A DNA stretch of 64,000 bases from Phycisphaerae bacterium (GCA_050115495.1 JASFQK010000009.1:64001-128000), one strand, 5' to 3'. Numbered from the stretch's first letter, positions 1-64,000 are shown. The notes: generated by a model from the sequence alone, not told the origin. Made by a program: numbers and translations.

Positions 1-2
1 TG

Positions 3-3554
<3,552 letters not shown>

Positions 3555-3569
3555 GGGGGGAAGAGAAGA

Positions 3570-3600
3570 AGGCAACCAGGCAACCAGGCAACGAGGCAGA
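3570..3600. repeat. Short 8-bp tandem repeat (AGGCAACC x~3.5) downstream of secA
   Basis: aggcaacc aggcaacc aggcaacg aggcaga read directly from the sequence. Confidence 0.6.
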
Positions 3601-3757
3601 AGATTGCCTCGCGGGCACGTATTCCGTTCGGGGATCTGACGGGGCAACGAGAGATAGGTAGGCGTGGGCGGGGATGCGCGCATAATGTGCTTGGATCGGG
3701 CGCGTTTTTCCGGTGCGTAGACGGTGCCGGCTGTTCTGCACGTCCAGAGAGGAAGCC

Positions 3758-5068
3758 ATGCCTGCTCACTCCGCTCGAACGATCGCGCGTCGTCGTTGGC
3801 GCAGACTGTCGGCTGCCCTGCTCGTCGGGGCCGCCCTGCTGCCGTGCTGGGTCGGCTGCGACCGAAAGCCCGCCGACGGAGAGGTTCGTGTGGTGCGGCT
3901 GTGGGCGCATCAGGGGCAGGAGAAGGAGAACGCGGCGATGCGGGCCATCGCCGACGCGTTCAATGCGGAGCATGCTGCGCAGAAACTGCGCGTGGAGATC
4001 ACGTTCTATCCGGACCGGCAGTATGCGGACAAGGTGTCCATCGCCGCCTTCTCGAAGACGCTGCCCGACGTGCTGGACGTCGACGGCCCGTACGTGGGCC
4101 CCTGGGCCGCGGAGGGCATTCTCCAGCCGCTGGACGAGCTGATCGACGAGACGCTGCGGGCGGACCTGCTGTCCTCGCTGATCGAGCAGGGCACATATGC
4201 GGACCACCTGTACGCCGTCGGGGCGTTCGATTCGGCGTTGGTCGTCTACTACAACGCGGACGTGATCGAGCGGGCCGGCCTACACCCGCCCGAGCACGTC
4301 GCGGAGGCGTGGACCTGGGACGAGTTCGTGCAGGCGCTGGAGCAGGTGAAGCCGCTGGCGACCGTTCCGCTGTCGCTGCATATGGACGACGCCAGCAGCG
4401 AGTGGTTCACGTATGCGTTCTCGCCGCTGCTGTGGTCCAACGGCGGGCAACTCATCGATGATGGGCGGGCCGTCGGTGTGCTGGACAGTCCGGCCAACAT
4501 CGCGGCGCTGACGCGGTGGCAGCAGCTCTTCCGCGACGGTCTCGCCGAGCCGACGTCGACGAATCCGGACCCGTTCTCCGCCGGCCTGGCGGCGTTTGAC
4601 TGGACGGGGCATTGGATGCTACCGAGGTTCGAGCAGAAAGAGGGGCTGCGGTTCGGCGTTATGCCGCTGCCGAAGATGGGCGAGCGATTCGTCGCCGCCT
4701 CGGGGAGCTGGTGCTGGGGGATCTCGCGGGATTGCGGCGATCGGGCGGCGGCGTGGCAGGTGATCTCGTGGCTGCTCGATCCGGAGCACGGCATCAAACC
4801 AATCGTGCAGGCCAACGGGGCCGTGCCGGGACGGCGGAGTGCGTTCGCGCTCTTCCCCGAGTACGAGGAGCTGCCGCGGCAGCTTTTCCGCGAGCAGCTT
4901 GAGCAAGCGGCTCGCGCTCGGCCGCGGACGCCAGCGTATCTGACGCTCACGAGCGAGTTCGCCGCCGCTTTGCGAGACGTGGCCCGTGGGACGGATGTGG
5001 CCCGGCGGCTGAAGGAGGCCGCGGAGAACGTGCAGCGTACGCTGGACCGCCGGGGCGGTGACGGATAG
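3758..5068 (+). CDS. Sugar ABC transporter substrate-binding lipoprotein
   Basis: Signal peptide with lipobox-like WVGC; LPDVLDVDG, YYNADV, WTWDEF and GVMPLP motifs typical of CUT1 binding proteins; GAGGA before ATG 3758; followed by two permeases. Confidence 0.9.
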   Translation: MPAHSARTIARRRWRRLSAALLVGAALLPCWVGCDRKPADGEVRVVRLWAHQGQEKENAAMRAIADAFNAEHAAQKLRVEITFYPDRQYADKVSIAAFSKTLPDVLDVDGPYVGPWAAEGILQPLDELIDETLRADLLSSLIEQGTYADHLYAVGAFDSALVVYYNADVIERAGLHPPEHVAEAWTWDEFVQALEQVKPLATVPLSLHMDDASSEWFTYAFSPLLWSNGGQLIDDGRAVGVLDSPANIAALTRWQQLFRDGLAEPTSTNPDPFSAGLAAFDWTGHWMLPRFEQKEGLRFGVMPLPKMGERFVAASGSWCWGISRDCGDRAAAWQVISWLLDPEHGIKPIVQANGAVPGRRSAFALFPEYEELPRQLFREQLEQAARARPRTPAYLTLTSEFAAALRDVARGTDVARRLKEAAENVQRTLDRRGGDG

Positions 5069-5972
5069 ACCGCAACCCATGGCCGCGATGCCCCGCGAGA
5101 GACTGGTCGCCTGTCTGTTCGTCGCGCCGGCGACGGCGGTGCTCGGCGTGTTCGTCGCGTGGCCGGCGCTGTACATGGCCTGGGCCAGTCTGCACGAAGG
5201 GGCGTGGTCGCAGACGACGGGCCAGACGTTCGCGGGTCTGGCCAGCTACCGGGCCCTGCTCACCGACCGAGCCTTCGGTCAGGCCGCGGCCAACACGGCG
5301 TGGTTCACCGTGCTGGTCGTGCCGCTGCAAACGGCTCTAGCGCTCGCCTTCGCCGTCTGGACGAACCGCCCGGGCAAGGCCGTGCGATTCCTGCGGATGG
5401 CGGTCTTCGTGCCGACAACGCTCTCGCTGGCGGTGCTGAGCGTGGTCTGGAGCCTGCTGTACGCACCGGCGACGGCGACGGGGGCCGGGCTGTTCAACGG
5501 CTTGCTCAGCGGCGTCGGGCTACCAGTTCAACCGTTTCTGGCGAGCCCACGCCAGGCTCTGCTCGCGATCGTGGCGATGAGCGTCTGGCAGGGCGTCGGG
5601 CTGCAAATGATGGTGTTCCTCTCCGGGCTCCAGCAGATCCCGGAGCAGCTCTACGAGGCCGCTCGTCTTGACGGTGCCGGCCGCTGGCAGCAACTCCGCC
5701 ATATCACGCTGCCGGCCCTCGCTCCGACGACGCTGTTCGTCGTCATGATCACGACGATTTTTGCGTTGAAGCTGTTCGTGCAGCCGCTGCTCATGACCGG
5801 CGGCGGGCCGGAAGGCGCCACGCGCAGCGTCGTCCAATACGTCTACGAGGCGGCCTTTCACAGTCGTGACCTGAGTCTGGCTTGTGCGGCGGGTGTGGTG
5901 TTTCTCGTCGCCGTGCTGGTGATCGCGGCTGGGCAGCGCTATGCCGGCCGCCGGGCGGAGGACTGGCAATGA
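5058..5972 (+). CDS. Carbohydrate ABC transporter permease (MalF/UgpA-like)
   Basis: Multiple TM helices; EAA loop LYEAARLDGAGRWQQLRHITLP. Confidence 0.93.
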   Translation: MTDRPQPMAAMPRERLVACLFVAPATAVLGVFVAWPALYMAWASLHEGAWSQTTGQTFAGLASYRALLTDRAFGQAAANTAWFTVLVVPLQTALALAFAVWTNRPGKAVRFLRMAVFVPTTLSLAVLSVVWSLLYAPATATGAGLFNGLLSGVGLPVQPFLASPRQALLAIVAMSVWQGVGLQMMVFLSGLQQIPEQLYEAARLDGAGRWQQLRHITLPALAPTTLFVVMITTIFALKLFVQPLLMTGGGPEGATRSVVQYVYEAAFHSRDLSLACAAGVVFLVAVLVIAAGQRYAGRRAEDWQ

Positions 5973-6832
5973 GCCGCGGCAGGCGGATGGCGATTCGCTG
6001 GGCGGCGGCGCTCGTCGCCGTGGTCGTGGCCGTCCTGTATCTGACGCCGATCCTGTGGACCGCGGCCGCGTCGCTCAAGCCGGACGAGTTCATCCACCGT
6101 GACGTGGACTCACTGCGCAGCCTCGTGCCCGGCCCGACGACGCCGGACAACTACGCGGCGGCGGAGCGGCGGGGACAGGTGAGCGTCACGCTGGTCAACA
6201 CGTTCATCGTCGTGGTGGTCATCGCCGCCGGCGGACTGCTGATTAACGCCCCGGCGGCGTACGCGTTCGCCCGGATGCGTTTCCCGGGGCGGGACGCGCT
6301 GTTCCTGGCGTTCGTGGGGACGATCATCGTACCGCTGGAGGCGATCGTCATCCCGCTGTTCGTGACCGTGCAGGGTAGCCGCGGGTTGGAGAGCGTTCTG
6401 GGCGAGCGAACGTGGACGCTGGTCGCGCTGAGCGTCCCGTTTCTGGCCAAGGCGTTCAACGTGTTCCTGCTGCGGCAGGCCTTTCTTTCGTTGCCGCGAG
6501 CGCTCGAAGAGGCCGCGTTCATCGACGGGGCCGGCTGGTGGCGGGCGTTCTGGCGGGTCGGGCTGCCCAACGTGCGGCCGGCGCTGGTTACCGTCGTGCT
6601 GCTCGACTTCGTCATTCACTGGAACGACTTCCTCTGGCCGTTGGTCATCTGCCAGGATGAGAGCACGCGCACCGTGCAGATCGGCCTCGGCGCGTTCTTC
6701 ACCCAGCCGCCGGTGTCGTGGGGGGCGATCCTGGCGTACGCGGTGCTGATTACGCTGCCGGTGCTGCTCGTGTTTGCGGTGGGCCAGCGGTGGATCGTGC
6801 GTTCGCTGGCGGCGACGGGCGTGCGGGAATAG
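5969..6832 (+). CDS. Carbohydrate ABC transporter permease (MalG/UgpE-like)
   Basis: AAYAFARMRFPGR, LEEAAFIDGAG, WNDFLWPL; ATGA overlap with the upstream permease. Confidence 0.93.
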   Translation: MSRGRRMAIRWAAALVAVVVAVLYLTPILWTAAASLKPDEFIHRDVDSLRSLVPGPTTPDNYAAAERRGQVSVTLVNTFIVVVVIAAGGLLINAPAAYAFARMRFPGRDALFLAFVGTIIVPLEAIVIPLFVTVQGSRGLESVLGERTWTLVALSVPFLAKAFNVFLLRQAFLSLPRALEEAAFIDGAGWWRAFWRVGLPNVRPALVTVVLLDFVIHWNDFLWPLVICQDESTRTVQIGLGAFFTQPPVSWGAILAYAVLITLPVLLVFAVGQRWIVRSLAATGVRE

Positions 6833-7114
6833 TCGCCGTCATGCTCTGCAGCGTGCAGCGTCGCCCGCGGTAACCGCCTGTGGGTACTTGCGACTGTCGC
6901 TCAACCCGGCCAGAGCCAAACCGTCCTCTTGGCGCCGGTGGCCATCACGGTCGCCAGATGTCCAGAGTCTCTTGCTCCTTCTTCAGCGCATACTCAGAGC
7001 CGCCGCTGACACGGCCACGTCCCTGCCAGCTCCGGTAGTCCATAACTCGCCGCTGTCACTGCGCAGACCCCGTGCCGCTGGGCACGTCCAAGCATCTTGC
7101 GTGAGCCACGCGCT

Positions 7115-8449
7115 TCACGACGTCAGCGTGTCCATCCAGCGCTGGAGATGGGCCACACCCTCAAGGCCCGCCACGTCCACGAAACTCGTGATCCCATTGC
7201 CCAAGTCCGCAACCAGCTGCTCTTTCGACGCGGTGGCTGCGAACTGGTACTCAACGCGCTTGCGCTGCAGGTAGTGCCGCAAGCAGCGCATCTTTGCCTC
7301 GGTCGTCGGGAAGTCTATGCGTACGATGCCATGTCGGCGCCGGACGCTCTTGACCGTGCTATCGCCAAACAGAGCGAAGTTGTTCGCATCATTCGCCAGG
7401 ACCTGCTTGCAAACCTCACAAGCGCACACATTCTCATGAAACACAGCTGCGCTCTGAAGGTACCCTGCCGCTCTGAACATGGGCGCCGCGTCCTTGAATC
7501 GCACGCGTGCGTGCAACGGCGGGACGTAGTAGCGGGCAATCGGGATACCACCTCCTACTGGCACCGCCGGCCGAAACTCGCCGAACTCCGGAGCATGCGT
7601 CACGCCGGACAGGGCGCTCTTGCCAAGTACGCCGGCAGCCAGAATCGAGAAGTATCCGCCGTGGAGGTTGACCACCTCCCGGCGCCCTGCCTTTCGAAGC
7701 CGGCGAGCGAACCGCAGAAGGCCGGCGAGTTCAGGCTTGCTGGCTGTCTGTTCGTCGAGATTGTCCGCCCAGAGCAAGTAGCCGTCCGGGCTAGCCCTGC
7801 TCAGACCATCCGTGATGGAGTCTTGGATAGACTCGTCTAACAAGACGCCCTGGCTCACGAGAACAGCCGCAAACAGCTTCGAATCACCGCCCGGCGGGAC
7901 CAGCTCGCGCGCCCGTTCCGCCGCTGCAACACAGACTGGCAACCAATCAACGCAAGTAGTCTCTGTCAGGTAGAAATACGGAGCGACAATCGCATATGGA
8001 GGGAGATCGACCTCGTGGTCATCCAGGTACTTCGCCGTATCCGCGTTTCTCATGTAGCTACGAAGACTCTCACGCTGGAATGCCACACACCGGTCAGTGA
8101 ATCCATCCAAGACACGAGCGGCCTTCAGGTGCTTAGGCAAGAGCCTGCGTGCACCGACCAGCGTGTCTATGGGGCGTCCGTACACCTCCGCCAAGCCCCT
8201 GATGGAGGCCCTCGGCTCCCCTTCGGCGTTGCAGATGGCCTCCGGATCGTGCTGAAAGGCATGCGTCAGAGGATCGATGACATAGACAGCCTGTGCGGTC
8301 TTCTCCAACAAGAAAGCCGCCAGCCCAGCCGGCGCATGTTGTACCATGTTGGCGTTAATGACCACGCCGCGGTACGTTCCCTTCTCTGGATACTCGAAAT
8401 GCCGCTGCTCCGCAAATGTACTGAACATCATCCAATGGTCAATCGACAT
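7115..8449 (-). CDS. Hypothetical 444-aa protein, putative TGT/beta-protein-like TIM barrel with a CxCxxC...H zinc motif
   Basis: Long ORF with alternating beta/alpha pattern (GVVIN, YVIDP, YAIVAPY, FAAVLV, GYLLW, VVNLHGG, GVTH), then GGG..RYY.P, CACEVC and HYL. Start overlaps the upstream gene's stop. Confidence 0.7.
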   Translation of the reverse strand: MSIDHWMMFSTFAEQRHFEYPEKGTYRGVVINANMVQHAPAGLAAFLLEKTAQAVYVIDPLTHAFQHDPEAICNAEGEPRASIRGLAEVYGRPIDTLVGARRLLPKHLKAARVLDGFTDRCVAFQRESLRSYMRNADTAKYLDDHEVDLPPYAIVAPYFYLTETTCVDWLPVCVAAAERARELVPPGGDSKLFAAVLVSQGVLLDESIQDSITDGLSRASPDGYLLWADNLDEQTASKPELAGLLRFARRLRKAGRREVVNLHGGYFSILAAGVLGKSALSGVTHAPEFGEFRPAVPVGGGIPIARYYVPPLHARVRFKDAAPMFRAAGYLQSAAVFHENVCACEVCKQVLANDANNFALFGDSTVKSVRRRHGIVRIDFPTTEAKMRCLRHYLQRKRVEYQFAATASKEQLVADLGNGITSFVDVAGLEGVAHLQRWMDTLTS

Positions 8450-8873
8450 ACGAGATCGCCCTCATTGCGGCGGCCATGCGTCGCCGTTGCGGCGGCCAGA
8501 CCTTGAGATTCCGGCTCGGCTCAACCACCCATTCGCAGTCCCACGAAGTCGGGTCACACTGGATGAGCCCGTAGCCTTCTCCCCGCACTTGTTTCAGCAG
8601 GGCATCGGGCACCGAACGTAACGAGATTGCGATGCAGATGTAGTCGGCCACAACCTGATGTGCTCGGCACTGCTCAATCGCCCGTCGCCAATCGTGTCGC
8701 TTTGCCTCGACGAACGTCACCCATCGATTGCGAGTCGCCACAACATCCGCACTCTGTCCGAGATTCGGGACTTCAAGGCGGACGCGGTATCCCTGGTTTC
8801 TCAAGAAGCCGACCAGGCTGCCGACCACGTCTGCCTCCGTGGCCCTTACGGTCTGACTAGGTAATCTCCTCAT
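8439..8873 (-). CDS. PD-(D/E)XK nuclease-like protein (~144 aa)
   Basis: TEADV...RLEVP....ADVVA......FVEAK...W.RAIEQ follows the restriction-endonuclease-fold E...D...ExK pattern. Start taken at ATG 8873, overlapping the upstream gene. Confidence 0.75.
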   Translation of the reverse strand: MRRLPSQTVRATEADVVGSLVGFLRNQGYRVRLEVPNLGQSADVVATRNRWVTFVEAKRHDWRRAIEQCRAHQVVADYICIAISLRSVPDALLKQVRGEGYGLIQCDPTSWDCEWVVEPSRNLKVWPPQRRRMAAAMRAISYVD

Positions 8874-9351
8874 AGGTCTCCAGCCTGCATGAGGCCCAGT
8901 AAAGAAGAACAACAAGGCCAGTCTGGGCCGACAGAAGAATGATCCCCGCGGGCAGGGCCCATGGTCGAGCGTCAATCCACAACCATGACGCCAATGCGCC
9001 GCCGGCTCCGAGAATGATCGTCCCGAGTAGAGCCGTGTACGCAGAACGCACAACGAGCCGCAAGGTCTCCAGCCTGTGGAAGATCGCGAACAACCGAAAG
9101 GTCTCATCGGTTAGGTTGCCGACGAGGTCCGGCTCCTCCCGGCCATCGCCGCGCACCAAGTCCCCGTCGGGAAGCTGACGCACGTGCTGAAGGAGTGCCG
9201 CGTGCTTGACTGCCAATTGCTCAAGCAGGGCTTGCCGCCGTAGCTTGACCCTTGACCGGAAGCTGGCCTGCGATTCAATGAACGGCTTGAAGTACGTGGC
9301 GAGCGCCCCGACTATAATCGGGACTATGGAGGCGACCAATGATGGCCACAT
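8857..9351 (-). CDS. Hypothetical membrane protein (about 3 TM segments)
   Basis: Hydrophobic N-terminus WPSLVASIVPIIVGALATYF and two C-terminal hydrophobic helices; ATG 4 nt after the upstream stop. Confidence 0.7.
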   Translation of the reverse strand: MWPSLVASIVPIIVGALATYFKPFIESQASFRSRVKLRRQALLEQLAVKHAALLQHVRQLPDGDLVRGDGREEPDLVGNLTDETFRLFAIFHRLETLRLVVRSAYTALLGTIILGAGGALASWLWIDARPWALPAGIILLSAQTGLVVLLYWASCRLETYEEIT

Positions 9352-9355
9352 CGGA

Positions 9356-9952
9356 TCAGGTTGTGCCCCTGCGCCCAAGGACCTGCCCCTTGATTTTCGA
9401 CCTGGTGGTCTGGTCTTCGTAGTTCTCGTAGACGTATTTCAGCAAGGCACGAAGCGGAATCCTCTGAAGACGGCTCTTGAATTCGCGCATGAGACCTTTC
9501 TGCTCGACGGTCAGCAGGCCGTATAGGTCCGCAGCGAACGCCGCTCCCTTTGGCGAGAGGCGAAAGACTTGTTCGTCGTACTCGGAGACGGACGACTCGG
9601 CGGTATCCGCCCGCGACATCGCCAGCCAGCGCTCCCATTCCGCCGCACACTCGGGCAAGGTGTCTTCCTGAGAATCTTCTCGCTCGATGAACCCGTGCAA
9701 CTCGAAGAACGTCAGATCGTCATAGACGTCGCGAGAAAAGGGGCCGAAATCCCAAGCGAAGAATTGGTAGAAATTCTCACTGTCTATCCTGATGTTGGCA
9801 CGGAAGCGAACTAGAGCCTCTTCTCGGAAGAGAAACAGCATCTTCATAAGCCGGGTGCGGCCCGTGATTGGCTCATTGGTCTGCTCGGAGCGTCCCGGCG
9901 AATACAGCAGAAGGAGCAAGATATCCCGTCGATTGTCGATGCGGCGCGCCAC
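9356..9952 (-). CDS. SocA/Panacea (DUF4065)/YwgA-like protein, putative antitoxin or adaptor
   Basis: ILLLLLY...ITGRTRLMKMLFL...YQFFAWDFGPFSRDVYDDL...FRLSPKG...LLKYVY motifs; GGAGG RBS 10 nt before GTG 9952. Confidence 0.7.
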   Translation of the reverse strand: MARRIDNRRDILLLLLYSPGRSEQTNEPITGRTRLMKMLFLFREEALVRFRANIRIDSENFYQFFAWDFGPFSRDVYDDLTFFELHGFIEREDSQEDTLPECAAEWERWLAMSRADTAESSVSEYDEQVFRLSPKGAAFAADLYGLLTVEQKGLMREFKSRLQRIPLRALLKYVYENYEDQTTRSKIKGQVLGRRGTT

Positions 9953-10584
9953 GACGTGCCAACCTCCATACTGCGCGAGCCAACAACACCGGCACCAACG
10001 CGGGGGCTTCGGCGCTACACACAGCCTGCGCACCGCGCGGGGGCAACTTGGCCGACCGTCGACTGCGAATAGTACCGCGGGACTGGCACCAAGTCCAAGG
10101 CGTCTTCCGCAGGGCCTTGACGGCCTGTGAAAGAACGCTCGACCCGGACGCGGCCCCAAACCGACTCTCGGCGTGTCAGAACCAGTCCCCGCGAAGGAGG
10201 CTCGCGGCCTCACTTGAACGATCTGGAGCGGCGCGCGTGGGACCGTGTTGGCACACGGCCTTGCCCACAGACAAGCCACGGGCTGAATCGCACACCGTGG
10301 CTGGGTAGCCCCAGGCGGCCTTCCGCGTGGCCCGTGCCTGGAGGTCCGGCATGGGTCGATGCCGGCATTCGCGCTGTCGGCCGGCCCGGTAGTCTGGCGC
10401 AGCGTCGCCCGGGCATATGCTCAGAGACAGCGGCGCGTCAGGACGATCCTGGCGCCGCACTGCGTGGACCGCAGGCCATACACAGAGACGGGCGGCCAGC
10501 GTGATGCTGACCGCCCGCGAGTTCTAAGACAACAAGCGCCGGCCGCCGGGCTTCAGTGCCGGGCGGGCGGAGGTCGCCGGCCGA

Positions 10585-11511
10585 TCAGCAGCCGCGCCGG
10601 CGAGAGAACGCCAGGGCCAGGCCACTCACGACGAGCAGCATGGTGCCCGGCTCGGGAACGGAGCAGGACAAGGCAATCTGGTCGTTGCCGCAACTGGCGG
10701 CGGTGTGCAACGCGATGTCGAAGGTGGCATCGGTGGAGAGCTGGCTGAGGTCGATGGACCAGGTCTCGAGGTACCAGGTGCGGTTACTGTCGATGATCGT
10801 GGCGTAGGTCAGGCCGGCGTCTCCCAGGTCGTCGCCGCCCTCGGCGAAGGCCCGCATGTCCAGGCCTACGGGGGCATTGCTCGCGGTGTAGGCGCCCTGG
10901 CCACCGGTGAGGGTGACATCGCCGTCGCCGAGCAGGGCCACGAGGTGACCTTCGAGGCTGGTGTCGCCCGTGCCGCCGAAGAGGTGGAACTCCTGGGCGT
11001 CGGCGAAGTGGCCGCCGTTCAGGGAGATCGGGTCGCCTTCGCTGTTGCGGGCCCAGGTGTTGAGCAAGGCGAAGTGGCTGATGCCGTCACTGTCGGAGAC
11101 GGTGACGAAGAGGTCGCCCTCACCGTACCAGGCGCCCCAGCCGTTGTGGTAGTAGCCGGCGTGGGGATCGAGGGCGGTGGCCAACTGGAGAACGAGCGCA
11201 CCGTCGACGACCTGGGCGCCGAGGACGCCCTGGTCAAACGCCAGGCCGGTCGAACCGCCGGGGCTGGGCACCTGGCCGACGCCGCTGGGGTAGGAAACGC
11301 GGTCAGGTCCGAGTTCGGGGAAGTAGTTGCTGATGGTCGGGCCGGAGAGGGGATGGCCCTGAGCCGTGTCGTTGTAGTAAGAAGACTTGAGTCCGGAAAC
11401 GCCGATTTCCCAGGTGGCGTCGAAGCCGGAGAAGGCGTTGACCAGGTCCGCCTGCACGAGGCAGGTGCCGAGGGTAGCGACAACGAGAACGCTCAGAAGG
11501 TTGATACGCAC
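10585..11511 (-). CDS. PEP-CTERM sorting-domain protein
   Basis: Signal peptide; C-terminal SCGND...VPEPGTMLLVVSGLALAFSRRR. Confidence 0.92.
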   Translation of the reverse strand: MRINLLSVLVVATLGTCLVQADLVNAFSGFDATWEIGVSGLKSSYYNDTAQGHPLSGPTISNYFPELGPDRVSYPSGVGQVPSPGGSTGLAFDQGVLGAQVVDGALVLQLATALDPHAGYYHNGWGAWYGEGDLFVTVSDSDGISHFALLNTWARNSEGDPISLNGGHFADAQEFHLFGGTGDTSLEGHLVALLGDGDVTLTGGQGAYTASNAPVGLDMRAFAEGGDDLGDAGLTYATIIDSNRTWYLETWSIDLSQLSTDATFDIALHTAASCGNDQIALSCSVPEPGTMLLVVSGLALAFSRRRGC

Positions 11512-11842
11512 ACCAAGCTCCTTTCCCTATCCTGCGGCGATGTCTCGGCGAATCCCAGACACCAGCCGAAGGGTGGGTCGAGCCTGGCTGGCTGATGGCC
11601 TAGTGCCCAAACGATAGGCTCGACGCCGGCGGCATTTCCACCGCCCCCCGCAGAAAAAGTGGCAATCAATCGGCGGAAAGTCGCGGCATAAACGACAGCA
11701 AAACGAGCGTTCTCATAACAGCAGGGTTTGCGCCGGCGCGCGCGGGGATGCGGAAGGCGACGGCGGACATGCGCGGGTGGAAAGGCTGTTACGCGGACGG
11801 TTCGAAATTCTGCGTCATTGGGCGACGGTGAGTGGTTTCCGG

Positions 11843-12706
11843 TCAGCCGCGCTCCAGCACCACCGATGTGACGATGAATGCGTCGCAGATCGCGTGCACC
11901 GCCACCGCCGGCCAGACGCTACGGGTCCGGTAAGTCAGCACGCCCATCACCCAGCCGAACGTGAAGGTGAGTCCGACGCCGACCCAGCCGTTGGGAAACC
12001 CGCTGCGATAGTGCATGGTCCCGAACAGGGCCGCCTGAAAGAAGATGGCCGGCCAGACGCCGGCGACGCGTCGCGCCTCGCTCTGGAGGACAACGCGGGC
12101 CAGGAACTCCTCGAAGAGGGCGTTCGTTATCGCCACCGCTGGCACAGCCGCCAGCAGCGCGGCCGTCGACCACGGCGGCAGCATCCGGGCGAGGGCGAGT
12201 GGCCGTTCGGCAATGAAGAAGTGCCACCAGGCGAGCCCGGCGATGCTGAGCAGAGCGAAGGGAATGGTCAGCGCCCAGGCTCGGCGCGTCGTCGGCCAGC
12301 GCAGCGAGAGCTCGGTACACGAACGACCGCGCAGGAAGCGGTCGAAGGCGATCAGGGCAACGGCAATGAGCAGTTCCGGAAACGGTGTGGGCAGGTACCA
12401 GTACACACCGAAGTACTGCACCGCCAGCCGAAGCGCCCGGTAGAGCAGGACGATGTCGACCAGCTCCACGAGCGGTACCGGGAGACGTACGTAACGTACG
12501 AGGACGCTCGCCGCCGCCAGGAGCATGAACATCTGGAGTGCCCGGCCGGCGATGATATCACCGGTGGCGATCAGGGCAGTCAGGGCAATGAGCCCGATGA
12601 CGCCGACCACGGTGGAGGCTGGCCGGCGGTGCCGATTCGCCGGATTGCCCTGCGGGGCTGGTGGTGCCATCACGTCCTTCGTTCGCGGCCGCTCAGCGAC
12701 GGGCAC
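11843..12706 (-). CDS. CPBP (CAAX/Abi) family intramembrane metalloprotease
   Basis: EEFLAR, LFGTMH and HAICD motifs in a multi-TM protein. Confidence 0.88.
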   Translation of the reverse strand: MPVAERPRTKDVMAPPAPQGNPANRHRRPASTVVGVIGLIALTALIATGDIIAGRALQMFMLLAAASVLVRYVRLPVPLVELVDIVLLYRALRLAVQYFGVYWYLPTPFPELLIAVALIAFDRFLRGRSCTELSLRWPTTRRAWALTIPFALLSIAGLAWWHFFIAERPLALARMLPPWSTAALLAAVPAVAITNALFEEFLARVVLQSEARRVAGVWPAIFFQAALFGTMHYRSGFPNGWVGVGLTFTFGWVMGVLTYRTRSVWPAVAVHAICDAFIVTSVVLERG

Positions 12707-12722
12707 ACCGCCGCCGGCGGCT

Positions 12723-13091
12723 CTATCGCTTTGGGAGCAGCGATTTGAGCCATTCGGCCACGGTGACTTCCTTCATGTCGCGGAATTCGCCGGCGTCGAA
12801 GAACCAGCCGTAGCAGACCGTGCAGCTTTCGAAGTGAATGTGAGGCTGCCGGTGGACCGCCATCTGGATCATCGGCTCCTGGCAGACGGGGCAGAGGCGC
12901 GGGCCTTTGACCTCCCGTGCGGCAGATGCCACGGTCGGTCCCTGATCAATGGCCTCGGAGCCGGGGATCTTCCGGAGCTTCTCGGCTTCGAGGGCGTCGA
13001 ACCAGAGCCCGCCACACGCCGGGCAGCGGTCGACCTCGATGCTGGCGTACGTCACCTTCTCCATCGCGGTGCTGCATTTCGGGCAATTCAC
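12723..13091 (-). CDS. Tandem zf-TFIIB-like zinc-ribbon protein
   Basis: CPKC...DRCPACGGLWFDA.E and CPVC...ESCTVCYGWFFDAGE. Confidence 0.85.
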   Translation of the reverse strand: MNCPKCSTAMEKVTYASIEVDRCPACGGLWFDALEAEKLRKIPGSEAIDQGPTVASAAREVKGPRLCPVCQEPMIQMAVHRQPHIHFESCTVCYGWFFDAGEFRDMKEVTVAEWLKSLLPKR

Positions 13092-13129
13092 GGGCGACCT
13101 CCAGAACAGCTTTCATGGTCGAACATTCG

Positions 13130-15535
13130 TTACTCGTCGGTGTCGGCCGGGGCGGTCGAGGGCATCCGATCCTCGCAGACTTCGATGGCGCGGTCGAGCA
13201 GCTCGTCGCGGCCGGCGCGGACGCCGGCGAGCGTGCGGTGTGCGGGGACGGTCGGCTGGATGCCGACGCCATGGTGCGTCGAATCGTCGTGCTTGAGAAC
13301 GCGCATGCCGGTCCACGTGACCCGGTACCCGCCGGGCAGGTTGAAGGGGTTGACGTTGCCGTTCGTGCCGGCGGTCGGCTCACCGACGATCTCCGCGAGC
13401 CGGTAATGCTCGACGATGCCCATGCACGTCTCGGCGTAACTGATCGCCCGGCCATCGGTGATGAAGACAACGTTCTTCGGCAAGCGCGGTTTGGCGGGCT
13501 TCACTGGCCAGCCGGACCTGCGCCACGACCACTGCTGGCGGTCGGGGCGGGTCACGATCGGAACACACCAATTCGCGGACTGGATGGTCTCGTCGGTGAG
13601 ATGGCCGAGGACAGTCGGCGGCAGGCGACGGGGATAACCGCGCAGGTCGAAGATGATGCCGCGCGCCTGGGCCAGGTCGGGCAGGGCCGCCTGAAATTCG
13701 TCGTTGTCGACGCGGTCCATGTCGACGTACCACAGGCCGGGCTGGATCTCGGCGATCTTGTCCGGCCGCGTGCTGTGCTCGGCCAACCAGAACCCCCGGC
13801 CGGCGAAGACGAGTCGAACGGTGCGCAGTGGCTCGTCGCCGCGCTGGATGCCCAGTTCGCACTCCTGCCCATACGCCCCCCGCGACGACTCCTCACGAAT
13901 GCGCCAGCGCAGCCACTGCGGCGTGGCGGCCGAAATCAACGACTCGTGAGCGGCGATGACCTCAGCGGCGGGCCGGCCGTCAATCGTGGTGACGATGTCA
14001 CCGGGCTTGAGGTCCTGGCCCGCCGCCACTTCGGGATCGGCGGCAAGGATGACCAGTTGGTTCTCGACAATGTCCCAGGAAAGCGGCAGCCAACCCACGC
14101 TCTCCAGCATGCGACCGCTCACACGCCCATGTCCGTCGTGCAGGGCCGCGACGAGCCGCCGTAGCGTGCCGAGGAAGGCTCGTTCGTCCGGATCGGTGGC
14201 GGCGGACTTCAAGGCCGTGCGCAGCACGGCGGGCCAATCGGTCTCGACGACGTCGAAGTAGGGATAGAAGTGCTGGAAGACGTTCCAGGCCAGGATAACG
14301 TCGGCCAGGCGGACGGCCCGGTCGTTCGCCGACTGGCGACGATGCACGCCCGGAGCTTCCTCGATCGTAGCGGGCGCGGCGGCGGTGGCGCCATCGGCGG
14401 GCCCCGTGGCGGACGCGTGCGGAACCGTGCCGCCGACGCTCTTGTACACGGCCATGGGCACGATGCAGGTAACATCGCCGGGCAGATCGACGACGAGCGG
14501 TTCGTCCGGCTCGGGCAGCTCCGGGGTGTCATCCCGGCCGAAGAGCCTTCCGAAGACGTTGCTCACGCGGTGGACGCTGACGCGTTCGCTGTGGTAGACC
14601 CCGCCGGGCCGGTCCACGCCGAGCCCGCAGCCCTCGTGCCGCCAGGCGATGGCGCGGTATCCGTCGGTGTCGGGCGGCTCGGCGACGGCGGGCGGCAACT
14701 CATAGGGCTGTCCGGTGGGGACCATCTGCACGGTCGGGGCCACGTCGTGCACGACCTCGGTCAGCGCGGCGGCCAGTGCTCCCGGCGAATCGGCGGGTTC
14801 GACCGTGCGCACGGCGTCGATGGCGATGCTCGGCCAGTCGGCCGCGGCGGCCTCGTCGCTCGGGTGGAAGTAACGAACGTAGCCGAGCAGGCGCGCCAGG
14901 GCGACGAGGTTGTCGAGGCCGCGGTCGGACAGCGCTCGCGGCTCGCCGTGTACGGCCGCGCACTCCACGACGGCCAGGGCCAGGTCGTCCACCCATACCG
15001 TTCCGCCGCCGCTCAGCGAAGCCCCGAAGAGCAAGCGCTCGGCTTCCGCCGGGACTTCGAGCGTGATCTCGCACTTCGTCCAGGGGGTAGTGTGCTGGAG
15101 GCCGTACGACAACATGTTGTCGTAGATGAGCGGCCGCTCGGTATCCGCGCCGTCGATGCGGAGGAACAGGCCGGCGTAGCCGTCGTCCACGCCGTCCAGC
15201 CGCAGCCAACCAGTCAGCCGGATGCATTTGCCGCGAAAGTCGACGGCGGGCAGGATCTGCCGCAGCCGGCCGTATTCTCGGAGGTCGGCCGGCACCCCCT
15301 GCCGGCTCAGGCGGGCGCTGCGCTGGCCGCTGTGTTTGACGTCGGCATCGGCGACGACGCTGTACGCTGGGCTGACGGGGACGCCCAGTAGCGCTTCCGG
15401 CTCGTTCCACCCCGGCAGGGCCTCCCCTTCGCCCGTCTCGAATCCGCCATTTCGCACGCCCTGGCCACAGGCTGCGCCAGCCAGCAGCAGGACGAGCCAC
15501 ATCCCCCAACCCTGCCCGCGCAAAGTCCGACCCAT
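13130..15535 (-). CDS. Secreted S41 family peptidase with an N-terminal carbohydrate-binding-like domain and PDZ
   Basis: Signal peptide; NGGFE...VWVDDL jelly-roll; GYVRYFHPS; LHDGH; IIFDLRGYP, AISYAE, VGEPTAGTNG, GVGIQP; AAGGAGG before ATG 15535. Confidence 0.88.
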   Translation of the reverse strand: MGRTLRGQGWGMWLVLLLAGAACGQGVRNGGFETGEGEALPGWNEPEALLGVPVSPAYSVVADADVKHSGQRSARLSRQGVPADLREYGRLRQILPAVDFRGKCIRLTGWLRLDGVDDGYAGLFLRIDGADTERPLIYDNMLSYGLQHTTPWTKCEITLEVPAEAERLLFGASLSGGGTVWVDDLALAVVECAAVHGEPRALSDRGLDNLVALARLLGYVRYFHPSDEAAAADWPSIAIDAVRTVEPADSPGALAAALTEVVHDVAPTVQMVPTGQPYELPPAVAEPPDTDGYRAIAWRHEGCGLGVDRPGGVYHSERVSVHRVSNVFGRLFGRDDTPELPEPDEPLVVDLPGDVTCIVPMAVYKSVGGTVPHASATGPADGATAAAPATIEEAPGVHRRQSANDRAVRLADVILAWNVFQHFYPYFDVVETDWPAVLRTALKSAATDPDERAFLGTLRRLVAALHDGHGRVSGRMLESVGWLPLSWDIVENQLVILAADPEVAAGQDLKPGDIVTTIDGRPAAEVIAAHESLISAATPQWLRWRIREESSRGAYGQECELGIQRGDEPLRTVRLVFAGRGFWLAEHSTRPDKIAEIQPGLWYVDMDRVDNDEFQAALPDLAQARGIIFDLRGYPRRLPPTVLGHLTDETIQSANWCVPIVTRPDRQQWSWRRSGWPVKPAKPRLPKNVVFITDGRAISYAETCMGIVEHYRLAEIVGEPTAGTNGNVNPFNLPGGYRVTWTGMRVLKHDDSTHHGVGIQPTVPAHRTLAGVRAGRDELLDRAIEVCEDRMPSTAPADTDE

Positions 15536-15625
15536 CGCCGTACCCTCCTTCGGCAATAACAGGGCGCACAACATCGCGCCGGTCATGCGGCTCGCGTTCC
15601 CGGCGACACGCCGGGCGCGAGGCCG

Positions 15626-16180
15626 CTACTCGACGTGTACTTCGAGCTTCTCGCGGCCGGCCAGGCGGGCGGCGTAGAAGGCGCCGATCAGCCCGCCGCC
15701 CAGGGCGAACAACGTGTCCGAGCCACCCTCGACGAGCATCTCGGGGATGTAGCGGACGAACATCGGCCAATCCACGGGTATGCCCTCCTCCGCCGACGCC
15801 TGGCTCCAGCCGTACGCGTAGACCATCACGTTGCCCGCCACCACGGAAACGACAGTCGCGACGATCGAAATGAACTGGACGAGCCACCCGCCCTTGCCGG
15901 CCGCCTTCGCCGTCGCCACGCCGATCGCGACACCGATGCCGATGGCCAGCAGCCAGAACATCATTTCGAACTTGATCGCGACGAAGGCCCAGATTGCCGC
16001 ACCGACCAGGCCGGTCACAGCAGCGGCCACGATGGCCAGCGTCACCCGCGTCGGCCTGGCGTCGTAGGCCGCCTGGGCTTCCTCGCCGGCCGCCTGCCAC
16101 ATGCAGGACCTGCCCCCTGCTCGCCACGAGTCTACCACGCGGGAGGGTATGAGCAACAGGGATTGCTCGGCGGGCGGCAC
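15626..16180 (-). CDS. Hypothetical membrane protein (start uncertain)
   Basis: About four Gly/Ala-rich TM helices; collinear with neighbouring genes. Confidence 0.6.
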   Translation of the reverse strand: MPPAEQSLLLIPSRVVDSWRAGGRSCMWQAAGEEAQAAYDARPTRVTLAIVAAAVTGLVGAAIWAFVAIKFEMMFWLLAIGIGVAIGVATAKAAGKGGWLVQFISIVATVVSVVAGNVMVYAYGWSQASAEEGIPVDWPMFVRYIPEMLVEGGSDTLFALGGGLIGAFYAARLAGREKLEVHVE

Positions 16181-16227
16181 CCCGAGAGGGTGATTTCGAT
16201 GAATGACTGGCGATCTGAGGCGGCCGG

Positions 16228-17208
16228 CTAGCGCTCGGCGACCCAGGCCAGCTCTTCCTGGCGATGCGTGCGGCTACGCTCGTGGGACCGCTTGCGAACG
16301 GCACGTTCGAGCGCGTCGAGCACGATCGTGTCGTAGCCCGCTTGCGGAGCCGCCCGCAGGCGGCGCAGCGCCACCGCGGAAGCCTCCGGCGTAGCCACCT
16401 CGTCCGCACCGAGTGCATCATCGTAGGCCCGCGCGGCGCGGATGATCTGGGCCCCCATCGGCTGCAGGACGGTCTGCACGGGCGGGGCCTGGGCGTGCGT
16501 GAGGAAGTCGCTCGCCGCATCGTCCTGGCCGGCCAACAGCGGCAGCGCACCGTCGAGCACCGAGGCAAGCGAATGCACCAATTCGGTTCCGCAGAACGTG
16601 TGCCGGCTCGGCTTGTCCTCGAGGGCGTCGAAGGCCTTGCTGAGCACCTGCGTCGTGATCTCGAGGTTGGTCAGGTCGTGCAGGAGCGCCGCCACGCGGA
16701 TGTCGTCCACCTGCTTCGGCGGCAGACCCAGCTCTTCGGCGATGACTTGGCTCAGCTCGGCAACGCGGACGGAGCGGGCCTTGACGTGCAGGTTGCCACC
16801 CTGGAGATACTTGGAGAGCACTTCGACGACACCGACGTAAGCTCTGTGCAACTCGCGGACGGTCGTGGCCCGGGCGTCACAGAGCGTCCCGACCAGAATC
16901 GCCACGAGCCCGAGGGCGCTGCCCCAGATCGTCAGCATGAGCCCCACCATCAGCGGCGAGTCGTAGGCGGCGAAGCCCGTCGCCGTCGACGTGGTGGCGA
17001 TCGTCACCACGAGCACGCAGAGCAGGGCCAGCACGCCCGTTGTGGTGCGGCCCAGGTAATAGCCGCTCAGCACGATCGGCAGGTAGAACAGGTTCAGCAC
17101 GACGCCCTTGTACGGGCCCATCATCGCGAAGAGCGCCGAGGCCCCGATCGTGGTGAGGACCAGGAACAGCTCGAGCGCCCGTCGATCCTTCGGTATTGGA
17201 CCTGGCAT
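16228..17208 (-). CDS. Membrane-anchored degenerate HD-GYP domain protein
   Basis: N-terminal TMs; SVRVAELS...IRVAALLHDL present, but no HHExxDGxGYP. Confidence 0.8.
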   Translation of the reverse strand: MPGPIPKDRRALELFLVLTTIGASALFAMMGPYKGVVLNLFYLPIVLSGYYLGRTTTGVLALLCVLVVTIATTSTATGFAAYDSPLMVGLMLTIWGSALGLVAILVGTLCDARATTVRELHRAYVGVVEVLSKYLQGGNLHVKARSVRVAELSQVIAEELGLPPKQVDDIRVAALLHDLTNLEITTQVLSKAFDALEDKPSRHTFCGTELVHSLASVLDGALPLLAGQDDAASDFLTHAQAPPVQTVLQPMGAQIIRAARAYDDALGADEVATPEASAVALRRLRAAPQAGYDTIVLDALERAVRKRSHERSRTHRQEELAWVAER

Positions 17209-17221
17209 GGAAGTCCTCCCG

Positions 17222-18616
17222 TCATGCCGACTGGCTGGTCACGGAGTCCTGCTCCGCGACGTCCGCGGCGGCGGCGGTCGCAGGCTGCGCCACGTCGGCG
17301 GCCGGCTCCGGCAGGAAGCGGCCGTGGATCTCGCCGGACGCGAGGTGGCGCGCGGTAATGGCCGCCATGTCGCGCTCCACCGCGCGCAGGGCGGCGACGA
17401 TTTCCGGGTCGAACTGCCGGCCGGAGCCGCGGCAGATGATCGCCATTGACTCTCTGTGCGAGACCGGCTGCTTGTATACGCGGGCCGTGACCAGGGCGTC
17501 GTAGACGTCCGCCACGGCGACGATGCGGGCAGGCAGCGGAATCTGCTCGCCCTTCAGCCCGGTGGGATAGCCGCTGCCGTCCCAATGCTCGTGGTGCCCC
17601 AGGGCGATCGCGCGGGCCATTTCGAGGAACTTGGATCCCCCCAGCCGCAGCGCGATCTCTCCCAGGCACTGGCCGGCGATCAGTGTGTGTTGTTGCATGT
17701 GCTCGCGTTCGGATTCCGTGAGCGGACCCGACTTGCGCAGCACGCGGTCCTCGATGCCCACCTTGCCGATGTCGTGCAGCACCGAGCTCAGCTCGATCAG
17801 GCGGACGAACGCCGGCGTGATTTCGGAGGCGTAGCGCGACCCGTCGCGCAGCGCCGTGGCGATCAGCGTCGAGTATGCGGCGATGCGTTCCAGGTGCGCC
17901 CCCGTCTCGTAGTCTCGCGAGCCGGCGAGCTTGCCCAGGGCGAAGACGACGGCGTCGCGGGCACGGATGACCTCCTGCGACTGGCGCAGCGCCAGCGACG
18001 CGGAACGCGCCCGCTCGTCCTGGAGAATCTCCCGGTGACGGCTGGTCAGCAGGTAGAGCGTGAGCACCAGCAAGGCCATCGTCCACAGGAACGTGATGCC
18101 GGTGACGCCCCAGAGGCCGGGCAGCGCCGTATTGGCGCCCCGTTCGATCGCGTCGCGCGACCAGTGCAGCACGAGGCGCTGCTCGCCGCCGGGACGGGGC
18201 CATACGACCGCCAGGTGCGGCACGCCGTGCACGCGCAACAGCCCGCGGGTCATCCCGGCGCTGGCGGCGGCGTCTCCCGGGGAATGTGTCGGCGCCGCGT
18301 TGTCCGGCAGCGAGGCGACGGACAGCGCGGCTCCGTCCGTGCCCGGCGACAGCGGTTTCCACTCGCGATCGACGAGGACGGCCTGGTAGCCGTCGGGCCC
18401 GTGTTCGGATGTCGCGGCGCAGCGCTCCAGCAGCGCGGCCTCACTCTCCGTCGCGGCGAGCGTGCGTGCCGCGTCTTCCAGTGTACCCCACGCCTGCTCG
18501 ACGGCGGTCCGGCGTAGCTGCGAGCCGCAAAGCTGGTGCAGCATGAAGAGCCCAACCGCCAGGCAGATGGCCTGACCGAGCACGATCAGTCCGAACTTTC
18601 GATCTCGTGTAGTCAC
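17222..18616 (-). CDS. Membrane-anchored HD-GYP c-di-GMP phosphodiesterase
   Basis: ETGAHLER, LHDIGKVGI, HHEHWDGSGYPTGLKGEQIPLPARIVAVADVYDAL, GRQFDP; two TMs flank an extracytoplasmic region. Confidence 0.93.
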   Translation of the reverse strand: MTTRDRKFGLIVLGQAICLAVGLFMLHQLCGSQLRRTAVEQAWGTLEDAARTLAATESEAALLERCAATSEHGPDGYQAVLVDREWKPLSPGTDGAALSVASLPDNAAPTHSPGDAAASAGMTRGLLRVHGVPHLAVVWPRPGGEQRLVLHWSRDAIERGANTALPGLWGVTGITFLWTMALLVLTLYLLTSRHREILQDERARSASLALRQSQEVIRARDAVVFALGKLAGSRDYETGAHLERIAAYSTLIATALRDGSRYASEITPAFVRLIELSSVLHDIGKVGIEDRVLRKSGPLTESEREHMQQHTLIAGQCLGEIALRLGGSKFLEMARAIALGHHEHWDGSGYPTGLKGEQIPLPARIVAVADVYDALVTARVYKQPVSHRESMAIICRGSGRQFDPEIVAALRAVERDMAAITARHLASGEIHGRFLPEPAADVAQPATAAAADVAEQDSVTSQSA

Positions 18617-19056
18617 GCCCCGTGTCCTGACAACCGGTAGTAGTCGTCACCACCCCGCCGGCTCGCCCCGCCCACACTGTTCATCGGTCCGCCGGGCGGC
18701 GTGATTCGGTGAGTTACAGGTAATTTGGCGTCCGCGATGGTCCCGAATGCAATCGCCCGCCACGTCGCGCCAGGCCGGTGTCGAGTCCCCTGGCGGGCTG
18801 ACCTTGGCCCCCGGACGGGCGCTTGTCGGTCACGATGCTTGGGGGTCGCCAGGTCCGCAAACCGGAGGCGTGTGCGGTTGCGCTACATGAGCCGGTTGTC
18901 GCAATACGTGGCTGAACCGACTGCGGCCGGCGACGTACTACAGGCGTGGTACGCATGCCACGATGGACGGAAAGTCCAGCATCAACCGAGGTTCGCGCCG
19001 CCACCTGCGGCCCTGCAACCGGAGGGGCGGCGACGTCTCCGCACGGGAAGTAATGG

Positions 19057-20592
19057 ATGACTGACACCGCTGCCGATCAGGCGGGCCCCGCGCCCGCGGC
19101 TACTCCTGCGCCCACCGTCGAGCTGCGTCCGGGCGATGTCGAACGAGCACGCGGCTTCCTGCCCTTGCTGGGTATCGGCGTGGCCTTCGCGGTCACCGCC
19201 GACTGGTTGTTCTGGGATCAGCCGCGAGGCTGGACCGTCGGGGCGTTCGGCCTGCTGCTGGCCGGGACGACGTTGCTGTGGGAGCGCCAGCGAGTTCGCC
19301 GATCTGCATGGATCGTTCTGGCGGCACTGGCGGGGCTGTTGCTGCAATGCGTCGTGGAGCCGGGCACGCTCGCTGTGGCGTTGGCGGTGTTGGGACTCGT
19401 GACGCTGGCTTTCACCGTGCGGGAAGGCTGGCGAGCGAGTGCGATCGCATGGTTCGAGCGCTGGGGGCTGATGGCCGCGCTGGGCTGGCTGAGCTTCTTC
19501 CGCGACGCGGAGGCGTGGGGCCGCGTGGAACGGGCCAGCGGCGGCGGAATGACGCGCTCCGGGGCGCGTTTCCTGCGCGGTTGGCTGATACCCGTCGTGC
19601 TGACGGCGGCGTTCTTCGCGGTGTTCGCAGTGGCGAATCCCGTGCTGGCCCGCTGGGTCACGAACGTCTGGGAGCGCTTGTACGACTTCGTCAGTGAGTT
19701 TCTCGACCGGTTGCCGACCGCCGGCCGCGTGCTCATGTGGGTCCTGGTCGGCATCGCGGTGTGGGCGCTCTTGCGCTATCGGGCCGGCACGCGCGTGCGG
19801 ACGCCGAATGCGGCGATCACGTCGCCACGCGTTTTGGCGGACTTCCCGTCGGCAGCACTCCTGCTCCGCTGCCTTGTGCCGTTCAATCTGCTGTTCGCGC
19901 TCCAGAGCGTGCTCGATGTGCGTTACCTCTGGTGGGGCGCCGAGCTGCCGAGTGGGCTCACGTACGCGGAGTACGCGCATCGCGGGGCGTATCCGCTCGT
20001 GGGGGCGGCGCTGCTGGCGGCGTGCTTCGTGCTGGTCGCGTTCCGCTCGGCGGCGCAGACGCCTGGTCTGCGCTGGGCGCGGCGGCTCGTGTACCTCTGG
20101 CTGGCGCAGAACCTGTTCCTGGTGATCTGCGCCGTGTGGCGCCTGAAGCTCTATGTGGAGGTGTACAGCCTGACGCGATGGCGCGTGGCGGCGGCGATCT
20201 GGATGCTGCTCGTGCTGGCGGGGCTCGTCTGGATCCTGTGGCGGATCGTGGGGCGACGCTCCGGAATGTGGCTGATCAACGTTAACGCGATCACGGCGCT
20301 GGCGGTGCTCTACGCCTGCGCGTTCGTGGATTTCGACCGGTGGATCGCGGATGTCAACGTCGCTCATTGCCGCGAGCTCGGCGGCGAGGGGCCGCCGATC
20401 GACGTACCGTATCTTGAACAGCTCGGGCCGGAGTCCCTGCCCGCACTCGCCCGGCTCGCCGAGAGCCGGGTCGACCCGAAGACGGTCAACCGGGCGGGCT
20501 CGGCGGCGTGCCGGCTGCGCGCCGCGCTGCGCAGCGACCTGAGCACCTGGCGTGGGTGGACGTGGCGCCGGCAGTGCCTGGCCGACGGGTGA
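19057..20592 (+). CDS. DUF4153/DUF4173-like integral membrane protein
   Basis: Multi-TM; FAVANPV, TYAEYAHRGAYPL, RLKLYVEVYSLTRWR, IDVPYLEQLGPES. Confidence 0.8.
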   Translation: MTDTAADQAGPAPAATPAPTVELRPGDVERARGFLPLLGIGVAFAVTADWLFWDQPRGWTVGAFGLLLAGTTLLWERQRVRRSAWIVLAALAGLLLQCVVEPGTLAVALAVLGLVTLAFTVREGWRASAIAWFERWGLMAALGWLSFFRDAEAWGRVERASGGGMTRSGARFLRGWLIPVVLTAAFFAVFAVANPVLARWVTNVWERLYDFVSEFLDRLPTAGRVLMWVLVGIAVWALLRYRAGTRVRTPNAAITSPRVLADFPSAALLLRCLVPFNLLFALQSVLDVRYLWWGAELPSGLTYAEYAHRGAYPLVGAALLAACFVLVAFRSAAQTPGLRWARRLVYLWLAQNLFLVICAVWRLKLYVEVYSLTRWRVAAAIWMLLVLAGLVWILWRIVGRRSGMWLINVNAITALAVLYACAFVDFDRWIADVNVAHCRELGGEGPPIDVPYLEQLGPESLPALARLAESRVDPKTVNRAGSAACRLRAALRSDLSTWRGWTWRRQCLADG

Positions 20593-20645
20593 TGCGTGTC
20601 GCGAGTCCGCAGGCCAAAACGACGTTGATTCGACACACGGCGCCA

Positions 20646-20708
20646 CGGCGGGTGAAACCCGCCCTACCTGCTTGGCGCCGGCAGTTGTAGGGCGGGCTCG
20701 GCCCGCCG
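20646..20708. repeat. Inverted pair of GTAG-family REP-like palindromes
   Basis: cggcgggtgaaacccgccctac ... gtagggcgggctcggcccgccg; the same unit recurs at 58759-58782 and 59142-59163. Confidence 0.7.
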
Positions 20709-20803
20709 AAGGTCCGCAGGCCAGAATAGCACCGATTCAACACACGGCGTTCGCCGACGGGTGATACGTATCGCGAGTTCGGTGCCCCACCGTGGGGTGC
20801 CCC

Positions 20804-20843
20804 AACGAGAAACGGGCGGTCAGTGTCTGGCTGACCGCCCGTT
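20804..20843 (-). terminator. Probable intrinsic terminator after tRNA-Leu (possibly bidirectional)
   Basis: Perfect 13-bp stem aacgggcggtcag/ctgaccgcccgtt with a 7-nt loop; T-containing tails on both strands. Confidence 0.65.
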
Positions 20844-20855
20844 CGTTTGCGGAAA

Positions 20856-20940
20856 TGCGGCTGACTGGAGTCGAACCAGCACGGGCTATTCGCCCACAAG
20901 GACCTGAACCTTGCGCGTCTGCCAATTCCGCCACAGCCGC
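20856..20940 (-). tRNA. tRNA-Leu (anticodon CAG), CCA not encoded
   Basis: Reverse complement GCGGCTG TGGCGGAATTGGCAGACGCG CAAGG TTCAGGT CCTTG, long variable arm, GCTGGTTCGACTCCAGT CAGCCGC A. Confidence 0.96.
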
Positions 20941-21076
20941 GTGGTCGGGCACCGGGAAGCCGCACGGTTGCGAAACCACCCGAGAACAGGCATCATACGC
21001 ACCGTTTGGCCGGCGTCAAGCACGCTTCACGCCAGGCCCCGGCGGAACTGGACCCAGGCGGAGGGCGGCAGAAACC

Positions 21077-22270
21077 ATGGCCGCAAACGGACGAAACAGC
21101 ACGCTATTCCGGCGGACCCGGCACGACAACCGCCGAGTGGTGGTCACCGGCCAGGTGGGCGTCGACAAGAAGCCCTTCCTGCAAGAGGTCACTCGGGTCG
21201 CCGAGTCGCGCGGAGAGCCGGTACGACTGTTCCATATCGGCGACATGATGTATCGCGAGGCGCCGGACGTCCGCCGGGGACAGATCCTGGACCTGCCCCT
21301 GGCCCGGCTGAACGCTCTGCGGCGGTCGGTGTTCAAGGACGTGCTGGCCCAGGTGGACACGCCGGCGACGGTCATCGTCAACACGCACGCCTCGTTCCGG
21401 TGGAAGCACGGGCTGTTCCCGGCGTTCGACCACGACCAGATGCGGGCCCTCGACGCCGACGTGTATATCACGTTGGTGGACAACGTGGACGCCATCCACG
21501 AGCGGCTGACGCGTGAACACGACGTACCACACACGCTCAAGGACATCCTGGTGTGGCGCGAGGAGGAGATCCTGGCGACGGAGGTGCTGGCCAGCGCCGT
21601 GCGCGGGCAGGGGCACTTCTACGTTTTCGCCCGAGGCACCGACGAGAGCACGACACGCTCGCTGCACCGGCTGATCTTCCGCCCGGACACGAAGCGCGTC
21701 TATCCGTCGTTCCCCATGACGCACGTGATGGATATGCCCGATACGCTGGCGCAGATCGACGCGTTCCGGGCGGCGCTGTCCGAGCATTTCATCACGTTCG
21801 ATCCGGGGGACCTCGATGAGAAAAGGCTGCTGTTCGAGGCGGGAGCCGCCACGCAGCGGGGCGAGTCGTCGTTCACGCTGAACGTGCACGACCGGGATAT
21901 CGAGTTCGACGCCCGCGAGGTCACCGGCGTGGCTCGCGACATCGACGCCCAGATCTACGCTCGCGATTTCAAGCTGATTGACCAGTCGGACATGATCGTC
22001 AGCTTCATTCCGGAGCTGCCGGACGGCAAGCCGGGGCTGTCGTCGGGCGTGGAGCGCGAGCTGCAACACGCGTTCGAGGCGACGAAAGAGGTGTACATCG
22101 TCTGGCAGCCGCAGGCGGAGCCCTCACCCTTCATCACGGAAACGGCCACGCGGATCTTCCGGAACACCGAGGCAGCGCTCGAGTTCTTCCAGGAGAAGGG
22201 CTACCTCTCGTCGTTCCAGAAGCCGCTGTTCCAGGCACCGCGTCCTCGTGAACGCGGCCGGCACGGCTAA
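21077..22270 (+). CDS. Fusion of an archaeal-type adenylate-kinase-like P-loop domain and a nucleoside 2-deoxyribosyltransferase-like domain
   Basis: RVVVTGQVGVDKK, HIGDMM and VIVNTHASF...GLFP (AdkA-like); C-terminal VYPSFPM, FDP, RDFKLIDQSDMIV, SSGVERELQHA (NDT/Rcl-like). Confidence 0.7.
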   Translation: MAANGRNSTLFRRTRHDNRRVVVTGQVGVDKKPFLQEVTRVAESRGEPVRLFHIGDMMYREAPDVRRGQILDLPLARLNALRRSVFKDVLAQVDTPATVIVNTHASFRWKHGLFPAFDHDQMRALDADVYITLVDNVDAIHERLTREHDVPHTLKDILVWREEEILATEVLASAVRGQGHFYVFARGTDESTTRSLHRLIFRPDTKRVYPSFPMTHVMDMPDTLAQIDAFRAALSEHFITFDPGDLDEKRLLFEAGAATQRGESSFTLNVHDRDIEFDAREVTGVARDIDAQIYARDFKLIDQSDMIVSFIPELPDGKPGLSSGVERELQHAFEATKEVYIVWQPQAEPSPFITETATRIFRNTEAALEFFQEKGYLSSFQKPLFQAPRPRERGRHG

Positions 22271-22582
22271 GCCGGCCGCCGACGCCGCGGAGTATCCCCT
22301 CTTATGCCCTGTCTCCGGGTTACCGGTCCCAGGGCGAGGTCCCGTCTTTCCGAGAACGGGCCGCCCGCGTCGTGCGGACTCACTCCTGCATTTCGCACGC
22401 TGAGGGCTTACCAGGGGGCCTGCGCAGGTGGGAGCATGTGACGACCCCGAACGGCTGACAGCCCGTCCTTGCCCATAGCCTAGATTTCTTGAAATCATTC
22501 TGGCGAATTACATGATATATTTTTGGCGGTTATCTGGAGTTTTTTCTTGAGTTCCGGACCGCTACCGGGTAACCTGCATCGC

Positions 22583-23857
22583 ATGGATAGGGAATCGCCG
22601 CAGACAGCCCTGAAGCAGAAGCACCATCGGGACTTCCTGGATGACGCGCCCGTTGTCCTGGCGAGCGTTCAGGATGCGTTTGCGAAGGTCATCAGCGCGT
22701 TGCCCGAGGACATCGCGCACGCCAACGAGCTTTCGAAGACGCTGGGCGTGAGCAGCAAGCTCGCCTGGCAGATCAGGCGGTTGGTGTACGAGACGGACCC
22801 CTTCGCCGCCGTCCAGTACATCCCGGGGCAGAGCTCCATAAAGAAATTCCTCCACGCGGCGGCGACGCTGAGCGTACAGAGTGACGTGATCGCGTCGGCG
22901 GAGAAGGCGATCCAGGAGTTCGAGCGGCTCGTGCGGACGCACGCCGACAACCGCGAGGCGTTCGACATTCTCGCGGCGGGGTGTGCCAGCCGGATGGTGG
23001 AGCGAAAGCACCTGGATTATCGCAAGGCGTCTTTCGTCGGTAACAGCTTCTCATGGGGCGTGCATGCCCGGATTCAACTGGTGACCGAATTCGTGTTTCC
23101 GTCGCCGAGCGGCAGGGACATCAGCATGGTCAGCGTGTGCGGCTTCGGCGAATTACGTCGCCTGCGTCCGAGTCTGTCCTGGCCCATCCAGACCAGGCGG
23201 ATGGTGGATAAGGGGGGACACGTGCATCCAACGCTGAAACGCGAGCCGTTGGAACCGCAGGGTGGGACGGACTGCGTCTCCGAAGTTCCGCTGTTCCCTT
23301 CATTCTGCACGCAACCGACGCCCGAGGTTCGGCGCGTGTTTTCGCCGGACGGCAGCATCCGGGACGAAGTGGTTGCCGGGAGTGTCGGGAAGACGGGAAC
23401 GATGGACTGCCTGATCGGCGAGATTGTCCATGATTCGGGGCCGCGCTACGTGTGCGGTGATTCCAAGGAGTGGGGTGTCGGGGTCCACGTCCGGACGCCC
23501 TGCGAGGCCTTGATCCTCGACCAGTTCATACATCGGGATTTGTTTGGCCCGGTCACGCCGAAGCTGAGCGTTTTCAACGATCTGCTGGCGGCGAATGTGG
23601 CGTTGCCGCCGACGATGCGTGTTGCCGACCAGATGCCTGTGTTTGAAACGGTGCAGTCGTTGGGGCGCGGACTGCGCAACGTCCGCGTGCCGGAGTTTCC
23701 GCGTTATGTCGAGATGGTTGATTTCGTGCTGAAACGCATGGATTGGAAGGCAGAGCAGTTCGACGGCTACCGCGTCCGTATCGAATATCCGCCCGTGCCG
23801 ATGTCGGTAGTGATGCACAACGACGTGCCACCGGCGCCCGGGGCTGGCGGGAGTTGA
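22583..23857 (+). CDS. Hypothetical protein with a possible N-terminal helix-turn-helix
   Basis: 424-aa ORF; ANELSKTLGVSSKLAWQI resembles an HTH; beta-rich C-terminal part; AT-rich upstream region. Confidence 0.65.
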   Translation: MDRESPQTALKQKHHRDFLDDAPVVLASVQDAFAKVISALPEDIAHANELSKTLGVSSKLAWQIRRLVYETDPFAAVQYIPGQSSIKKFLHAAATLSVQSDVIASAEKAIQEFERLVRTHADNREAFDILAAGCASRMVERKHLDYRKASFVGNSFSWGVHARIQLVTEFVFPSPSGRDISMVSVCGFGELRRLRPSLSWPIQTRRMVDKGGHVHPTLKREPLEPQGGTDCVSEVPLFPSFCTQPTPEVRRVFSPDGSIRDEVVAGSVGKTGTMDCLIGEIVHDSGPRYVCGDSKEWGVGVHVRTPCEALILDQFIHRDLFGPVTPKLSVFNDLLAANVALPPTMRVADQMPVFETVQSLGRGLRNVRVPEFPRYVEMVDFVLKRMDWKAEQFDGYRVRIEYPPVPMSVVMHNDVPPAPGAGGS

Positions 23858-23983
23858 GAAGAAGCAGGCAGGCCGAACGCCTGCGATGGCGGGGCAAGTA
23901 TAGAACTGGGTATTCAGAGTCGCCCGAGGGCGCGTGCTTTCGGCGTTCCTGGTGGTCTTGTTACATCATGAGGAGGAGATTCG

Positions 23984-24601
23984 ATGCGAACGATGCTGGC
24001 ATTCGCCGCAGCCGCCCTGTTGCTCACGACCGGTGCGGCGTCCTACGCGGGCAACATCCTCGAGAATCCCGGGTTCGAAACCGGGGGCATCGAGCCGTGG
24101 GAGCACTACAAGTTCATCGAGTTCCCCGGGGACCCGGATCCGGAGGAGCTGTGGATCGCGACTACGGAGAACCCGCACAGCGGGCAGTATTGCGCCAGGG
24201 GCCTGGGCTGCCGCCTGATCTTCCAGCAGATATTCGAGCCGATGGAGGTCGACAGCATCACCGAGTTCTCCTGCTGGCTCCGACAGGACCAGAACCTCGA
24301 TCTCAGCATTAACATGGTGTTCGACGATCCCACCGACGACGAACCGGGCGTTGGCTTGCTATTCGACAGGTACCTCGAATCAACGGATTGGTGGTTCTAC
24401 GACGGCCTCACCGAGCTGCACTGGGCCGCCGAGATGGCGGAGGAAGCGCTGGGAAATGGATGCCGACTCGTGGCCGTCGGCATCAACGGCACGTTCGAAA
24501 CGTACACGTACGTGGATGACTGGGTAGTGGCTCCGGAGCCGACGAGCCTGACCCTGCTGAGCCTGGCCGCCTTGTTCGTCCTGCGACGAAGACCGGTCTA
24601 A
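23984..24601 (+). CDS. PEP-CTERM sorting-domain protein
   Basis: GAGGAG RBS, signal peptide, NILENPGFE, C-terminal APEPTSLTLLSLAALFVLRRR. Confidence 0.9.
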   Translation: MRTMLAFAAAALLLTTGAASYAGNILENPGFETGGIEPWEHYKFIEFPGDPDPEELWIATTENPHSGQYCARGLGCRLIFQQIFEPMEVDSITEFSCWLRQDQNLDLSINMVFDDPTDDEPGVGLLFDRYLESTDWWFYDGLTELHWAAEMAEEALGNGCRLVAVGINGTFETYTYVDDWVVAPEPTSLTLLSLAALFVLRRRPV

Positions 24602-24738
24602 CCGCCGGCCGCCGGCGGGCTGCTGCTTCGGATGAAGGGGACGTTCCACCCGGTGCCTGCGGGACGAGCGGAACGTCCCCTTCTCTCTGCTCACTCTTCC
24701 TACGGCCTACGCTGGGCAGCGCCATCTGGCCGGGCGAA

Positions 24739-26697
24739 CTAGGGGGACGACGTTTCGCCCAGTTTGTCCAGGGCTGCGCGGGCCGCGGTGAAGCCGGGGT
24801 CGGCGGCAACGGCGCGGCGGAAGCAGTCCGCCGCCTGATCGGGGTGGTTCTCGTCGATGTGCAAGAGGCCCATTTCGTACAGGGCGCGGGCGCTACCCGG
24901 CCGCTCGCGCAGGGCGATGTCGAGGTGAGCGCGGGCCTCGTCGTAGCGCTGCAATGAGCGCAAGACCGAGCCGAGCGTGCACAGCGTGTCGACGTCGCCG
25001 GGCCGTTGCTCCAGCAGACGCTGTAGATGCGGCAGGGCTCGCGCGAACTGCTCGTGCTCCACGAGCAGCGCGGCCAGGTGCGCGCGAGCCTGCACGTCGG
25101 CGCGCTTGATGTCCAGGGCACGTTCGTACACGTCGTAGCATTCGTCAAGCCGCCCCTCGCGCTCGAACATGAACCCGAGATCCCACAGCACGTCCGGCGC
25201 GCCCGGCAGCGACGCAAGCAGCTCCCGGTAGAGCGTTTCGGCCGTGGCCAGCTCCCTGCGGCCGAGAGCCTCGCGGGCGCGGAAGAGCAGCTTGATCGTC
25301 GCGGTGAATTCGGCGGGGTCACGGCCTTCGGGCTCGAAGGGCTCGGCGGACTCCGCCGCATCGGCCGGCACGGCACTGCCGACGTAGCCCAGCGACTGCA
25401 AGTCGCGCAGCGTCTCGTCACTCAACGGGGCAGTCGCGGCGACGCTGCGCGCCGCCGGCGCCTGGCTGAGCAGGTCGCGCAGTACCTCCTCGAACTCGGC
25501 CAGCCGCTCGGGCTGCGAATACGCGAGGTTGTGCTGCTCGCCCGGGTCGTGCGCCAGGTCGAACAGACAGGGATGGGTGGACTGGATGTACTTCCAGTCG
25601 CCGGCCACGAGCGTCCGCAGACGACAGAGCCGGAACACCTCGTACGCCTCGGGAGCTTCGCCGAACGCCTCGAGCTGGAGATCGGTGGTCTGGCCGTCGA
25701 GCAGTGGCACGAGGCTCACACCCTGGGCCGCGGGTAGCGGCGGGACGTTGGCGAGGTCGAGAATCGTGGGAGCCAGGTCGATCGTGCGGACGACCGGCTT
25801 CAGCCGCGCCCCCGCCGGCAGCCGGTTCGGCCAGCGCATGAGCAACGGCACGTGCATCGTCGTCTCGTAGGCGAAGTAGCCGTGCTGGTACTCGCCGTGA
25901 TCGTCGAGGCCTTCGCCGTGGTCGCCGACGAGCACGATGAGCGTGTTCTGGTCGAGGTGCAGCGTCTCGAGCTCGTCCAGGATGCGGCCGATCTGCTCGT
26001 CCATAAACGTGATTTCGTCGGCGTAAGCGGTGGGCGAGTCCGGGTCGACCACGCGCTCGGAACGGTACGGATGATGCGGGTCGTAGAAGTGCACCCAGAA
26101 GAAGAACGGCTTGTCGCCGGCGGCGTGGAGCAAGCCCACGGTACGGTCGCACACCTCGTCGGCCCGCCGTTCGCCACGGGCCGGGGCGTTGCCTGTCGGC
26201 CGCCCGGCCTCGTCGTAGACGTCGAAACCCTGATCCAGGCCGCACGGGCGGTTCATGCCGACGAAGGCGATGACTGCCGCCGTGATGTACCCGGCGGACT
26301 TGAGCTGCTCGGCGAGCGTCTCCGCCGCGCCGGTGAGCGTCTGCATGCCGTTGCGGCGGACGCCGTGCACGTAAGCGTATTGGCCGGTCATCATGGAGCA
26401 GTGTGAGGGCACGGTTAGTGGGATGCAGGTCTCGCAACGGAGGAACAGGGCGCCTTCGCGAGCAAGGCGGTCCATGTTCGGCGTGCGCGCGGACGGGGAA
26501 CCGTAGCACGCGAGGTAGTCGGCGCGCGTCGTGTCCACCGTGATGAACAGCACGTTGACCGGACGGTGGCCGGCCCAGGGGAGCCACGACGGGCGAGCGA
26601 GCACGGCATAGAGAACAAGTGCGCCCAGGCCGACGACGAGAATCGCCGGCAGCACCAGGCGACGCGTGCGTTTTTGATTCGAGCGAGGTCCCACCAT
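24739..26697 (-). CDS. Sulfatase-like hydrolase (alkaline phosphatase superfamily) with C-terminal TPR repeats
   Basis: NVLFITVDTTRAD, TPNMDRLA, LTVPSHCSMMTG, WVHFYDPH, GDHGE, LFDLAHDPGE, LQSLGY, then TPR helices. Confidence 0.9.
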   Translation of the reverse strand: MVGPRSNQKRTRRLVLPAILVVGLGALVLYAVLARPSWLPWAGHRPVNVLFITVDTTRADYLACYGSPSARTPNMDRLAREGALFLRCETCIPLTVPSHCSMMTGQYAYVHGVRRNGMQTLTGAAETLAEQLKSAGYITAAVIAFVGMNRPCGLDQGFDVYDEAGRPTGNAPARGERRADEVCDRTVGLLHAAGDKPFFFWVHFYDPHHPYRSERVVDPDSPTAYADEITFMDEQIGRILDELETLHLDQNTLIVLVGDHGEGLDDHGEYQHGYFAYETTMHVPLLMRWPNRLPAGARLKPVVRTIDLAPTILDLANVPPLPAAQGVSLVPLLDGQTTDLQLEAFGEAPEAYEVFRLCRLRTLVAGDWKYIQSTHPCLFDLAHDPGEQHNLAYSQPERLAEFEEVLRDLLSQAPAARSVAATAPLSDETLRDLQSLGYVGSAVPADAAESAEPFEPEGRDPAEFTATIKLLFRAREALGRRELATAETLYRELLASLPGAPDVLWDLGFMFEREGRLDECYDVYERALDIKRADVQARAHLAALLVEHEQFARALPHLQRLLEQRPGDVDTLCTLGSVLRSLQRYDEARAHLDIALRERPGSARALYEMGLLHIDENHPDQAADCFRRAVAADPGFTAARAALDKLGETSSP

Positions 26698-27029
26698 CAG
26701 CCGACGTCTCCGAGGGGGTCAGGCCCGGTTCGGTCGCCGAGCCGGGCTGGGTCATTGTATGGCACAAACCGCCGTTTGTGTCGGAACGGTTCGACTGCTT
26801 TCCAGGAGCGAAGCGTGCGGGCCACGCCGACGGACGAATGGGGGATCGTGCGCGGTTGCAGGCGGAGCGCAGCGCGGTGTGTGTTGTTGTCGCCGTAACG
26901 TCGACCGTCGCATGCGCAGAAAACCAAAGACAAAACCGCCGGAGTGCGCGCTATAACACACTGGAAGAAGGCCGTCGGGCGGCGGCGCCGGGCGGCATGC
27001 CACGGACCATTTCATAAGAGAGGGACATC

Positions 27030-28325
27030 ATGAACGGGAGAACAGCTTTCCAAGTGGTGTTGTGCGCGCTGGCCGGCTTCCTGGCCACCGCTGGCCCTGT
27101 CGCCTCGGCCGGCTACATTCTTGGCGACGCGAACTGCTCGGGGGCGATCGACTGCACGGACGCCAACGCGTTCATACTGGCCCTCACAAGTCCGGAGGCG
27201 TATGCGGTCGTCTACCCCGACTGCAACATGCTGGCGACGTGCGACATGAACAACGACGGCTGGGTCAACAACTACGACGTTGATTTGTTTGTGGCGGTGT
27301 GGATCGGCGCCCTGGGTGGTGATCAGGATGGGGACCTGGTACCGCAGGACTGCGACAACTGCCCCGATGATCCCAACGCGGAACAGGAGGACGGAGACGG
27401 CGACCAGGTCGGTGACGTATGCGACAACTGCCCGGACGACGCCAACCCGAGCCAGCAGGACACCGACGCCGACGGGCTCGGCGACGCCTGCGATCCCTGC
27501 CCGACTATCTCCGCCGGCGACGTGAACGGAGACGGCCAGGTGGACTGCGACGACATCGGGCCCTTCATCAACCTGCTCCTCGATGGCAAGAACGGAACGG
27601 ACGCCGTCTGCATCGGCGATTTCAACGGCGACGGTCACGTCGACAACATGGACATCGCCGGATTCTTCGCTCTGCTGGGCGGTGACGCGGACGGAGACCT
27701 CGCCCCGGAGAACTGCGACAACTGCCCGGGTCTGTACAACCCCGACCAGGAGGATACGGACGGCGACAGCCTCGGCGATGCGTGCGACCCCTGGCCGATG
27801 TTCATGGCGGGCGACGTCAACGGCTCCGGAGCGATCGACTGCGACGACATCCACGCGTTTGTGTACGCGATCATGCATGACCAGGCCGAGTTCGAGGCCG
27901 CCTTTCCCGACGGCTGCTACTTCTGCGCGGACATCACCGGCGACGGCACGGTCAACAACTATGACATCGAGGATTTCAGAGCACTATGGATCGCTGCGCT
28001 GGGCGGTGACGCTGACGAGGACCTGATAGCCGATGACTGCGACAACTGCGTAGGCCTGTACAACCCGTACCAGGAAGACGCTGACGAGGACAATCTCGGC
28101 GATTTGTGCGATCCCTGCCCGACGGTCCCCGCTGGCGACACGAATTGCGACGGCGCCGTCGACAACTTCGACATCCGTCCGTTCCTCACCGCCCTGATCG
28201 ACGGACAGGCGGCGTGGGAAAGCCAATATACCTGCGGTTTCTTCTGCGCGAATGACGCCAACGGCGACGGCCGCGTGGACAACTTCGACATCAGCCCGCT
28301 CATCGACCTGATCTCGCACCAATAG
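27030..28325 (+). CDS. Secreted Ca-binding protein of alternating dockerin-like and thrombospondin type-3 repeats
   Basis: Signal peptide; repeated CDNCP..N..Q.D.DGDG.GDACD and GD.N.DG.VD..DI motifs. Confidence 0.88.
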   Translation: MNGRTAFQVVLCALAGFLATAGPVASAGYILGDANCSGAIDCTDANAFILALTSPEAYAVVYPDCNMLATCDMNNDGWVNNYDVDLFVAVWIGALGGDQDGDLVPQDCDNCPDDPNAEQEDGDGDQVGDVCDNCPDDANPSQQDTDADGLGDACDPCPTISAGDVNGDGQVDCDDIGPFINLLLDGKNGTDAVCIGDFNGDGHVDNMDIAGFFALLGGDADGDLAPENCDNCPGLYNPDQEDTDGDSLGDACDPWPMFMAGDVNGSGAIDCDDIHAFVYAIMHDQAEFEAAFPDGCYFCADITGDGTVNNYDIEDFRALWIAALGGDADEDLIADDCDNCVGLYNPYQEDADEDNLGDLCDPCPTVPAGDTNCDGAVDNFDIRPFLTALIDGQAAWESQYTCGFFCANDANGDGRVDNFDISPLIDLISHQ

Positions 28326-28476
28326 CCGTCTGGCCACGGAGCCCATCGTGACTGACGGGACGGCGGTGCCCGGACGGCCAGACGGAGGAGCGTGCACGCT
28401 GTGAAGTATGGACGAGAGCCGCCCGGCAGCGGTGCCGGGCGGCGCGTCGCGAACCATTTCATAAGAGAGGGACATC

Positions 28477-30417
28477 ATGAACGGGAGAACAGCTTTCCAA
28501 GTGGTGTTGTGCGCCCTGGCCGGCCTCCTGGCCGCCAGCGGCCCTGCCGCCTCCGCCGGCTACATCCTCGGCGACGCGGACTGCTCCGGAGCCATCGACT
28601 GCCCGGACTTCGACGCACTGCTGCTGGCCGTGGCGAACCCGCCGGCCTACGCGGCGGCGCATCCGGGCTGCAACATGTTCGCTACCTGCGACATGAACGC
28701 GGACGGACAGGTCAACTCGTCCGATGTCTTCAGCTTCCTCGTCCTCTGGACGAGCGCCATGGGCGGCGATGCCGACGCCGACTTCGTGCCCGACGACTGC
28801 GACAACTGCCCGGGCCTGGCCAATCCCGGCCAGGAGAACATGGACGGTGACATTCTCGGTGATGCGTGCGATCCGTGCCCGACGATCATGCTGGGTGATG
28901 CGAACGAGGATGGCACCGTGGATTGCGACGACGGTCCCGCTTTCATCAGCTTGCTCGGCACCAACTCGTACTGCCATGGCGACTTCACCGGCGACGGAAC
29001 CGTCAACAACTTTGATATTGAGGGGTTCGTCGCCGTTCTCGGCGGTGACGCGGACGGGGACCTCGTCCCGCAGGACTGCGACAACTGCCCGGACGTGTCC
29101 AACAACGATCAGGAAGACGACGATGAGGATGGGGTCGGCAACCCGTGCGACAACTGCCCTGACGACGCCAATCCGAGCCAACTGGACACGGACGGCGACG
29201 GGGTCGGCGACGCGTGCGACCCGTGCCCGACGATCGTGCCAGGCGACGCCAACATGGATGGCCGGGCGGACTGCGACGATATCAACGCCTTCGTCATGCT
29301 GATCCTGGGAGGCGGATCGAGCACATGGGAACTGTGTGTCGCCGACTTCGACGGCGATGGGGTGCTCAGCAACTGGGACATGCCGGGATTTATCGCGCTC
29401 CTGGGTGGCGACACAGACTCGGACGGTATGCCGGACGACTGCGACAACTGCCCGAATGATCGCAACCCAGATCAGGAGAACCAGGACGGCGACCTTCTCG
29501 GCGACGCGTGCGATCCGTGCCCGGCAATCATCCTGGGCGACGCCAACATGGACGGCCAGGCGAACTGCGACGACATCCCCGCCTTCGTCTACCTGATCAC
29601 AGGAGGTGGCGGCGGCGGCGGTTGGGAGCTGTGCGTCGCCGACTTCGACGGCAACGGGATGCTCAACAACTACGACATCCCGGGGTTCGTCGCGCTCCTG
29701 GGCGGCGATCCGGATGAGGACGGCGCGCCGGAGGACTGCGACAACTGTCCCGGCCTGCACAACGATCAGGAAGACGACGACGGGGATGGGGTCGGCAACC
29801 CGTGCGACAACTGCCCCGACGACCCCAACCCGGGCCAGCAGGACACGGACGGCGACGGGCTCGGCGACGCGTGCGATCCCTGGCCGACGATCCCACCGGG
29901 TGACGCCGATTGCTCGGGAGCGCTCGACTGCGGGGACGGTGAGGCATTCATGTATGCGATCACCCACACCGAGGCGGAGTACAACGCCGCTTACCCGGGC
30001 TGCAACATGGTCGCTGCCTGCGACATGAACGGCGACGGCCTGGTCGACAACTCGGACGTGCAGACCTTCCTGGCATTGTGGATCGGCACGCTCGGCGGTG
30101 ACGCAGACGGAGACCTGGTGGCCGACGACTGCGACAACTGCCTGGGCGTGTACAACCCGTGCCAGGGGGACATGGACGGCGACGGGTTCGGCGACTTGTG
30201 CGACCCCTGCCCAACCGTCCCAGCCGGCGACGCGAACTGCGACGGGACCGTCGACAACTTCGACATCAGCCCGTTCATCGTGGCTCTGAGCCAGGGACAA
30301 GCGGTGTGGGAGGCGAGCTACACCTGCGGCTACTACTGCGCGATTGACGTCAACGGCGACGGTCACGTCGACAACTTCGACCTGAACCCGTTCATTGAGC
30401 GACTCGGGCCGCACTAG
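28477..30417 (+). CDS. Paralog of the preceding gene: dockerin-like/thrombospondin type-3 repeat protein with more modules
   Basis: Same leader and signal-peptide start; same repeat grammar. Confidence 0.88.
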   Translation: MNGRTAFQVVLCALAGLLAASGPAASAGYILGDADCSGAIDCPDFDALLLAVANPPAYAAAHPGCNMFATCDMNADGQVNSSDVFSFLVLWTSAMGGDADADFVPDDCDNCPGLANPGQENMDGDILGDACDPCPTIMLGDANEDGTVDCDDGPAFISLLGTNSYCHGDFTGDGTVNNFDIEGFVAVLGGDADGDLVPQDCDNCPDVSNNDQEDDDEDGVGNPCDNCPDDANPSQLDTDGDGVGDACDPCPTIVPGDANMDGRADCDDINAFVMLILGGGSSTWELCVADFDGDGVLSNWDMPGFIALLGGDTDSDGMPDDCDNCPNDRNPDQENQDGDLLGDACDPCPAIILGDANMDGQANCDDIPAFVYLITGGGGGGGWELCVADFDGNGMLNNYDIPGFVALLGGDPDEDGAPEDCDNCPGLHNDQEDDDGDGVGNPCDNCPDDPNPGQQDTDGDGLGDACDPWPTIPPGDADCSGALDCGDGEAFMYAITHTEAEYNAAYPGCNMVAACDMNGDGLVDNSDVQTFLALWIGTLGGDADGDLVADDCDNCLGVYNPCQGDMDGDGFGDLCDPCPTVPAGDANCDGTVDNFDISPFIVALSQGQAVWEASYTCGYYCAIDVNGDGHVDNFDLNPFIERLGPH

Positions 30418-30448
30418 GCCCCCCTGCTCCGGCGCCCGGCGGCTGCGG

Positions 30449-31180
30449 CTACGGCTCGGCCGCCGGGCTGGCCTGTACCGAGACGATGATGTACGGATCG
30501 TCCTCGCGCTCGTGGGGCAAGCGGAGCAACATCACCTGGTCGCGGCTGATGACGAACGCCGTCGACACCTGGCGGGTCTCGATCATCGGCTTGCCCACGT
30601 CGAAGGGGACGTCGGGAATGGGCTCGCGGGAGACGATGCGGCTCAGGGAGAAGGACAGGTTCTCGAAGTGCACGCGCTCCGCGTCGATGGACTCGACCGT
30701 GACGCGCAGCTCGACTCCCTCAAACACATCCGGCTGGTGCACGACGGTGAGGCAGCCATCTTCGCGCGGCTCCAGGTAGGTCACGGACTGACCGATCGTA
30801 ACCGCCGCCGGCTGGTGCAGGGACACGACCAGGCGCGGCGCGGCGATCACCTCCCAGGTGATGCGGTCGCTGCCGGCCGCCGGCTTCGACTCCGTCGGGC
30901 CGCCCGGCGTGGCCACGAGTCGGCGGAGGGCCTGTTCGCTGATCGCCGCGGAGGCGACGGGCGAGCGGGCGGGATCGTCGGCCCCCGCCGCGGGGTCGCC
31001 GATGAGGAGCGCACGCAGCGCGGGTTCCTCGGTACAAACGGCCTCAAGCTGGGCCGCGGTGATATGGACTTGCAGGAATTGCGCTTCGATGGCGACGGCG
31101 GTCGTGTCGCCGTCGGCAGGCGCAGCGGCGCCCGCCGGCAACGTGACAGCGAGCAGTGCGGACAGAATCATTGCGATCAT
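30449..31180 (-). CDS. Secreted protein with a stand-alone secretin-like beta domain
   Basis: Signal peptide MIAMILSALL; VAIEAQFLQV, VIAAPRLVV...QPAAVTIG, GVELRV and TRQVST align by eye to the secretin at 44118-45935. Confidence 0.55.
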   Translation of the reverse strand: MIAMILSALLAVTLPAGAAAPADGDTTAVAIEAQFLQVHITAAQLEAVCTEEPALRALLIGDPAAGADDPARSPVASAAISEQALRRLVATPGGPTESKPAAGSDRITWEVIAAPRLVVSLHQPAAVTIGQSVTYLEPREDGCLTVVHQPDVFEGVELRVTVESIDAERVHFENLSFSLSRIVSREPIPDVPFDVGKPMIETRQVSTAFVISRDQVMLLRLPHEREDDPYIIVSVQASPAAEP

Positions 31181-31215
31181 CCTGGCTTCCTTTCGTTCAA
31201 CAGGTACAACACAGC

Positions 31216-31575
31216 TCAGCGCGTGGCCAGCACGTCCCAGCGGGAGGCGTCGAGCCGTCCGGTGTCCGGCGGGGGATACAGCGGCTTGTCCACCGCCACC
31301 CAGACGCGAACGGGCGGCAGATCCTGTTCGACCGCATCCGGCGGCGACGGTGCATCCACCGACGCACGGCGGCCGCCACCCCAGAACGCCAACGCCGCCA
31401 GCACGAGCGTCGCGGCCACGGCCTGCCACAGCGGGACCGGCCGCCGCCACCACGGGCAGGGTCTTGCCCCGCCGGCGGCGTGAATCGCTTCCAGAATCTG
31501 CGTCTCCGCCTCGGCCGACCAGGTCGTCACGGGCAGTTCCCGCAAGGCCCGTTCGATGTCGTCATCGGGACACAT
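31216..31575 (-). CDS. Putative anti-sigma factor (single TM)
   Basis: DDIERALREL N-terminus, WWRRPVPLWQAVAA followed by a TM helix; overlaps the ECF sigma gene end. Confidence 0.7.
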   Translation of the reverse strand: MCPDDDIERALRELPVTTWSAEAETQILEAIHAAGGARPCPWWRRPVPLWQAVAATLVLAALAFWGGGRRASVDAPSPPDAVEQDLPPVRVWVAVDKPLYPPPDTGRLDASRWDVLATR

Positions 31576-32074
31576 GCTCTTCCTCCGGCAGTAATCGGAC
31601 CCGCAGCATCTGCAACCCCCGGGCGTACTCGCTGGTCACCGTGCCCAACGGCCGCTCCAGCACCGTCGCGATTTCCTCGAACGTGAGCTCGGCATACGTC
31701 TTCAGCACGATGATCTCGCGGCGGACGTCCGGCAGCGATAGCAGCGCGTCGCGTAAACGCCGCTGCCGCTCGGCAAGGCGGTCATCCGGCACCGCCAGCA
31801 GTGGCGGCGCCTGAGCGAGCGTAACGGCTTCCGGCCGGCGGCCCGCCGCGCGCCGGCGATCGATCGCCAGGTGCCGCAGGCAGCGCAGCACGTAGGCTCG
31901 CGGGTTATCCGCAGCCGGCTGGCGGCGGACGAGCTGAACCAGCACGTCCTGGAGCAGGTCGTGCGCATCGGCCTCGGTGGGCGCCAGGGACAGGGCGTAG
32001 GCGTGCAGAGCTGCACGGTTTCGCTGGTAGAACGCGGCCCAGGCCTCGGCGCTGGTGGGCTCCAACGGCGTCAT
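31562..32074 (-). CDS. ECF RNA polymerase sigma factor
   Basis: DAHDLLQDV (region 2); LP..RREIIVLK...LTFEEIATVLERPLGTV (region 4); GGAGG before ATG 32074. Confidence 0.93.
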   Translation of the reverse strand: MTPLEPTSAEAWAAFYQRNRAALHAYALSLAPTEADAHDLLQDVLVQLVRRQPAADNPRAYVLRCLRHLAIDRRRAAGRRPEAVTLAQAPPLLAVPDDRLAERQRRLRDALLSLPDVRREIIVLKTYAELTFEEIATVLERPLGTVTSEYARGLQMLRVRLLPEEEHVSR

Positions 32075-32188
32075 CCTCCGGCCGCCCAAAGGTCCACACG
32101 GCGGCGGTCGTCATTGTAATAGACGACGCCGCCTCGGCCGTTTAGGCACGGCGTGCGGAAAAACTGCGGGAATCCCCCCCACCGCGGG

Positions 32189-33124
32189 TCAGTGCAGGAC
32201 GCCGGCGACCTTGCCGTTGCGGAGGTAGTCGAAAACGATGACGTTGCCGTCGAGGTCGTACCAGAAGCGGCAACTGACGATCCGACCATCGGTGAGGTGG
32301 TAGTAGACGCGCCAGGCGTCGAGCGTGACGACGCCGCGCTGGAACTTGCGGGGGGCGGCATGGCCATCCATGTGTCCGATCATGGCCCGGCCCTGGTGGC
32401 GGTCGGTGAGCGTGTCCTCGTTGCCCCAGGCACTGTCCGTTACGTAGGCCAGGGCTTCGAGCTCGTGCTCCTCGAGGATCAGCCAGGGCGGCCCCTGCAA
32501 CGTGTTTCGCCGCCACTGCGTCCAACCGTCGGAGGCGCTGAAGCCGTCCGCCCACCACGTGGACTCGAACATCGACATCGTGGCCCCGCTCAGCAGGGAC
32601 GGCGCCGTGTAGCTGTACTTGGTCGGAATGGCCATCTGGCCGAAGGAGCTGCTGTCGACCACGTCGAGCTTGTCCTCGGGGCACTTGTACACAGCCTCGT
32701 TCTCGCCGACGTAGCGGAAGATGGTTCCCCGCCGGGGCACGTCATCGAGTTGACTGCCGGTCTCGCCGATCGTGCCGAGCCAGTCGAGCGAGCGATAACG
32801 GGTGTAATCGACCGGGTAGCCCGGGTGGTTGGGCGGCCGCTTGCCGGTGGTGACGTCGAAGTAGTCGTTGGTGGAGCCGGGGAGCTTGTCCTCATGATCG
32901 TCGGCGTAGGCCAGCGTGCCCATGCAGAGCTGGCGCACGTTGGACTGGCACACGACTGTGCGGGCCTGAGCCCGGGCGGCCCCGAGGGCGGGCAGCAAAA
33001 TCGACAGCAGCAGGGCAATAATCGCCACCACTACCAGCAATTCGATGAGAGTAAACCCCCGCGAGCCGACGGATTGCCGACTCCCCCGCTTCTGGCGAAT
33101 CGGTCCTGGGGACGAGTCTGTCAC
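32189..33124 (-). CDS. Planctomycete-type prepilin-like protein (N-terminal methylation motif, DUF1559-like, H-X9-DG)
   Basis: [26 protein letters not shown]...C.SN; C-terminal [14 protein letters not shown]. Confidence 0.9.
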
Positions 33125-33316
33125 GTCACCGCCTGCCCTGGCACGAAGCCGCTACGGCTCGCCACCGGTCGGCCCGACCATTCGTTTGTACCAGAACAGC
33201 GTCCGGCACACAAGATCAAGTGGTGACGGAGGGCCGTGGCGGCCCTGCGGCGCGCGCGGGCCGGCTGGGACGGTGATTGCCGTCCTACGCCGGCCCGGCG
33301 CCCGCCCTGGGTCGGA

Positions 33317-33712
33317 CTACTTGACGGCGAAGATGCCCGTCTTCTCGTCGTAGACGTACGTCGTCCCGGTGGGCACGTACTGGTAGCCCCGCTTGCCGGT
33401 CTTCTTCCAGTTGGCGTCGGTGATGCCGCCCTCGATCACGTCGGCGAACAGCGGGTTCTTCTCGGAGGCCTCCCCGTTCGCAGCCGAGTCCAGCGCGGTG
33501 GGATACGTGTCCTGGCCCTGGGCCAACGAAGTCATGTGCACGAGCTTGATCCCGGTGCGGATCGCCGACAGGGTCGCCTGCTCGGCGGCGTCCTGGGCCT
33601 CGGTGCGCATGCTGGTGAACTTGGGAGTGACCACAGCGGCCAGGAGGCCGATGATCACGATGACCATGACCAGCTCGACCAGGGTGAATGCTCGGTAGTT
33701 CCGCCGTTTCAT
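33317..33712 (-). CDS. Type IV pilin, probable major pilin (MshA/GspG-like)
   Basis: MKRRNYRA|FTLVELVMVIVIIGLLAAVVTPKF; AAGGAG RBS. Confidence 0.88.
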   Translation of the reverse strand: MKRRNYRAFTLVELVMVIVIIGLLAAVVTPKFTSMRTEAQDAAEQATLSAIRTGIKLVHMTSLAQGQDTYPTALDSAANGEASEKNPLFADVIEGGITDANWKKTGKRGYQYVPTGTTYVYDEKTGIFAVK

Positions 33713-33741
33713 GTCGATGTTCTCCTTCTGGCAAGAGGGTA

Positions 33742-34248
33742 TTAGTCCGGAAGCTTGACCGTGTAAGTCCCTCCGGGTTCTCGGATCGTCACGGAAGTGT
33801 CGTCGATGGCGATCACGGTAACGCCGTCGGCGAGCACGTCGCCCAGGCCGACCGGTCGCCCGTTGAGCATGGCCAACGGGTTGTCGCCGGCGATGATGCC
33901 GGTCAGGGTATAGGCGCACGTCGTGGGGACTTCGCTGACCACAGGCTCCGTCGGAACCGTGTAGTCTTCGGCCGGGGACGCCGCGCGATAGAAAGGATCG
34001 GCCGGCCAGTCCGTCACCTGGGCCACGATCTCGGCGAGCGAGTCGCCGACGGGCGCCGCGTCGTCGGTACTGCAACCGTCGGCGGCAACGAGCGAGCCGA
34101 GCTCATCGTCGAGCGCCACGGCGGGGCCGGCCGGAGTGGCGCTGCTGGTGGCCGGCGGCCATTGCGTCAGGCCGTACCACGCGCCGAGGGCCACGACCAG
34201 CACCCCGAAAACGAGTTTGCGCCACTGCTCAGCTCTCATCGTCCTCAT
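33742..34248 (-). CDS. Pilus alignment protein (PilP/MshK/GspC-like)
   Basis: N-terminal TM, DPF motif, LTGII...AMLNG...GD.L..GVTVIAI; position in the operon. Confidence 0.65.
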   Translation of the reverse strand: MRTMRAEQWRKLVFGVLVVALGAWYGLTQWPPATSSATPAGPAVALDDELGSLVAADGCSTDDAAPVGDSLAEIVAQVTDWPADPFYRAASPAEDYTVPTEPVVSEVPTTCAYTLTGIIAGDNPLAMLNGRPVGLGDVLADGVTVIAIDDTSVTIREPGGTYTVKLPD

Positions 34249-34855
34249 CTTCGTAGAAGCCCGCCTCTTCGCGCAGGAGTTCGGCGAGCGCGCCTTCCGG
34301 TACGAAAGGAACCTGCAAATCGAGCGAAACCTCCACCTCGGGCCCGTCGCCGGTCCACGTCGCGCGGACGATGCGCAGCGGCAGGTCCAGCGACGCCAGG
34401 CGATCCAGCCGACCGCTCAAACCGGCGTACGTACCGCGGCAGACGATGGTCGCCTGCTCACAGGCCAGCACGCCCGCTTCGGCGTCGGCGGCGTACAGCA
34501 CTGGCTCGCCGAAGGTCAGCCGGGTCACGGTGACGCCGTCGCCCTGGAGCGTTTCGGCGAGGGTGTCGGACACGCGGTAGTGCTCGCGCCGCGGCAGCCA
34601 CAGGTTGGCCACCGAGTCGCGGTTCTGATCGGCCAGTTCGTTCAGCCGCCGGGTGTGACCCTGGAGCACGGCCAGTTCGTCGACAGAGGCGCTGTACGAG
34701 CGGGCGTCGCTGCTGAGCTCGCTGGTCAGATGCCGCACGGCGACGGCCTGGGGCACCCAGGTCCACATGAGGTGGGCGAGGGCGGCGGCCGGGGCGGCGA
34801 TGAACATCGCCAGCACGAGCATCGGGCGCAGTCTCAGCCAGTGGGTCACGTGCAT
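34229..34855 (-). CDS. PilO/MshJ-like inner-membrane protein
   Basis: TM, coiled coil, GTY..L...L..L pattern; position in the operon. Confidence 0.6.
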   Translation of the reverse strand: MHVTHWLRLRPMLVLAMFIAAPAAALAHLMWTWVPQAVAVRHLTSELSSDARSYSASVDELAVLQGHTRRLNELADQNRDSVANLWLPRREHYRVSDTLAETLQGDGVTVTRLTFGEPVLYAADAEAGVLACEQATIVCRGTYAGLSGRLDRLASLDLPLRIVRATWTGDGPEVEVSLDLQVPFVPEGALAELLREEAGFYEDEDDES

Positions 34856-34859
34856 ATCC

Positions 34860-36401
34860 TCAAGGCAGCGTGGCGTGGATCGCGATCGTCGCGGGTCCGT
34901 CGCGACCACTGCCGTCCACGTTGGTCACTTCGGCGCCGGTGCAGAACGCGGCGTCCGCCAGGTCGCGGGCCCAGCCGGCGGCCACGACTCCCGCCGCCGT
35001 CTCGCCGTGATATGCGGCCAGCAGGTCGATCGCCGGCGGCTCGGCGTCGGCGTCCAGGCTCGCCGACAGCAGGGTCACGTTGCCCGGCACGGTGGCGAAC
35101 ACAGCCCGAAAGAGGCCGATGGCGGGCAGCCGGCGTGGCAGGGCCTGCTGCAAGTGCGCGATGCGGCCCACCTCTACCAGCAGCGCATCGTGCGCGGCGC
35201 GGTTGGCGGCCAGTTCGTTCGCGAGTTCTGCTGCCCGGTTTTCCAGCGTGCTGGCGGTGCGTTCGAGCTGCGTGCGCTGCGCTTCGGCCTGGCGGGGCAC
35301 GGCGCTGTTGGCCAGGATGACCAGCATTGCGCAAGCCGCGGCCGCCAGGGCACGCCGCAAGCCGCGCTGCACGAAACGCTCCTCGGGTGGCCACAACTCC
35401 AGCGGGCCGTCGCCTGCGGGACGCGCCGTCCACATCGCCAGGCATTTCTGCTCGATGTCCTCGTCGGCGATCAGGGAGCGATCCAGGCCCAACTCGGCGA
35501 CGAGGTGGGCACTCAAACCGGGCACGGGTGGCGCACACAGCACGCTCAGCGCCGGCCGAACGTCGGCCTCGCCCCAGTGCCGGGTCATCGTCTGCCCGGT
35601 TTCAGCTTGCAGCTTCTGTAGCGCCGGCGCGATCAGCGGCCACAACTGGTCGGCCCGCACCGTGTCCAGCACGGTATCCGTGCGGTCCACGGGCACGCCG
35701 ACGTCGCGGACGAGCTGCTCGGCCTGCGGCGGCGACAGCGTCACCGGCCCATCCATGCTGAGGATCGGCCGCTGGTAGGCGGTCACGAAGTCGGCCCGCC
35801 CGAAGAGAATGTCGCGGCAGGCGACCAGGCGCCCGTCCTCGAAGAGCTGAATCGCCGCCGTCCGCTCGCCCAGCACGACCTGCATGGCCGGCCCGGAAGC
35901 AGCCGGCGCGTCGCACGCCGAGGTAAGCGCACGCACCGATTCCACGCGCAACCCGCTGCGTCGCAGGACGTAGAACAAGCCGCGCAGCAGGACGGCGTCC
36001 ACGCCGGCGGCGAGCACCTGCGTGCTGCCGCTGTCGGCGTCGTGACCCACCACCTGCTCGGCCAGGCATAGCTCGCGTCCCGCCGCGTAAGCCGTCAGCC
36101 GCGTGCGGACGGCCTTGGTCCGATGGCGCGCCGACATGGGCGGCATCGACAGCGGATGAACGACCGTCCCCGCGCCGGCGAAGTGCAGATGCGCCGGGCA
36201 GCCGGACAGCCCGTGCTCGCTCAGAAAGCGATCCAGCTCCGGCAGCCGCAACTGGCGCGGGAGCGCACCGACGTCGTACTCCACATGGCCGACGCCGAGC
36301 AGGCGCGCCTGTGGCGGCCGCCCTTCGACGGCGTATAGCGTTGCCGCCGCGCTGTCGGCGACGATCACCAGCGCACGTTTTCCTGCACCCTGCTCGGGCA
36401 T
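34860..36401 (-). CDS. PilM-PilN (MshI/GspL-like) fusion
   Basis: Actin-like cytoplasmic region (VLAAGV...GLRVESV...VVLGERTAAIQLFEDG.L..CR.I.FG), LELWPPE plus TM, coiled coil and ferredoxin-like tail. Confidence 0.65.
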   Translation of the reverse strand: MPEQGAGKRALVIVADSAAATLYAVEGRPPQARLLGVGHVEYDVGALPRQLRLPELDRFLSEHGLSGCPAHLHFAGAGTVVHPLSMPPMSARHRTKAVRTRLTAYAAGRELCLAEQVVGHDADSGSTQVLAAGVDAVLLRGLFYVLRRSGLRVESVRALTSACDAPAASGPAMQVVLGERTAAIQLFEDGRLVACRDILFGRADFVTAYQRPILSMDGPVTLSPPQAEQLVRDVGVPVDRTDTVLDTVRADQLWPLIAPALQKLQAETGQTMTRHWGEADVRPALSVLCAPPVPGLSAHLVAELGLDRSLIADEDIEQKCLAMWTARPAGDGPLELWPPEERFVQRGLRRALAAAACAMLVILANSAVPRQAEAQRTQLERTASTLENRAAELANELAANRAAHDALLVEVGRIAHLQQALPRRLPAIGLFRAVFATVPGNVTLLSASLDADAEPPAIDLLAAYHGETAAGVVAAGWARDLADAAFCTGAEVTNVDGSGRDGPATIAIHATLP

Positions 36402-36610
36402 AACCCCTGGCCTGCCAGCCGGGCGTTCAATCCGGACAACCGATCCGGAGAACGACCGCGCGGACACTTCTCCGCGAGGTTCATCGACGGGGCAGGCAGG
36501 CGTCGTGAGGGGTTGAAGGGAGCGGTGGGTCGCCGCGGCGAAGGCGGTCGGCGAAACATATCTTATCGCCACCCGCAGGCGGGTGGCGGTCGGTCCGGGC
36601 CCATAAGGAC

Positions 36611-37102
36611 TCAGGGGCCGAAGGGCGATGCCGGGCCCGGCCGGATCGACGGACCGGGCGGCGTGGGGCTGACGACCTTGGCGGTAATGCAGCTCCAACG
36701 CTCCTGGTAGACGCCGTCGCACACGCCCAGCGCCCGCAGCCGCAACTCGTACGGCCGCGGCCAGACCTCTACGGTGAACGTGGCGCCGGTCAGCTCGCCG
36801 GTGAACTGAAGCAACGGGTCGGACCCGGCCAGCCAGGTGTCCCCTTCCTTTTCGGTCACCAGGGCCAGGGCTTCCTGGAGCTTCGTGTCATCCAGGATCG
36901 TGCGCGTGGCCAGTTGCAGCGCTCCGAGCGCGGCGGCGTCGGCGCGCGCCCGCCGAACGGCGGCGGCGTCCACCGCCAGGTCCGCGGCGCGCATGCTGAG
37001 CACGGCGGATGACATTGTGGCCACGACCAGTAGCAGGACGACGGCGGTGACCAACGTGGCCCCCCGCCGCTGATAGTGGTTTGTTCTGCGTGTCATTTCC
37101 AC
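36611..37102 (-). CDS. Minor pilin, PilX/MshP-like
   Basis: QRRG|ATLVTAVVLLLVV without Glu5; RA..AA..AL. Confidence 0.65.
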   Translation of the reverse strand: MEMTRRTNHYQRRGATLVTAVVLLLVVATMSSAVLSMRAADLAVDAAAVRRARADAAALGALQLATRTILDDTKLQEALALVTEKEGDTWLAGSDPLLQFTGELTGATFTVEVWPRPYELRLRALGVCDGVYQERWSCITAKVVSPTPPGPSIRPGPASPFGP

Positions 37103-37722
37103 GGTTTCACGCTCAGTTGGATCTGCTGTTCGTAATTGGAGCGACGATAGATCTTGGGCGGCTTCGTGCTGGTCAGGGCCAGCGTCCGGCCGGCAAAAGT
37201 GCAGTCGGTCGGCACGGCGAGGCCCACGTACGTCTGGCCGTCGGGATCGCGCCAGTGATAGCGCAGGCCGACGAGCTGGTCGAATTGCGTTTTCTTCAGC
37301 GCGTTTACCGACGTGCCGTCGTCCAGCAGGTACGTGAAGGCAAGCTTGTGTACGGGCTCGGCCACCACCGCCCCCGCGTTGAGCGCCTTCGTAGCCTTCG
37401 TCGCCTGCTTGGTCATGCCGCCCACGTCGCTCTGGAGCAACTGCTCACCGGACGCGTACAGCTCCCATGAACCGATCGACAGCCCGGTCGACGCGGCCTT
37501 GTTGAGCGTACCGTAACCCTTCGGCGGATCGGCCTCGCGCCACAGCGACCCGGTGAGCTGCGCGATGCGCAACCCGCCGAGGTTCTGCGTCGTGAAGCAC
37601 TGCAAGTCGGCCTCCGACTCCTGGTACGCCACGACGACCTGCGTCACCGGGATCAGCGCTCCGGCACAGATGATGCCGGCCAGCGAGATCGCCAGGATCA
37701 TTTCCACGAGACTAGCGCTCAT
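37093..37722 (-). CDS. Minor pilin, PilW/MshO-like
   Basis: SLVEMILAISLAGII pilin helix. Confidence 0.6.
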   Translation of the reverse strand: MSASLVEMILAISLAGIICAGALIPVTQVVVAYQESEADLQCFTTQNLGGLRIAQLTGSLWREADPPKGYGTLNKAASTGLSIGSWELYASGEQLLQSDVGGMTKQATKATKALNAGAVVAEPVHKLAFTYLLDDGTSVNALKKTQFDQLVGLRYHWRDPDGQTYVGLAVPTDCTFAGRTLALTSTKPPKIYRRSNYEQQIQLSVKPWK

Positions 37723-37737
37723 GTTCCGTCCCCATGG

Positions 37738-38154
37738 CTAAGTACCGGGCAGGTCCGCCACGAACGTCTCGACGCGCAGCGTGCTTCCGTCCGGCCCGGT
37801 AACGTCGACCCGCACACGCTTGATCCCCGAGCCCGGCTGCACCGTCAGGTAGTCGGCCGCCGATACCTCGCGTACGGTCGTCACCCGCTGATAGCCGGCC
37901 AGTCCGCCGGCGTCCTTCTCGTCCGGGTAGTTGGCGGCGATCACGTGGGCGTAGCCACGCTTGGGGCTGGCCCGGTCGGCGTGCACCTCGTTCACCCGCT
38001 CGCCGGCGAGCTGCACGAGGTTCATGTTGATCATGGCCGCGCCCTGGGCGTGGGCCGCCGTCCCCAGTTGGATCATCAGTGGCGGTACGGCCAGGCCGAG
38101 AATGACGATGGCCAGGACGACCTCGATCAGCGACATGGCGCGGCGTCGTTTCAT
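37738..38154 (-). CDS. Minor pilin, PilV/MshD-like
   Basis: MKRRRA|MSLIEVVLAIVILGL; C-terminal KRVRVDV. Confidence 0.75.
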   Translation of the reverse strand: MKRRRAMSLIEVVLAIVILGLAVPPLMIQLGTAAHAQGAAMINMNLVQLAGERVNEVHADRASPKRGYAHVIAANYPDEKDAGGLAGYQRVTTVREVSAADYLTVQPGSGIKRVRVDVTGPDGSTLRVETFVADLPGT

Positions 38155-38660
38155 GGCCAGATAATCTCGCTGACGCCCGAGCCGCCGCGAACGACGATCT
38201 CCACGCCGCCGGCGAAGCGCAGACGGGCGTCTTTGGTCAGAGGTTTTCCATCAGGCTGAAGCGGGCAGCCGTCGGCCCCGAAACCGAGGGCGCTGCCGGC
38301 CAGCCCGGAGACGTCGTCGAGGTGGGTCCCGCCGCCGAGGTCCGTGATCGACACCTGCCAGGGCGCGTCGCTCAGGGGATGTGTCAGCGGCTTGGCGGCG
38401 ATCTTGCCGCTGGCCGGCTGTGGTTCCTGCTCGAGCGTGTACTGCTGGCCGGCGACGTCGAACGTGCAGAGCGTGCGGCAGGAGGAGAGCATCGCCGTCG
38501 CCCGGGCGTACGCCAGGTCGGCGCCGATGCGGCGAACGGCCGTGCTCGCCCGCCAGCTCTGCACGCCGACCAGCCCGCTGATGGCGACCGTGGCCAGGAC
38601 CAGGGCGATGGACATCGTCAGGACGAGCTCGACCATCGTCAGGGCGCGGCGCGCTTTCAT
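38151..38660 (-). CDS. Minor pilin, FimT/GspH/MshC-like
   Basis: MKARRA|LTMVELVLTMSI; DLAYARATA; F..DG.P. Confidence 0.75.
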   Translation of the reverse strand: MKARRALTMVELVLTMSIALVLATVAISGLVGVQSWRASTAVRRIGADLAYARATAMLSSCRTLCTFDVAGQQYTLEQEPQPASGKIAAKPLTHPLSDAPWQVSITDLGGGTHLDDVSGLAGSALGFGADGCPLQPDGKPLTKDARLRFAGGVEIVVRGGSGVSEIIWP

Positions 38661-39487
38661 GCCGAGGCTCCTGCCGGGATCGGCGCCGGGTTGCCGCAGG
38701 CCAGGCGCTCGGCGGCGCACTGAATGGCCGACGCGTCCACCTGCGCTGCGAGAGACAAGCTGGCCACCTGCAACGACAGGTGAGCCAGGCGGTTGACCAG
38801 CCGTGGCACGCCGCCTGACCACTCGGTGATGGCGGTCATCGCCTCGGCGGTGAAGACGTCGCCTTTGGGGTGCCCCGCGCTGCACAGGCGGTGCTGGAGG
38901 TAGTCCGGCACCTGGTCGGCGGCGAGCGGGCCGAGCGTCGCGCTGGCCAGCAGGCGCTGCTGTAGCCACGGCGGCCAGACCAGCTCGGACGCGGGCGCTT
39001 CGGCCGCCAGCAGCATGCAGACCCGCGCGCTCTCGACGTCCGCGTTCAACAGCCAACGCAGGCCGTCCAGATCCTCCCGGCTCGGGCTAGCCGGCCAGTC
39101 GTCCATCATGATGACGACGAAGCGGTTCTGCTCTTCGGCCTCGTTGACGGCCTGGAGAATGACGTCCATGGCCACCGCCCCATCGGCCGGTACCGTCTGC
39201 GTCAGGTGATACGCCACGCGGCGGAGCAGGTCGACGCCCGTGCTGGACAGCTCGGGCACGAAGACCACCTGGTAACGCTCGCGGGGCAACTGCCGGCGGA
39301 GCGTCCGGAACAGAAGCGTCTTGCCACAACCGGTGTCGCCGGTGAGCAGCACCGGCTCGCCGCTGGCGCAGGCGGCGTACGTCATGGCCGCCAGGGCCTG
39401 CTCGTGGCGCGGGGCGGGGAAGTACGAGCGTGAGTCCGGTACTGCATCGAACGGGCTGCGTTGGAGGTGCCAGTAATCGAGATACAC
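38657..39487 (-). CDS. ExeA/MshM-family AAA ATPase
   Basis: YLDYWHLQRSPF..PD, GDTGCGKT, YLQHRL, SGGVPRLVN. Walker B reads IMMDDW. Confidence 0.88.
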   Translation of the reverse strand: MYLDYWHLQRSPFDAVPDSRSYFPAPRHEQALAAMTYAACASGEPVLLTGDTGCGKTLLFRTLRRQLPRERYQVVFVPELSSTGVDLLRRVAYHLTQTVPADGAVAMDVILQAVNEAEEQNRFVVIMMDDWPASPSREDLDGLRWLLNADVESARVCMLLAAEAPASELVWPPWLQQRLLASATLGPLAADQVPDYLQHRLCSAGHPKGDVFTAEAMTAITEWSGGVPRLVNRLAHLSLQVASLSLAAQVDASAIQCAAERLACGNPAPIPAGASA

Positions 39488-39499
39488 GGTCGACCCTCG

Positions 39500-40726
39500 C
39501 TACGATTTGAGGTACATGGAGTTCATCTCCCACACGGGCAGGAAGATGGCCAGGGCCACCAGCAGCACGAACCCGCTCACGACCAACACCAGAGCCGGTT
39601 CGAGCGCCGTGGTCAGGATCTTGATGCGTACGCGCATCTCCTCCTCCAGGTGCGTCGCACAGGCACTCAGCATCTCGTCGATGCTGCCCGTGGCCTCCCC
39701 CACCGTCACCATGTGCTCGACCAGCTTGGGCAGCACGTGGCTGCCGGTCACCGTCGAGCTGATCGAGCTGCCGGCGGCGACGTTGCGGCGAATCTGCGTG
39801 GCCAGGCGCTGCACGCGTCCGGGCAGCAACGCATCCTCCACGATCCGCAACGTCTCCAGCAGTGGCAGACCGGCCCCCTCCAACAACGCGATCATCCGGC
39901 AGAACTGGATGACCGTGGATAGGTAGACAATCCGCCCGATCATCGGCACCCGGGCCAGCAGGCGGGCCAACAACGTCTTCGTGGTCGACGAGCGTCGCGT
40001 CGCGACGATCACCGCCAACAGCACGCCCGCCCCCACGCCCAGAAAAACGCCGTGCTGCGTCGTGAAATCGCTCGCCGCCAGCAGGATGCGCGTCGGCAGT
40101 GGCAGCCGCTCGCCCATGTTGGCGAACAGGCTCGTGAACTGCGGCACGACGAAGATGAGCATCGTCACGCAGGCCCCGATCAGCGTCATGATCACGATCG
40201 CCGGATAGGTCAGGGCGTTGATCAGCTCCCGGCGCAGGGCCGCCCGGCGTTCGAAATGCCGGATCAGTTCGTCCATGGCCTCGGGGTGTACGCCGACGGC
40301 CTCGCCCGCTCGAATCGTGCCGATGTAGAACGCGTCGAACGTCTTCGGATGCGCCGCCAGCGCCTCGGAAAGCGTCGCCCCACGCTGAATGTCGGCGGCC
40401 AGGCTATCGAGCAACCGACGGTAAGCTCCCGGGCCGCTCGCCGCCCGCAGGATGCCCAACGCGTCCAGCAACGTGATCCCGCTCTTGAGCATCACCTTGA
40501 GCTGCCGGGTGAACTCGAGCAACTGCGACAGACGCAGCCGGATGCGCGACGTCGCCGCCCGGCCGGCGGCCGCAGCTCGCTTGTCCTTGGCCCGGCGGAG
40601 TGTCAGCGGCGTGAGCGACTGCTGTTCGAGCCGCCGCAGAGCGACCGCTTCCGACTCTTCTTCGAGCACACCCTCGGTGACGCGACCGGTGAGGTCGGCG
40701 GCGCGGTACATGAAAGCCGGCATCAC
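39500..40726 (-). CDS. pilC: Type II secretion/type IV pilus platform protein (GspF/PilC/MshG)
   Basis: FTRQL.VML.SG, GEA.G, LTYP, LPLPTRIL, VGEATG, LEP, AIFLP. Confidence 0.92.
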   Translation of the reverse strand: MMPAFMYRAADLTGRVTEGVLEEESEAVALRRLEQQSLTPLTLRRAKDKRAAAAGRAATSRIRLRLSQLLEFTRQLKVMLKSGITLLDALGILRAASGPGAYRRLLDSLAADIQRGATLSEALAAHPKTFDAFYIGTIRAGEAVGVHPEAMDELIRHFERRAALRRELINALTYPAIVIMTLIGACVTMLIFVVPQFTSLFANMGERLPLPTRILLAASDFTTQHGVFLGVGAGVLLAVIVATRRSSTTKTLLARLLARVPMIGRIVYLSTVIQFCRMIALLEGAGLPLLETLRIVEDALLPGRVQRLATQIRRNVAAGSSISSTVTGSHVLPKLVEHMVTVGEATGSIDEMLSACATHLEEEMRVRIKILTTALEPALVLVVSGFVLLVALAIFLPVWEMNSMYLKS

Positions 40727-42948
40727 ACGCCCTCCTCAGTCGCCACGAGTGCCGAGGAGCCGGGCGAGGGTTGCAGCCACTTGCCGAGCAGCCGCTCGTA
40801 GTTGGCCACGTCGAAAGCGCCGTCGGGCTGGTCGCGGTGCGTGTGGTTCCGCCGGGCAAAGGCGCGGTTTGCGCCCGCCACGTCCTCGACGTAGCCGGCC
40901 ACGCGCAGCAGCTCCGTGACCGACGTCAGCCCGGCGGCCACCTTGTCCATCCCGTCCTGAAGCAACGAGCGCATGCCCTGCGTCATCGCCAGCGCGGCCA
41001 TCGCGCGGTCGTCCTGGCGGGCGAAGATCGCCCGGCGAATCTCGGGCGTGACCACGAGCAGCTCGAACACGCCCACGCGCCCCTCGAAGCCGGTGTTTCC
41101 GCAGCGCTTGCAGCCCACCGCTTCCATGTGCTGGACGCCGCCGAGCAGCACCCGCACCACCGACTCGCTGCCTTCGGGTGGTTCCTCGGCCGGCCGGGCA
41201 CAGTGCCGGCACAGCCGCCGGCACAACCGCTGGGCGAGCACGCCGATCAGCGACGAAGCCACCAGGAAGTCCGGCACGCCCATGTCCAGCAATCGCATGG
41301 GGGCGGCCGCGGCCGTGTTCGTGTGCAGTGTGCTCAGCACGATGTGGCCGGTCAGGGCGGCCTGGAGGGCGATCTCCGCCGTCTCGCGGTCGCGAATCTC
41401 GCCGACCATGATGCAGTCGGGGTCTTGCCGCAGGATCGAGCGCAGTCCGGACTCGAAGGTGAGTCCGGCCTTGGGGTTCACGCCGACCTGGCGGACCTGC
41501 GGCAACCGCACTTCGACCGGATCCTCGAGCGTGATGATGCTCTGGCGCGTGCGGTCGAGGCGGGTGATGCCGGAGTAGAGTGTCGTGGTCTTGCCGCTGC
41601 CGGTCGGACCCGTGACCAGCAGCATGCCGTGCGGCAGATGCAGCAGCGCGTCGAATCGCTGGCGGCACTCGGCGTTCATGCCCAGCTCTTCCAGCGATAG
41701 AAGCCGCGATCCGGAACGCAGCAGGCGCAGCACGGCCGCCTCGCCGCCGGTGGACGGCAGCGTCGAGACGCGGATGTCCAGCTCCTCCTGGTCCACGGCC
41801 AGCTTGAAGTGGCCGTCCTGCGGCTGGCGCGTTTCGGCGATGTCCAGGTGAGCCAGCACCTTGATGCGTGAGATCATCGCCGGCAGGAGTGACTTCGGCG
41901 GGGCCGGTACCTCGCGCAGCACGCCGTCGATGCGGAAGCGCACGCGCAGGGCGTTCTCATCGGGGTCGATGTGCACGTCGCTGGCCCGGCTGCTGGCGGC
42001 CCGATCGAGCAGCACGTCGATCAGCTTCACGACCGGGGCGTCGGCGACGTCCTTGAGAATGTCGGTCCAGATGAGCTCGGACGAGGCGGCCTGTTCGCCG
42101 GGCTTCTCCTGGAAGCTGCCGTAGGCCCACTCGATGAGGTGGTGCACCTCACGCGGACTGGCCAGACACGAGTCCACCTCGCAGCCGGTCTGGAGGCGAA
42201 TCTGGTCGAGCACGGCCAGGTCGAGGGGCCGGGTGACCGCGAGCGTGATGATGCGTTCGACCACAAACAGCGGGAAGATGCCGTGGGCGCGGGCGACGTC
42301 CTCGCGGATGACGGAGCCGTTGTCGAGGCAGACGCGATACTCACCCGGCTCGACGAAGGCGAGGTCGTAGCCTTCGGCCTGGGCGGCGCTGAGCTCGCGC
42401 TGGCCGAGGCAGTGATTGTTGATCAGCCACTCGGCGGCGCGATCTTCGTCGCCAGCGGCTTGCGTCAGCGCTTTGCTGAGCACGTGGGAATCGACGAGGC
42501 CGGCGCGACCCAGGACGTTCATCCAGCGCGGTGCGGCCGGTCCGAGCTCCGCGGCCTGTGTCGCGGAGCGTTCCGGCGGCGGCGTCCGCGCCGGCGGCGC
42601 ATGCAGGGCGAGCTCTTCGGCGTAGTTGTGGACGTCGTCGGCGAAGCGCACGCCGATGGCGTAGCGCGGCTCGCGGTCGATCATGCGGACGGAGAGTACC
42701 TGGCCCGGCAGCGTCTCCGGCGGGAGCTTGCCGACGGCGGGCGTGGTCACGGTGATCCGTGTCGCCCGCGGCAGGTACGTCGAGATTATCAGGCCGGCGC
42801 CGCCGCCGCTGACGTCGACGAGTCGGGCCCTCAACGTGTGTCCGCTGATGGGCGCGACCTGGCGGGCGACGTCCTCGTGAACGATGACGTCGACGCCGAG
42901 GTCGATGGCGTGCCGCGCGTACTGACGGTGTTGCCGGGGCTGGGCCAT
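40723..42948 (-). CDS. pilB: Pilus assembly ATPase (PilB/GspE/MshE) with an N-terminal PilZ domain
   Basis: RASDVHIDP, RFRIDGVL, GPTGSGKTTTLY, TLEDPVE, LRQDPDCIMVGEIRD, TGHIVLSTLHTN, two CxxC; N-terminal RQYAR and DVSGGG. Confidence 0.93.
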   Translation of the reverse strand: MAQPRQHRQYARHAIDLGVDVIVHEDVARQVAPISGHTLRARLVDVSGGGAGLIISTYLPRATRITVTTPAVGKLPPETLPGQVLSVRMIDREPRYAIGVRFADDVHNYAEELALHAPPARTPPPERSATQAAELGPAAPRWMNVLGRAGLVDSHVLSKALTQAAGDEDRAAEWLINNHCLGQRELSAAQAEGYDLAFVEPGEYRVCLDNGSVIREDVARAHGIFPLFVVERIITLAVTRPLDLAVLDQIRLQTGCEVDSCLASPREVHHLIEWAYGSFQEKPGEQAASSELIWTDILKDVADAPVVKLIDVLLDRAASSRASDVHIDPDENALRVRFRIDGVLREVPAPPKSLLPAMISRIKVLAHLDIAETRQPQDGHFKLAVDQEELDIRVSTLPSTGGEAAVLRLLRSGSRLLSLEELGMNAECRQRFDALLHLPHGMLLVTGPTGSGKTTTLYSGITRLDRTRQSIITLEDPVEVRLPQVRQVGVNPKAGLTFESGLRSILRQDPDCIMVGEIRDRETAEIALQAALTGHIVLSTLHTNTAAAAPMRLLDMGVPDFLVASSLIGVLAQRLCRRLCRHCARPAEEPPEGSESVVRVLLGGVQHMEAVGCKRCGNTGFEGRVGVFELLVVTPEIRRAIFARQDDRAMAALAMTQGMRSLLQDGMDKVAAGLTSVTELLRVAGYVEDVAGANRAFARRNHTHRDQPDGAFDVANYERLLGKWLQPSPGSSALVATEEGV

Positions 42949-43041
42949 GATGCTCCAATCCTGATCGGAGGGGGTCACTCCAATGGGACACGCCCCCCGG
43001 AGATCATCGCCCAACAGTCACGTGTGGCTTAGCAAGTCCGG

Positions 43042-44121
43042 CTAGCGACCCGGCTCCTCGCTCCAGCGGGCCCGTAGTTCCCGGACCACCCCAGGAGGAA
43101 GGGCCGCGGGTGAAGCCTCACCGAGAACCTCGGCCGCTCGCGCGGGCTGAGCCAATCGAGCGTAGCCGGCGGCCAGGGCCAGCCGGGCCGTACCGTTATC
43201 GGGGCTGATCTCCAGCGCCCGCTGCGCCGCCTGCACAGCTTCGGCGGGCCGGCCATCGGCCAGGGCAGCCGTCGCCAGCCCGACGTGCGCAGCGGCGCAA
43301 TCGGGGTCTGTTAAGGTGACCAGCCGATAAGCCTTCGCGGCGGCGACAGTGTCGCCTGCGGCGAGCGCGCAGGCCGCCCAGCGCAGCCGCATCGTACGTC
43401 GCTGCTCGGGCTCGGTCGCGTCGGCAGCCAGGTCACGCCAGGCGACGGCCGCGTCGGTGTACTGCCCGGCGCGCATCCGCGCTTCGGCCAGTTGCTGCCG
43501 CAACCCGACGTCGTCCGGATCATGCAGCAGCGCGGTGGACAGTTCGCGAATGGCGGCGTCGTGCTCGCCGACGTGCAGGAACAGACGTGCGGCCAGCGAC
43601 TCGACTGCCGGTTCGCCGGGGAATCGAATCCGTTCGCGTTCGAGCGTCTCGACGGCCTGCGTCTCCGCTCCGGCGAGGACCAGCGTGTCCAGCCACGCGA
43701 CGAGGCGCTGCGCTGTCGGTTCAAGCCGGTACGCCCGGGCGTACGCCGCGGACGCCTCCGGCCAGGAGCCGAGGCCCTCCTGGGCCACGGCCGTCAGCTC
43801 GTGAAACCCGGCCGAGTTGCGCTCGGCGTCGGGCACGCACTCAAGCTGCCGAAGCGCCGCGGCGTAGCGGCCTTCTTCGAGATCGATGCGGGCCAGCTTC
43901 AGGCTGGTGCGCTGCTCGCCGGCCTCGGTCTGGGCGGCCAGCAGGCTGCGGGCGCGGTCGAAGTGCCCGGCGTTGATCTGCTCGTCCGCCTGTTGCAGGG
44001 CCACGCGAGCGCGTGTGTCATCCCACAGGCGCGTCTCTCTGTGCTTCGGCGTCGAAGATGCGCAGCCCGCGAGCAACGCCGCCAGCAACCCGCAACAAAC
44101 AACAATCGGCCAGCGCATCAT
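43042..44121 (-). CDS. TPR-repeat lipoprotein (pilotin/MshN-like)
   Basis: Lipobox LAGC; multiple TPR-like repeats; coupled to the secretin gene. Confidence 0.75.
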   Translation of the reverse strand: MMRWPIVVCCGLLAALLAGCASSTPKHRETRLWDDTRARVALQQADEQINAGHFDRARSLLAAQTEAGEQRTSLKLARIDLEEGRYAAALRQLECVPDAERNSAGFHELTAVAQEGLGSWPEASAAYARAYRLEPTAQRLVAWLDTLVLAGAETQAVETLERERIRFPGEPAVESLAARLFLHVGEHDAAIRELSTALLHDPDDVGLRQQLAEARMRAGQYTDAAVAWRDLAADATEPEQRRTMRLRWAACALAAGDTVAAAKAYRLVTLTDPDCAAAHVGLATAALADGRPAEAVQAAQRALEISPDNGTARLALAAGYARLAQPARAAEVLGEASPAALPPGVVRELRARWSEEPGR

Positions 44122-45935
44122 GGCGCGTCTCCTGCATCGGGCCGCTGCGGTTCGTCAACCGGCGGTGCCACCTCGACCGGCGGCGTGGCCCCCTCCTCCG
44201 CCAGCATGTCCATAAGCAGGTTGCGGACGATGCTGTTCTCGGGTTCGATGGTCTCCTCTTCACGCAGCCGGTCGCGCAGGCGGCTGGCCTCGGTGAAGTT
44301 GGGGTTGAGCGACAGGGCCAGGTCCAGATCCCACAGGGCCTTGCCCATATGCGCGGCGCGGTAGTGTTCGAGCGCCCAGTGATAGTGGGCCTGCGCCAGC
44401 CGTTCGCGGCCCCAGAATTGCAGGCCGCGGTGGGCCAGCGTGCGTCGCCGCTCGATCTCGTTCCAGGCCCAGGCGGAAGACTCGGAGTACTCGTCACCCT
44501 CGATGATGTGCGGCGTGATGAGCACGATCACCTCTTCCCGCAATGCCGCGTCGATCGTGCCGCGGAACAGCGGACCCACCAGCGGGAGGTTGCCCAGCCA
44601 GGGGATCTGCGTGCGGTCGGCCGAGGTGACTTCGCGGAACAGGCCGCCGATGACCAGCGTGTGCCCGTCGCGAACCATGACGTTGGCCGTCACTTCGGTC
44701 GTATCCTTGTACGGCAGGTTCTCCGGCGTCAGGCCGCCACTGCTGTCTTCGGGGTGAATGTCCATGCGGACGTAGCCGTCCCGACTGATGAACGGCCGGA
44801 AGAGAATCTGCGTGCCGGTCTCCAGGAACTCGACGCTCTCGATGGACGAAGTCTCGGTCACGGTCGTCGTCAGATAGCCGTCCTGGCGACCGACGATCAC
44901 GCGGCCCGGTTGCTCGTTGACGGTCAGCACCTTCGGGTTGGCGACGATGGTCAGATCGACCGCCTCTTCCAGGGCCCGCACGAACACAGCGGCGCTGTTG
45001 GTGATGACGCCGATGCTCACGCCGCCCGGGGCGATGCCGGCACTCACGTCCGAGCTGGCCGCCGCCGTTTCGATGTCGAACTTGCGGGGCGGTACGGCGC
45101 CGGGCGTGATGTTCGTGCCGCCGACGCTGGTCGAGTTGATGGTGCGGAAGTCGATGCCGGCCAGGGCGTTGAAATCGACGCCCAGCGCGTTCACTTCGTC
45201 CAGCCGTACCCGCAGAATCAGCGCCTCGATCAGCACCTGCCGGGGACGAACGTCCAGCCGCCCCAGCACCTCGGCGACCTCGTCCAGCACCTCCGGGTAA
45301 TCACGCACGATCAGGAACTCGCCGGCAGCGCGGCTCTTGCCTCCCAGGCCGGCGGCAAGCGCCTCGTCGAAGCTGTCGGCCGTCAGCGATACGCCCGGCA
45401 CGGGCGCGTCCGCGGTGCCGACCACCTTCCCCACCGCACTGAGCAGCTCGGTGACGATCGGGAGAGCATCCTTGGCCGTGATGAAGCTGAGCTCGAAGAT
45501 GCGCATCTCCGTCGCCCGGTTCGCCGCCAGCACGCCATCCCGTTCGCTCGGCAAGCACACGTAGATGAACTTGCCGCTGGCCAGCCAGGTGTAGCCGGCG
45601 GGCGTCACCAGGGCTTCCAGCGCCTCCTCAAACGAGACTTGGTACAGGTCGGCACTCACGGTGGCGGAAACGCTTTCGGTCACGCTGATGTTCCGCTGTG
45701 CCTGGTGGCTCAGCATGCGTAGCGCTTCCGGCAGCGGCATCCGCCGCAAGTGCAGGTTGAAGAGCCCGGCCTCGTCAACGGACACTTCCTGCGGACCGGT
45801 CGCCGCCGGCTCGACGGCGGGAGGCTGCGATTCCGGCTCCTGAGCGGTTACCGGCAAGGCCAACCCCGGTCCGAGTAGCGCGGACAAGGCGAGCACGACG
45901 AACCCAAACGGCCGTCGCGATACCTGTATCAACAT
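44118..45935 (-). CDS. Outer-membrane secretin (PilQ/GspD/MshL family)
   Basis: LDVRPRQVLIEA, ANPKVLTVN, VRDGHTLVIGGL, IPWLGNLPLVGPLF, VLITPHII; AGGAGG RBS. Confidence 0.93.
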   Translation of the reverse strand: MLIQVSRRPFGFVVLALSALLGPGLALPVTAQEPESQPPAVEPAATGPQEVSVDEAGLFNLHLRRMPLPEALRMLSHQAQRNISVTESVSATVSADLYQVSFEEALEALVTPAGYTWLASGKFIYVCLPSERDGVLAANRATEMRIFELSFITAKDALPIVTELLSAVGKVVGTADAPVPGVSLTADSFDEALAAGLGGKSRAAGEFLIVRDYPEVLDEVAEVLGRLDVRPRQVLIEALILRVRLDEVNALGVDFNALAGIDFRTINSTSVGGTNITPGAVPPRKFDIETAAASSDVSAGIAPGGVSIGVITNSAAVFVRALEEAVDLTIVANPKVLTVNEQPGRVIVGRQDGYLTTTVTETSSIESVEFLETGTQILFRPFISRDGYVRMDIHPEDSSGGLTPENLPYKDTTEVTANVMVRDGHTLVIGGLFREVTSADRTQIPWLGNLPLVGPLFRGTIDAALREEVIVLITPHIIEGDEYSESSAWAWNEIERRRTLAHRGLQFWGRERLAQAHYHWALEHYRAAHMGKALWDLDLALSLNPNFTEASRLRDRLREEETIEPENSIVRNLLMDMLAEEGATPPVEVAPPVDEPQRPDAGDAP

Positions 45936-46325
45936 CTATGCATGCCTCCTGGCAACGGGACCGAGACCGGCGGGGCAGACCACGAGCGCGCGCCGCAGGC
46001 CGTCCGGTAACCGACGACATCCATCAGTCGCTATCGGAAACGGACCACGGAACCCCTTAGGCGAAGGCGACTTGGACGTCCTGGGAGCGCTCCCGGCGGC
46101 ACTATCCCCCCTGCCAGCCGACCGCCAGCAGCGCGTTGTCCGTGACCGGTCCCGGCCACGGCTCCCCTGATTGACCGTCCGCTCCGCTAATTCTTGTCTG
46201 TCGGTGGCATTTGCGCTGGACGACGCCGCGTGTCGTATTGGAAGCTTCCTTTGAGGGGCCGGCTGACGCCGGTAACACGCGCGTGGGGCTCACCACAGGC
46301 ACACAGCGTGGCCCCGAGGGACTGC

Positions 46326-46781
46326 ATGAGCCAGAACAAACCGAGCATGTCGAGGCGGCGGACCCGGCGGAAGTCCGGGTCCGGCGGGACACAGTCCTCC
46401 GGGCTGATGAACATGCTGCGGCGTCGACGGGTGCAGAGCGGTCCGATACGAGCCCGTTGCCATGACCGCCAAGTGTGGTGCGTGCCACTGCAGATGTGGG
46501 TGCTCGAACACTCGGGCAAGGGCGGCCGACGCGAGCGCCGGCTGGATGTGACGACCGTGGACATATCGGTCGGCGGGATGGCGTTCTATTATCGGCAGTA
46601 CATCCACCCCGGCTCGACGATCAGGGCCCGTTTTGACGCGTTGCCGGGGAAACCGTACGTGACCGCCGTCGTCCGCAACTGCACACTGATCGGCCCGGGC
46701 CGGCACCGCATCGGCATGGAGTTCATCGAGGTCCGGCGTGACGAGGGCGACCCGCCCATCCCCGACAGGGGCATCCTCTAG
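46326..46781 (+). CDS. Stand-alone PilZ domain protein (start uncertain)
   Basis: RCHDR (RxxxR), DISVGG (DxSxxG), AVVRNC...HRIGMEF. Confidence 0.8.
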   Translation: MSQNKPSMSRRRTRRKSGSGGTQSSGLMNMLRRRRVQSGPIRARCHDRQVWCVPLQMWVLEHSGKGGRRERRLDVTTVDISVGGMAFYYRQYIHPGSTIRARFDALPGKPYVTAVVRNCTLIGPGRHRIGMEFIEVRRDEGDPPIPDRGIL

Positions 46782-49700
46782 GCTTTCGCCGGCTGAGCGC
46801 CATTTCCGGACCGCTGCACGAGGTGCAGCGTGCTGCACGCGATCATGAGCAGCAGGTCGATCCCCCCTACCAGGAACAGGTAGCGTACGACGGCGCCGGT
46901 GCCGAAGCCGTAGCTGTGCAGGCCGGTGCCCAGGACGTAGTTCACGCCGACGTACGTCATGATGATCAGCCAGAAGGCCAGCACGCTCTTGAGGGCGGTG
47001 GCCAGGTGGCCGCGGCCAAGGACAAAGATGATGGCGGCGATCGTCGCTGCGGTCAGGGCGACGACCTTGGTGGGCGTCAGCGGGGCGAGCAGGAGCACGA
47101 TGATGACGAGCACCACGGCGCTGAGGATGCCGCCGAGGGCATAGGCCCAGCCGGGCGTCCGCTCGTGGTCGATGCGCACGTGCAGAATCGCCATGTAACC
47201 GAGGAAAGCGACCAGCGACCATACTTCCTTCGGATCCCAGCCCCAGTAGCGTCCCCACGATGAGGACGCCCACATGCTGCCGGTGATGATGCCCGCCAGC
47301 AGCAGCAGCGAGCCGACGAAGGCGTACCAGTAGTGCAGTTCGTCGATGGCTGTCGCCCAGCCGCGCCGGGCCGGGGCCACTGCCATCACGAACAACTGGG
47401 CATGGGCGATCAGCACCGCAATCGCCAGCACTGCGTACGAAGCCATGATGATCGGAACGTGGATCGACATCCAAACGGTGTCGAGCAGCACCGGAACGAT
47501 CGGGCGGACGAAGTGATCGAGCGGCAGCCGATCGGCGAGGATCAGGGCCAGGGCACCCATGGCCGACGCCGTCAGTGGCACGAAGCGGTCGCGTAGCAGG
47601 AACCGGGAGATGATGCCGATGGCGCCGGCTCCCCAGCTCAGGAAGAGCAGCGACTCGAACATGTTCGCCGCCGGTATGCGGCCGGCGATCTGCCAGCGCA
47701 GCCACAGGCCGTACGTGAGCACGCCGAAGCCGACCACCATCGCCAACAAGGCCACGGCACGCAGGGTGACGGCGATCTGGTGGGCAACACTCTGCTTCCA
47801 TATGCCGATGAGCAAGGCGATCACGGCAAGCACGACGCCGCCGGCCGCACCGTACGAAGCGACACGGAAAGGCTGCAACCGGTTGTAGCGCAGTTCGAGC
47901 GCGATGCGCTCGGGCGTGGGTCGCTGGGCCGCGGGGAGTGCCGCGAGACGCTGGGCCAGTTGGACGGCAGCCGCCGCGAACGCCGGCGCATCGTCCGTCC
48001 CAAACGCTGCCCGCAAGGTCGTCCACGCCGCCGCGGCCGAGTTCGGTGCGGGCGGGTCGGCGGGCTGGGCCTCGTTGATCGTCTTCCACGCGGCGTTGAC
48101 GCTGCTCGGATCGGGCACGAAGTGCAGCGCCTGGCCGTCGAAGACCCGCCGCAACGTGAGTAACTTATCGAAGATGTCGTTGACCTTGGCCTCCAGCGGA
48201 TCGAGCTTTCGGCCCCCGCCGGTCTCACGTATTTCCTGCGCGAGCACGTGCAGGTGGTTGTGCACGCTGAGTTCGTTGTACGAGAACATGGTCCGGTCGA
48301 GCGGCAGTTGGAGCTCCTGGCGCAGCTCGCGGTTGGCGATCGTGATGAGCGGCTCGCCTTCCCAGGTCTCGGGATCCAGCGACCAGGCCAGCAGCAGCCC
48401 GACCGGATCGTAATCCTCGAAAGACACCGTGCCCGTCACCGACTCGACGATGTCGCGGGCACACGTGTCCAGCGGCGGCCAGCGTCCGTCCCACTGGACG
48501 ACCAAGCCGCGCACGCAGTCGTAGTCCAGCGACGCCGGCGGTGACGCGGCGGTGGCCGGCCAGGCAGTGGCCGACAGCACCATCCACAAGGCGGCCAACC
48601 CGGTTGCCCGAGCGGCTGCACGCGACGCCGCCGCGGGTCGGCGACGCCCTGCCAGACGCGTAGCGAGGACCAGCACCATGCCGATCATGACAGAGATGTA
48701 GCCGGCATAGACGACGGGCCGCCCCGGATCGCGCGCGACGGAGAGATAGCTAACGAATCCGCTCCCCTGCGGGGCGAAGCTCGACTGGTACAGCTCATAG
48801 CCGCCGTGGGCTACGGGACTGTTCATGCTGACCACGAGGTTCTGCTCGCGGCCGGTGACCGAATCGAGAATGCGAATCTGACTTTCGTACGAGCGCGGGC
48901 GGTTGCTGCCGGGATACGTCCCGAGGCGAAAGCGGTCCAGCGTGACAGAGAAACCGAGCGGCACCGTGCGGTCGTCAAAGCCCAGCTCGACAGGCGTGCC
49001 GCCGGCGACGATCCGCTCCGGCTGGTACCTTTGCACCCAGACCGAGACCGGCTGTTCCCCGCCTTCGACCACGAGCTCGACCGCCGGCATGCGGTCCTGG
49101 CGGATCGGCGTGACCGGGACGAGTTGCCAGTCCATGCGAGCATGCGGCACGAATCGCACGAGGCAAAGCGCGCGGTCGGCCCAGGGCGTCTCCACCGGCG
49201 TGCCAACGGGTAGCTCGCGCACACCCAGCGCCTGGCCATCGGCACTGAATCGGGCGTACACCGGCGTGCCCGGCGCCGCCAGGATCTCGATCGGCGTGGC
49301 GGCAACCGAGACCGACGGATGGTCGAAGGTCACCTGCACGTCGGGGATCAGGTCGGCGTTGTGCCGGAAGCCGGGGAAGCGGGCGAAGCAGAAGCGCTGC
49401 TCGCGTTGCGTCGGGCCGATGACCTCGACCTCGATCGCCGGGTTGACCGGCTCGTTCGACGCGTTGCGCAGCTCGCGATCCGCGCCGACGGTGGCGTGCG
49501 GCATGTAACGCAGCACGTGCAGCGTGTAGCCGGTGTCGCCGAGCGGCACCTCGCGCCGCAGGCACCCGGCCAGCGGCAGGTCGAAACTGGTTTCGCCGCA
49601 GGTGACGTGTACGGTGCCCATGCCCGCGGGTTGGCTCGACGCCGACTCGTGCACGAGGCGGGCGAGCGACGCCGCATCGGGCAGCCAGCGGAAGCCGGCC

Positions 49701-50362
49701 ATCGTCCCGCCGAGCGCGGCGGGATGATCCGGAAACGCCCAGACCAGCCCGTCGTCGCCCGCCCCGGCGAGCGAAAGTTGCACCGCCGGCCCGAACTGTG
49801 GATCGTCGAGCTCGACGACGTTCTGCTTCCAGTCGCTGTCGGGCAGGTATTTCCGCACCGTGATCTGGACGTCGCCTAAACGCAGCGGCTCGGCCGGCGG
49901 GTCGGTCAGCTCGCGGAAGCCCGCGAAGAGCACGGGGTTGAGATCACGCGTGGCGCGGGCGTCGCCGCGCAGGTCAGAGACGGTCAGCACGGGCTGGGCG
50001 GCGTCGCGCATGTGCGTGAGCGTCTGCCCCTCGGCCAGGCCGAGCATCCCCTGCACGCCGAAGTGCTTCGAGATCAGGGCCCCCACCAGGATCACCAGGA
50101 CGGCCACGTGCGTGACAGCGAAGCCGATGTGCTTGCGGTCGAACGGGTAGCGGCAGATCACCGCCGCCGCCACGTTGATGAACAGCAGCCCCAGCAGCGT
50201 CTCGAACCACCAGGAGTAATAGAAGAGGGCCAGCGCCTGCTCGGTGCCGTGGGCGCTTTCGAACACGGTCGCGCAGGCCATACCCAGCAGCAGTAGCACG
50301 AGCAGGACGGCCGCGAACCAGAGTGACCCGACGATGCGGAGAAGAGAGCGGAGTTGCTTCAT
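46778..50362 (-). CDS. ccsBA: Fused system II cytochrome c synthase (ResB/CcsB-ResC/CcsA)
   Basis: TVFES, THVA.LVIL.G, SMNSP..HGGY.LYQSS, RDPG; C-terminal NMFES, WMSIHV and WWD domain WASSSWGRYWGWDPKEVWS, GVNYVLG.GLHSY. Confidence 0.92.
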   Translation of the reverse strand: MKQLRSLLRIVGSLWFAAVLLVLLLLGMACATVFESAHGTEQALALFYYSWWFETLLGLLFINVAAAVICRYPFDRKHIGFAVTHVAVLVILVGALISKHFGVQGMLGLAEGQTLTHMRDAAQPVLTVSDLRGDARATRDLNPVLFAGFRELTDPPAEPLRLGDVQITVRKYLPDSDWKQNVVELDDPQFGPAVQLSLAGAGDDGLVWAFPDHPAALGGTMAGFRWLPDAASLARLVHESASSQPAGMGTVHVTCGETSFDLPLAGCLRREVPLGDTGYTLHVLRYMPHATVGADRELRNASNEPVNPAIEVEVIGPTQREQRFCFARFPGFRHNADLIPDVQVTFDHPSVSVAATPIEILAAPGTPVYARFSADGQALGVRELPVGTPVETPWADRALCLVRFVPHARMDWQLVPVTPIRQDRMPAVELVVEGGEQPVSVWVQRYQPERIVAGGTPVELGFDDRTVPLGFSVTLDRFRLGTYPGSNRPRSYESQIRILDSVTGREQNLVVSMNSPVAHGGYELYQSSFAPQGSGFVSYLSVARDPGRPVVYAGYISVMIGMVLVLATRLAGRRRPAAASRAAARATGLAALWMVLSATAWPATAASPPASLDYDCVRGLVVQWDGRWPPLDTCARDIVESVTGTVSFEDYDPVGLLLAWSLDPETWEGEPLITIANRELRQELQLPLDRTMFSYNELSVHNHLHVLAQEIRETGGGRKLDPLEAKVNDIFDKLLTLRRVFDGQALHFVPDPSSVNAAWKTINEAQPADPPAPNSAAAAWTTLRAAFGTDDAPAFAAAAVQLAQRLAALPAAQRPTPERIALELRYNRLQPFRVASYGAAGGVVLAVIALLIGIWKQSVAHQIAVTLRAVALLAMVVGFGVLTYGLWLRWQIAGRIPAANMFESLLFLSWGAGAIGIISRFLLRDRFVPLTASAMGALALILADRLPLDHFVRPIVPVLLDTVWMSIHVPIIMASYAVLAIAVLIAHAQLFVMAVAPARRGWATAIDELHYWYAFVGSLLLLAGIITGSMWASSSWGRYWGWDPKEVWSLVAFLGYMAILHVRIDHERTPGWAYALGGILSAVVLVIIVLLLAPLTPTKVVALTAATIAAIIFVLGRGHLATALKSVLAFWLIIMTYVGVNYVLGTGLHSYGFGTGAVVRYLFLVGGIDLLLMIACSTLHLVQRSGNGAQPAKA

Positions 50363-50747
50363 GAGCTACCTGTGGGGCGACCGGCCGCCCGAGCACGCCG
50401 AGGGCAGTGTAGCATAAGAGGGCCTGTCAGGGGACACCCGCCGGGATCACGTTGTGACCGAGTCCAGCCGAGCCCTATTCGGCTGACGGTTCCTGTTCGA
50501 ACCGGGGGATCGGCTGAGCGGCAACTCTGCTGGACAAGGAAGGACAGCGTCTTACGGGCGACTTGTCAATGAGTCAGGGGTACGCTCGCGCCGCGTCTCC
50601 TTTAGATCGACAGCGAATCGGCGGTGCACTACCACCACTGGCACGGGCACGCCCAGTCTTCCGTTCGGGATACGACTCCGACTGGCCGCTATAATTAAAG
50701 GTCCGCTTAGGCCCAATTATCACTTCTCAAGCAAAGGAGGCGAAGCC

Positions 50748-52040
50748 ATGCACCGGCAGCAGATCATCATTATTGCTCTGGCAGCGGCGGTCACTCTGAC
50801 CAGCGGCGCTGCGGCTCAGACAACCTACTATGTTGATGGCACTTGTGGTGACGACACGTGGGCCGGAACGAATCCCAACTGCGTCGCACCGAATGGTCCG
50901 AAGGCGACCATCCAGGCCGCGATCAACGCCGCCGCCGCCGACGACCAGATCCTGGTCCATCCGGGGGTGTACGTCGAGCGCACCGACTTGCTGGACAAGA
51001 CCATCACACTGCGCAGCACACACGGGCCTGAGGTAACCATAATCAACGGCGGCGCCAGCGGCACCGTCATCACGTGCACCGGCGGCCAGGGCCCCGACAT
51101 GCTGATCCAGGGTTTCACCATCTGCGACGGTGGCGTGGGCTATGGCGCTGGGATGCGCAATCAAGGAAGCAGCCCCACGATCCGCGATTGCGTGTTCACG
51201 GGAAACAACGCCGACCAAGGCGCAGCGATGTACAACATGGACAACAGCGACCCGACGCTGATCAATTGCGCCTTCCACGATAACTGGACATACAGTGAAG
51301 GTGGCGCGATGTACAACACGAACAACAGCAACCCGACGCTGATCAACTGCGTCTTCAGCAGAAACTGGAGCTACTACGAGGGCTCCGGGATATACAACCA
51401 GAACAACAGCAGCCCAACACTGATCAACTGCGTCTTCAGCGAAAACGGAACCGACCGCGATGGTGGTGGGTTGTTCAACATATACAGCAGCAACCCAACA
51501 CTGATCAACTGCACCTTCACTGCGAACTCGGCCACCGACACAGGCGGTGGGATGTCCAGTGACATTACCAGCGCTCCGACGGTGTCCAACTGCATCTTCT
51601 GGGACAATACAGCCCCCGAAGGCCCGCAGATCTTCAACGAAGACGGTGGAGCGACCACCGCGACTTACAGTTGCATCGAGGGTGGCTGGCCTGGAATCGG
51701 CAATATCGACGCCGATCCGTGCCTGGACCGGATGCTCCACCCTGTGTTCAGGTCCCCCTGCATCGACGCCGGCAACAACGCTGCCGTCCCGCCTGACGTA
51801 GCCGACCTAGACGGCGACGGCGACACGGCCGAGTCCTGCCCGCTGGACCTCGACGGCCGGGTGCGCTTCTTCGACGATCCGGTCACACCGGACACGGGCG
51901 CCGGCGTCCCCCCCATCGTCGACATGGGTGCCTGCGAATACGGTCCGCAGCCGAAGCGCGCTGATCTCGACGGCGATGGCGATGTGGACATGGACGACTT
52001 CAACCTGTTCCAGCAGCAGTTCACCGGCCCACAGCCGTAG
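50748..52040 (+). CDS. Secreted right-handed beta-helix repeat protein with a C-terminal dockerin-like EF-hand
   Basis: YYVD, TIQAAINAA, PGVY.E; 27-aa repeats (NSNPTLINCVFS.N....GG); SPCIDAG, VDMGA.E; ADLDGDGDVDMDDF. Confidence 0.87.
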   Translation: MHRQQIIIIALAAAVTLTSGAAAQTTYYVDGTCGDDTWAGTNPNCVAPNGPKATIQAAINAAAADDQILVHPGVYVERTDLLDKTITLRSTHGPEVTIINGGASGTVITCTGGQGPDMLIQGFTICDGGVGYGAGMRNQGSSPTIRDCVFTGNNADQGAAMYNMDNSDPTLINCAFHDNWTYSEGGAMYNTNNSNPTLINCVFSRNWSYYEGSGIYNQNNSSPTLINCVFSENGTDRDGGGLFNIYSSNPTLINCTFTANSATDTGGGMSSDITSAPTVSNCIFWDNTAPEGPQIFNEDGGATTATYSCIEGGWPGIGNIDADPCLDRMLHPVFRSPCIDAGNNAAVPPDVADLDGDGDTAESCPLDLDGRVRFFDDPVTPDTGAGVPPIVDMGACEYGPQPKRADLDGDGDVDMDDFNLFQQQFTGPQP

Positions 52041-52211
52041 GTGGTCGATGCAGTTCGGCTACCGTGCTACGAGAGAGCTGTGCGGGCACGGCGTGTTCTC
52101 GTCGCTCATCTGCGAGAGATCGGGAAGGCGTGCGGAGGCAGCACGTCAAGGGACATCAGACATTAGCAGGACGCCTCGGCTCGGAGCCAGTCCCACTTTT
52201 TCGACCGGCGC

Positions 52212-53588
52212 TCAGGCTCCGACGATGCCCAGCGGGGCGTTGGTCTGCCAGCGGCCGCGGGTGAAGTCGGGGAAGTCCATCGGGCGGCTGCGGCCGGCGA
52301 CCGACCGTTCGGTCAGCTCCGTGACGGCACTCCAGGCCGCCGCATCGTAGACATCGGCATCGGTGGGCAGCCCGGCCCGCAGGCACTGGATCAGCCGGTA
52401 GTCTTCGAGGAAGTCCATGCCGCCGTGGCCGCCGCTGGCCTTCTTCACCTCCTCGGACTTCCAAAGCGGATGCTCGAACTCGGCATACTTGTCGAGCGTG
52501 TCCCAATCGTGGCCCTTGCTGCGACCCTCGATGTGCACGCGATCCGGCCATTTCTCGAAGATGCCCTTCGTCCCCTGGACGACGTGCAGGCGGCTGTACG
52601 GCCGCGGCAGGTTCGTGTCGTGCACGAGGTAGATCGTCTTGCCATTGGCCGTGCGGATCAGCGACAGGTTGAGGTCGCCGAGGGTGTACTTCTCATTTCG
52701 GCGGGGGTCGTCGGCTTCGAGGTGTTCCTGCTGCCAGAGCTGGAGCCCACGCGACGGGCCGCTCATCGACACGAGGTAGTCGAAGCGGTCGCCGCGGTTG
52801 ATGTTCATGCACTGGGCGACCGGCCCCAGTCCGTGCGTCGGATAGAGATTGCCGTTGTGCTGGATGGAGTGCTCGCGCCGCCACAGCCCCTCGCCCCGCT
52901 TGCTGAACTTGACGCCGCGTAGATCGTGCAGATAGCCGCCCTCGCCGTGCAGCACCTCGCCGAGCAGACCCTGGCGAACCATGTTCAGGCACATCATCTC
53001 CGCCCGGTCGTAACAGCAGTTCTCCATCATCACGCAATGCTTCTGCATCTTCTCGGCGGTCTCGACGAGCTGCCAGCACTCGTCGAGCGTCGTGGCCGCG
53101 GGGACCTCGGTGGCGGCGTGCTTGCCATTCTTCATCGCCGCCACGCAGACAGGTACGTGCCAGCGCCAGGGCGTCGCGGTGTAGACCAGGTCGAGATCCT
53201 CTTCGGCGCAGAGCCGCTCGAAGTCGCGCTCGCCGCGGGTGTAGGCCGTCGGGCGGGGCTGGCCGGCCTTTTCGACGAGGTCCTGCGCCCGGGCGGCGTG
53301 CGACTCGACGATATCGCAGACGGCCCGGATCTCGGCACCTTCGATCTTGAGCAGCATGTTGACGTGATTCGTGCCCATGCCGCCCACGCCGACGAAGCCG
53401 ATCCGCACGCGGTCCATCGGTGCCGCGGTCATCGGCCTTTCCGGTGCCGGGCCGGGTCGTCGGCCGCCGGCGGCGCAACCGGTCAGCGACCACCCGCCCA
53501 GGGCGGCGCCGGCCAGGGCCGACAGCTTGATGAACTCGCGACGGCTCTGACCCGGCGACGGCTGCTCTTCGCGGCGACGATCTGACAT
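52212..53588 (-). CDS. Tat-exported Gfo/Idh/MocA-fold glycoside hydrolase family 109 (alpha-N-acetylgalactosaminidase-like)
   Basis: SRREFIK Tat signal; GFVGVGGMG, ATPWRWH, ATEVP, MMENCCY, YLHDLR, NLYPTHGLGP, GGHGGMD. Confidence 0.9.
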   Translation of the reverse strand: MSDRRREEQPSPGQSRREFIKLSALAGAALGGWSLTGCAAGGRRPGPAPERPMTAAPMDRVRIGFVGVGGMGTNHVNMLLKIEGAEIRAVCDIVESHAARAQDLVEKAGQPRPTAYTRGERDFERLCAEEDLDLVYTATPWRWHVPVCVAAMKNGKHAATEVPAATTLDECWQLVETAEKMQKHCVMMENCCYDRAEMMCLNMVRQGLLGEVLHGEGGYLHDLRGVKFSKRGEGLWRREHSIQHNGNLYPTHGLGPVAQCMNINRGDRFDYLVSMSGPSRGLQLWQQEHLEADDPRRNEKYTLGDLNLSLIRTANGKTIYLVHDTNLPRPYSRLHVVQGTKGIFEKWPDRVHIEGRSKGHDWDTLDKYAEFEHPLWKSEEVKKASGGHGGMDFLEDYRLIQCLRAGLPTDADVYDAAAWSAVTELTERSVAGRSRPMDFPDFTRGRWQTNAPLGIVGA

Positions 53589-53715
53589 GGCGGCGTCCTC
53601 ATGTTGAACTTGCGATGGTGGCGGCCCACGCGCCGGCCGCTGACCGTATGATAACGGCGGGTCGGCGAAGTCGTTAGGCCGACCACTCCGGATCCGTCGA
53701 ACACCGACAGGAGAG

Positions 53716-54624
53716 GTGATGCCGCCGACGCTCGTGATACTCGCCGCCGGTCTGGGCAGCCGTTTCGGCGGCCTGAAGCAACTCGAAGCCGTCGGGCCGG
53801 GCGGGGCGGCGATCATGGACTATACGGTGTACGACGCGTGGCGAGCGGGCTTCGGCCGCGTCGTGTTCGTCATCCGCGAGGAAATGCGGGCCGCGTTCGG
53901 CGAGATGATCGGGCGGCGGTTTGGCGGCCGGCTGCCGGCGGAGTGCGTCGTGCAGCGCATGGACGACCCCGATTTCGGGGCGACGCCGGCGGGACGCACG
54001 CGGCCGTGGGGGACCGGTCACGCCGTTCTGTCCGCGGCACAGGTCGTGCACGAACCGCTGGCTGTGGTGAACGCGGATGATTTCTACGGAGCGCGGGGCA
54101 TCGCCGCCGTGGCGGAGTTCCTCGGGCAGACGCCACCGGCCGGCCCGCCGGTGCACGCGATGGTCGGGTACCGGCTGCGCGACACGTTGGCCGAATCGGG
54201 TGCGGTGGCACGAGCCCTGTGCGAGTGCACGCCCGACGGCTGGCTCGAACGCATCGTCGAGACCCGCGGGATCGAGCGGCTCGGCGACGACGCCTGCCGC
54301 CAGGACGAGCACGGCCAGCGGCAGATCATCTCCGGCGATCGGCTCGTGTCGATGAACCTGTGGGCGTTTCAGCCGGCGATCTTCGACGAGCTGCGGGCCG
54401 GTTTCGCGGCGTTTCGGCAGGCGAGCGGCGATTCGCTCGACGCCGAGTTCCACTTGCCGGCGGGCGTGCAGTCGGCGATGGCCGCCGGGCGGGCTCGCGT
54501 GCGGGTGTTGCCGGGTGGCGGCGGCTGGTGCGGAATGACGCATCGTGGCGACCACGCGCACGTCGCGCGGACGATCGCCGACATGATCGCCAGGGGCGAC
54601 TATCCGGCGGAGTTGTGGACATGA
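53716..54624 (+). CDS. Sugar-1-phosphate nucleotidyltransferase
   Basis: LVILAAGLGSRFGGLKQ, RTRPWGTGHA, NADDFYG, SMNLW. Confidence 0.9.
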   Translation: MMPPTLVILAAGLGSRFGGLKQLEAVGPGGAAIMDYTVYDAWRAGFGRVVFVIREEMRAAFGEMIGRRFGGRLPAECVVQRMDDPDFGATPAGRTRPWGTGHAVLSAAQVVHEPLAVVNADDFYGARGIAAVAEFLGQTPPAGPPVHAMVGYRLRDTLAESGAVARALCECTPDGWLERIVETRGIERLGDDACRQDEHGQRQIISGDRLVSMNLWAFQPAIFDELRAGFAAFRQASGDSLDAEFHLPAGVQSAMAAGRARVRVLPGGGGWCGMTHRGDHAHVARTIADMIARGDYPAELWT

Positions 54625-55847
54625 GGGTGCCGGCGGAGGTGCTCGAGGTCGCCGGGCGGTTCGCCGTGGCGGGGCGGCCGGTCGCTTGTGTGCCCTGGGG
54701 CGGCGGGCATATCAACGACACGTACGCCGTGACGTGCAACGAGGACGGCCGCGAGACCCGCTACCTGCTCCAGCGCATCAACACGGCCGTCTTCCGCAAT
54801 CCCCTGCAAGTCACGGAGAACATCGCCCGCGTCACCGAGCATATCGCGGGGCGGCTGCGGGCGGCCGGCGTCTACGACATCGAACGCCGAGTGCTCCAGC
54901 TTGTGCTGACAGCGGAGCCGAACGCCGACCGACGCGAGGCTGCCACGCGCGCCGCTGATCCGCCAGAAGACGCCAGCGGACGCGAGCCGACGCCAGCCGA
55001 CGCGACTGGCCGCCAGTCGCACAGCGTGGACGCCACCGGCCGGCAGCCGGCGTACATCGACGCCGCCGGCCGGTATTGGCGAATGTATCGTTTCATCGAG
55101 CGAACGCGGATCTCGGCGGCGGTGACGTCGCCCGCGGAGGCCTTCGCCGCCGGCGAGGCGTACGGCACGTTTCAGCGGCTGCTGATCGACCTGCCCGGCC
55201 CGCGGCTGCACGAGACGATTCCCGGATTTCACGATACGCCGGCGCGGTATGCGGCCCTCGATGCGGCGATTGCGGCGGACGCCTGCGGGCGGGTGGCGGA
55301 GGCTCAGCCGGAGATCGACTTCGCCCAGCGCCGCCGCGACCTGGCCGGCGCGCTGCTCGACCTGCATAATCGCGGCCTGCTGCCCGAACGCGTCGTGCAC
55401 AACGACGCCAAGATGGACAACGTGTTGCTCGATGCGACGACAGGCACGGGGCAATGCGTCGTGGACCTCGACACGGTCATGCCCGGCCTCGCTCCGTTCG
55501 ACTTCGGCGACATGGTCCGCACCATGACCACCTTCGCCGCCGAGGATGAGCAGGACTTGCGGCGTGTGGTCGTGCAAATGCCCCTCTTCACGGCGTTAGC
55601 CCGCGGCTACCTGGAGTCGGCCGGCCCGTTCCTGCTCCCCGCCGAACGCGACCACCTCGTCACCGCCGGCAAGCTGATCACGCTGGAGCAAGGCGTGCGT
55701 TTCCTGACCGACTACCTCCGCGGCGACACGTACTACAAAACGACCCGCCCCGGCCAGAACCTCGACCGCACGCGTGCCCAGTTCGCGCTGGTGGGGTCGA
55801 TTGAGACGGTTGAGCAGAAGATGAACGCGGTGGTGGCGAGGACGTAA
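54621..55847 (+). CDS. N-acetylhexosamine 1-kinase-like phosphotransferase (APH fold)
   Basis: GGGHINDT, LQRINT.VF, ETIPGFHDT, HNDAKMDN, DLDTVMPG, DFGD, RFLTDYL.GD.YYK; ATGA-coupled to the nucleotidyltransferase. Confidence 0.87.
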   Translation: MRVPAEVLEVAGRFAVAGRPVACVPWGGGHINDTYAVTCNEDGRETRYLLQRINTAVFRNPLQVTENIARVTEHIAGRLRAAGVYDIERRVLQLVLTAEPNADRREAATRAADPPEDASGREPTPADATGRQSHSVDATGRQPAYIDAAGRYWRMYRFIERTRISAAVTSPAEAFAAGEAYGTFQRLLIDLPGPRLHETIPGFHDTPARYAALDAAIAADACGRVAEAQPEIDFAQRRRDLAGALLDLHNRGLLPERVVHNDAKMDNVLLDATTGTGQCVVDLDTVMPGLAPFDFGDMVRTMTTFAAEDEQDLRRVVVQMPLFTALARGYLESAGPFLLPAERDHLVTAGKLITLEQGVRFLTDYLRGDTYYKTTRPGQNLDRTRAQFALVGSIETVEQKMNAVVART

Positions 55848-56031
55848 CAACGAACCGTCCCTCTTCAGCCCCGCAGGGGCAATCGTTAGTAGCCCAGTAC
55901 GTGAGTGCTGGGTTTGCGTGACGTTCCCCTCCCCCAGGCAGGGCGGCAGAGGCGTTTGCCTGACGCACGCGAGTGCTCACCCATCCCGACGAAAAAAACG
56001 CTGAGTGCGGAAAACAGCACAGGTCACGCCA

Positions 56032-56448
56032 CTACACGCTCGTGAAGTACCAGACGATCGCGCTCGATGCGACGCCTGTCGCGAGTCCGATCACGACACC
56101 CTCGGCCAAACCACGGATCCGGCCCTTTGAACTGGCGCTCTTGAGAATCCTCGCGATCGATTCCGTGGATACTGCAAGCAACTTCTCTGCCGACTCCTTG
56201 TCTTCGTGAAGACGAACCAGAGTCCCTCGCAGTTCCTCGACCTCCGTTTTTCGCACATTGGCTTCCCTTTGGAGCGATGTCACAGCATCTGCCGCGGCCT
56301 CAAGATCGCGCCTCACCGCAGCCAAGCGAGCGATCCGCTCATCCACGCTCTTTGAGTCCGTGAATTGATCGAGCGGTATTTCGTACGTGAAGAGTGGCAA
56401 GCTAACGCGGACACGTCCTTTGCCAAGCAACTCCGACAGCTTCGACAT
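56032..56448 (-). CDS. Hypothetical coiled-coil protein with a C-terminal TM anchor
   Basis: Heptad-rich middle region, hydrophobic C-terminus, GGAG before ATG; lower-GC codon usage. Confidence 0.6.
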   Translation of the reverse strand: MSKLSELLGKGRVRVSLPLFTYEIPLDQFTDSKSVDERIARLAAVRRDLEAAADAVTSLQREANVRKTEVEELRGTLVRLHEDKESAEKLLAVSTESIARILKSASSKGRIRGLAEGVVIGLATGVASSAIVWYFTSV

Positions 56449-56534
56449 TGCATCATTCTCCGCCGGACGGTGACCATACAGCTCTGTCGTAACCAGCCGC
56501 CAGGGGGCCGCCGCGCGGCCCACGCCCCTTCAGG

Positions 56535-57143
56535 CTACTTCGGGTAGTGCTCCACAATGACCAGATGATAGAGTGACTTGATGTTGCCATAGTACAGGTG
56601 CCAAGCAGATGGCTCAGCGCCCAGGAACGCGAGCGACGCCGCCAGTGGCAGCGCACACCGTAGAGCCCACACCGCCGCGCCGATTGGAGTAGCCTGAATC
56701 ACGCCGGATATGGCCAGGGCCCACACCACTGCAATTGCCGCCGCCGCAAGCCAGAGTCCGATCCGCGCCGCCCCCAGCATGCGTGCCTCAGCACGCAGCT
56801 TGGCAAGGCGAAAGCCGCTGGCAGCATGTTGTAGGCGCACATGCTGGTACATTGTGGACAGCGACGGTGCGTCCGATGGCTCGTGCCGACGCTGGATGCG
56901 ACCTTCGATATCTGGCCATCGGCAGGCACCGAGTAACCAGCCGCAGAAGTAGCACACTGCCAGGTAGCCGAACCCACCGAACAGAACCGCCATCGAGCTG
57001 TCCGACTGCACACTCCAGGCCTTGTTGATGGCGAACTCGGTCCCACGAAGCCCGAGATCGAGCACGAAGAGCAGCAGAAAGCCGGGGAGCACTCGAGCGA
57101 TGATATCGTAGAAGAGCTGCGGAATCGTGACTGCCAGGTTCAT
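56535..57143 (-). CDS. Hypothetical 4-TM membrane protein
   Basis: FYDIIARVLPG followed by hydrophobic helices; GAGGA before ATG; lower-GC codon usage. Confidence 0.65.
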   Translation of the reverse strand: MNLAVTIPQLFYDIIARVLPGFLLLFVLDLGLRGTEFAINKAWSVQSDSSMAVLFGGFGYLAVCYFCGWLLGACRWPDIEGRIQRRHEPSDAPSLSTMYQHVRLQHAASGFRLAKLRAEARMLGAARIGLWLAAAAIAVVWALAISGVIQATPIGAAVWALRCALPLAASLAFLGAEPSAWHLYYGNIKSLYHLVIVEHYPK

Positions 57144-57378
57144 CGGCTACGTCCTCGTGCCGCGTGCGGGCCCCGCTCCGACATGCCCCCTGGGCCCCGA
57201 AACCGCATGCATTATATCGAATTCTCCGGAATCACCAGAGGGTGATCGCCGAAACCGCACATCCGGAAACGACCGGGTTCATGGCCACAGCGCCAACAGA
57301 CGCACCCGGCCCCGCAGGGGCGACCGTCAATCGCCCAGCACGTGAGCGCCGGATTCGCGTGACACCCCCTCCATCTCC

Positions 57379-57580
57379 AGTCCCGGCGGGACGGTTGGTT
57401 GTAGCCCAGTACGAAGTGCTGGGAATCGCGAACGTCGCCCTCCCCCCAGTCCCGTCGGGACGACTGAGGGCTGCGTTGCGCGGCGTAGCGTTCAGCCGTC
57501 CCTACGGGACTAGATAGGCAAGACTGCCCAGGAAACCCAGCACTTCGTGCTGGGCTACGATCATTCGTCCCTACGGGACT
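57379..57580. repeat. 202-bp nested foldback (MITE/REP-like) element, copy 1
   Basis: ~45-bp imperfect terminal inverted repeats plus an inner inverted pair (57448-57467 / 57492-57511). Confidence 0.8.
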
Positions 57581-57709
57581 GCGGACTCGCGTCCGCGGCG
57601 TGTGCGCCGATACGCCGACGCCCTCGGCAATCACGGCTGGAGACACCGCCTGCCGACGATGACGGCCACCCATGCCACCACCCGACGATCGACGCCGGCC
57701 GCACCTCGT

Positions 57710-58615
57710 TTACCGCATAACCACGCTCTCCGTCAGGCTTGGCGGTGGGCCGGGGTGGTAGACCAGCTCGACCTCGTACACCTGTTTCGGCGTGCAGTGG
57801 AGGTGTTCGCTGCAGACTTCGTGCATGCGGTCTTCGGGCGTGCGGATGGAGAGCCACACGTCCGCCGGGACCTCGGGGAAGCGGAAGCGGCCGAACTCGT
57901 CCGTCTTCATCGCGGCCAAGGCGCTCGAAGATGGTGGCAGCTCGTCGGCGTCCAGCACGACGTAATGATCGACGATCGGCTGGCCCGCCTCATCGACGAG
58001 GCGGCCCCAGACCATCGCCGCCGGCACCATGACGAAATCGAGGCGTCGCGGCGGCTGGTCGGGGTAAACGATGTCCTCCGGGCGGTCCCAATGGCGGAGC
58101 TCGGTCTCGTCCGGCGGGCGATTGGCCATGCGCAAGTCCCCCTGCCGATAGAGGTTGCGCTCGATCAGGCCCTCCTTGTGGGCCGAGATCGTGGCTGCTT
58201 GGAAGCCGCTGTTTTCGTTGAGCATGTACATCCCCGGGCCAAACCACATGACGTAATCGCCGGCCTCATCGCTCAACGCCCGCCCCGTGCCCTGCAACGT
58301 CGCCCAGCCGCAGTGAGCGATGATCTCGACGCCGGCGACCGGCTGCCCCGCTTCGTCGGATACGTGGCCGACAACGCACCAGCGGAGCAGATCCGTCCGC
58401 TCGGTCGTGGGGGGCCATTCGAGCGGCGGGGGCGGCGGAGGTGGCTCTGTCGGCTGTGCAGCCGAGGCCGGTGCCGCCGATGCGCTGACGGGCGGGTCGG
58501 CGACGGTTTGAGGTTCGGGTTTCGGCGCGTCGGCTCCCGGGCGGGGTTCGCCGCCGCGGCAACCTACGAGCACGAGGATAAGAAGACAGCTACAGAGCGG
58601 GTACCTGCTGCGCAT
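57710..58615 (-). CDS. Lipoprotein with two carboxypeptidase-regulatory-like (transthyretin-fold) domains
   Basis: Lipobox LVGC, Pro-rich linker, G.V.DEAGQP motif twice, TDEFGRFRF..VP. Confidence 0.75.
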   Translation of the reverse strand: MRSRYPLCSCLLILVLVGCRGGEPRPGADAPKPEPQTVADPPVSASAAPASAAQPTEPPPPPPPLEWPPTTERTDLLRWCVVGHVSDEAGQPVAGVEIIAHCGWATLQGTGRALSDEAGDYVMWFGPGMYMLNENSGFQAATISAHKEGLIERNLYRQGDLRMANRPPDETELRHWDRPEDIVYPDQPPRRLDFVMVPAAMVWGRLVDEAGQPIVDHYVVLDADELPPSSSALAAMKTDEFGRFRFPEVPADVWLSIRTPEDRMHEVCSEHLHCTPKQVYEVELVYHPGPPPSLTESVVMR

Positions 58616-58823
58616 GACAAGCCTCCTGGAGAAAGGACACCACCCCGTTTTGACGCCGCCGGCGCCGGCCCGGTTCCCGGGGCGGGAGAAGATTTGCGGG
58701 AGGCGGGTGAAGCGTGATCCACGATTCCCAACGTGCGAGGCTCTGACACGCACGGCATCGGCGGGTGGAACCCGCCCCCTACGGCCCTCCGGTGAGCCGA
58801 GGGTGCTTCGCCATGCAAAGCCT

Positions 58824-59026
58824 AGTCCCGTAGGGACGACTGATTGTAGCCCAGCAGGAACTGCTGGGATCCCGTGTGGGCCCCCCCCTGCTCTTAGTCC
58901 TGGAAGGACGACTGAACCTGCCGCCGCGAGCGAAGCCTTCAGTCGTCCCTACGGGACTCACGGATCCACAAGGCCGCCATTCCCAGCACTGCGTGCTGGG
59001 CTACATTCATTCGTCCCTACGGGACT
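58824..59026. repeat. 203-bp nested foldback element, copy 2, bracketed by two GTAG-REP units
   Basis: agtcccgtagggacgactgattgtagcccagcag...tgctgggctacattcattcgtccctacgggact; REP units at 58759-58782 and 59142-59163. Confidence 0.8.
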
Positions 59027-59169
59027 GCGGAGCGCGAGGCGTGACTCAGGTCTCGGCGCCGCGTCGTGCGTCGTCCTCATCCACCCAGTCCGCCTGCGAC
59101 ACGCTTTCGGCGAACCGGAGGACCTTTGACGTGCGAGGCAGCGGCGGGTGGAACCCGCCCTACCGCTCG

Positions 59170-61437
59170 CTACGGACCGGGCGACCGCCAGAGGGCCATC
59201 GGTGGGACCTGCTGGCGGGGGATGTCGGGGCCGGCGTAGTCGAGGTCGAGCGAGTAGCCGCCGTTGATCTGGAAGTACGCCAGCTCGAACGCGTGTCGGC
59301 CGGCGGTGAGGAGCACGTCGCCGGTCGCCTCGATGCCCCGGCGCTGGCCGTCGAACTCGGCGATGACCTCGCCGCCGACGCTCAGCCGGCTGCCGTCGTT
59401 CGAGCGGAGATAGAACGTGTATCGTCCGTCCGCCGGCACCTCGATGAACCCGCAGAACACGATGCCGAAGTAGTCGTCCCGCCGACGAACGTCGAGACTC
59501 AGCGTGTTGGCGTGGCCGGCGGCGCCGGGCGTGAGCGCGTCAAAATCCGGCAGCCGGCGCCACTGGCCTTCGTAATACGCGTAATCGACGCCATTCTGCG
59601 CTTGCGGCACGTCCACCGCCGACAACGGCCGCAAACGCCGATAGCGGTACACCGCGGTGTCGCTCGACCGCCCGCCGGGCAGGAACATCCGCGCACTCAC
59701 AACGGTCGATTCGCTCAGCGCGAGCGGCTTCTCGTACAGCGGCGATGAAGCGGTCGGCTCGCTGCCGTCGAGCGTGTAGCGCACGACCGCATCGACCGGC
59801 GGCGCCTCCAGCGTCACCGTCACCGACTCGTCAAACGTCCGCTCTGTCGGCGAGCACGCGGGCGGCGCGATGAAATACGCCACACCCAGCTCGTCCAGTC
59901 GGCGGTAGTGCTGCCGCAAACGCCCGACGAAATCCGCCAGATCACGCGATTTCTGCGGCGACCAGCCCACCTCCGCCATCGCACACAGCCGCGGGAACAA
60001 CTGGTGATCCAGCCGCTCCGGCGGGGCGTGCTCGGTCCACATGTTCCCCTCGACGCCGAGCACATGCCGGGCCTGCTCCGGCGTGAGCTCCGCCGGCGTC
60101 GGCTCAAACGCGTAGACCTGCTCCAGCGGCACGTAGCCCATCCACACCGGCTCGCCCGGCAGCTCCGCCTGGGCGTAGTCGAGGTAGCAGTTGCTCGTCG
60201 GCGAGGCGATAACGTCGTGGTCCGCCGTGGCAGCGGCGATCGCCCCCTGCATCCCTCGCCACGACTGCACCGTCGCTCCCGGCGGCAGGCCACCTTCGAG
60301 AATTTCGTCCCACCCGATCAGCCGGCGGCCGTGGCTGGCGAGGTAGCGTTCGATCCGCCGAATGAAGTAGCTTTGCAGCTCGTGCTCGTCGGCCAGCCCC
60401 TCGGCCTTGATCCGGGCCTGGCACTTGGGGCACGCCGCCCAGCGGTCCTTCGGGCACTCGTCGCCGCCGACGTGGATGAATTCGGACGGGAACAGGGCGA
60501 GCACCTCGTCGAGCACGCCTTCGAGGATCTCGAACGTCTGCTCGTTGCCGGCGCAATACACGTCGGGGAACACGCCCCACGTCGTGGCGACCTCGAACGG
60601 CCCGCCGGTGCACGACAGCTCGGGATACGCGGCGAGGGCGGCCATGCTGTGCCCGGGCATTTCGATCTCGGGCACGATGGTGACGTAGCGGCCGGCGGCG
60701 TAGGCGACGATGTCGCGGATCTCGTCCTGGCTGTAGAACCCGCCGTAGCGCTCATCGCCAGTGCCACGCCACGCGCCGACCTCGGTCAGCCGCGGGTAGC
60801 GTTTGATCTCGATGCGCCAGCCCTGGTCCTCGGTCAGGTGCCAGTGCAGCACGTTCATCTTGTGGTAGGCGAGCAGGTCGATGTAGCGCTTGACCATTTC
60901 CGGCGGAACGAAATGCCGCCCGCAATCGAGCAGCAGGCCCCGCCAACGAAAGCGCGGATGATCGACGATGTTGACGACGGGCAGCGTCCACGTCGCCGGC
61001 TCGCCGTCGCCGCTGCGCAGCAACTGGCGTAACGTCTGCACGCCGCGGAAGAGCCCCTCGGCCGCGGTGGCAGCGAGCGTCGCCCGCTCGGGCGTGACGA
61101 TCAGGCGATAGGCTTCCTTGCCGAGGGCGGTCGCGTCCGGATCGACGATGAACACGATGTCGCCGGTCGCCGGCCCGGCCTCGGACCGCGTGCGCACAGG
61201 CAGCTCGCGGCCGATGCGCTGTTTCAAACACTCGGCGAGGTACGCGGCGACGCCGGCCGCATCGTCGCCGCCATTGAGAATGACGATGGCGGCGTTGTCG
61301 CCGAGCGTGAACGTCCCGGCTGAGACGTCCATGCTCGCCGGCCGCGGAATGACGGATGGCGTGGCGAGATCGCCGGCGAATGCGGAGGCACCGGTCAGCG
61401 TGAGCGACAGCACGGTGAGCACCTTTGCAGCGGACAT
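59170..61437 (-). CDS. Beta-N-acetylhexosaminidase (GH20) with chitobiase/Fn3-associated and PA14 domains
   Basis: PRFRWRGLLLDCGRHF, HWHLTEDQGWR, PEIEMPGH, HVGGDE, YLDY, WTEH; RYTLDGSEPT; YTFYLRSNDGSRL. Confidence 0.95.
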   Translation of the reverse strand: MSAAKVLTVLSLTLTGASAFAGDLATPSVIPRPASMDVSAGTFTLGDNAAIVILNGGDDAAGVAAYLAECLKQRIGRELPVRTRSEAGPATGDIVFIVDPDATALGKEAYRLIVTPERATLAATAAEGLFRGVQTLRQLLRSGDGEPATWTLPVVNIVDHPRFRWRGLLLDCGRHFVPPEMVKRYIDLLAYHKMNVLHWHLTEDQGWRIEIKRYPRLTEVGAWRGTGDERYGGFYSQDEIRDIVAYAAGRYVTIVPEIEMPGHSMAALAAYPELSCTGGPFEVATTWGVFPDVYCAGNEQTFEILEGVLDEVLALFPSEFIHVGGDECPKDRWAACPKCQARIKAEGLADEHELQSYFIRRIERYLASHGRRLIGWDEILEGGLPPGATVQSWRGMQGAIAAATADHDVIASPTSNCYLDYAQAELPGEPVWMGYVPLEQVYAFEPTPAELTPEQARHVLGVEGNMWTEHAPPERLDHQLFPRLCAMAEVGWSPQKSRDLADFVGRLRQHYRRLDELGVAYFIAPPACSPTERTFDESVTVTLEAPPVDAVVRYTLDGSEPTASSPLYEKPLALSESTVVSARMFLPGGRSSDTAVYRYRRLRPLSAVDVPQAQNGVDYAYYEGQWRRLPDFDALTPGAAGHANTLSLDVRRRDDYFGIVFCGFIEVPADGRYTFYLRSNDGSRLSVGGEVIAEFDGQRRGIEATGDVLLTAGRHAFELAYFQINGGYSLDLDYAGPDIPRQQVPPMALWRSPGP

Positions 61438-61450
61438 GGCAATCCTCGTC

Positions 61451-63433
61451 TCATGACTGGTCATCCGCATTACCGCTCGCCGCCGGCGCAGCGGTGCGGC
61501 CTGTGAGCAGCAGGCCGGTCAGGGCGACAGTGGCCACGGCGAACACTGCGGTCAGCACGGCCGCCGGCACGTGGTCGCCATAGATCCAGTAGCCGGTGCC
61601 AAACAGGGCGCTGTAGATCGCCAGGCAGCCGACGACCATGCACAGAATGCCGCGTGGTAGATTGGCGTGGCCGCGCTCGGCGCCGGTGATGGGCTCGCCG
61701 TCGCGCTCGGCGTCGGCGATGACCTTGCGCCAGCCAGGGCCGCCGGGGCGGATGAGCTTGCAGAAACTGCGCAGCGTGCGCGGGTCGTCGGGCGGTGTGA
61801 CGGCCGTCACCAGAAGCCAGGCCACGGTCGTGATGCCGACACCGATGATCAGTTGTTGCCAAGCGGCCAGTCCCTCCGGCGCGGCGACCTGCATGTACAC
61901 GGCGACGGCGAAGGACACGACCATCGCCGTCAATTCACTGTACGGATTGATGCGCCACCAGAACCAGCGCAGGATGAACAGCAGGCCCGTACCGGCGCCG
62001 ATCTGGAGCAGAATCTCGAACGCTTGCAGGGCGCTTTCCAGCCACAGGGCCAGCGCCCCGGCGACGATCATCAACAACACCGTCGTCGCGCGGCCGACCC
62101 AGACAAGCTGCCGCTGCCCGGCCTGCGGGCTGACGAAGCGTTTCCAGACGTCGTTGACGACGTAGCTCGAACCCCAGTTGAGGTGCGTCGAGATCGTGGA
62201 CATGTACGCCGCAATCAGCGACGCCACGACCAGCCCGAGCAACCCATGCGGCAGGAAGGTGAGCATCGCCGGATAGGCCAGGTCGTGGCCGAGCTTGTCG
62301 AGCTGCGTCTTGGGAAAGGCGCGGTGGATGGCCGTGAGGCCCTTCTCCTGGACCTTGAGCGTTTCGATCTGCTCGCACACCACCGGGTCGACCGACGCCG
62401 GGTCCTTCGACCACTGCGCGACGAGCGGGCTCAACTCCGGATCACCCAACGCGGCTTTGGCCGCCTTGCGGTCGGCGGCGGAATCGAGCGGGAAGATCAC
62501 GAGTGAGCAGAGTGCCACGAGAATCCACGGCCACGGACGCAGGGCGTAGTGGGCGGCGTTGAAGAACAGCGTGGCGCCGACGGCGTGTCGCTCATCGCGT
62601 GCGGCCAGCATGCGCTGGGCAACGTACCCGCCGCCGCCTGGCTCCGAACCCGGATACCACACGCTCCACCACTGCACGGCCAGTGGCACGATGAACACGG
62701 CGACCAGCGTGTTCATGTTGCTCGATCCGTCCGGCTGCTTCAGCGGCGGCAGGATAGAGAGCTTGCCCGCAACGTGCTCGCTGCCCAGCAGGCCGGCCAG
62801 CCCCCCTACCTCAGGCTGCCCCAAAGCCACGAACGCCGCCGCCACCGCTCCGATCATGGCGATGGCGAAGAGCAGGAAGTCCGTGAGCACAACGGCCCGC
62901 AGCCCGCCCAGGGCGCTGAAGACCACCGTCACCACCGAGGCCAGTACGATCGTCTGCGCCGGCGAGAAATCGAGCATCACTCGCCCGATCTTGATCGCCG
63001 CCAGCGACACCGTGGCCATGATGCAGATGTTGAAGAACACGCCCAAGTACAGGGCCCGGAACCCGCGCAGGAACGCCGCCGGCTTGCTGGAGTAGCGCAG
63101 TTCGTAGAACTCGATGTCGGTCGTCACGCCCGACCGCCGCCACAGCCGCGCGTACACGAACACGGTCAGCATGCCCGTGAGCAGAAACGCCCACCAGGCC
63201 CAGTTCCCGGCGACGCCGTTCTGCCGGACGATATCGGTGACGAGGTTCGGCGTATCCGTCGAGAACGTCGTGGCCACCATCGAGATGCCCAGCAGCCACC
63301 AGGGCATCATCCGCCCGGAAAGAAAGAACTCCGACACGTTGCGGCCCGCCCGCCGGGCGACCAGCAAGCCAATCACCAGACTCACGCTGAAGAAGGCGAC
63401 GACGATCGTCCAGTCGAGATGGTCAAGCTGCAT
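61451..63433 (-). CDS. Sodium:solute symporter (SSS) family protein
   Basis: FFLSGR.MPWW..G.SMVATTFS, GGL.AVV.TD, YVAQRM, AAYMST; many TM helices. Confidence 0.93.
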   Translation of the reverse strand: MQLDHLDWTIVVAFFSVSLVIGLLVARRAGRNVSEFFLSGRMMPWWLLGISMVATTFSTDTPNLVTDIVRQNGVAGNWAWWAFLLTGMLTVFVYARLWRRSGVTTDIEFYELRYSSKPAAFLRGFRALYLGVFFNICIMATVSLAAIKIGRVMLDFSPAQTIVLASVVTVVFSALGGLRAVVLTDFLLFAIAMIGAVAAAFVALGQPEVGGLAGLLGSEHVAGKLSILPPLKQPDGSSNMNTLVAVFIVPLAVQWWSVWYPGSEPGGGGYVAQRMLAARDERHAVGATLFFNAAHYALRPWPWILVALCSLVIFPLDSAADRKAAKAALGDPELSPLVAQWSKDPASVDPVVCEQIETLKVQEKGLTAIHRAFPKTQLDKLGHDLAYPAMLTFLPHGLLGLVVASLIAAYMSTISTHLNWGSSYVVNDVWKRFVSPQAGQRQLVWVGRATTVLLMIVAGALALWLESALQAFEILLQIGAGTGLLFILRWFWWRINPYSELTAMVVSFAVAVYMQVAAPEGLAAWQQLIIGVGITTVAWLLVTAVTPPDDPRTLRSFCKLIRPGGPGWRKVIADAERDGEPITGAERGHANLPRGILCMVVGCLAIYSALFGTGYWIYGDHVPAAVLTAVFAVATVALTGLLLTGRTAAPAASGNADDQS

Positions 63434-63469
63434 ACTGCCGTCCTCGTCAGCACAAGGCCCCGACTCCTC

Positions 63470-64000
63470 TCACTTGCCGACGCAATACGCCGCACACCGG
63501 CGAATCAGCGGCTCGCCGACCGCCTGCGTCACGCGCAGCCGAATCGCCGACACCTCGCACAACTCGAAGCGGTCCATGCGTTTGTGGCCGATCGCGCTGC
63601 CCTCGGCCAGCACCTGCCACTCGTCCCCGACACGTCCCTCAATGACGTACGCCCGCACGCGTTCGCCGCCGGCGATGTCCTCCTGCATAACCACGTGATC
63701 CACCTTGGTCGGTTTGCCGAAGGTGAGCTCCAGCGTTTCACCCTTGCCGGCGGCTTCCGCCAGGCTCTTTCCGAAGCGCTGGCGCAACTCCGCCCCAAAC
63801 TCGGCCCCGCGGCGAACGTCCGCCTCCGGGATCAGGCCGGTCGTATCCGGCGTGTGGTTGACCAGCAGCACCGCCCCGCGGCCGACGGACTTGTAGTACA
63901 TGTCCATGAGCTGATCCACGGTCTTGAGCGTTTCGGCGTTGTCGCGCCGCCAGAACCACGTGTTGCGCATCCGTGCGTCGCATTCATTCGGCAGCCACAC
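63470..64000 (-). CDS. Alpha-L-fucosidase (GH29), C-terminal part with an F5/8-like domain (truncated by window edge)
   Basis: WLPNECD...WFW, YYKSVGRGAVLLVN.TPD.TGLI, QEDIA.GERVRAY, IGHKR. Confidence 0.85.
   Translation of the reverse strand: MWLPNECDARMRNTWFWRRDNAETLKTVDQLMDMYYKSVGRGAVLLVNHTPDTTGLIPEADVRRGAEFGAELRQRFGKSLAEAAGKGETLELTFGKPTKVDHVVMQEDIAGGERVRAYVIEGRVGDEWQVLAEGSAIGHKRMDRFELCEVSAIRLRVTQAVGEPLIRRCAAYCVGK

Follow-up and report, generated by a model that had tools for sequence, protein, structure and literature searches.

A mobile four-gene cassette of a Phycisphaerae bacterium, combining a Panacea-like protein, a predicted PD-(D/E)XK nuclease and a divergent TGT-like TIM barrel, is a candidate defence system

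The window analysed here is a stretch of 64,000 nucleotides from a Phycisphaerae bacterium, numbered from its first letter. At 7115..9952, on the minus strand, it holds a cassette of four intact open reading frames, A to D. Gene A (9952-9356, minus strand) is the first gene of the operon and encodes a Panacea/SocA-like, wHTH-like protein of 198 aa, its GTG start lying 9 nt downstream of a GGAGG sequence. Gene B (9351-8857, minus strand) encodes a membrane protein of 164 aa and occupies a variable effector slot, gene C (8873-8439, minus strand) a predicted PD-(D/E)XK nuclease-fold protein of 144 aa, and gene D (8449-7115, minus strand), the signature gene of the cassette, a 444-aa protein that is predicted to be a divergent TIM barrel of the TGT superfamily with a CxCxxC...H zinc motif. 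A 4-nt gap separates A from B, while B and C overlap by 17 nt and C and D by 11 nt; ORF calls and translation reproduced the four frames and the junctions of the initial annotation. The ATG start of D is backed by a conserved N-terminus, in which M1, H5 and W6 are nearly invariant among 26 homologs. C and D are probably co-transcribed and translationally coupled. A promoter scan returned a single promoter-like site, equal to the shuffle mean, and a terminator scan gave six terminator-like sites (2.8 ± 2.0 in shuffles), none of them at the 3' end of the cassette. The cassette lies between the arms of a 21-nt inverted repeat (7045-7065 / 10418-10438, 86% complementary), which belongs to a set of 13 comparable pairs in 4.3 kb.

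The composition of the cassette is foreign to its surroundings. Its GC content is 0.598, compared with 0.671 for the whole window, and all 1110 segments of equal size lying clear of the cassette are richer in GC (mean 0.675, sd 0.018, minimum 0.624). GC3 is 0.68-0.73 in genes A-D versus 0.85-0.92 in six flanking genes. The low-GC island (7000..10000, no strand) coincides with the cassette and is a sign of horizontal acquisition. The cassette lies between an ABC transporter (SBP_bac_8, then two BPD_transp_1 permeases) and a PEP-CTERM protein (PF07589, 23.5 bits, cut-off 20.7), not in a defence island. DNA similarity to G027, a genome of another family in the same order and the only relative with the cassette, covers positions 7135-9959 of the window only. 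The low GC and GC3 and the confinement of this similarity to the cassette indicate that the cassette was horizontally acquired. The initial description of an A/T-rich, acquired module between these two flanks agrees with these results: Pfam identified both flanks, and the patchy distribution and the plasmid copy reported below agree with acquisition. In an 8-kb DNA search of 26 relatives, the ABC-transporter and PEP-CTERM flanks lay on different contigs, so that an empty insertion site could not be reconstructed from these genomes.

The order of the cassette genes recurs in dozens of unrelated contigs, which shows that their association is not due to chance. The co-occurrence of homologs elsewhere, on which the initial proposal depended, is borne out: D is immediately preceded by C in 51 of 52 assessable loci, A was found upstream of D in all 40 loci where it could be assessed, and in 37 of 40 the slot between A and C holds an ORF of 150-205 aa with at least two hydrophobic segments. 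A, C and D are the conserved core. The order is common to Planctomycetota, Myxococcota and a gammaproteobacterial MAG, and is carried by the mobilizable Arthrobacter plasmid pSI-1, where the A and C proteins are recognised by hhalign (probabilities 99.8 and 96.1), the B-like protein has three hydrophobic segments, and all four genes are annotated "hypothetical protein". The distribution of the cassette is rare, patchy and mobile: it was found in 2 of 41 relatives, in 6 of 401 genomes of its own phylum and in 2 of 401 genomes of the phylum of G442. The family of the signature protein D, with 687 representatives of clusters at 50% identity (E≤1e-3), spans Planctomycetota, Myxococcota, Pseudomonadota, Actinomycetota, Bacillota and archaea. 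All cassette copies met in databases are labelled "hypothetical protein", and no description of the cassette was found in the literature.

No family of Pfam, NCBIfam, PADLOC or PHROGs matches D, and PF01702 matches neither D nor any of 52 D homologs. Alignment of the D family with a seven-sequence TGT alignment by hhalign gave a probability of 2% (local) and 0.07% (forced global), and a profile search of PDB sequences returned nothing (best E 1). The AF2 model of D (pLDDT 95.4, pTM 0.93), in contrast, points to a kinship with TGT that would be visible by structure only. The best five structures in VIA-align all belong to the TGT superfamily, namely ArcTGT 1iq8 (Z 21.9), TGT 3unt (20.0), QTRT2 6fv5 (17.9), DpdA 7ui4 (16.6) and Cap10 9ntn_B (13.9), with 303-314 residues aligned to the TGT, ArcTGT and QTRT2 structures; other TIM barrels reach Z ≤13.7. 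In a structure search of the ESM Atlas, the family closest to D after its own is PF01702 TGT (TM 0.61/0.71). Foldseek of D against PDB was ambiguous (mixed TIM barrels, E ≥1.1e-3), and against the viral BFVD it gave nothing at E≤1e-3.

Conservation among the 52 D homologs points in the same direction. The zinc motif is kept (C342 in 51, C344 in 50, C347 in 51 and H392 in 52), H392 being the likely fourth zinc ligand. D59, Y158 and Y308 are present in all 52, E291 and R293 in 51 and H285 in 50, and in the model the invariant polar residues all lie at the C-terminal ends of barrel strands. With these residues and the retained TGT zinc motif, the modelled D looks like an enzyme. D59 follows the second barrel strand and fits the first TGT aspartate by motif and strand position; its context, "IDPLTHAFQ", resembles "TDSGGFQ", a motif found in the Tgt of the host itself. 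In D, the strand equivalent to the one bearing the TGT aspartate nucleophile ("FDCV" in the host Tgt) ends in His285, so that the nucleophile position, mapped by topology only, appears to hold a histidine and TGT-type chemistry may not apply to D. In the host genome, a PF01702 search finds only the canonical tgt, on another contig, and the only clear QueC match is also on another contig, which argues that D is not the housekeeping enzyme. D thus resembles the TGTs (bacterial TGT, archaeal ArcTGT and eukaryotic QTRT1/2; PF01702) in its predicted TIM-barrel fold with a C-terminal zinc subdomain and in the CxCxxC...H motif. It differs from these single housekeeping genes by its place in a mobile cassette with a nuclease, by its lack of a sequence-level match to PF01702 and by the apparent histidine at the nucleophile position. 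Two short contigs of one metatranscriptome run (151 and 194 nt, at least 99% identical) lie within gene D; they are a hint only, as DNA can occur in RNA libraries, and they bear on the covered parts of the gene alone.

The AF2 model of C (pLDDT 92.2) has the topology H-E-E-E-H-E-H-E, which contains the alpha-beta-beta-beta-alpha-beta core of the PD-(D/E)XK superfamily. Among its top ten structural matches (Z 14.7 to 7.5), every one with a named function is a PD-(D/E)XK nuclease. The VIA-align matches include 3dnx (Z 14.7), PaqCI 8em1 (11.9), AF1548 (10.6), 2okf (10.3), NucS 2vld (9.0), Can2 (9.0) and Hjc (5.9). The catalytic D...ExK motif is kept in the C family (31 members): all have E56, K58 and Q68, and at least 90% have E34 and D43. 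A profile search of PDB sequences gave weak matches only (UPF0102, E 0.023; Hjc, 0.16). C is therefore predicted to be a small PD-(D/E)XK nuclease. A complex prediction for D with C (score 0.00, mark 0.32) gave no verdict either way.

A resembles Panacea proteins and appears wHTH-like. Its match to Pfam PF13274 SocA_Panacea (E 1.3e-3, 20.1 bits) lies under the cut-off of 25.7, and its match to NCBIfam SocA_antitoxin has an E of 0.087; within the A family, PF13274 is found at E≤0.01 in 19 of 29 members (best 4.4e-5). One of its neighbour clusters in the ESM Atlas has PF13274 in 21% and PadR in 15% of members, and a second has PF13274 in 20%. A profile search of PDB sequences with A found nothing. 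A also matches PADLOC PDC-M19A (E 1.1e-10), partially, over profile positions 4-75 of 294 only, and matches to this profile reach no further than positions 4-130; B, C and D match no PADLOC model, so that the cassette is not a member of the PADLOC candidate PDC-M19. Structure searches thus returned TGT-superfamily and PD-(D/E)XK folds for D and C rather than unrelated housekeeping folds, upholding the assignments first made for these two proteins; the SocA/Panacea assignment of A holds as a likeness but falls short of the Pfam threshold. Likewise, the absence of a matching named system stood in PADLOC-DB v2, where none of B, C and D is modelled and A is recognised solely through the partial PDC-M19A match.

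B, called a membrane protein from the outset, has three hydrophobic segments by Kyte-Doolittle analysis (about 1-25, 106-126 and 131-155), with a charged helical stretch of ~80 aa in the middle, and has no family match in Pfam, PADLOC, NCBIfam or PHROGs. It diverges much faster than its neighbours: in L003 the identities are 60% for A, 35% for B, 51% for C and 56% for D. In four distant loci, B is replaced by a SIR2-like gene, the gene order being D-SIR2-A-C in L065, L066 and L069 and A-C-D-SIR2 in L072. The SIR2_2 profile PF13289 passes its cut-off in L072 (39.2 bits) and L069 (25.2 bits) but not in L065 (20.5 bits), and the variant SIR2 proteins match the PADLOC Aga_SIR2 and SIR2 models with E of 1e-10 to 1e-13. 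L092 has A-C-D without B, beside a tyrosine integrase, and L093 and L095 have a longer TM protein in the B slot. The membrane-protein slot is therefore exchangeable, holding a TM protein or a SIR2-like protein or standing empty. Of the four-part unit first proposed, the A, C and D core holds and a fixed fourth gene does not. Effector exchange is a hallmark of defence systems, and since B is exchanged among loci, killing is more probably the task of B, with C belonging to the conserved core; this narrows the earlier proposal that either the nuclease or the membrane protein is the effector.

The pairing of A and B brings to mind the PanA-PanT modules, including SocAB. In the available text of PMC8832971, Panacea-domain proteins neutralise membrane-disrupting toxins with C-terminal TM helices, and the arrangement of a Panacea gene before a small C-terminal-TM protein is validated for three PanAT pairs. 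As with those membrane-targeting toxins, the gene immediately following the Panacea-like A codes for a small protein whose C-terminal part has TM segments, and copies of the cassette lie on a plasmid and beside integrases or recombinases. The cassette could accordingly be read as an addiction module of mobile elements, with A as a PanA-type antitoxin and B as a membrane-depolarising PanT toxin that together stabilise the carrier element, C and D being a separate co-travelling pair. We consider this unlikely. PanA-PanT is a two-gene locus, whereas here three to four genes with overlapping frames travel together across phyla, and A stays next to C in the loci that lack B or have another gene in its place (L072, L092, L065, L066, L069). 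A also evolves slowly, like C and D, while B evolves fast, which fits poorly with A as the dedicated antitoxin of B, and the Panacea score of A is under threshold.

Another reading places the pair C-D at the centre, in a restriction-modification-like arrangement. Here D would act as a base-exchange enzyme on DNA (or tRNA), marking self nucleic acid with a 7-deazaguanine-type base taken from the host queuosine pathway and C would cut unmarked DNA, with A as a controller-type wHTH regulator and B as an accessory protein. C and D are the tightest pair of the cassette, with overlapping genes and near-constant adjacency. With QueC and Tgt encoded by the host, preQ0 and preQ1 are expected to be at hand, PadR-type regulators are found among the ESM Atlas neighbours of A, and the DNA preQ0 insertase DpdA is among the structures nearest to D. 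DpdA, as described in the available text of PMC10164549, is likewise of TGT fold and acts in a DNA-level conflict. However, no PADLOC Dpd model matches A-D or the variant proteins of L065 and L072, and neither a gene for deazaguanine biosynthesis nor a partner resembling DpdB or DpdC is linked. The cassette has four genes only, none of them for an ATPase, and D is accompanied by a Panacea-like protein and a predicted PD-(D/E)XK nuclease, with a TM or SIR2 protein as the presumed effector. The second TGT-family protein of defence, Cap10 of type IV CBASS, works with a CD-NTase and the QueC-like Cap9, of which the cassette has no homologs; in the portion of the preprint available to us, Cap10 binds protein and retains neither the zinc site nor the tRNA-binding surface (bioRxiv 10.1101/2025.04.06.647259). 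D keeps the zinc motif of nucleic-acid-binding TGTs, which speaks for base marking, whereas the histidine at the presumed nucleophile position, by strand topology, argues against it. Swappable SIR2 and membrane modules are typical of abortive infection and not of restriction-modification, and no phage-encoded relatives were found by tblastn in 50,697 phage records or by a viral_contigs scan with two peptide patterns. Taken together, these observations give the restriction-modification-like reading a low probability.

The genomic neighbours of the cassette were surveyed with Pfam in 24 loci (146 of 151 flanking ORFs, within 5 kb, no background control). Clear restriction, Abi or mobile-element genes were found in 9 of the 24: type III R-M (L037, L049), MmeI (L016), Mrr (L014), AbiJ with IS1595 (L030), recombinases (L022, L031), and phage ANT/DUF3987 or AAA_25 (L034, L004). 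Three loci were ambiguous, and the remaining 12 had housekeeping or unannotated neighbours only. Among the SIR2 variants, L065 has AbiH (1e-51), a SIR2-like gene and a UvrD helicase resembling GajB around it, and L069 adjoins PDC-S01. The half of the surveyed loci with ordinary surroundings would suit a niche operon for nucleic-acid modification or repair with no role in conflict, given that TGT-fold enzymes are mainly tRNA-modifying and that small PD-(D/E)XK proteins include repair nucleases such as NucS and Hjc. Such an ordinary function is nevertheless highly improbable in view of the few genomes that carry the cassette, its foreign composition, the plasmid-borne copy, the SIR2 variants and the Tgt that the host already has.

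We infer instead, with moderate confidence, that the cassette is a horizontally acquired, un-named anti-phage or anti-mobile-DNA defence system, built of an A, C and D core with an exchangeable effector. For this reading speak the recurrence of the cassette across phyla, the exchange of effectors, the accessory and mobile distribution, the restriction, Abi or mobile-element genes beside nine surveyed loci, the enzyme-like features of D and the catalytic motif of C, as well as the documented parts of Panacea-domain proteins in neutralising toxins and of Cap10 in CBASS. Against it stand the position of the cassette outside a defence island in the window, the ordinary or unannotated neighbours of 12 surveyed loci, the sub-threshold Panacea score of A, the kinship of D with TGT by structure only, the apparent histidine at its nucleophile position, the D relatives outside the cassette, and the slow evolution of A next to a fast-evolving B. 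SIR2 and transmembrane effectors that can stand in for each other belong to the general logic of Thoeris, short pAgo systems and CBASS. On this reading the cassette shares with them a conserved sensing core and alternative SIR2 or TM killing modules, and it differs in its core proteins (Panacea-like, PD-(D/E)XK and TGT-like), which match none of the sensors of those systems. In the mechanism that we propose, D would engage nucleic acid in the manner of TGT, ArcTGT and DpdA, with a base flipped into a pocket at the top of the barrel, and would recognise or chemically alter some feature of the invader's DNA or RNA, perhaps a modified guanine. C may then cut or hold the nucleic acid engaged by D. 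Until this event, A would silence the effector (or the nuclease) or repress the operon. The exchangeable fourth slot would carry the cell-killing effector, which is B here and a SIR2-type NADase in the distant versions; once released, B would collapse the membrane potential and infection would be aborted, while the SIR2 variants would deplete NAD+ instead. If this role is confirmed, a widespread defence system has been entirely missed by current annotation, and the TGT fold of the queuosine pathway has been recruited into immunity a third time, independently, after DpdA and Cap10. At 2.8 kb the cassette is compact and self-contained, and there are versions on a plasmid and versions with SIR2, which makes it directly testable.

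A bolder and more tentative possibility concerns D itself. It may found a new branch of the TGT superfamily, a base-flipping immune sensor or editor in which the aspartate nucleophile is replaced. Its targets could be 7-deazaguanine-type or other hypermodified bases, recognised or excised in phage DNA or in a phage or host tRNA. With C and with A, the latter as a Panacea-like adaptor, it would give the signal for interchangeable suicide effectors (membrane protein, SIR2 or a fused kinase). Since D keeps the nucleic-acid-type zinc module and apparently has a different active-site residue, it may plausibly have a new substrate or chemistry. If true, this would be the first immune system based on nucleic-acid recognition by a TGT fold, possibly with new nucleobase chemistry. 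Kinase fusions of D were seen in ESM Atlas structure rows only, and the apparent kinase-like N-terminus of the L094 homolog has no Pfam match. D relatives at a greater distance are also found in loci that lack A and C, which indicates that the D family is not tied to one system; in G474, the neighbours of D are an AAA+ protein of the sigma-54 type and a GTPase resembling dynamin.

The cassette consists of four minus-strand genes, A (9952-9356, 198 aa), B (9351-8857, 164 aa), C (8873-8439, 144 aa) and D (8449-7115, 444 aa), which lie exactly where the initial annotation had placed them, with the same gap and overlaps. A begins with a GTG codon that has GGAGG 9 nt upstream. The 4-nt gap between A and B, together with the overlaps of 17 nt (B/C) and 11 nt (C/D), indicates that the genes would form a single operon in which B, C and D are predicted to be translationally coupled. 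The cassette had also been described as A/T-rich, and its composition bears this out: the GC content is 0.598 versus 0.671 for the window, none of 1110 same-size windows outside the cassette is as GC-poor (minimum 0.624), and GC3 is 0.68 to 0.73 in the cassette genes versus 0.85 to 0.92 in six flanking genes. The region is thus compositionally foreign to its host. It is flanked on one side by an ABC transporter (a solute-binding protein and two permeases) and on the other by a PEP-CTERM protein, beyond which lie an Rce1-like protease, a zinc-ribbon protein and an S41 peptidase, so that the host copy is an isolated insertion and not a member of a defence island.

A 21-nt inverted repeat (7045-7065 and 10418-10438, 86% complementary) encloses the cassette and a 630-bp GC-rich spacer upstream of it. 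This could be a remnant of the ends of an inserted element or a product of chance, given 13 comparable pairs in 4.3 kb. The window also contains a tRNA-Leu(CAG) at 20856-20940, which is 11 kb from the cassette and not adjacent to it, and begins with a SecA gene (24-3554) with a C-terminal CxCx8CH zinc motif. Two short contigs from the wetland metatranscriptome run X3 are at least 99% identical to gene D (7688-7838 and 7976-8169, one with C>A at 8103), which is a weak hint of transcription.

No meaningful match to D was found in Pfam, NCBIfam, PADLOC or PHROGs, and profile searches with 52 diverse homologs likewise gave no meaningful family match. Its fold was explored using an AlphaFold2 model (pLDDT 95.4, pTM 0.93) compared exhaustively with 48,161 PDB representatives. 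The best five matches all belong to the tRNA-guanine transglycosylase (TGT) superfamily: archaeosine TGT 1iq8 (Z 21.9, 303 aligned residues, rmsd 3.2), bacterial TGT 3unt (Z 20.0), QTRT2 6fv5 (Z 17.9), the DNA preQ0 insertase DpdA 7ui4 (Z 16.6) and the CBASS protein Cap10 9ntn_B (Z 13.9), with generic TIM barrels at Z of 13.7 or less. Foldseek by itself gave an ambiguous result (E about 1e-3), and the kinship is invisible to sequence methods (hhalign probability 2%). A structure search of the ESM Atlas returned PF01702 TGT as the nearest family beyond that of D itself (TM 0.61/0.71). At the level of the modelled fold, D is a member of the TGT superfamily; it shares this superfamily with the PF01702 family but is not a member of the latter, there being no family-level match.

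The conservation of D among the 52 homologs includes the TGT zinc signature, with C342 in 51, C344 in 50, C347 in 51 and H392 in all 52. Further invariant polar residues are D59, Y158, E233, H285, E291, R293, Y308, H313 and R315, all of which directly follow barrel strands in the model. The ends of these strands form the canonical active-site face of TIM barrels, and D therefore looks like an enzyme as modelled. By strand order, a mapping that reflects topology only, D59 in "IDPLTHAFQ" matches the Asp of "TDSGGFQ" in the host Tgt, and the strand bearing the nucleophilic Asp of Tgt ("FDCVLPTR" in the host protein) ends at His285 in D. These Tgt residues are the ones that we take to be catalytic. 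The preprint on Cap10 supports this assignment to some extent and describes Cap10 as binding protein and having lost the zinc module (bioRxiv 10.1101/2025.04.06.647259). D, unlike Cap10, keeps the zinc module typical of TGTs that bind nucleic acids, and for this reason it likely senses a DNA or RNA base or acts on one as an enzyme. A new biology of the TGT fold, in which D would sense or edit nucleic-acid bases for immunity, is a tentative proposal that we regard as doubtful.

The model of C (pLDDT 92.2) displays the alpha-beta-beta-beta-alpha-beta core of PD-(D/E)XK nucleases. Its structural matches include 3dnx (Z 14.7), the type IIS enzyme PaqCI (Z 11.9), AF1548 (Z 10.6), the XisH-like protein 2okf (Z 10.3), and NucS and Can2 (both Z 9.0). 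Every one of the 31 family members has E56, K58 and Q68, and at least 90% have E34 and D43. A nuclease next to a TGT-like protein could also operate as a restriction-modification-like pair, where D would mark self DNA with preQ0 or preQ1 from the host and C would restrict unmarked DNA; the host genome has queC and a canonical tgt of its own on other contigs, and we consider such a pair unlikely.

A scores 20.1 bits against the Pfam SocA_Panacea model, under the cut-off of 25.7, and 19 of 29 homologs match this model at E<=0.01 (best 4.4e-5). It also matches the N-terminal ~130 of the 294 positions of PADLOC PDC-M19A. Among its neighbours in the ESM Atlas, PF13274 is carried by 21% of the members of one cluster, where 15% carry PadR, and by 20% in a second. 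From these matches, A is a Panacea-like protein, probably of winged-helix type. No family was found for B, in which three hydrophobic segments (about 1-25, 106-126 and 131-155) surround a charged middle of ~80 residues.

Relatives of D are numerous, with at least 350 matches in a 90%-clustered collection and 687 representatives of 50%-identity clusters at E<=1e-3. Gene order was assessed in 67 metagenome loci, two named genome loci and the locus of one relative, in which homologs of A, B and C were located by tblastn; three loci of different order were set aside, and near-duplicates (L027/28/29, L044/45 and L005/L008) mean that the counts are not all independent. Of 52 loci with sufficient upstream sequence, 51 have C immediately upstream of D; L070, a short fragment, is the exception. 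A was found in 40/40 loci. In 37 of these 40, the slot between A and C holds an ORF of 150-205 aa with two or more hydrophobic segments, and in 2 it holds one with a single long hydrophobic segment; the slot is absent in L072. Sequence divergence is much faster in B than in A, C and D at the same loci (in L003, 35% identity for B versus 60, 51 and 56%, respectively). The cassette is also present, with unrelated flanks, in two MAGs, one from Myxococcota and one gammaproteobacterial. Moreover, the mobilizable plasmid pSI-1 of Arthrobacter sp. AK-1 (NC_010494.1) carries a complete A-B-C-D at 4405-7233, beside a relaxase, as consecutive genes of 184, 200, 148 and 409 aa that are all "hypothetical protein" in RefSeq. 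Its A and C score hhalign probabilities of 99.8 and 96.1, and its B-like protein has the three-segment layout of B. For experimental work, this plasmid could provide a culturable source.

The most distant loci, where D is about 29% identical, lack the membrane gene and have a SIR2-like gene immediately after D, in the order D-SIR2-A-C (L065, L066 and L069) or A-C-D-SIR2 (L072). The Pfam SIR2_2 model scores 39.2 bits in L072 and 25.2 in L069, over the cut-off, and 20.5 in L065, under it; the SIR2 models of PADLOC match the variant proteins at 1e-10 to 1e-13. Elsewhere the slot is filled by a longer transmembrane protein of 263-273 aa (L093 and L095), A-C-D stands alone next to a tyrosine integrase (L092), or a D homolog precedes a C homolog of 220 aa that adjoins a ResIII gene (L094). 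These variants show that the conserved core is A+C+D, and C+D at minimum. The fourth position appears to be an exchangeable module of cell-killing type, either a membrane protein or a putative SIR2 NADase. The four-gene unit of the initial annotation holds as a recurring cassette, of which A+C+D is the constant part. A Panacea-like A next to B also invites reading the two as a PanA-PanT addiction module, with C and D travelling along as a pair. A simple toxin-antitoxin pair is argued against by the slow evolution of A relative to B and by the persistence of A beside C where B is absent, and we judge this reading improbable.

Two more distant arrangements were observed. Bacillota proteins of 665-683 aa in ESM Atlas clusters have an N-terminal Ser/Thr kinase domain, and the rest of the chain resembles D in structure (TM 0.74 by query). 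At L112 (G474:C138, 6038-11640), a still more distant D homolog of 412 aa has Cys at the position of His285. After it come an AAA+ protein bearing sigma-54-interaction and wHTH domains and a dynamin-like GTPase of 976 aa; neither A nor C lies beside it, and the same TGT-like family may here be part of a separate system.

Exchanging effectors while the core stays constant is characteristic of defence systems, and the cassette shares the working logic of known multi-gene systems whose effectors are swappable. The earlier interpretation as an undescribed defence-type cassette is supported and refined, and it is the reading toward which we lean by a modest degree. D would sense or act on a DNA or RNA base, with C as its constant nuclease partner and A as a Panacea-type regulator or adaptor, while B, or SIR2 in other loci, would carry out abortive infection; any order of triggering among these steps is conjectural. 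The cassette belongs neither to PDC-M19 in the 2023 version of PADLOC-DB nor to the Dpd system (PMC10164549), type IV CBASS (bioRxiv 10.1101/2025.04.06.647259) or a two-gene PanAT locus (PMC8832971). The A-B-C-D combination was not found described in the full-text literature, a scope that includes bioRxiv 10.1101/2025.10.29.685425 and few subscription journals.

The cassette is accessory: it occurs in 2 of 41 relatives, and samples of 401 genomes each gave 6 carriers in the same phylum and 2 in that of the Myxococcota carrier. Of the window, only 7135-9959 shows DNA similarity to the sole relative with the cassette, which comes from another family of the order. A housekeeping modification or repair operon is, for a region so distributed, very hard to credit. 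No relative was found in 50,697 phage records, nor among viral contigs with the patterns used.

A Pfam survey, run without a background control, covered 146 of 151 flanking ORFs at 24 of 25 chosen loci. Within 5 kb, 9 of the 24 have clear genes of restriction, abortive infection or mobile elements; 3 others are ambiguous and 12 have housekeeping or unannotated neighbours. The nine have type III R-M (L037 and L049), MmeI (L016), Mrr (L014), AbiJ with IS1595 (L030), recombinases (L022 and L031), and phage ANT/DUF3987 and AAA_25 (L034 and L004, respectively). Among the SIR2 variants, L065 forms a low-GC defence island (3149-12412) made up, in order, of a SIR2-like gene, AbiH (PF14253, 1e-51), D-SIR2-A-C and an 805-aa UvrD/GajB-like helicase, and a PDC-S01 gene precedes the variant in L069. 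The Myxococcota copy (L004) has an AAA_25 primase/helicase-like gene and a small AlpA-like ORF on one side (2104-4334) and a 1532-aa RHS-repeat protein on the other (12113-16711), and this setting points to an integrated element or to a polymorphic-toxin neighbourhood.
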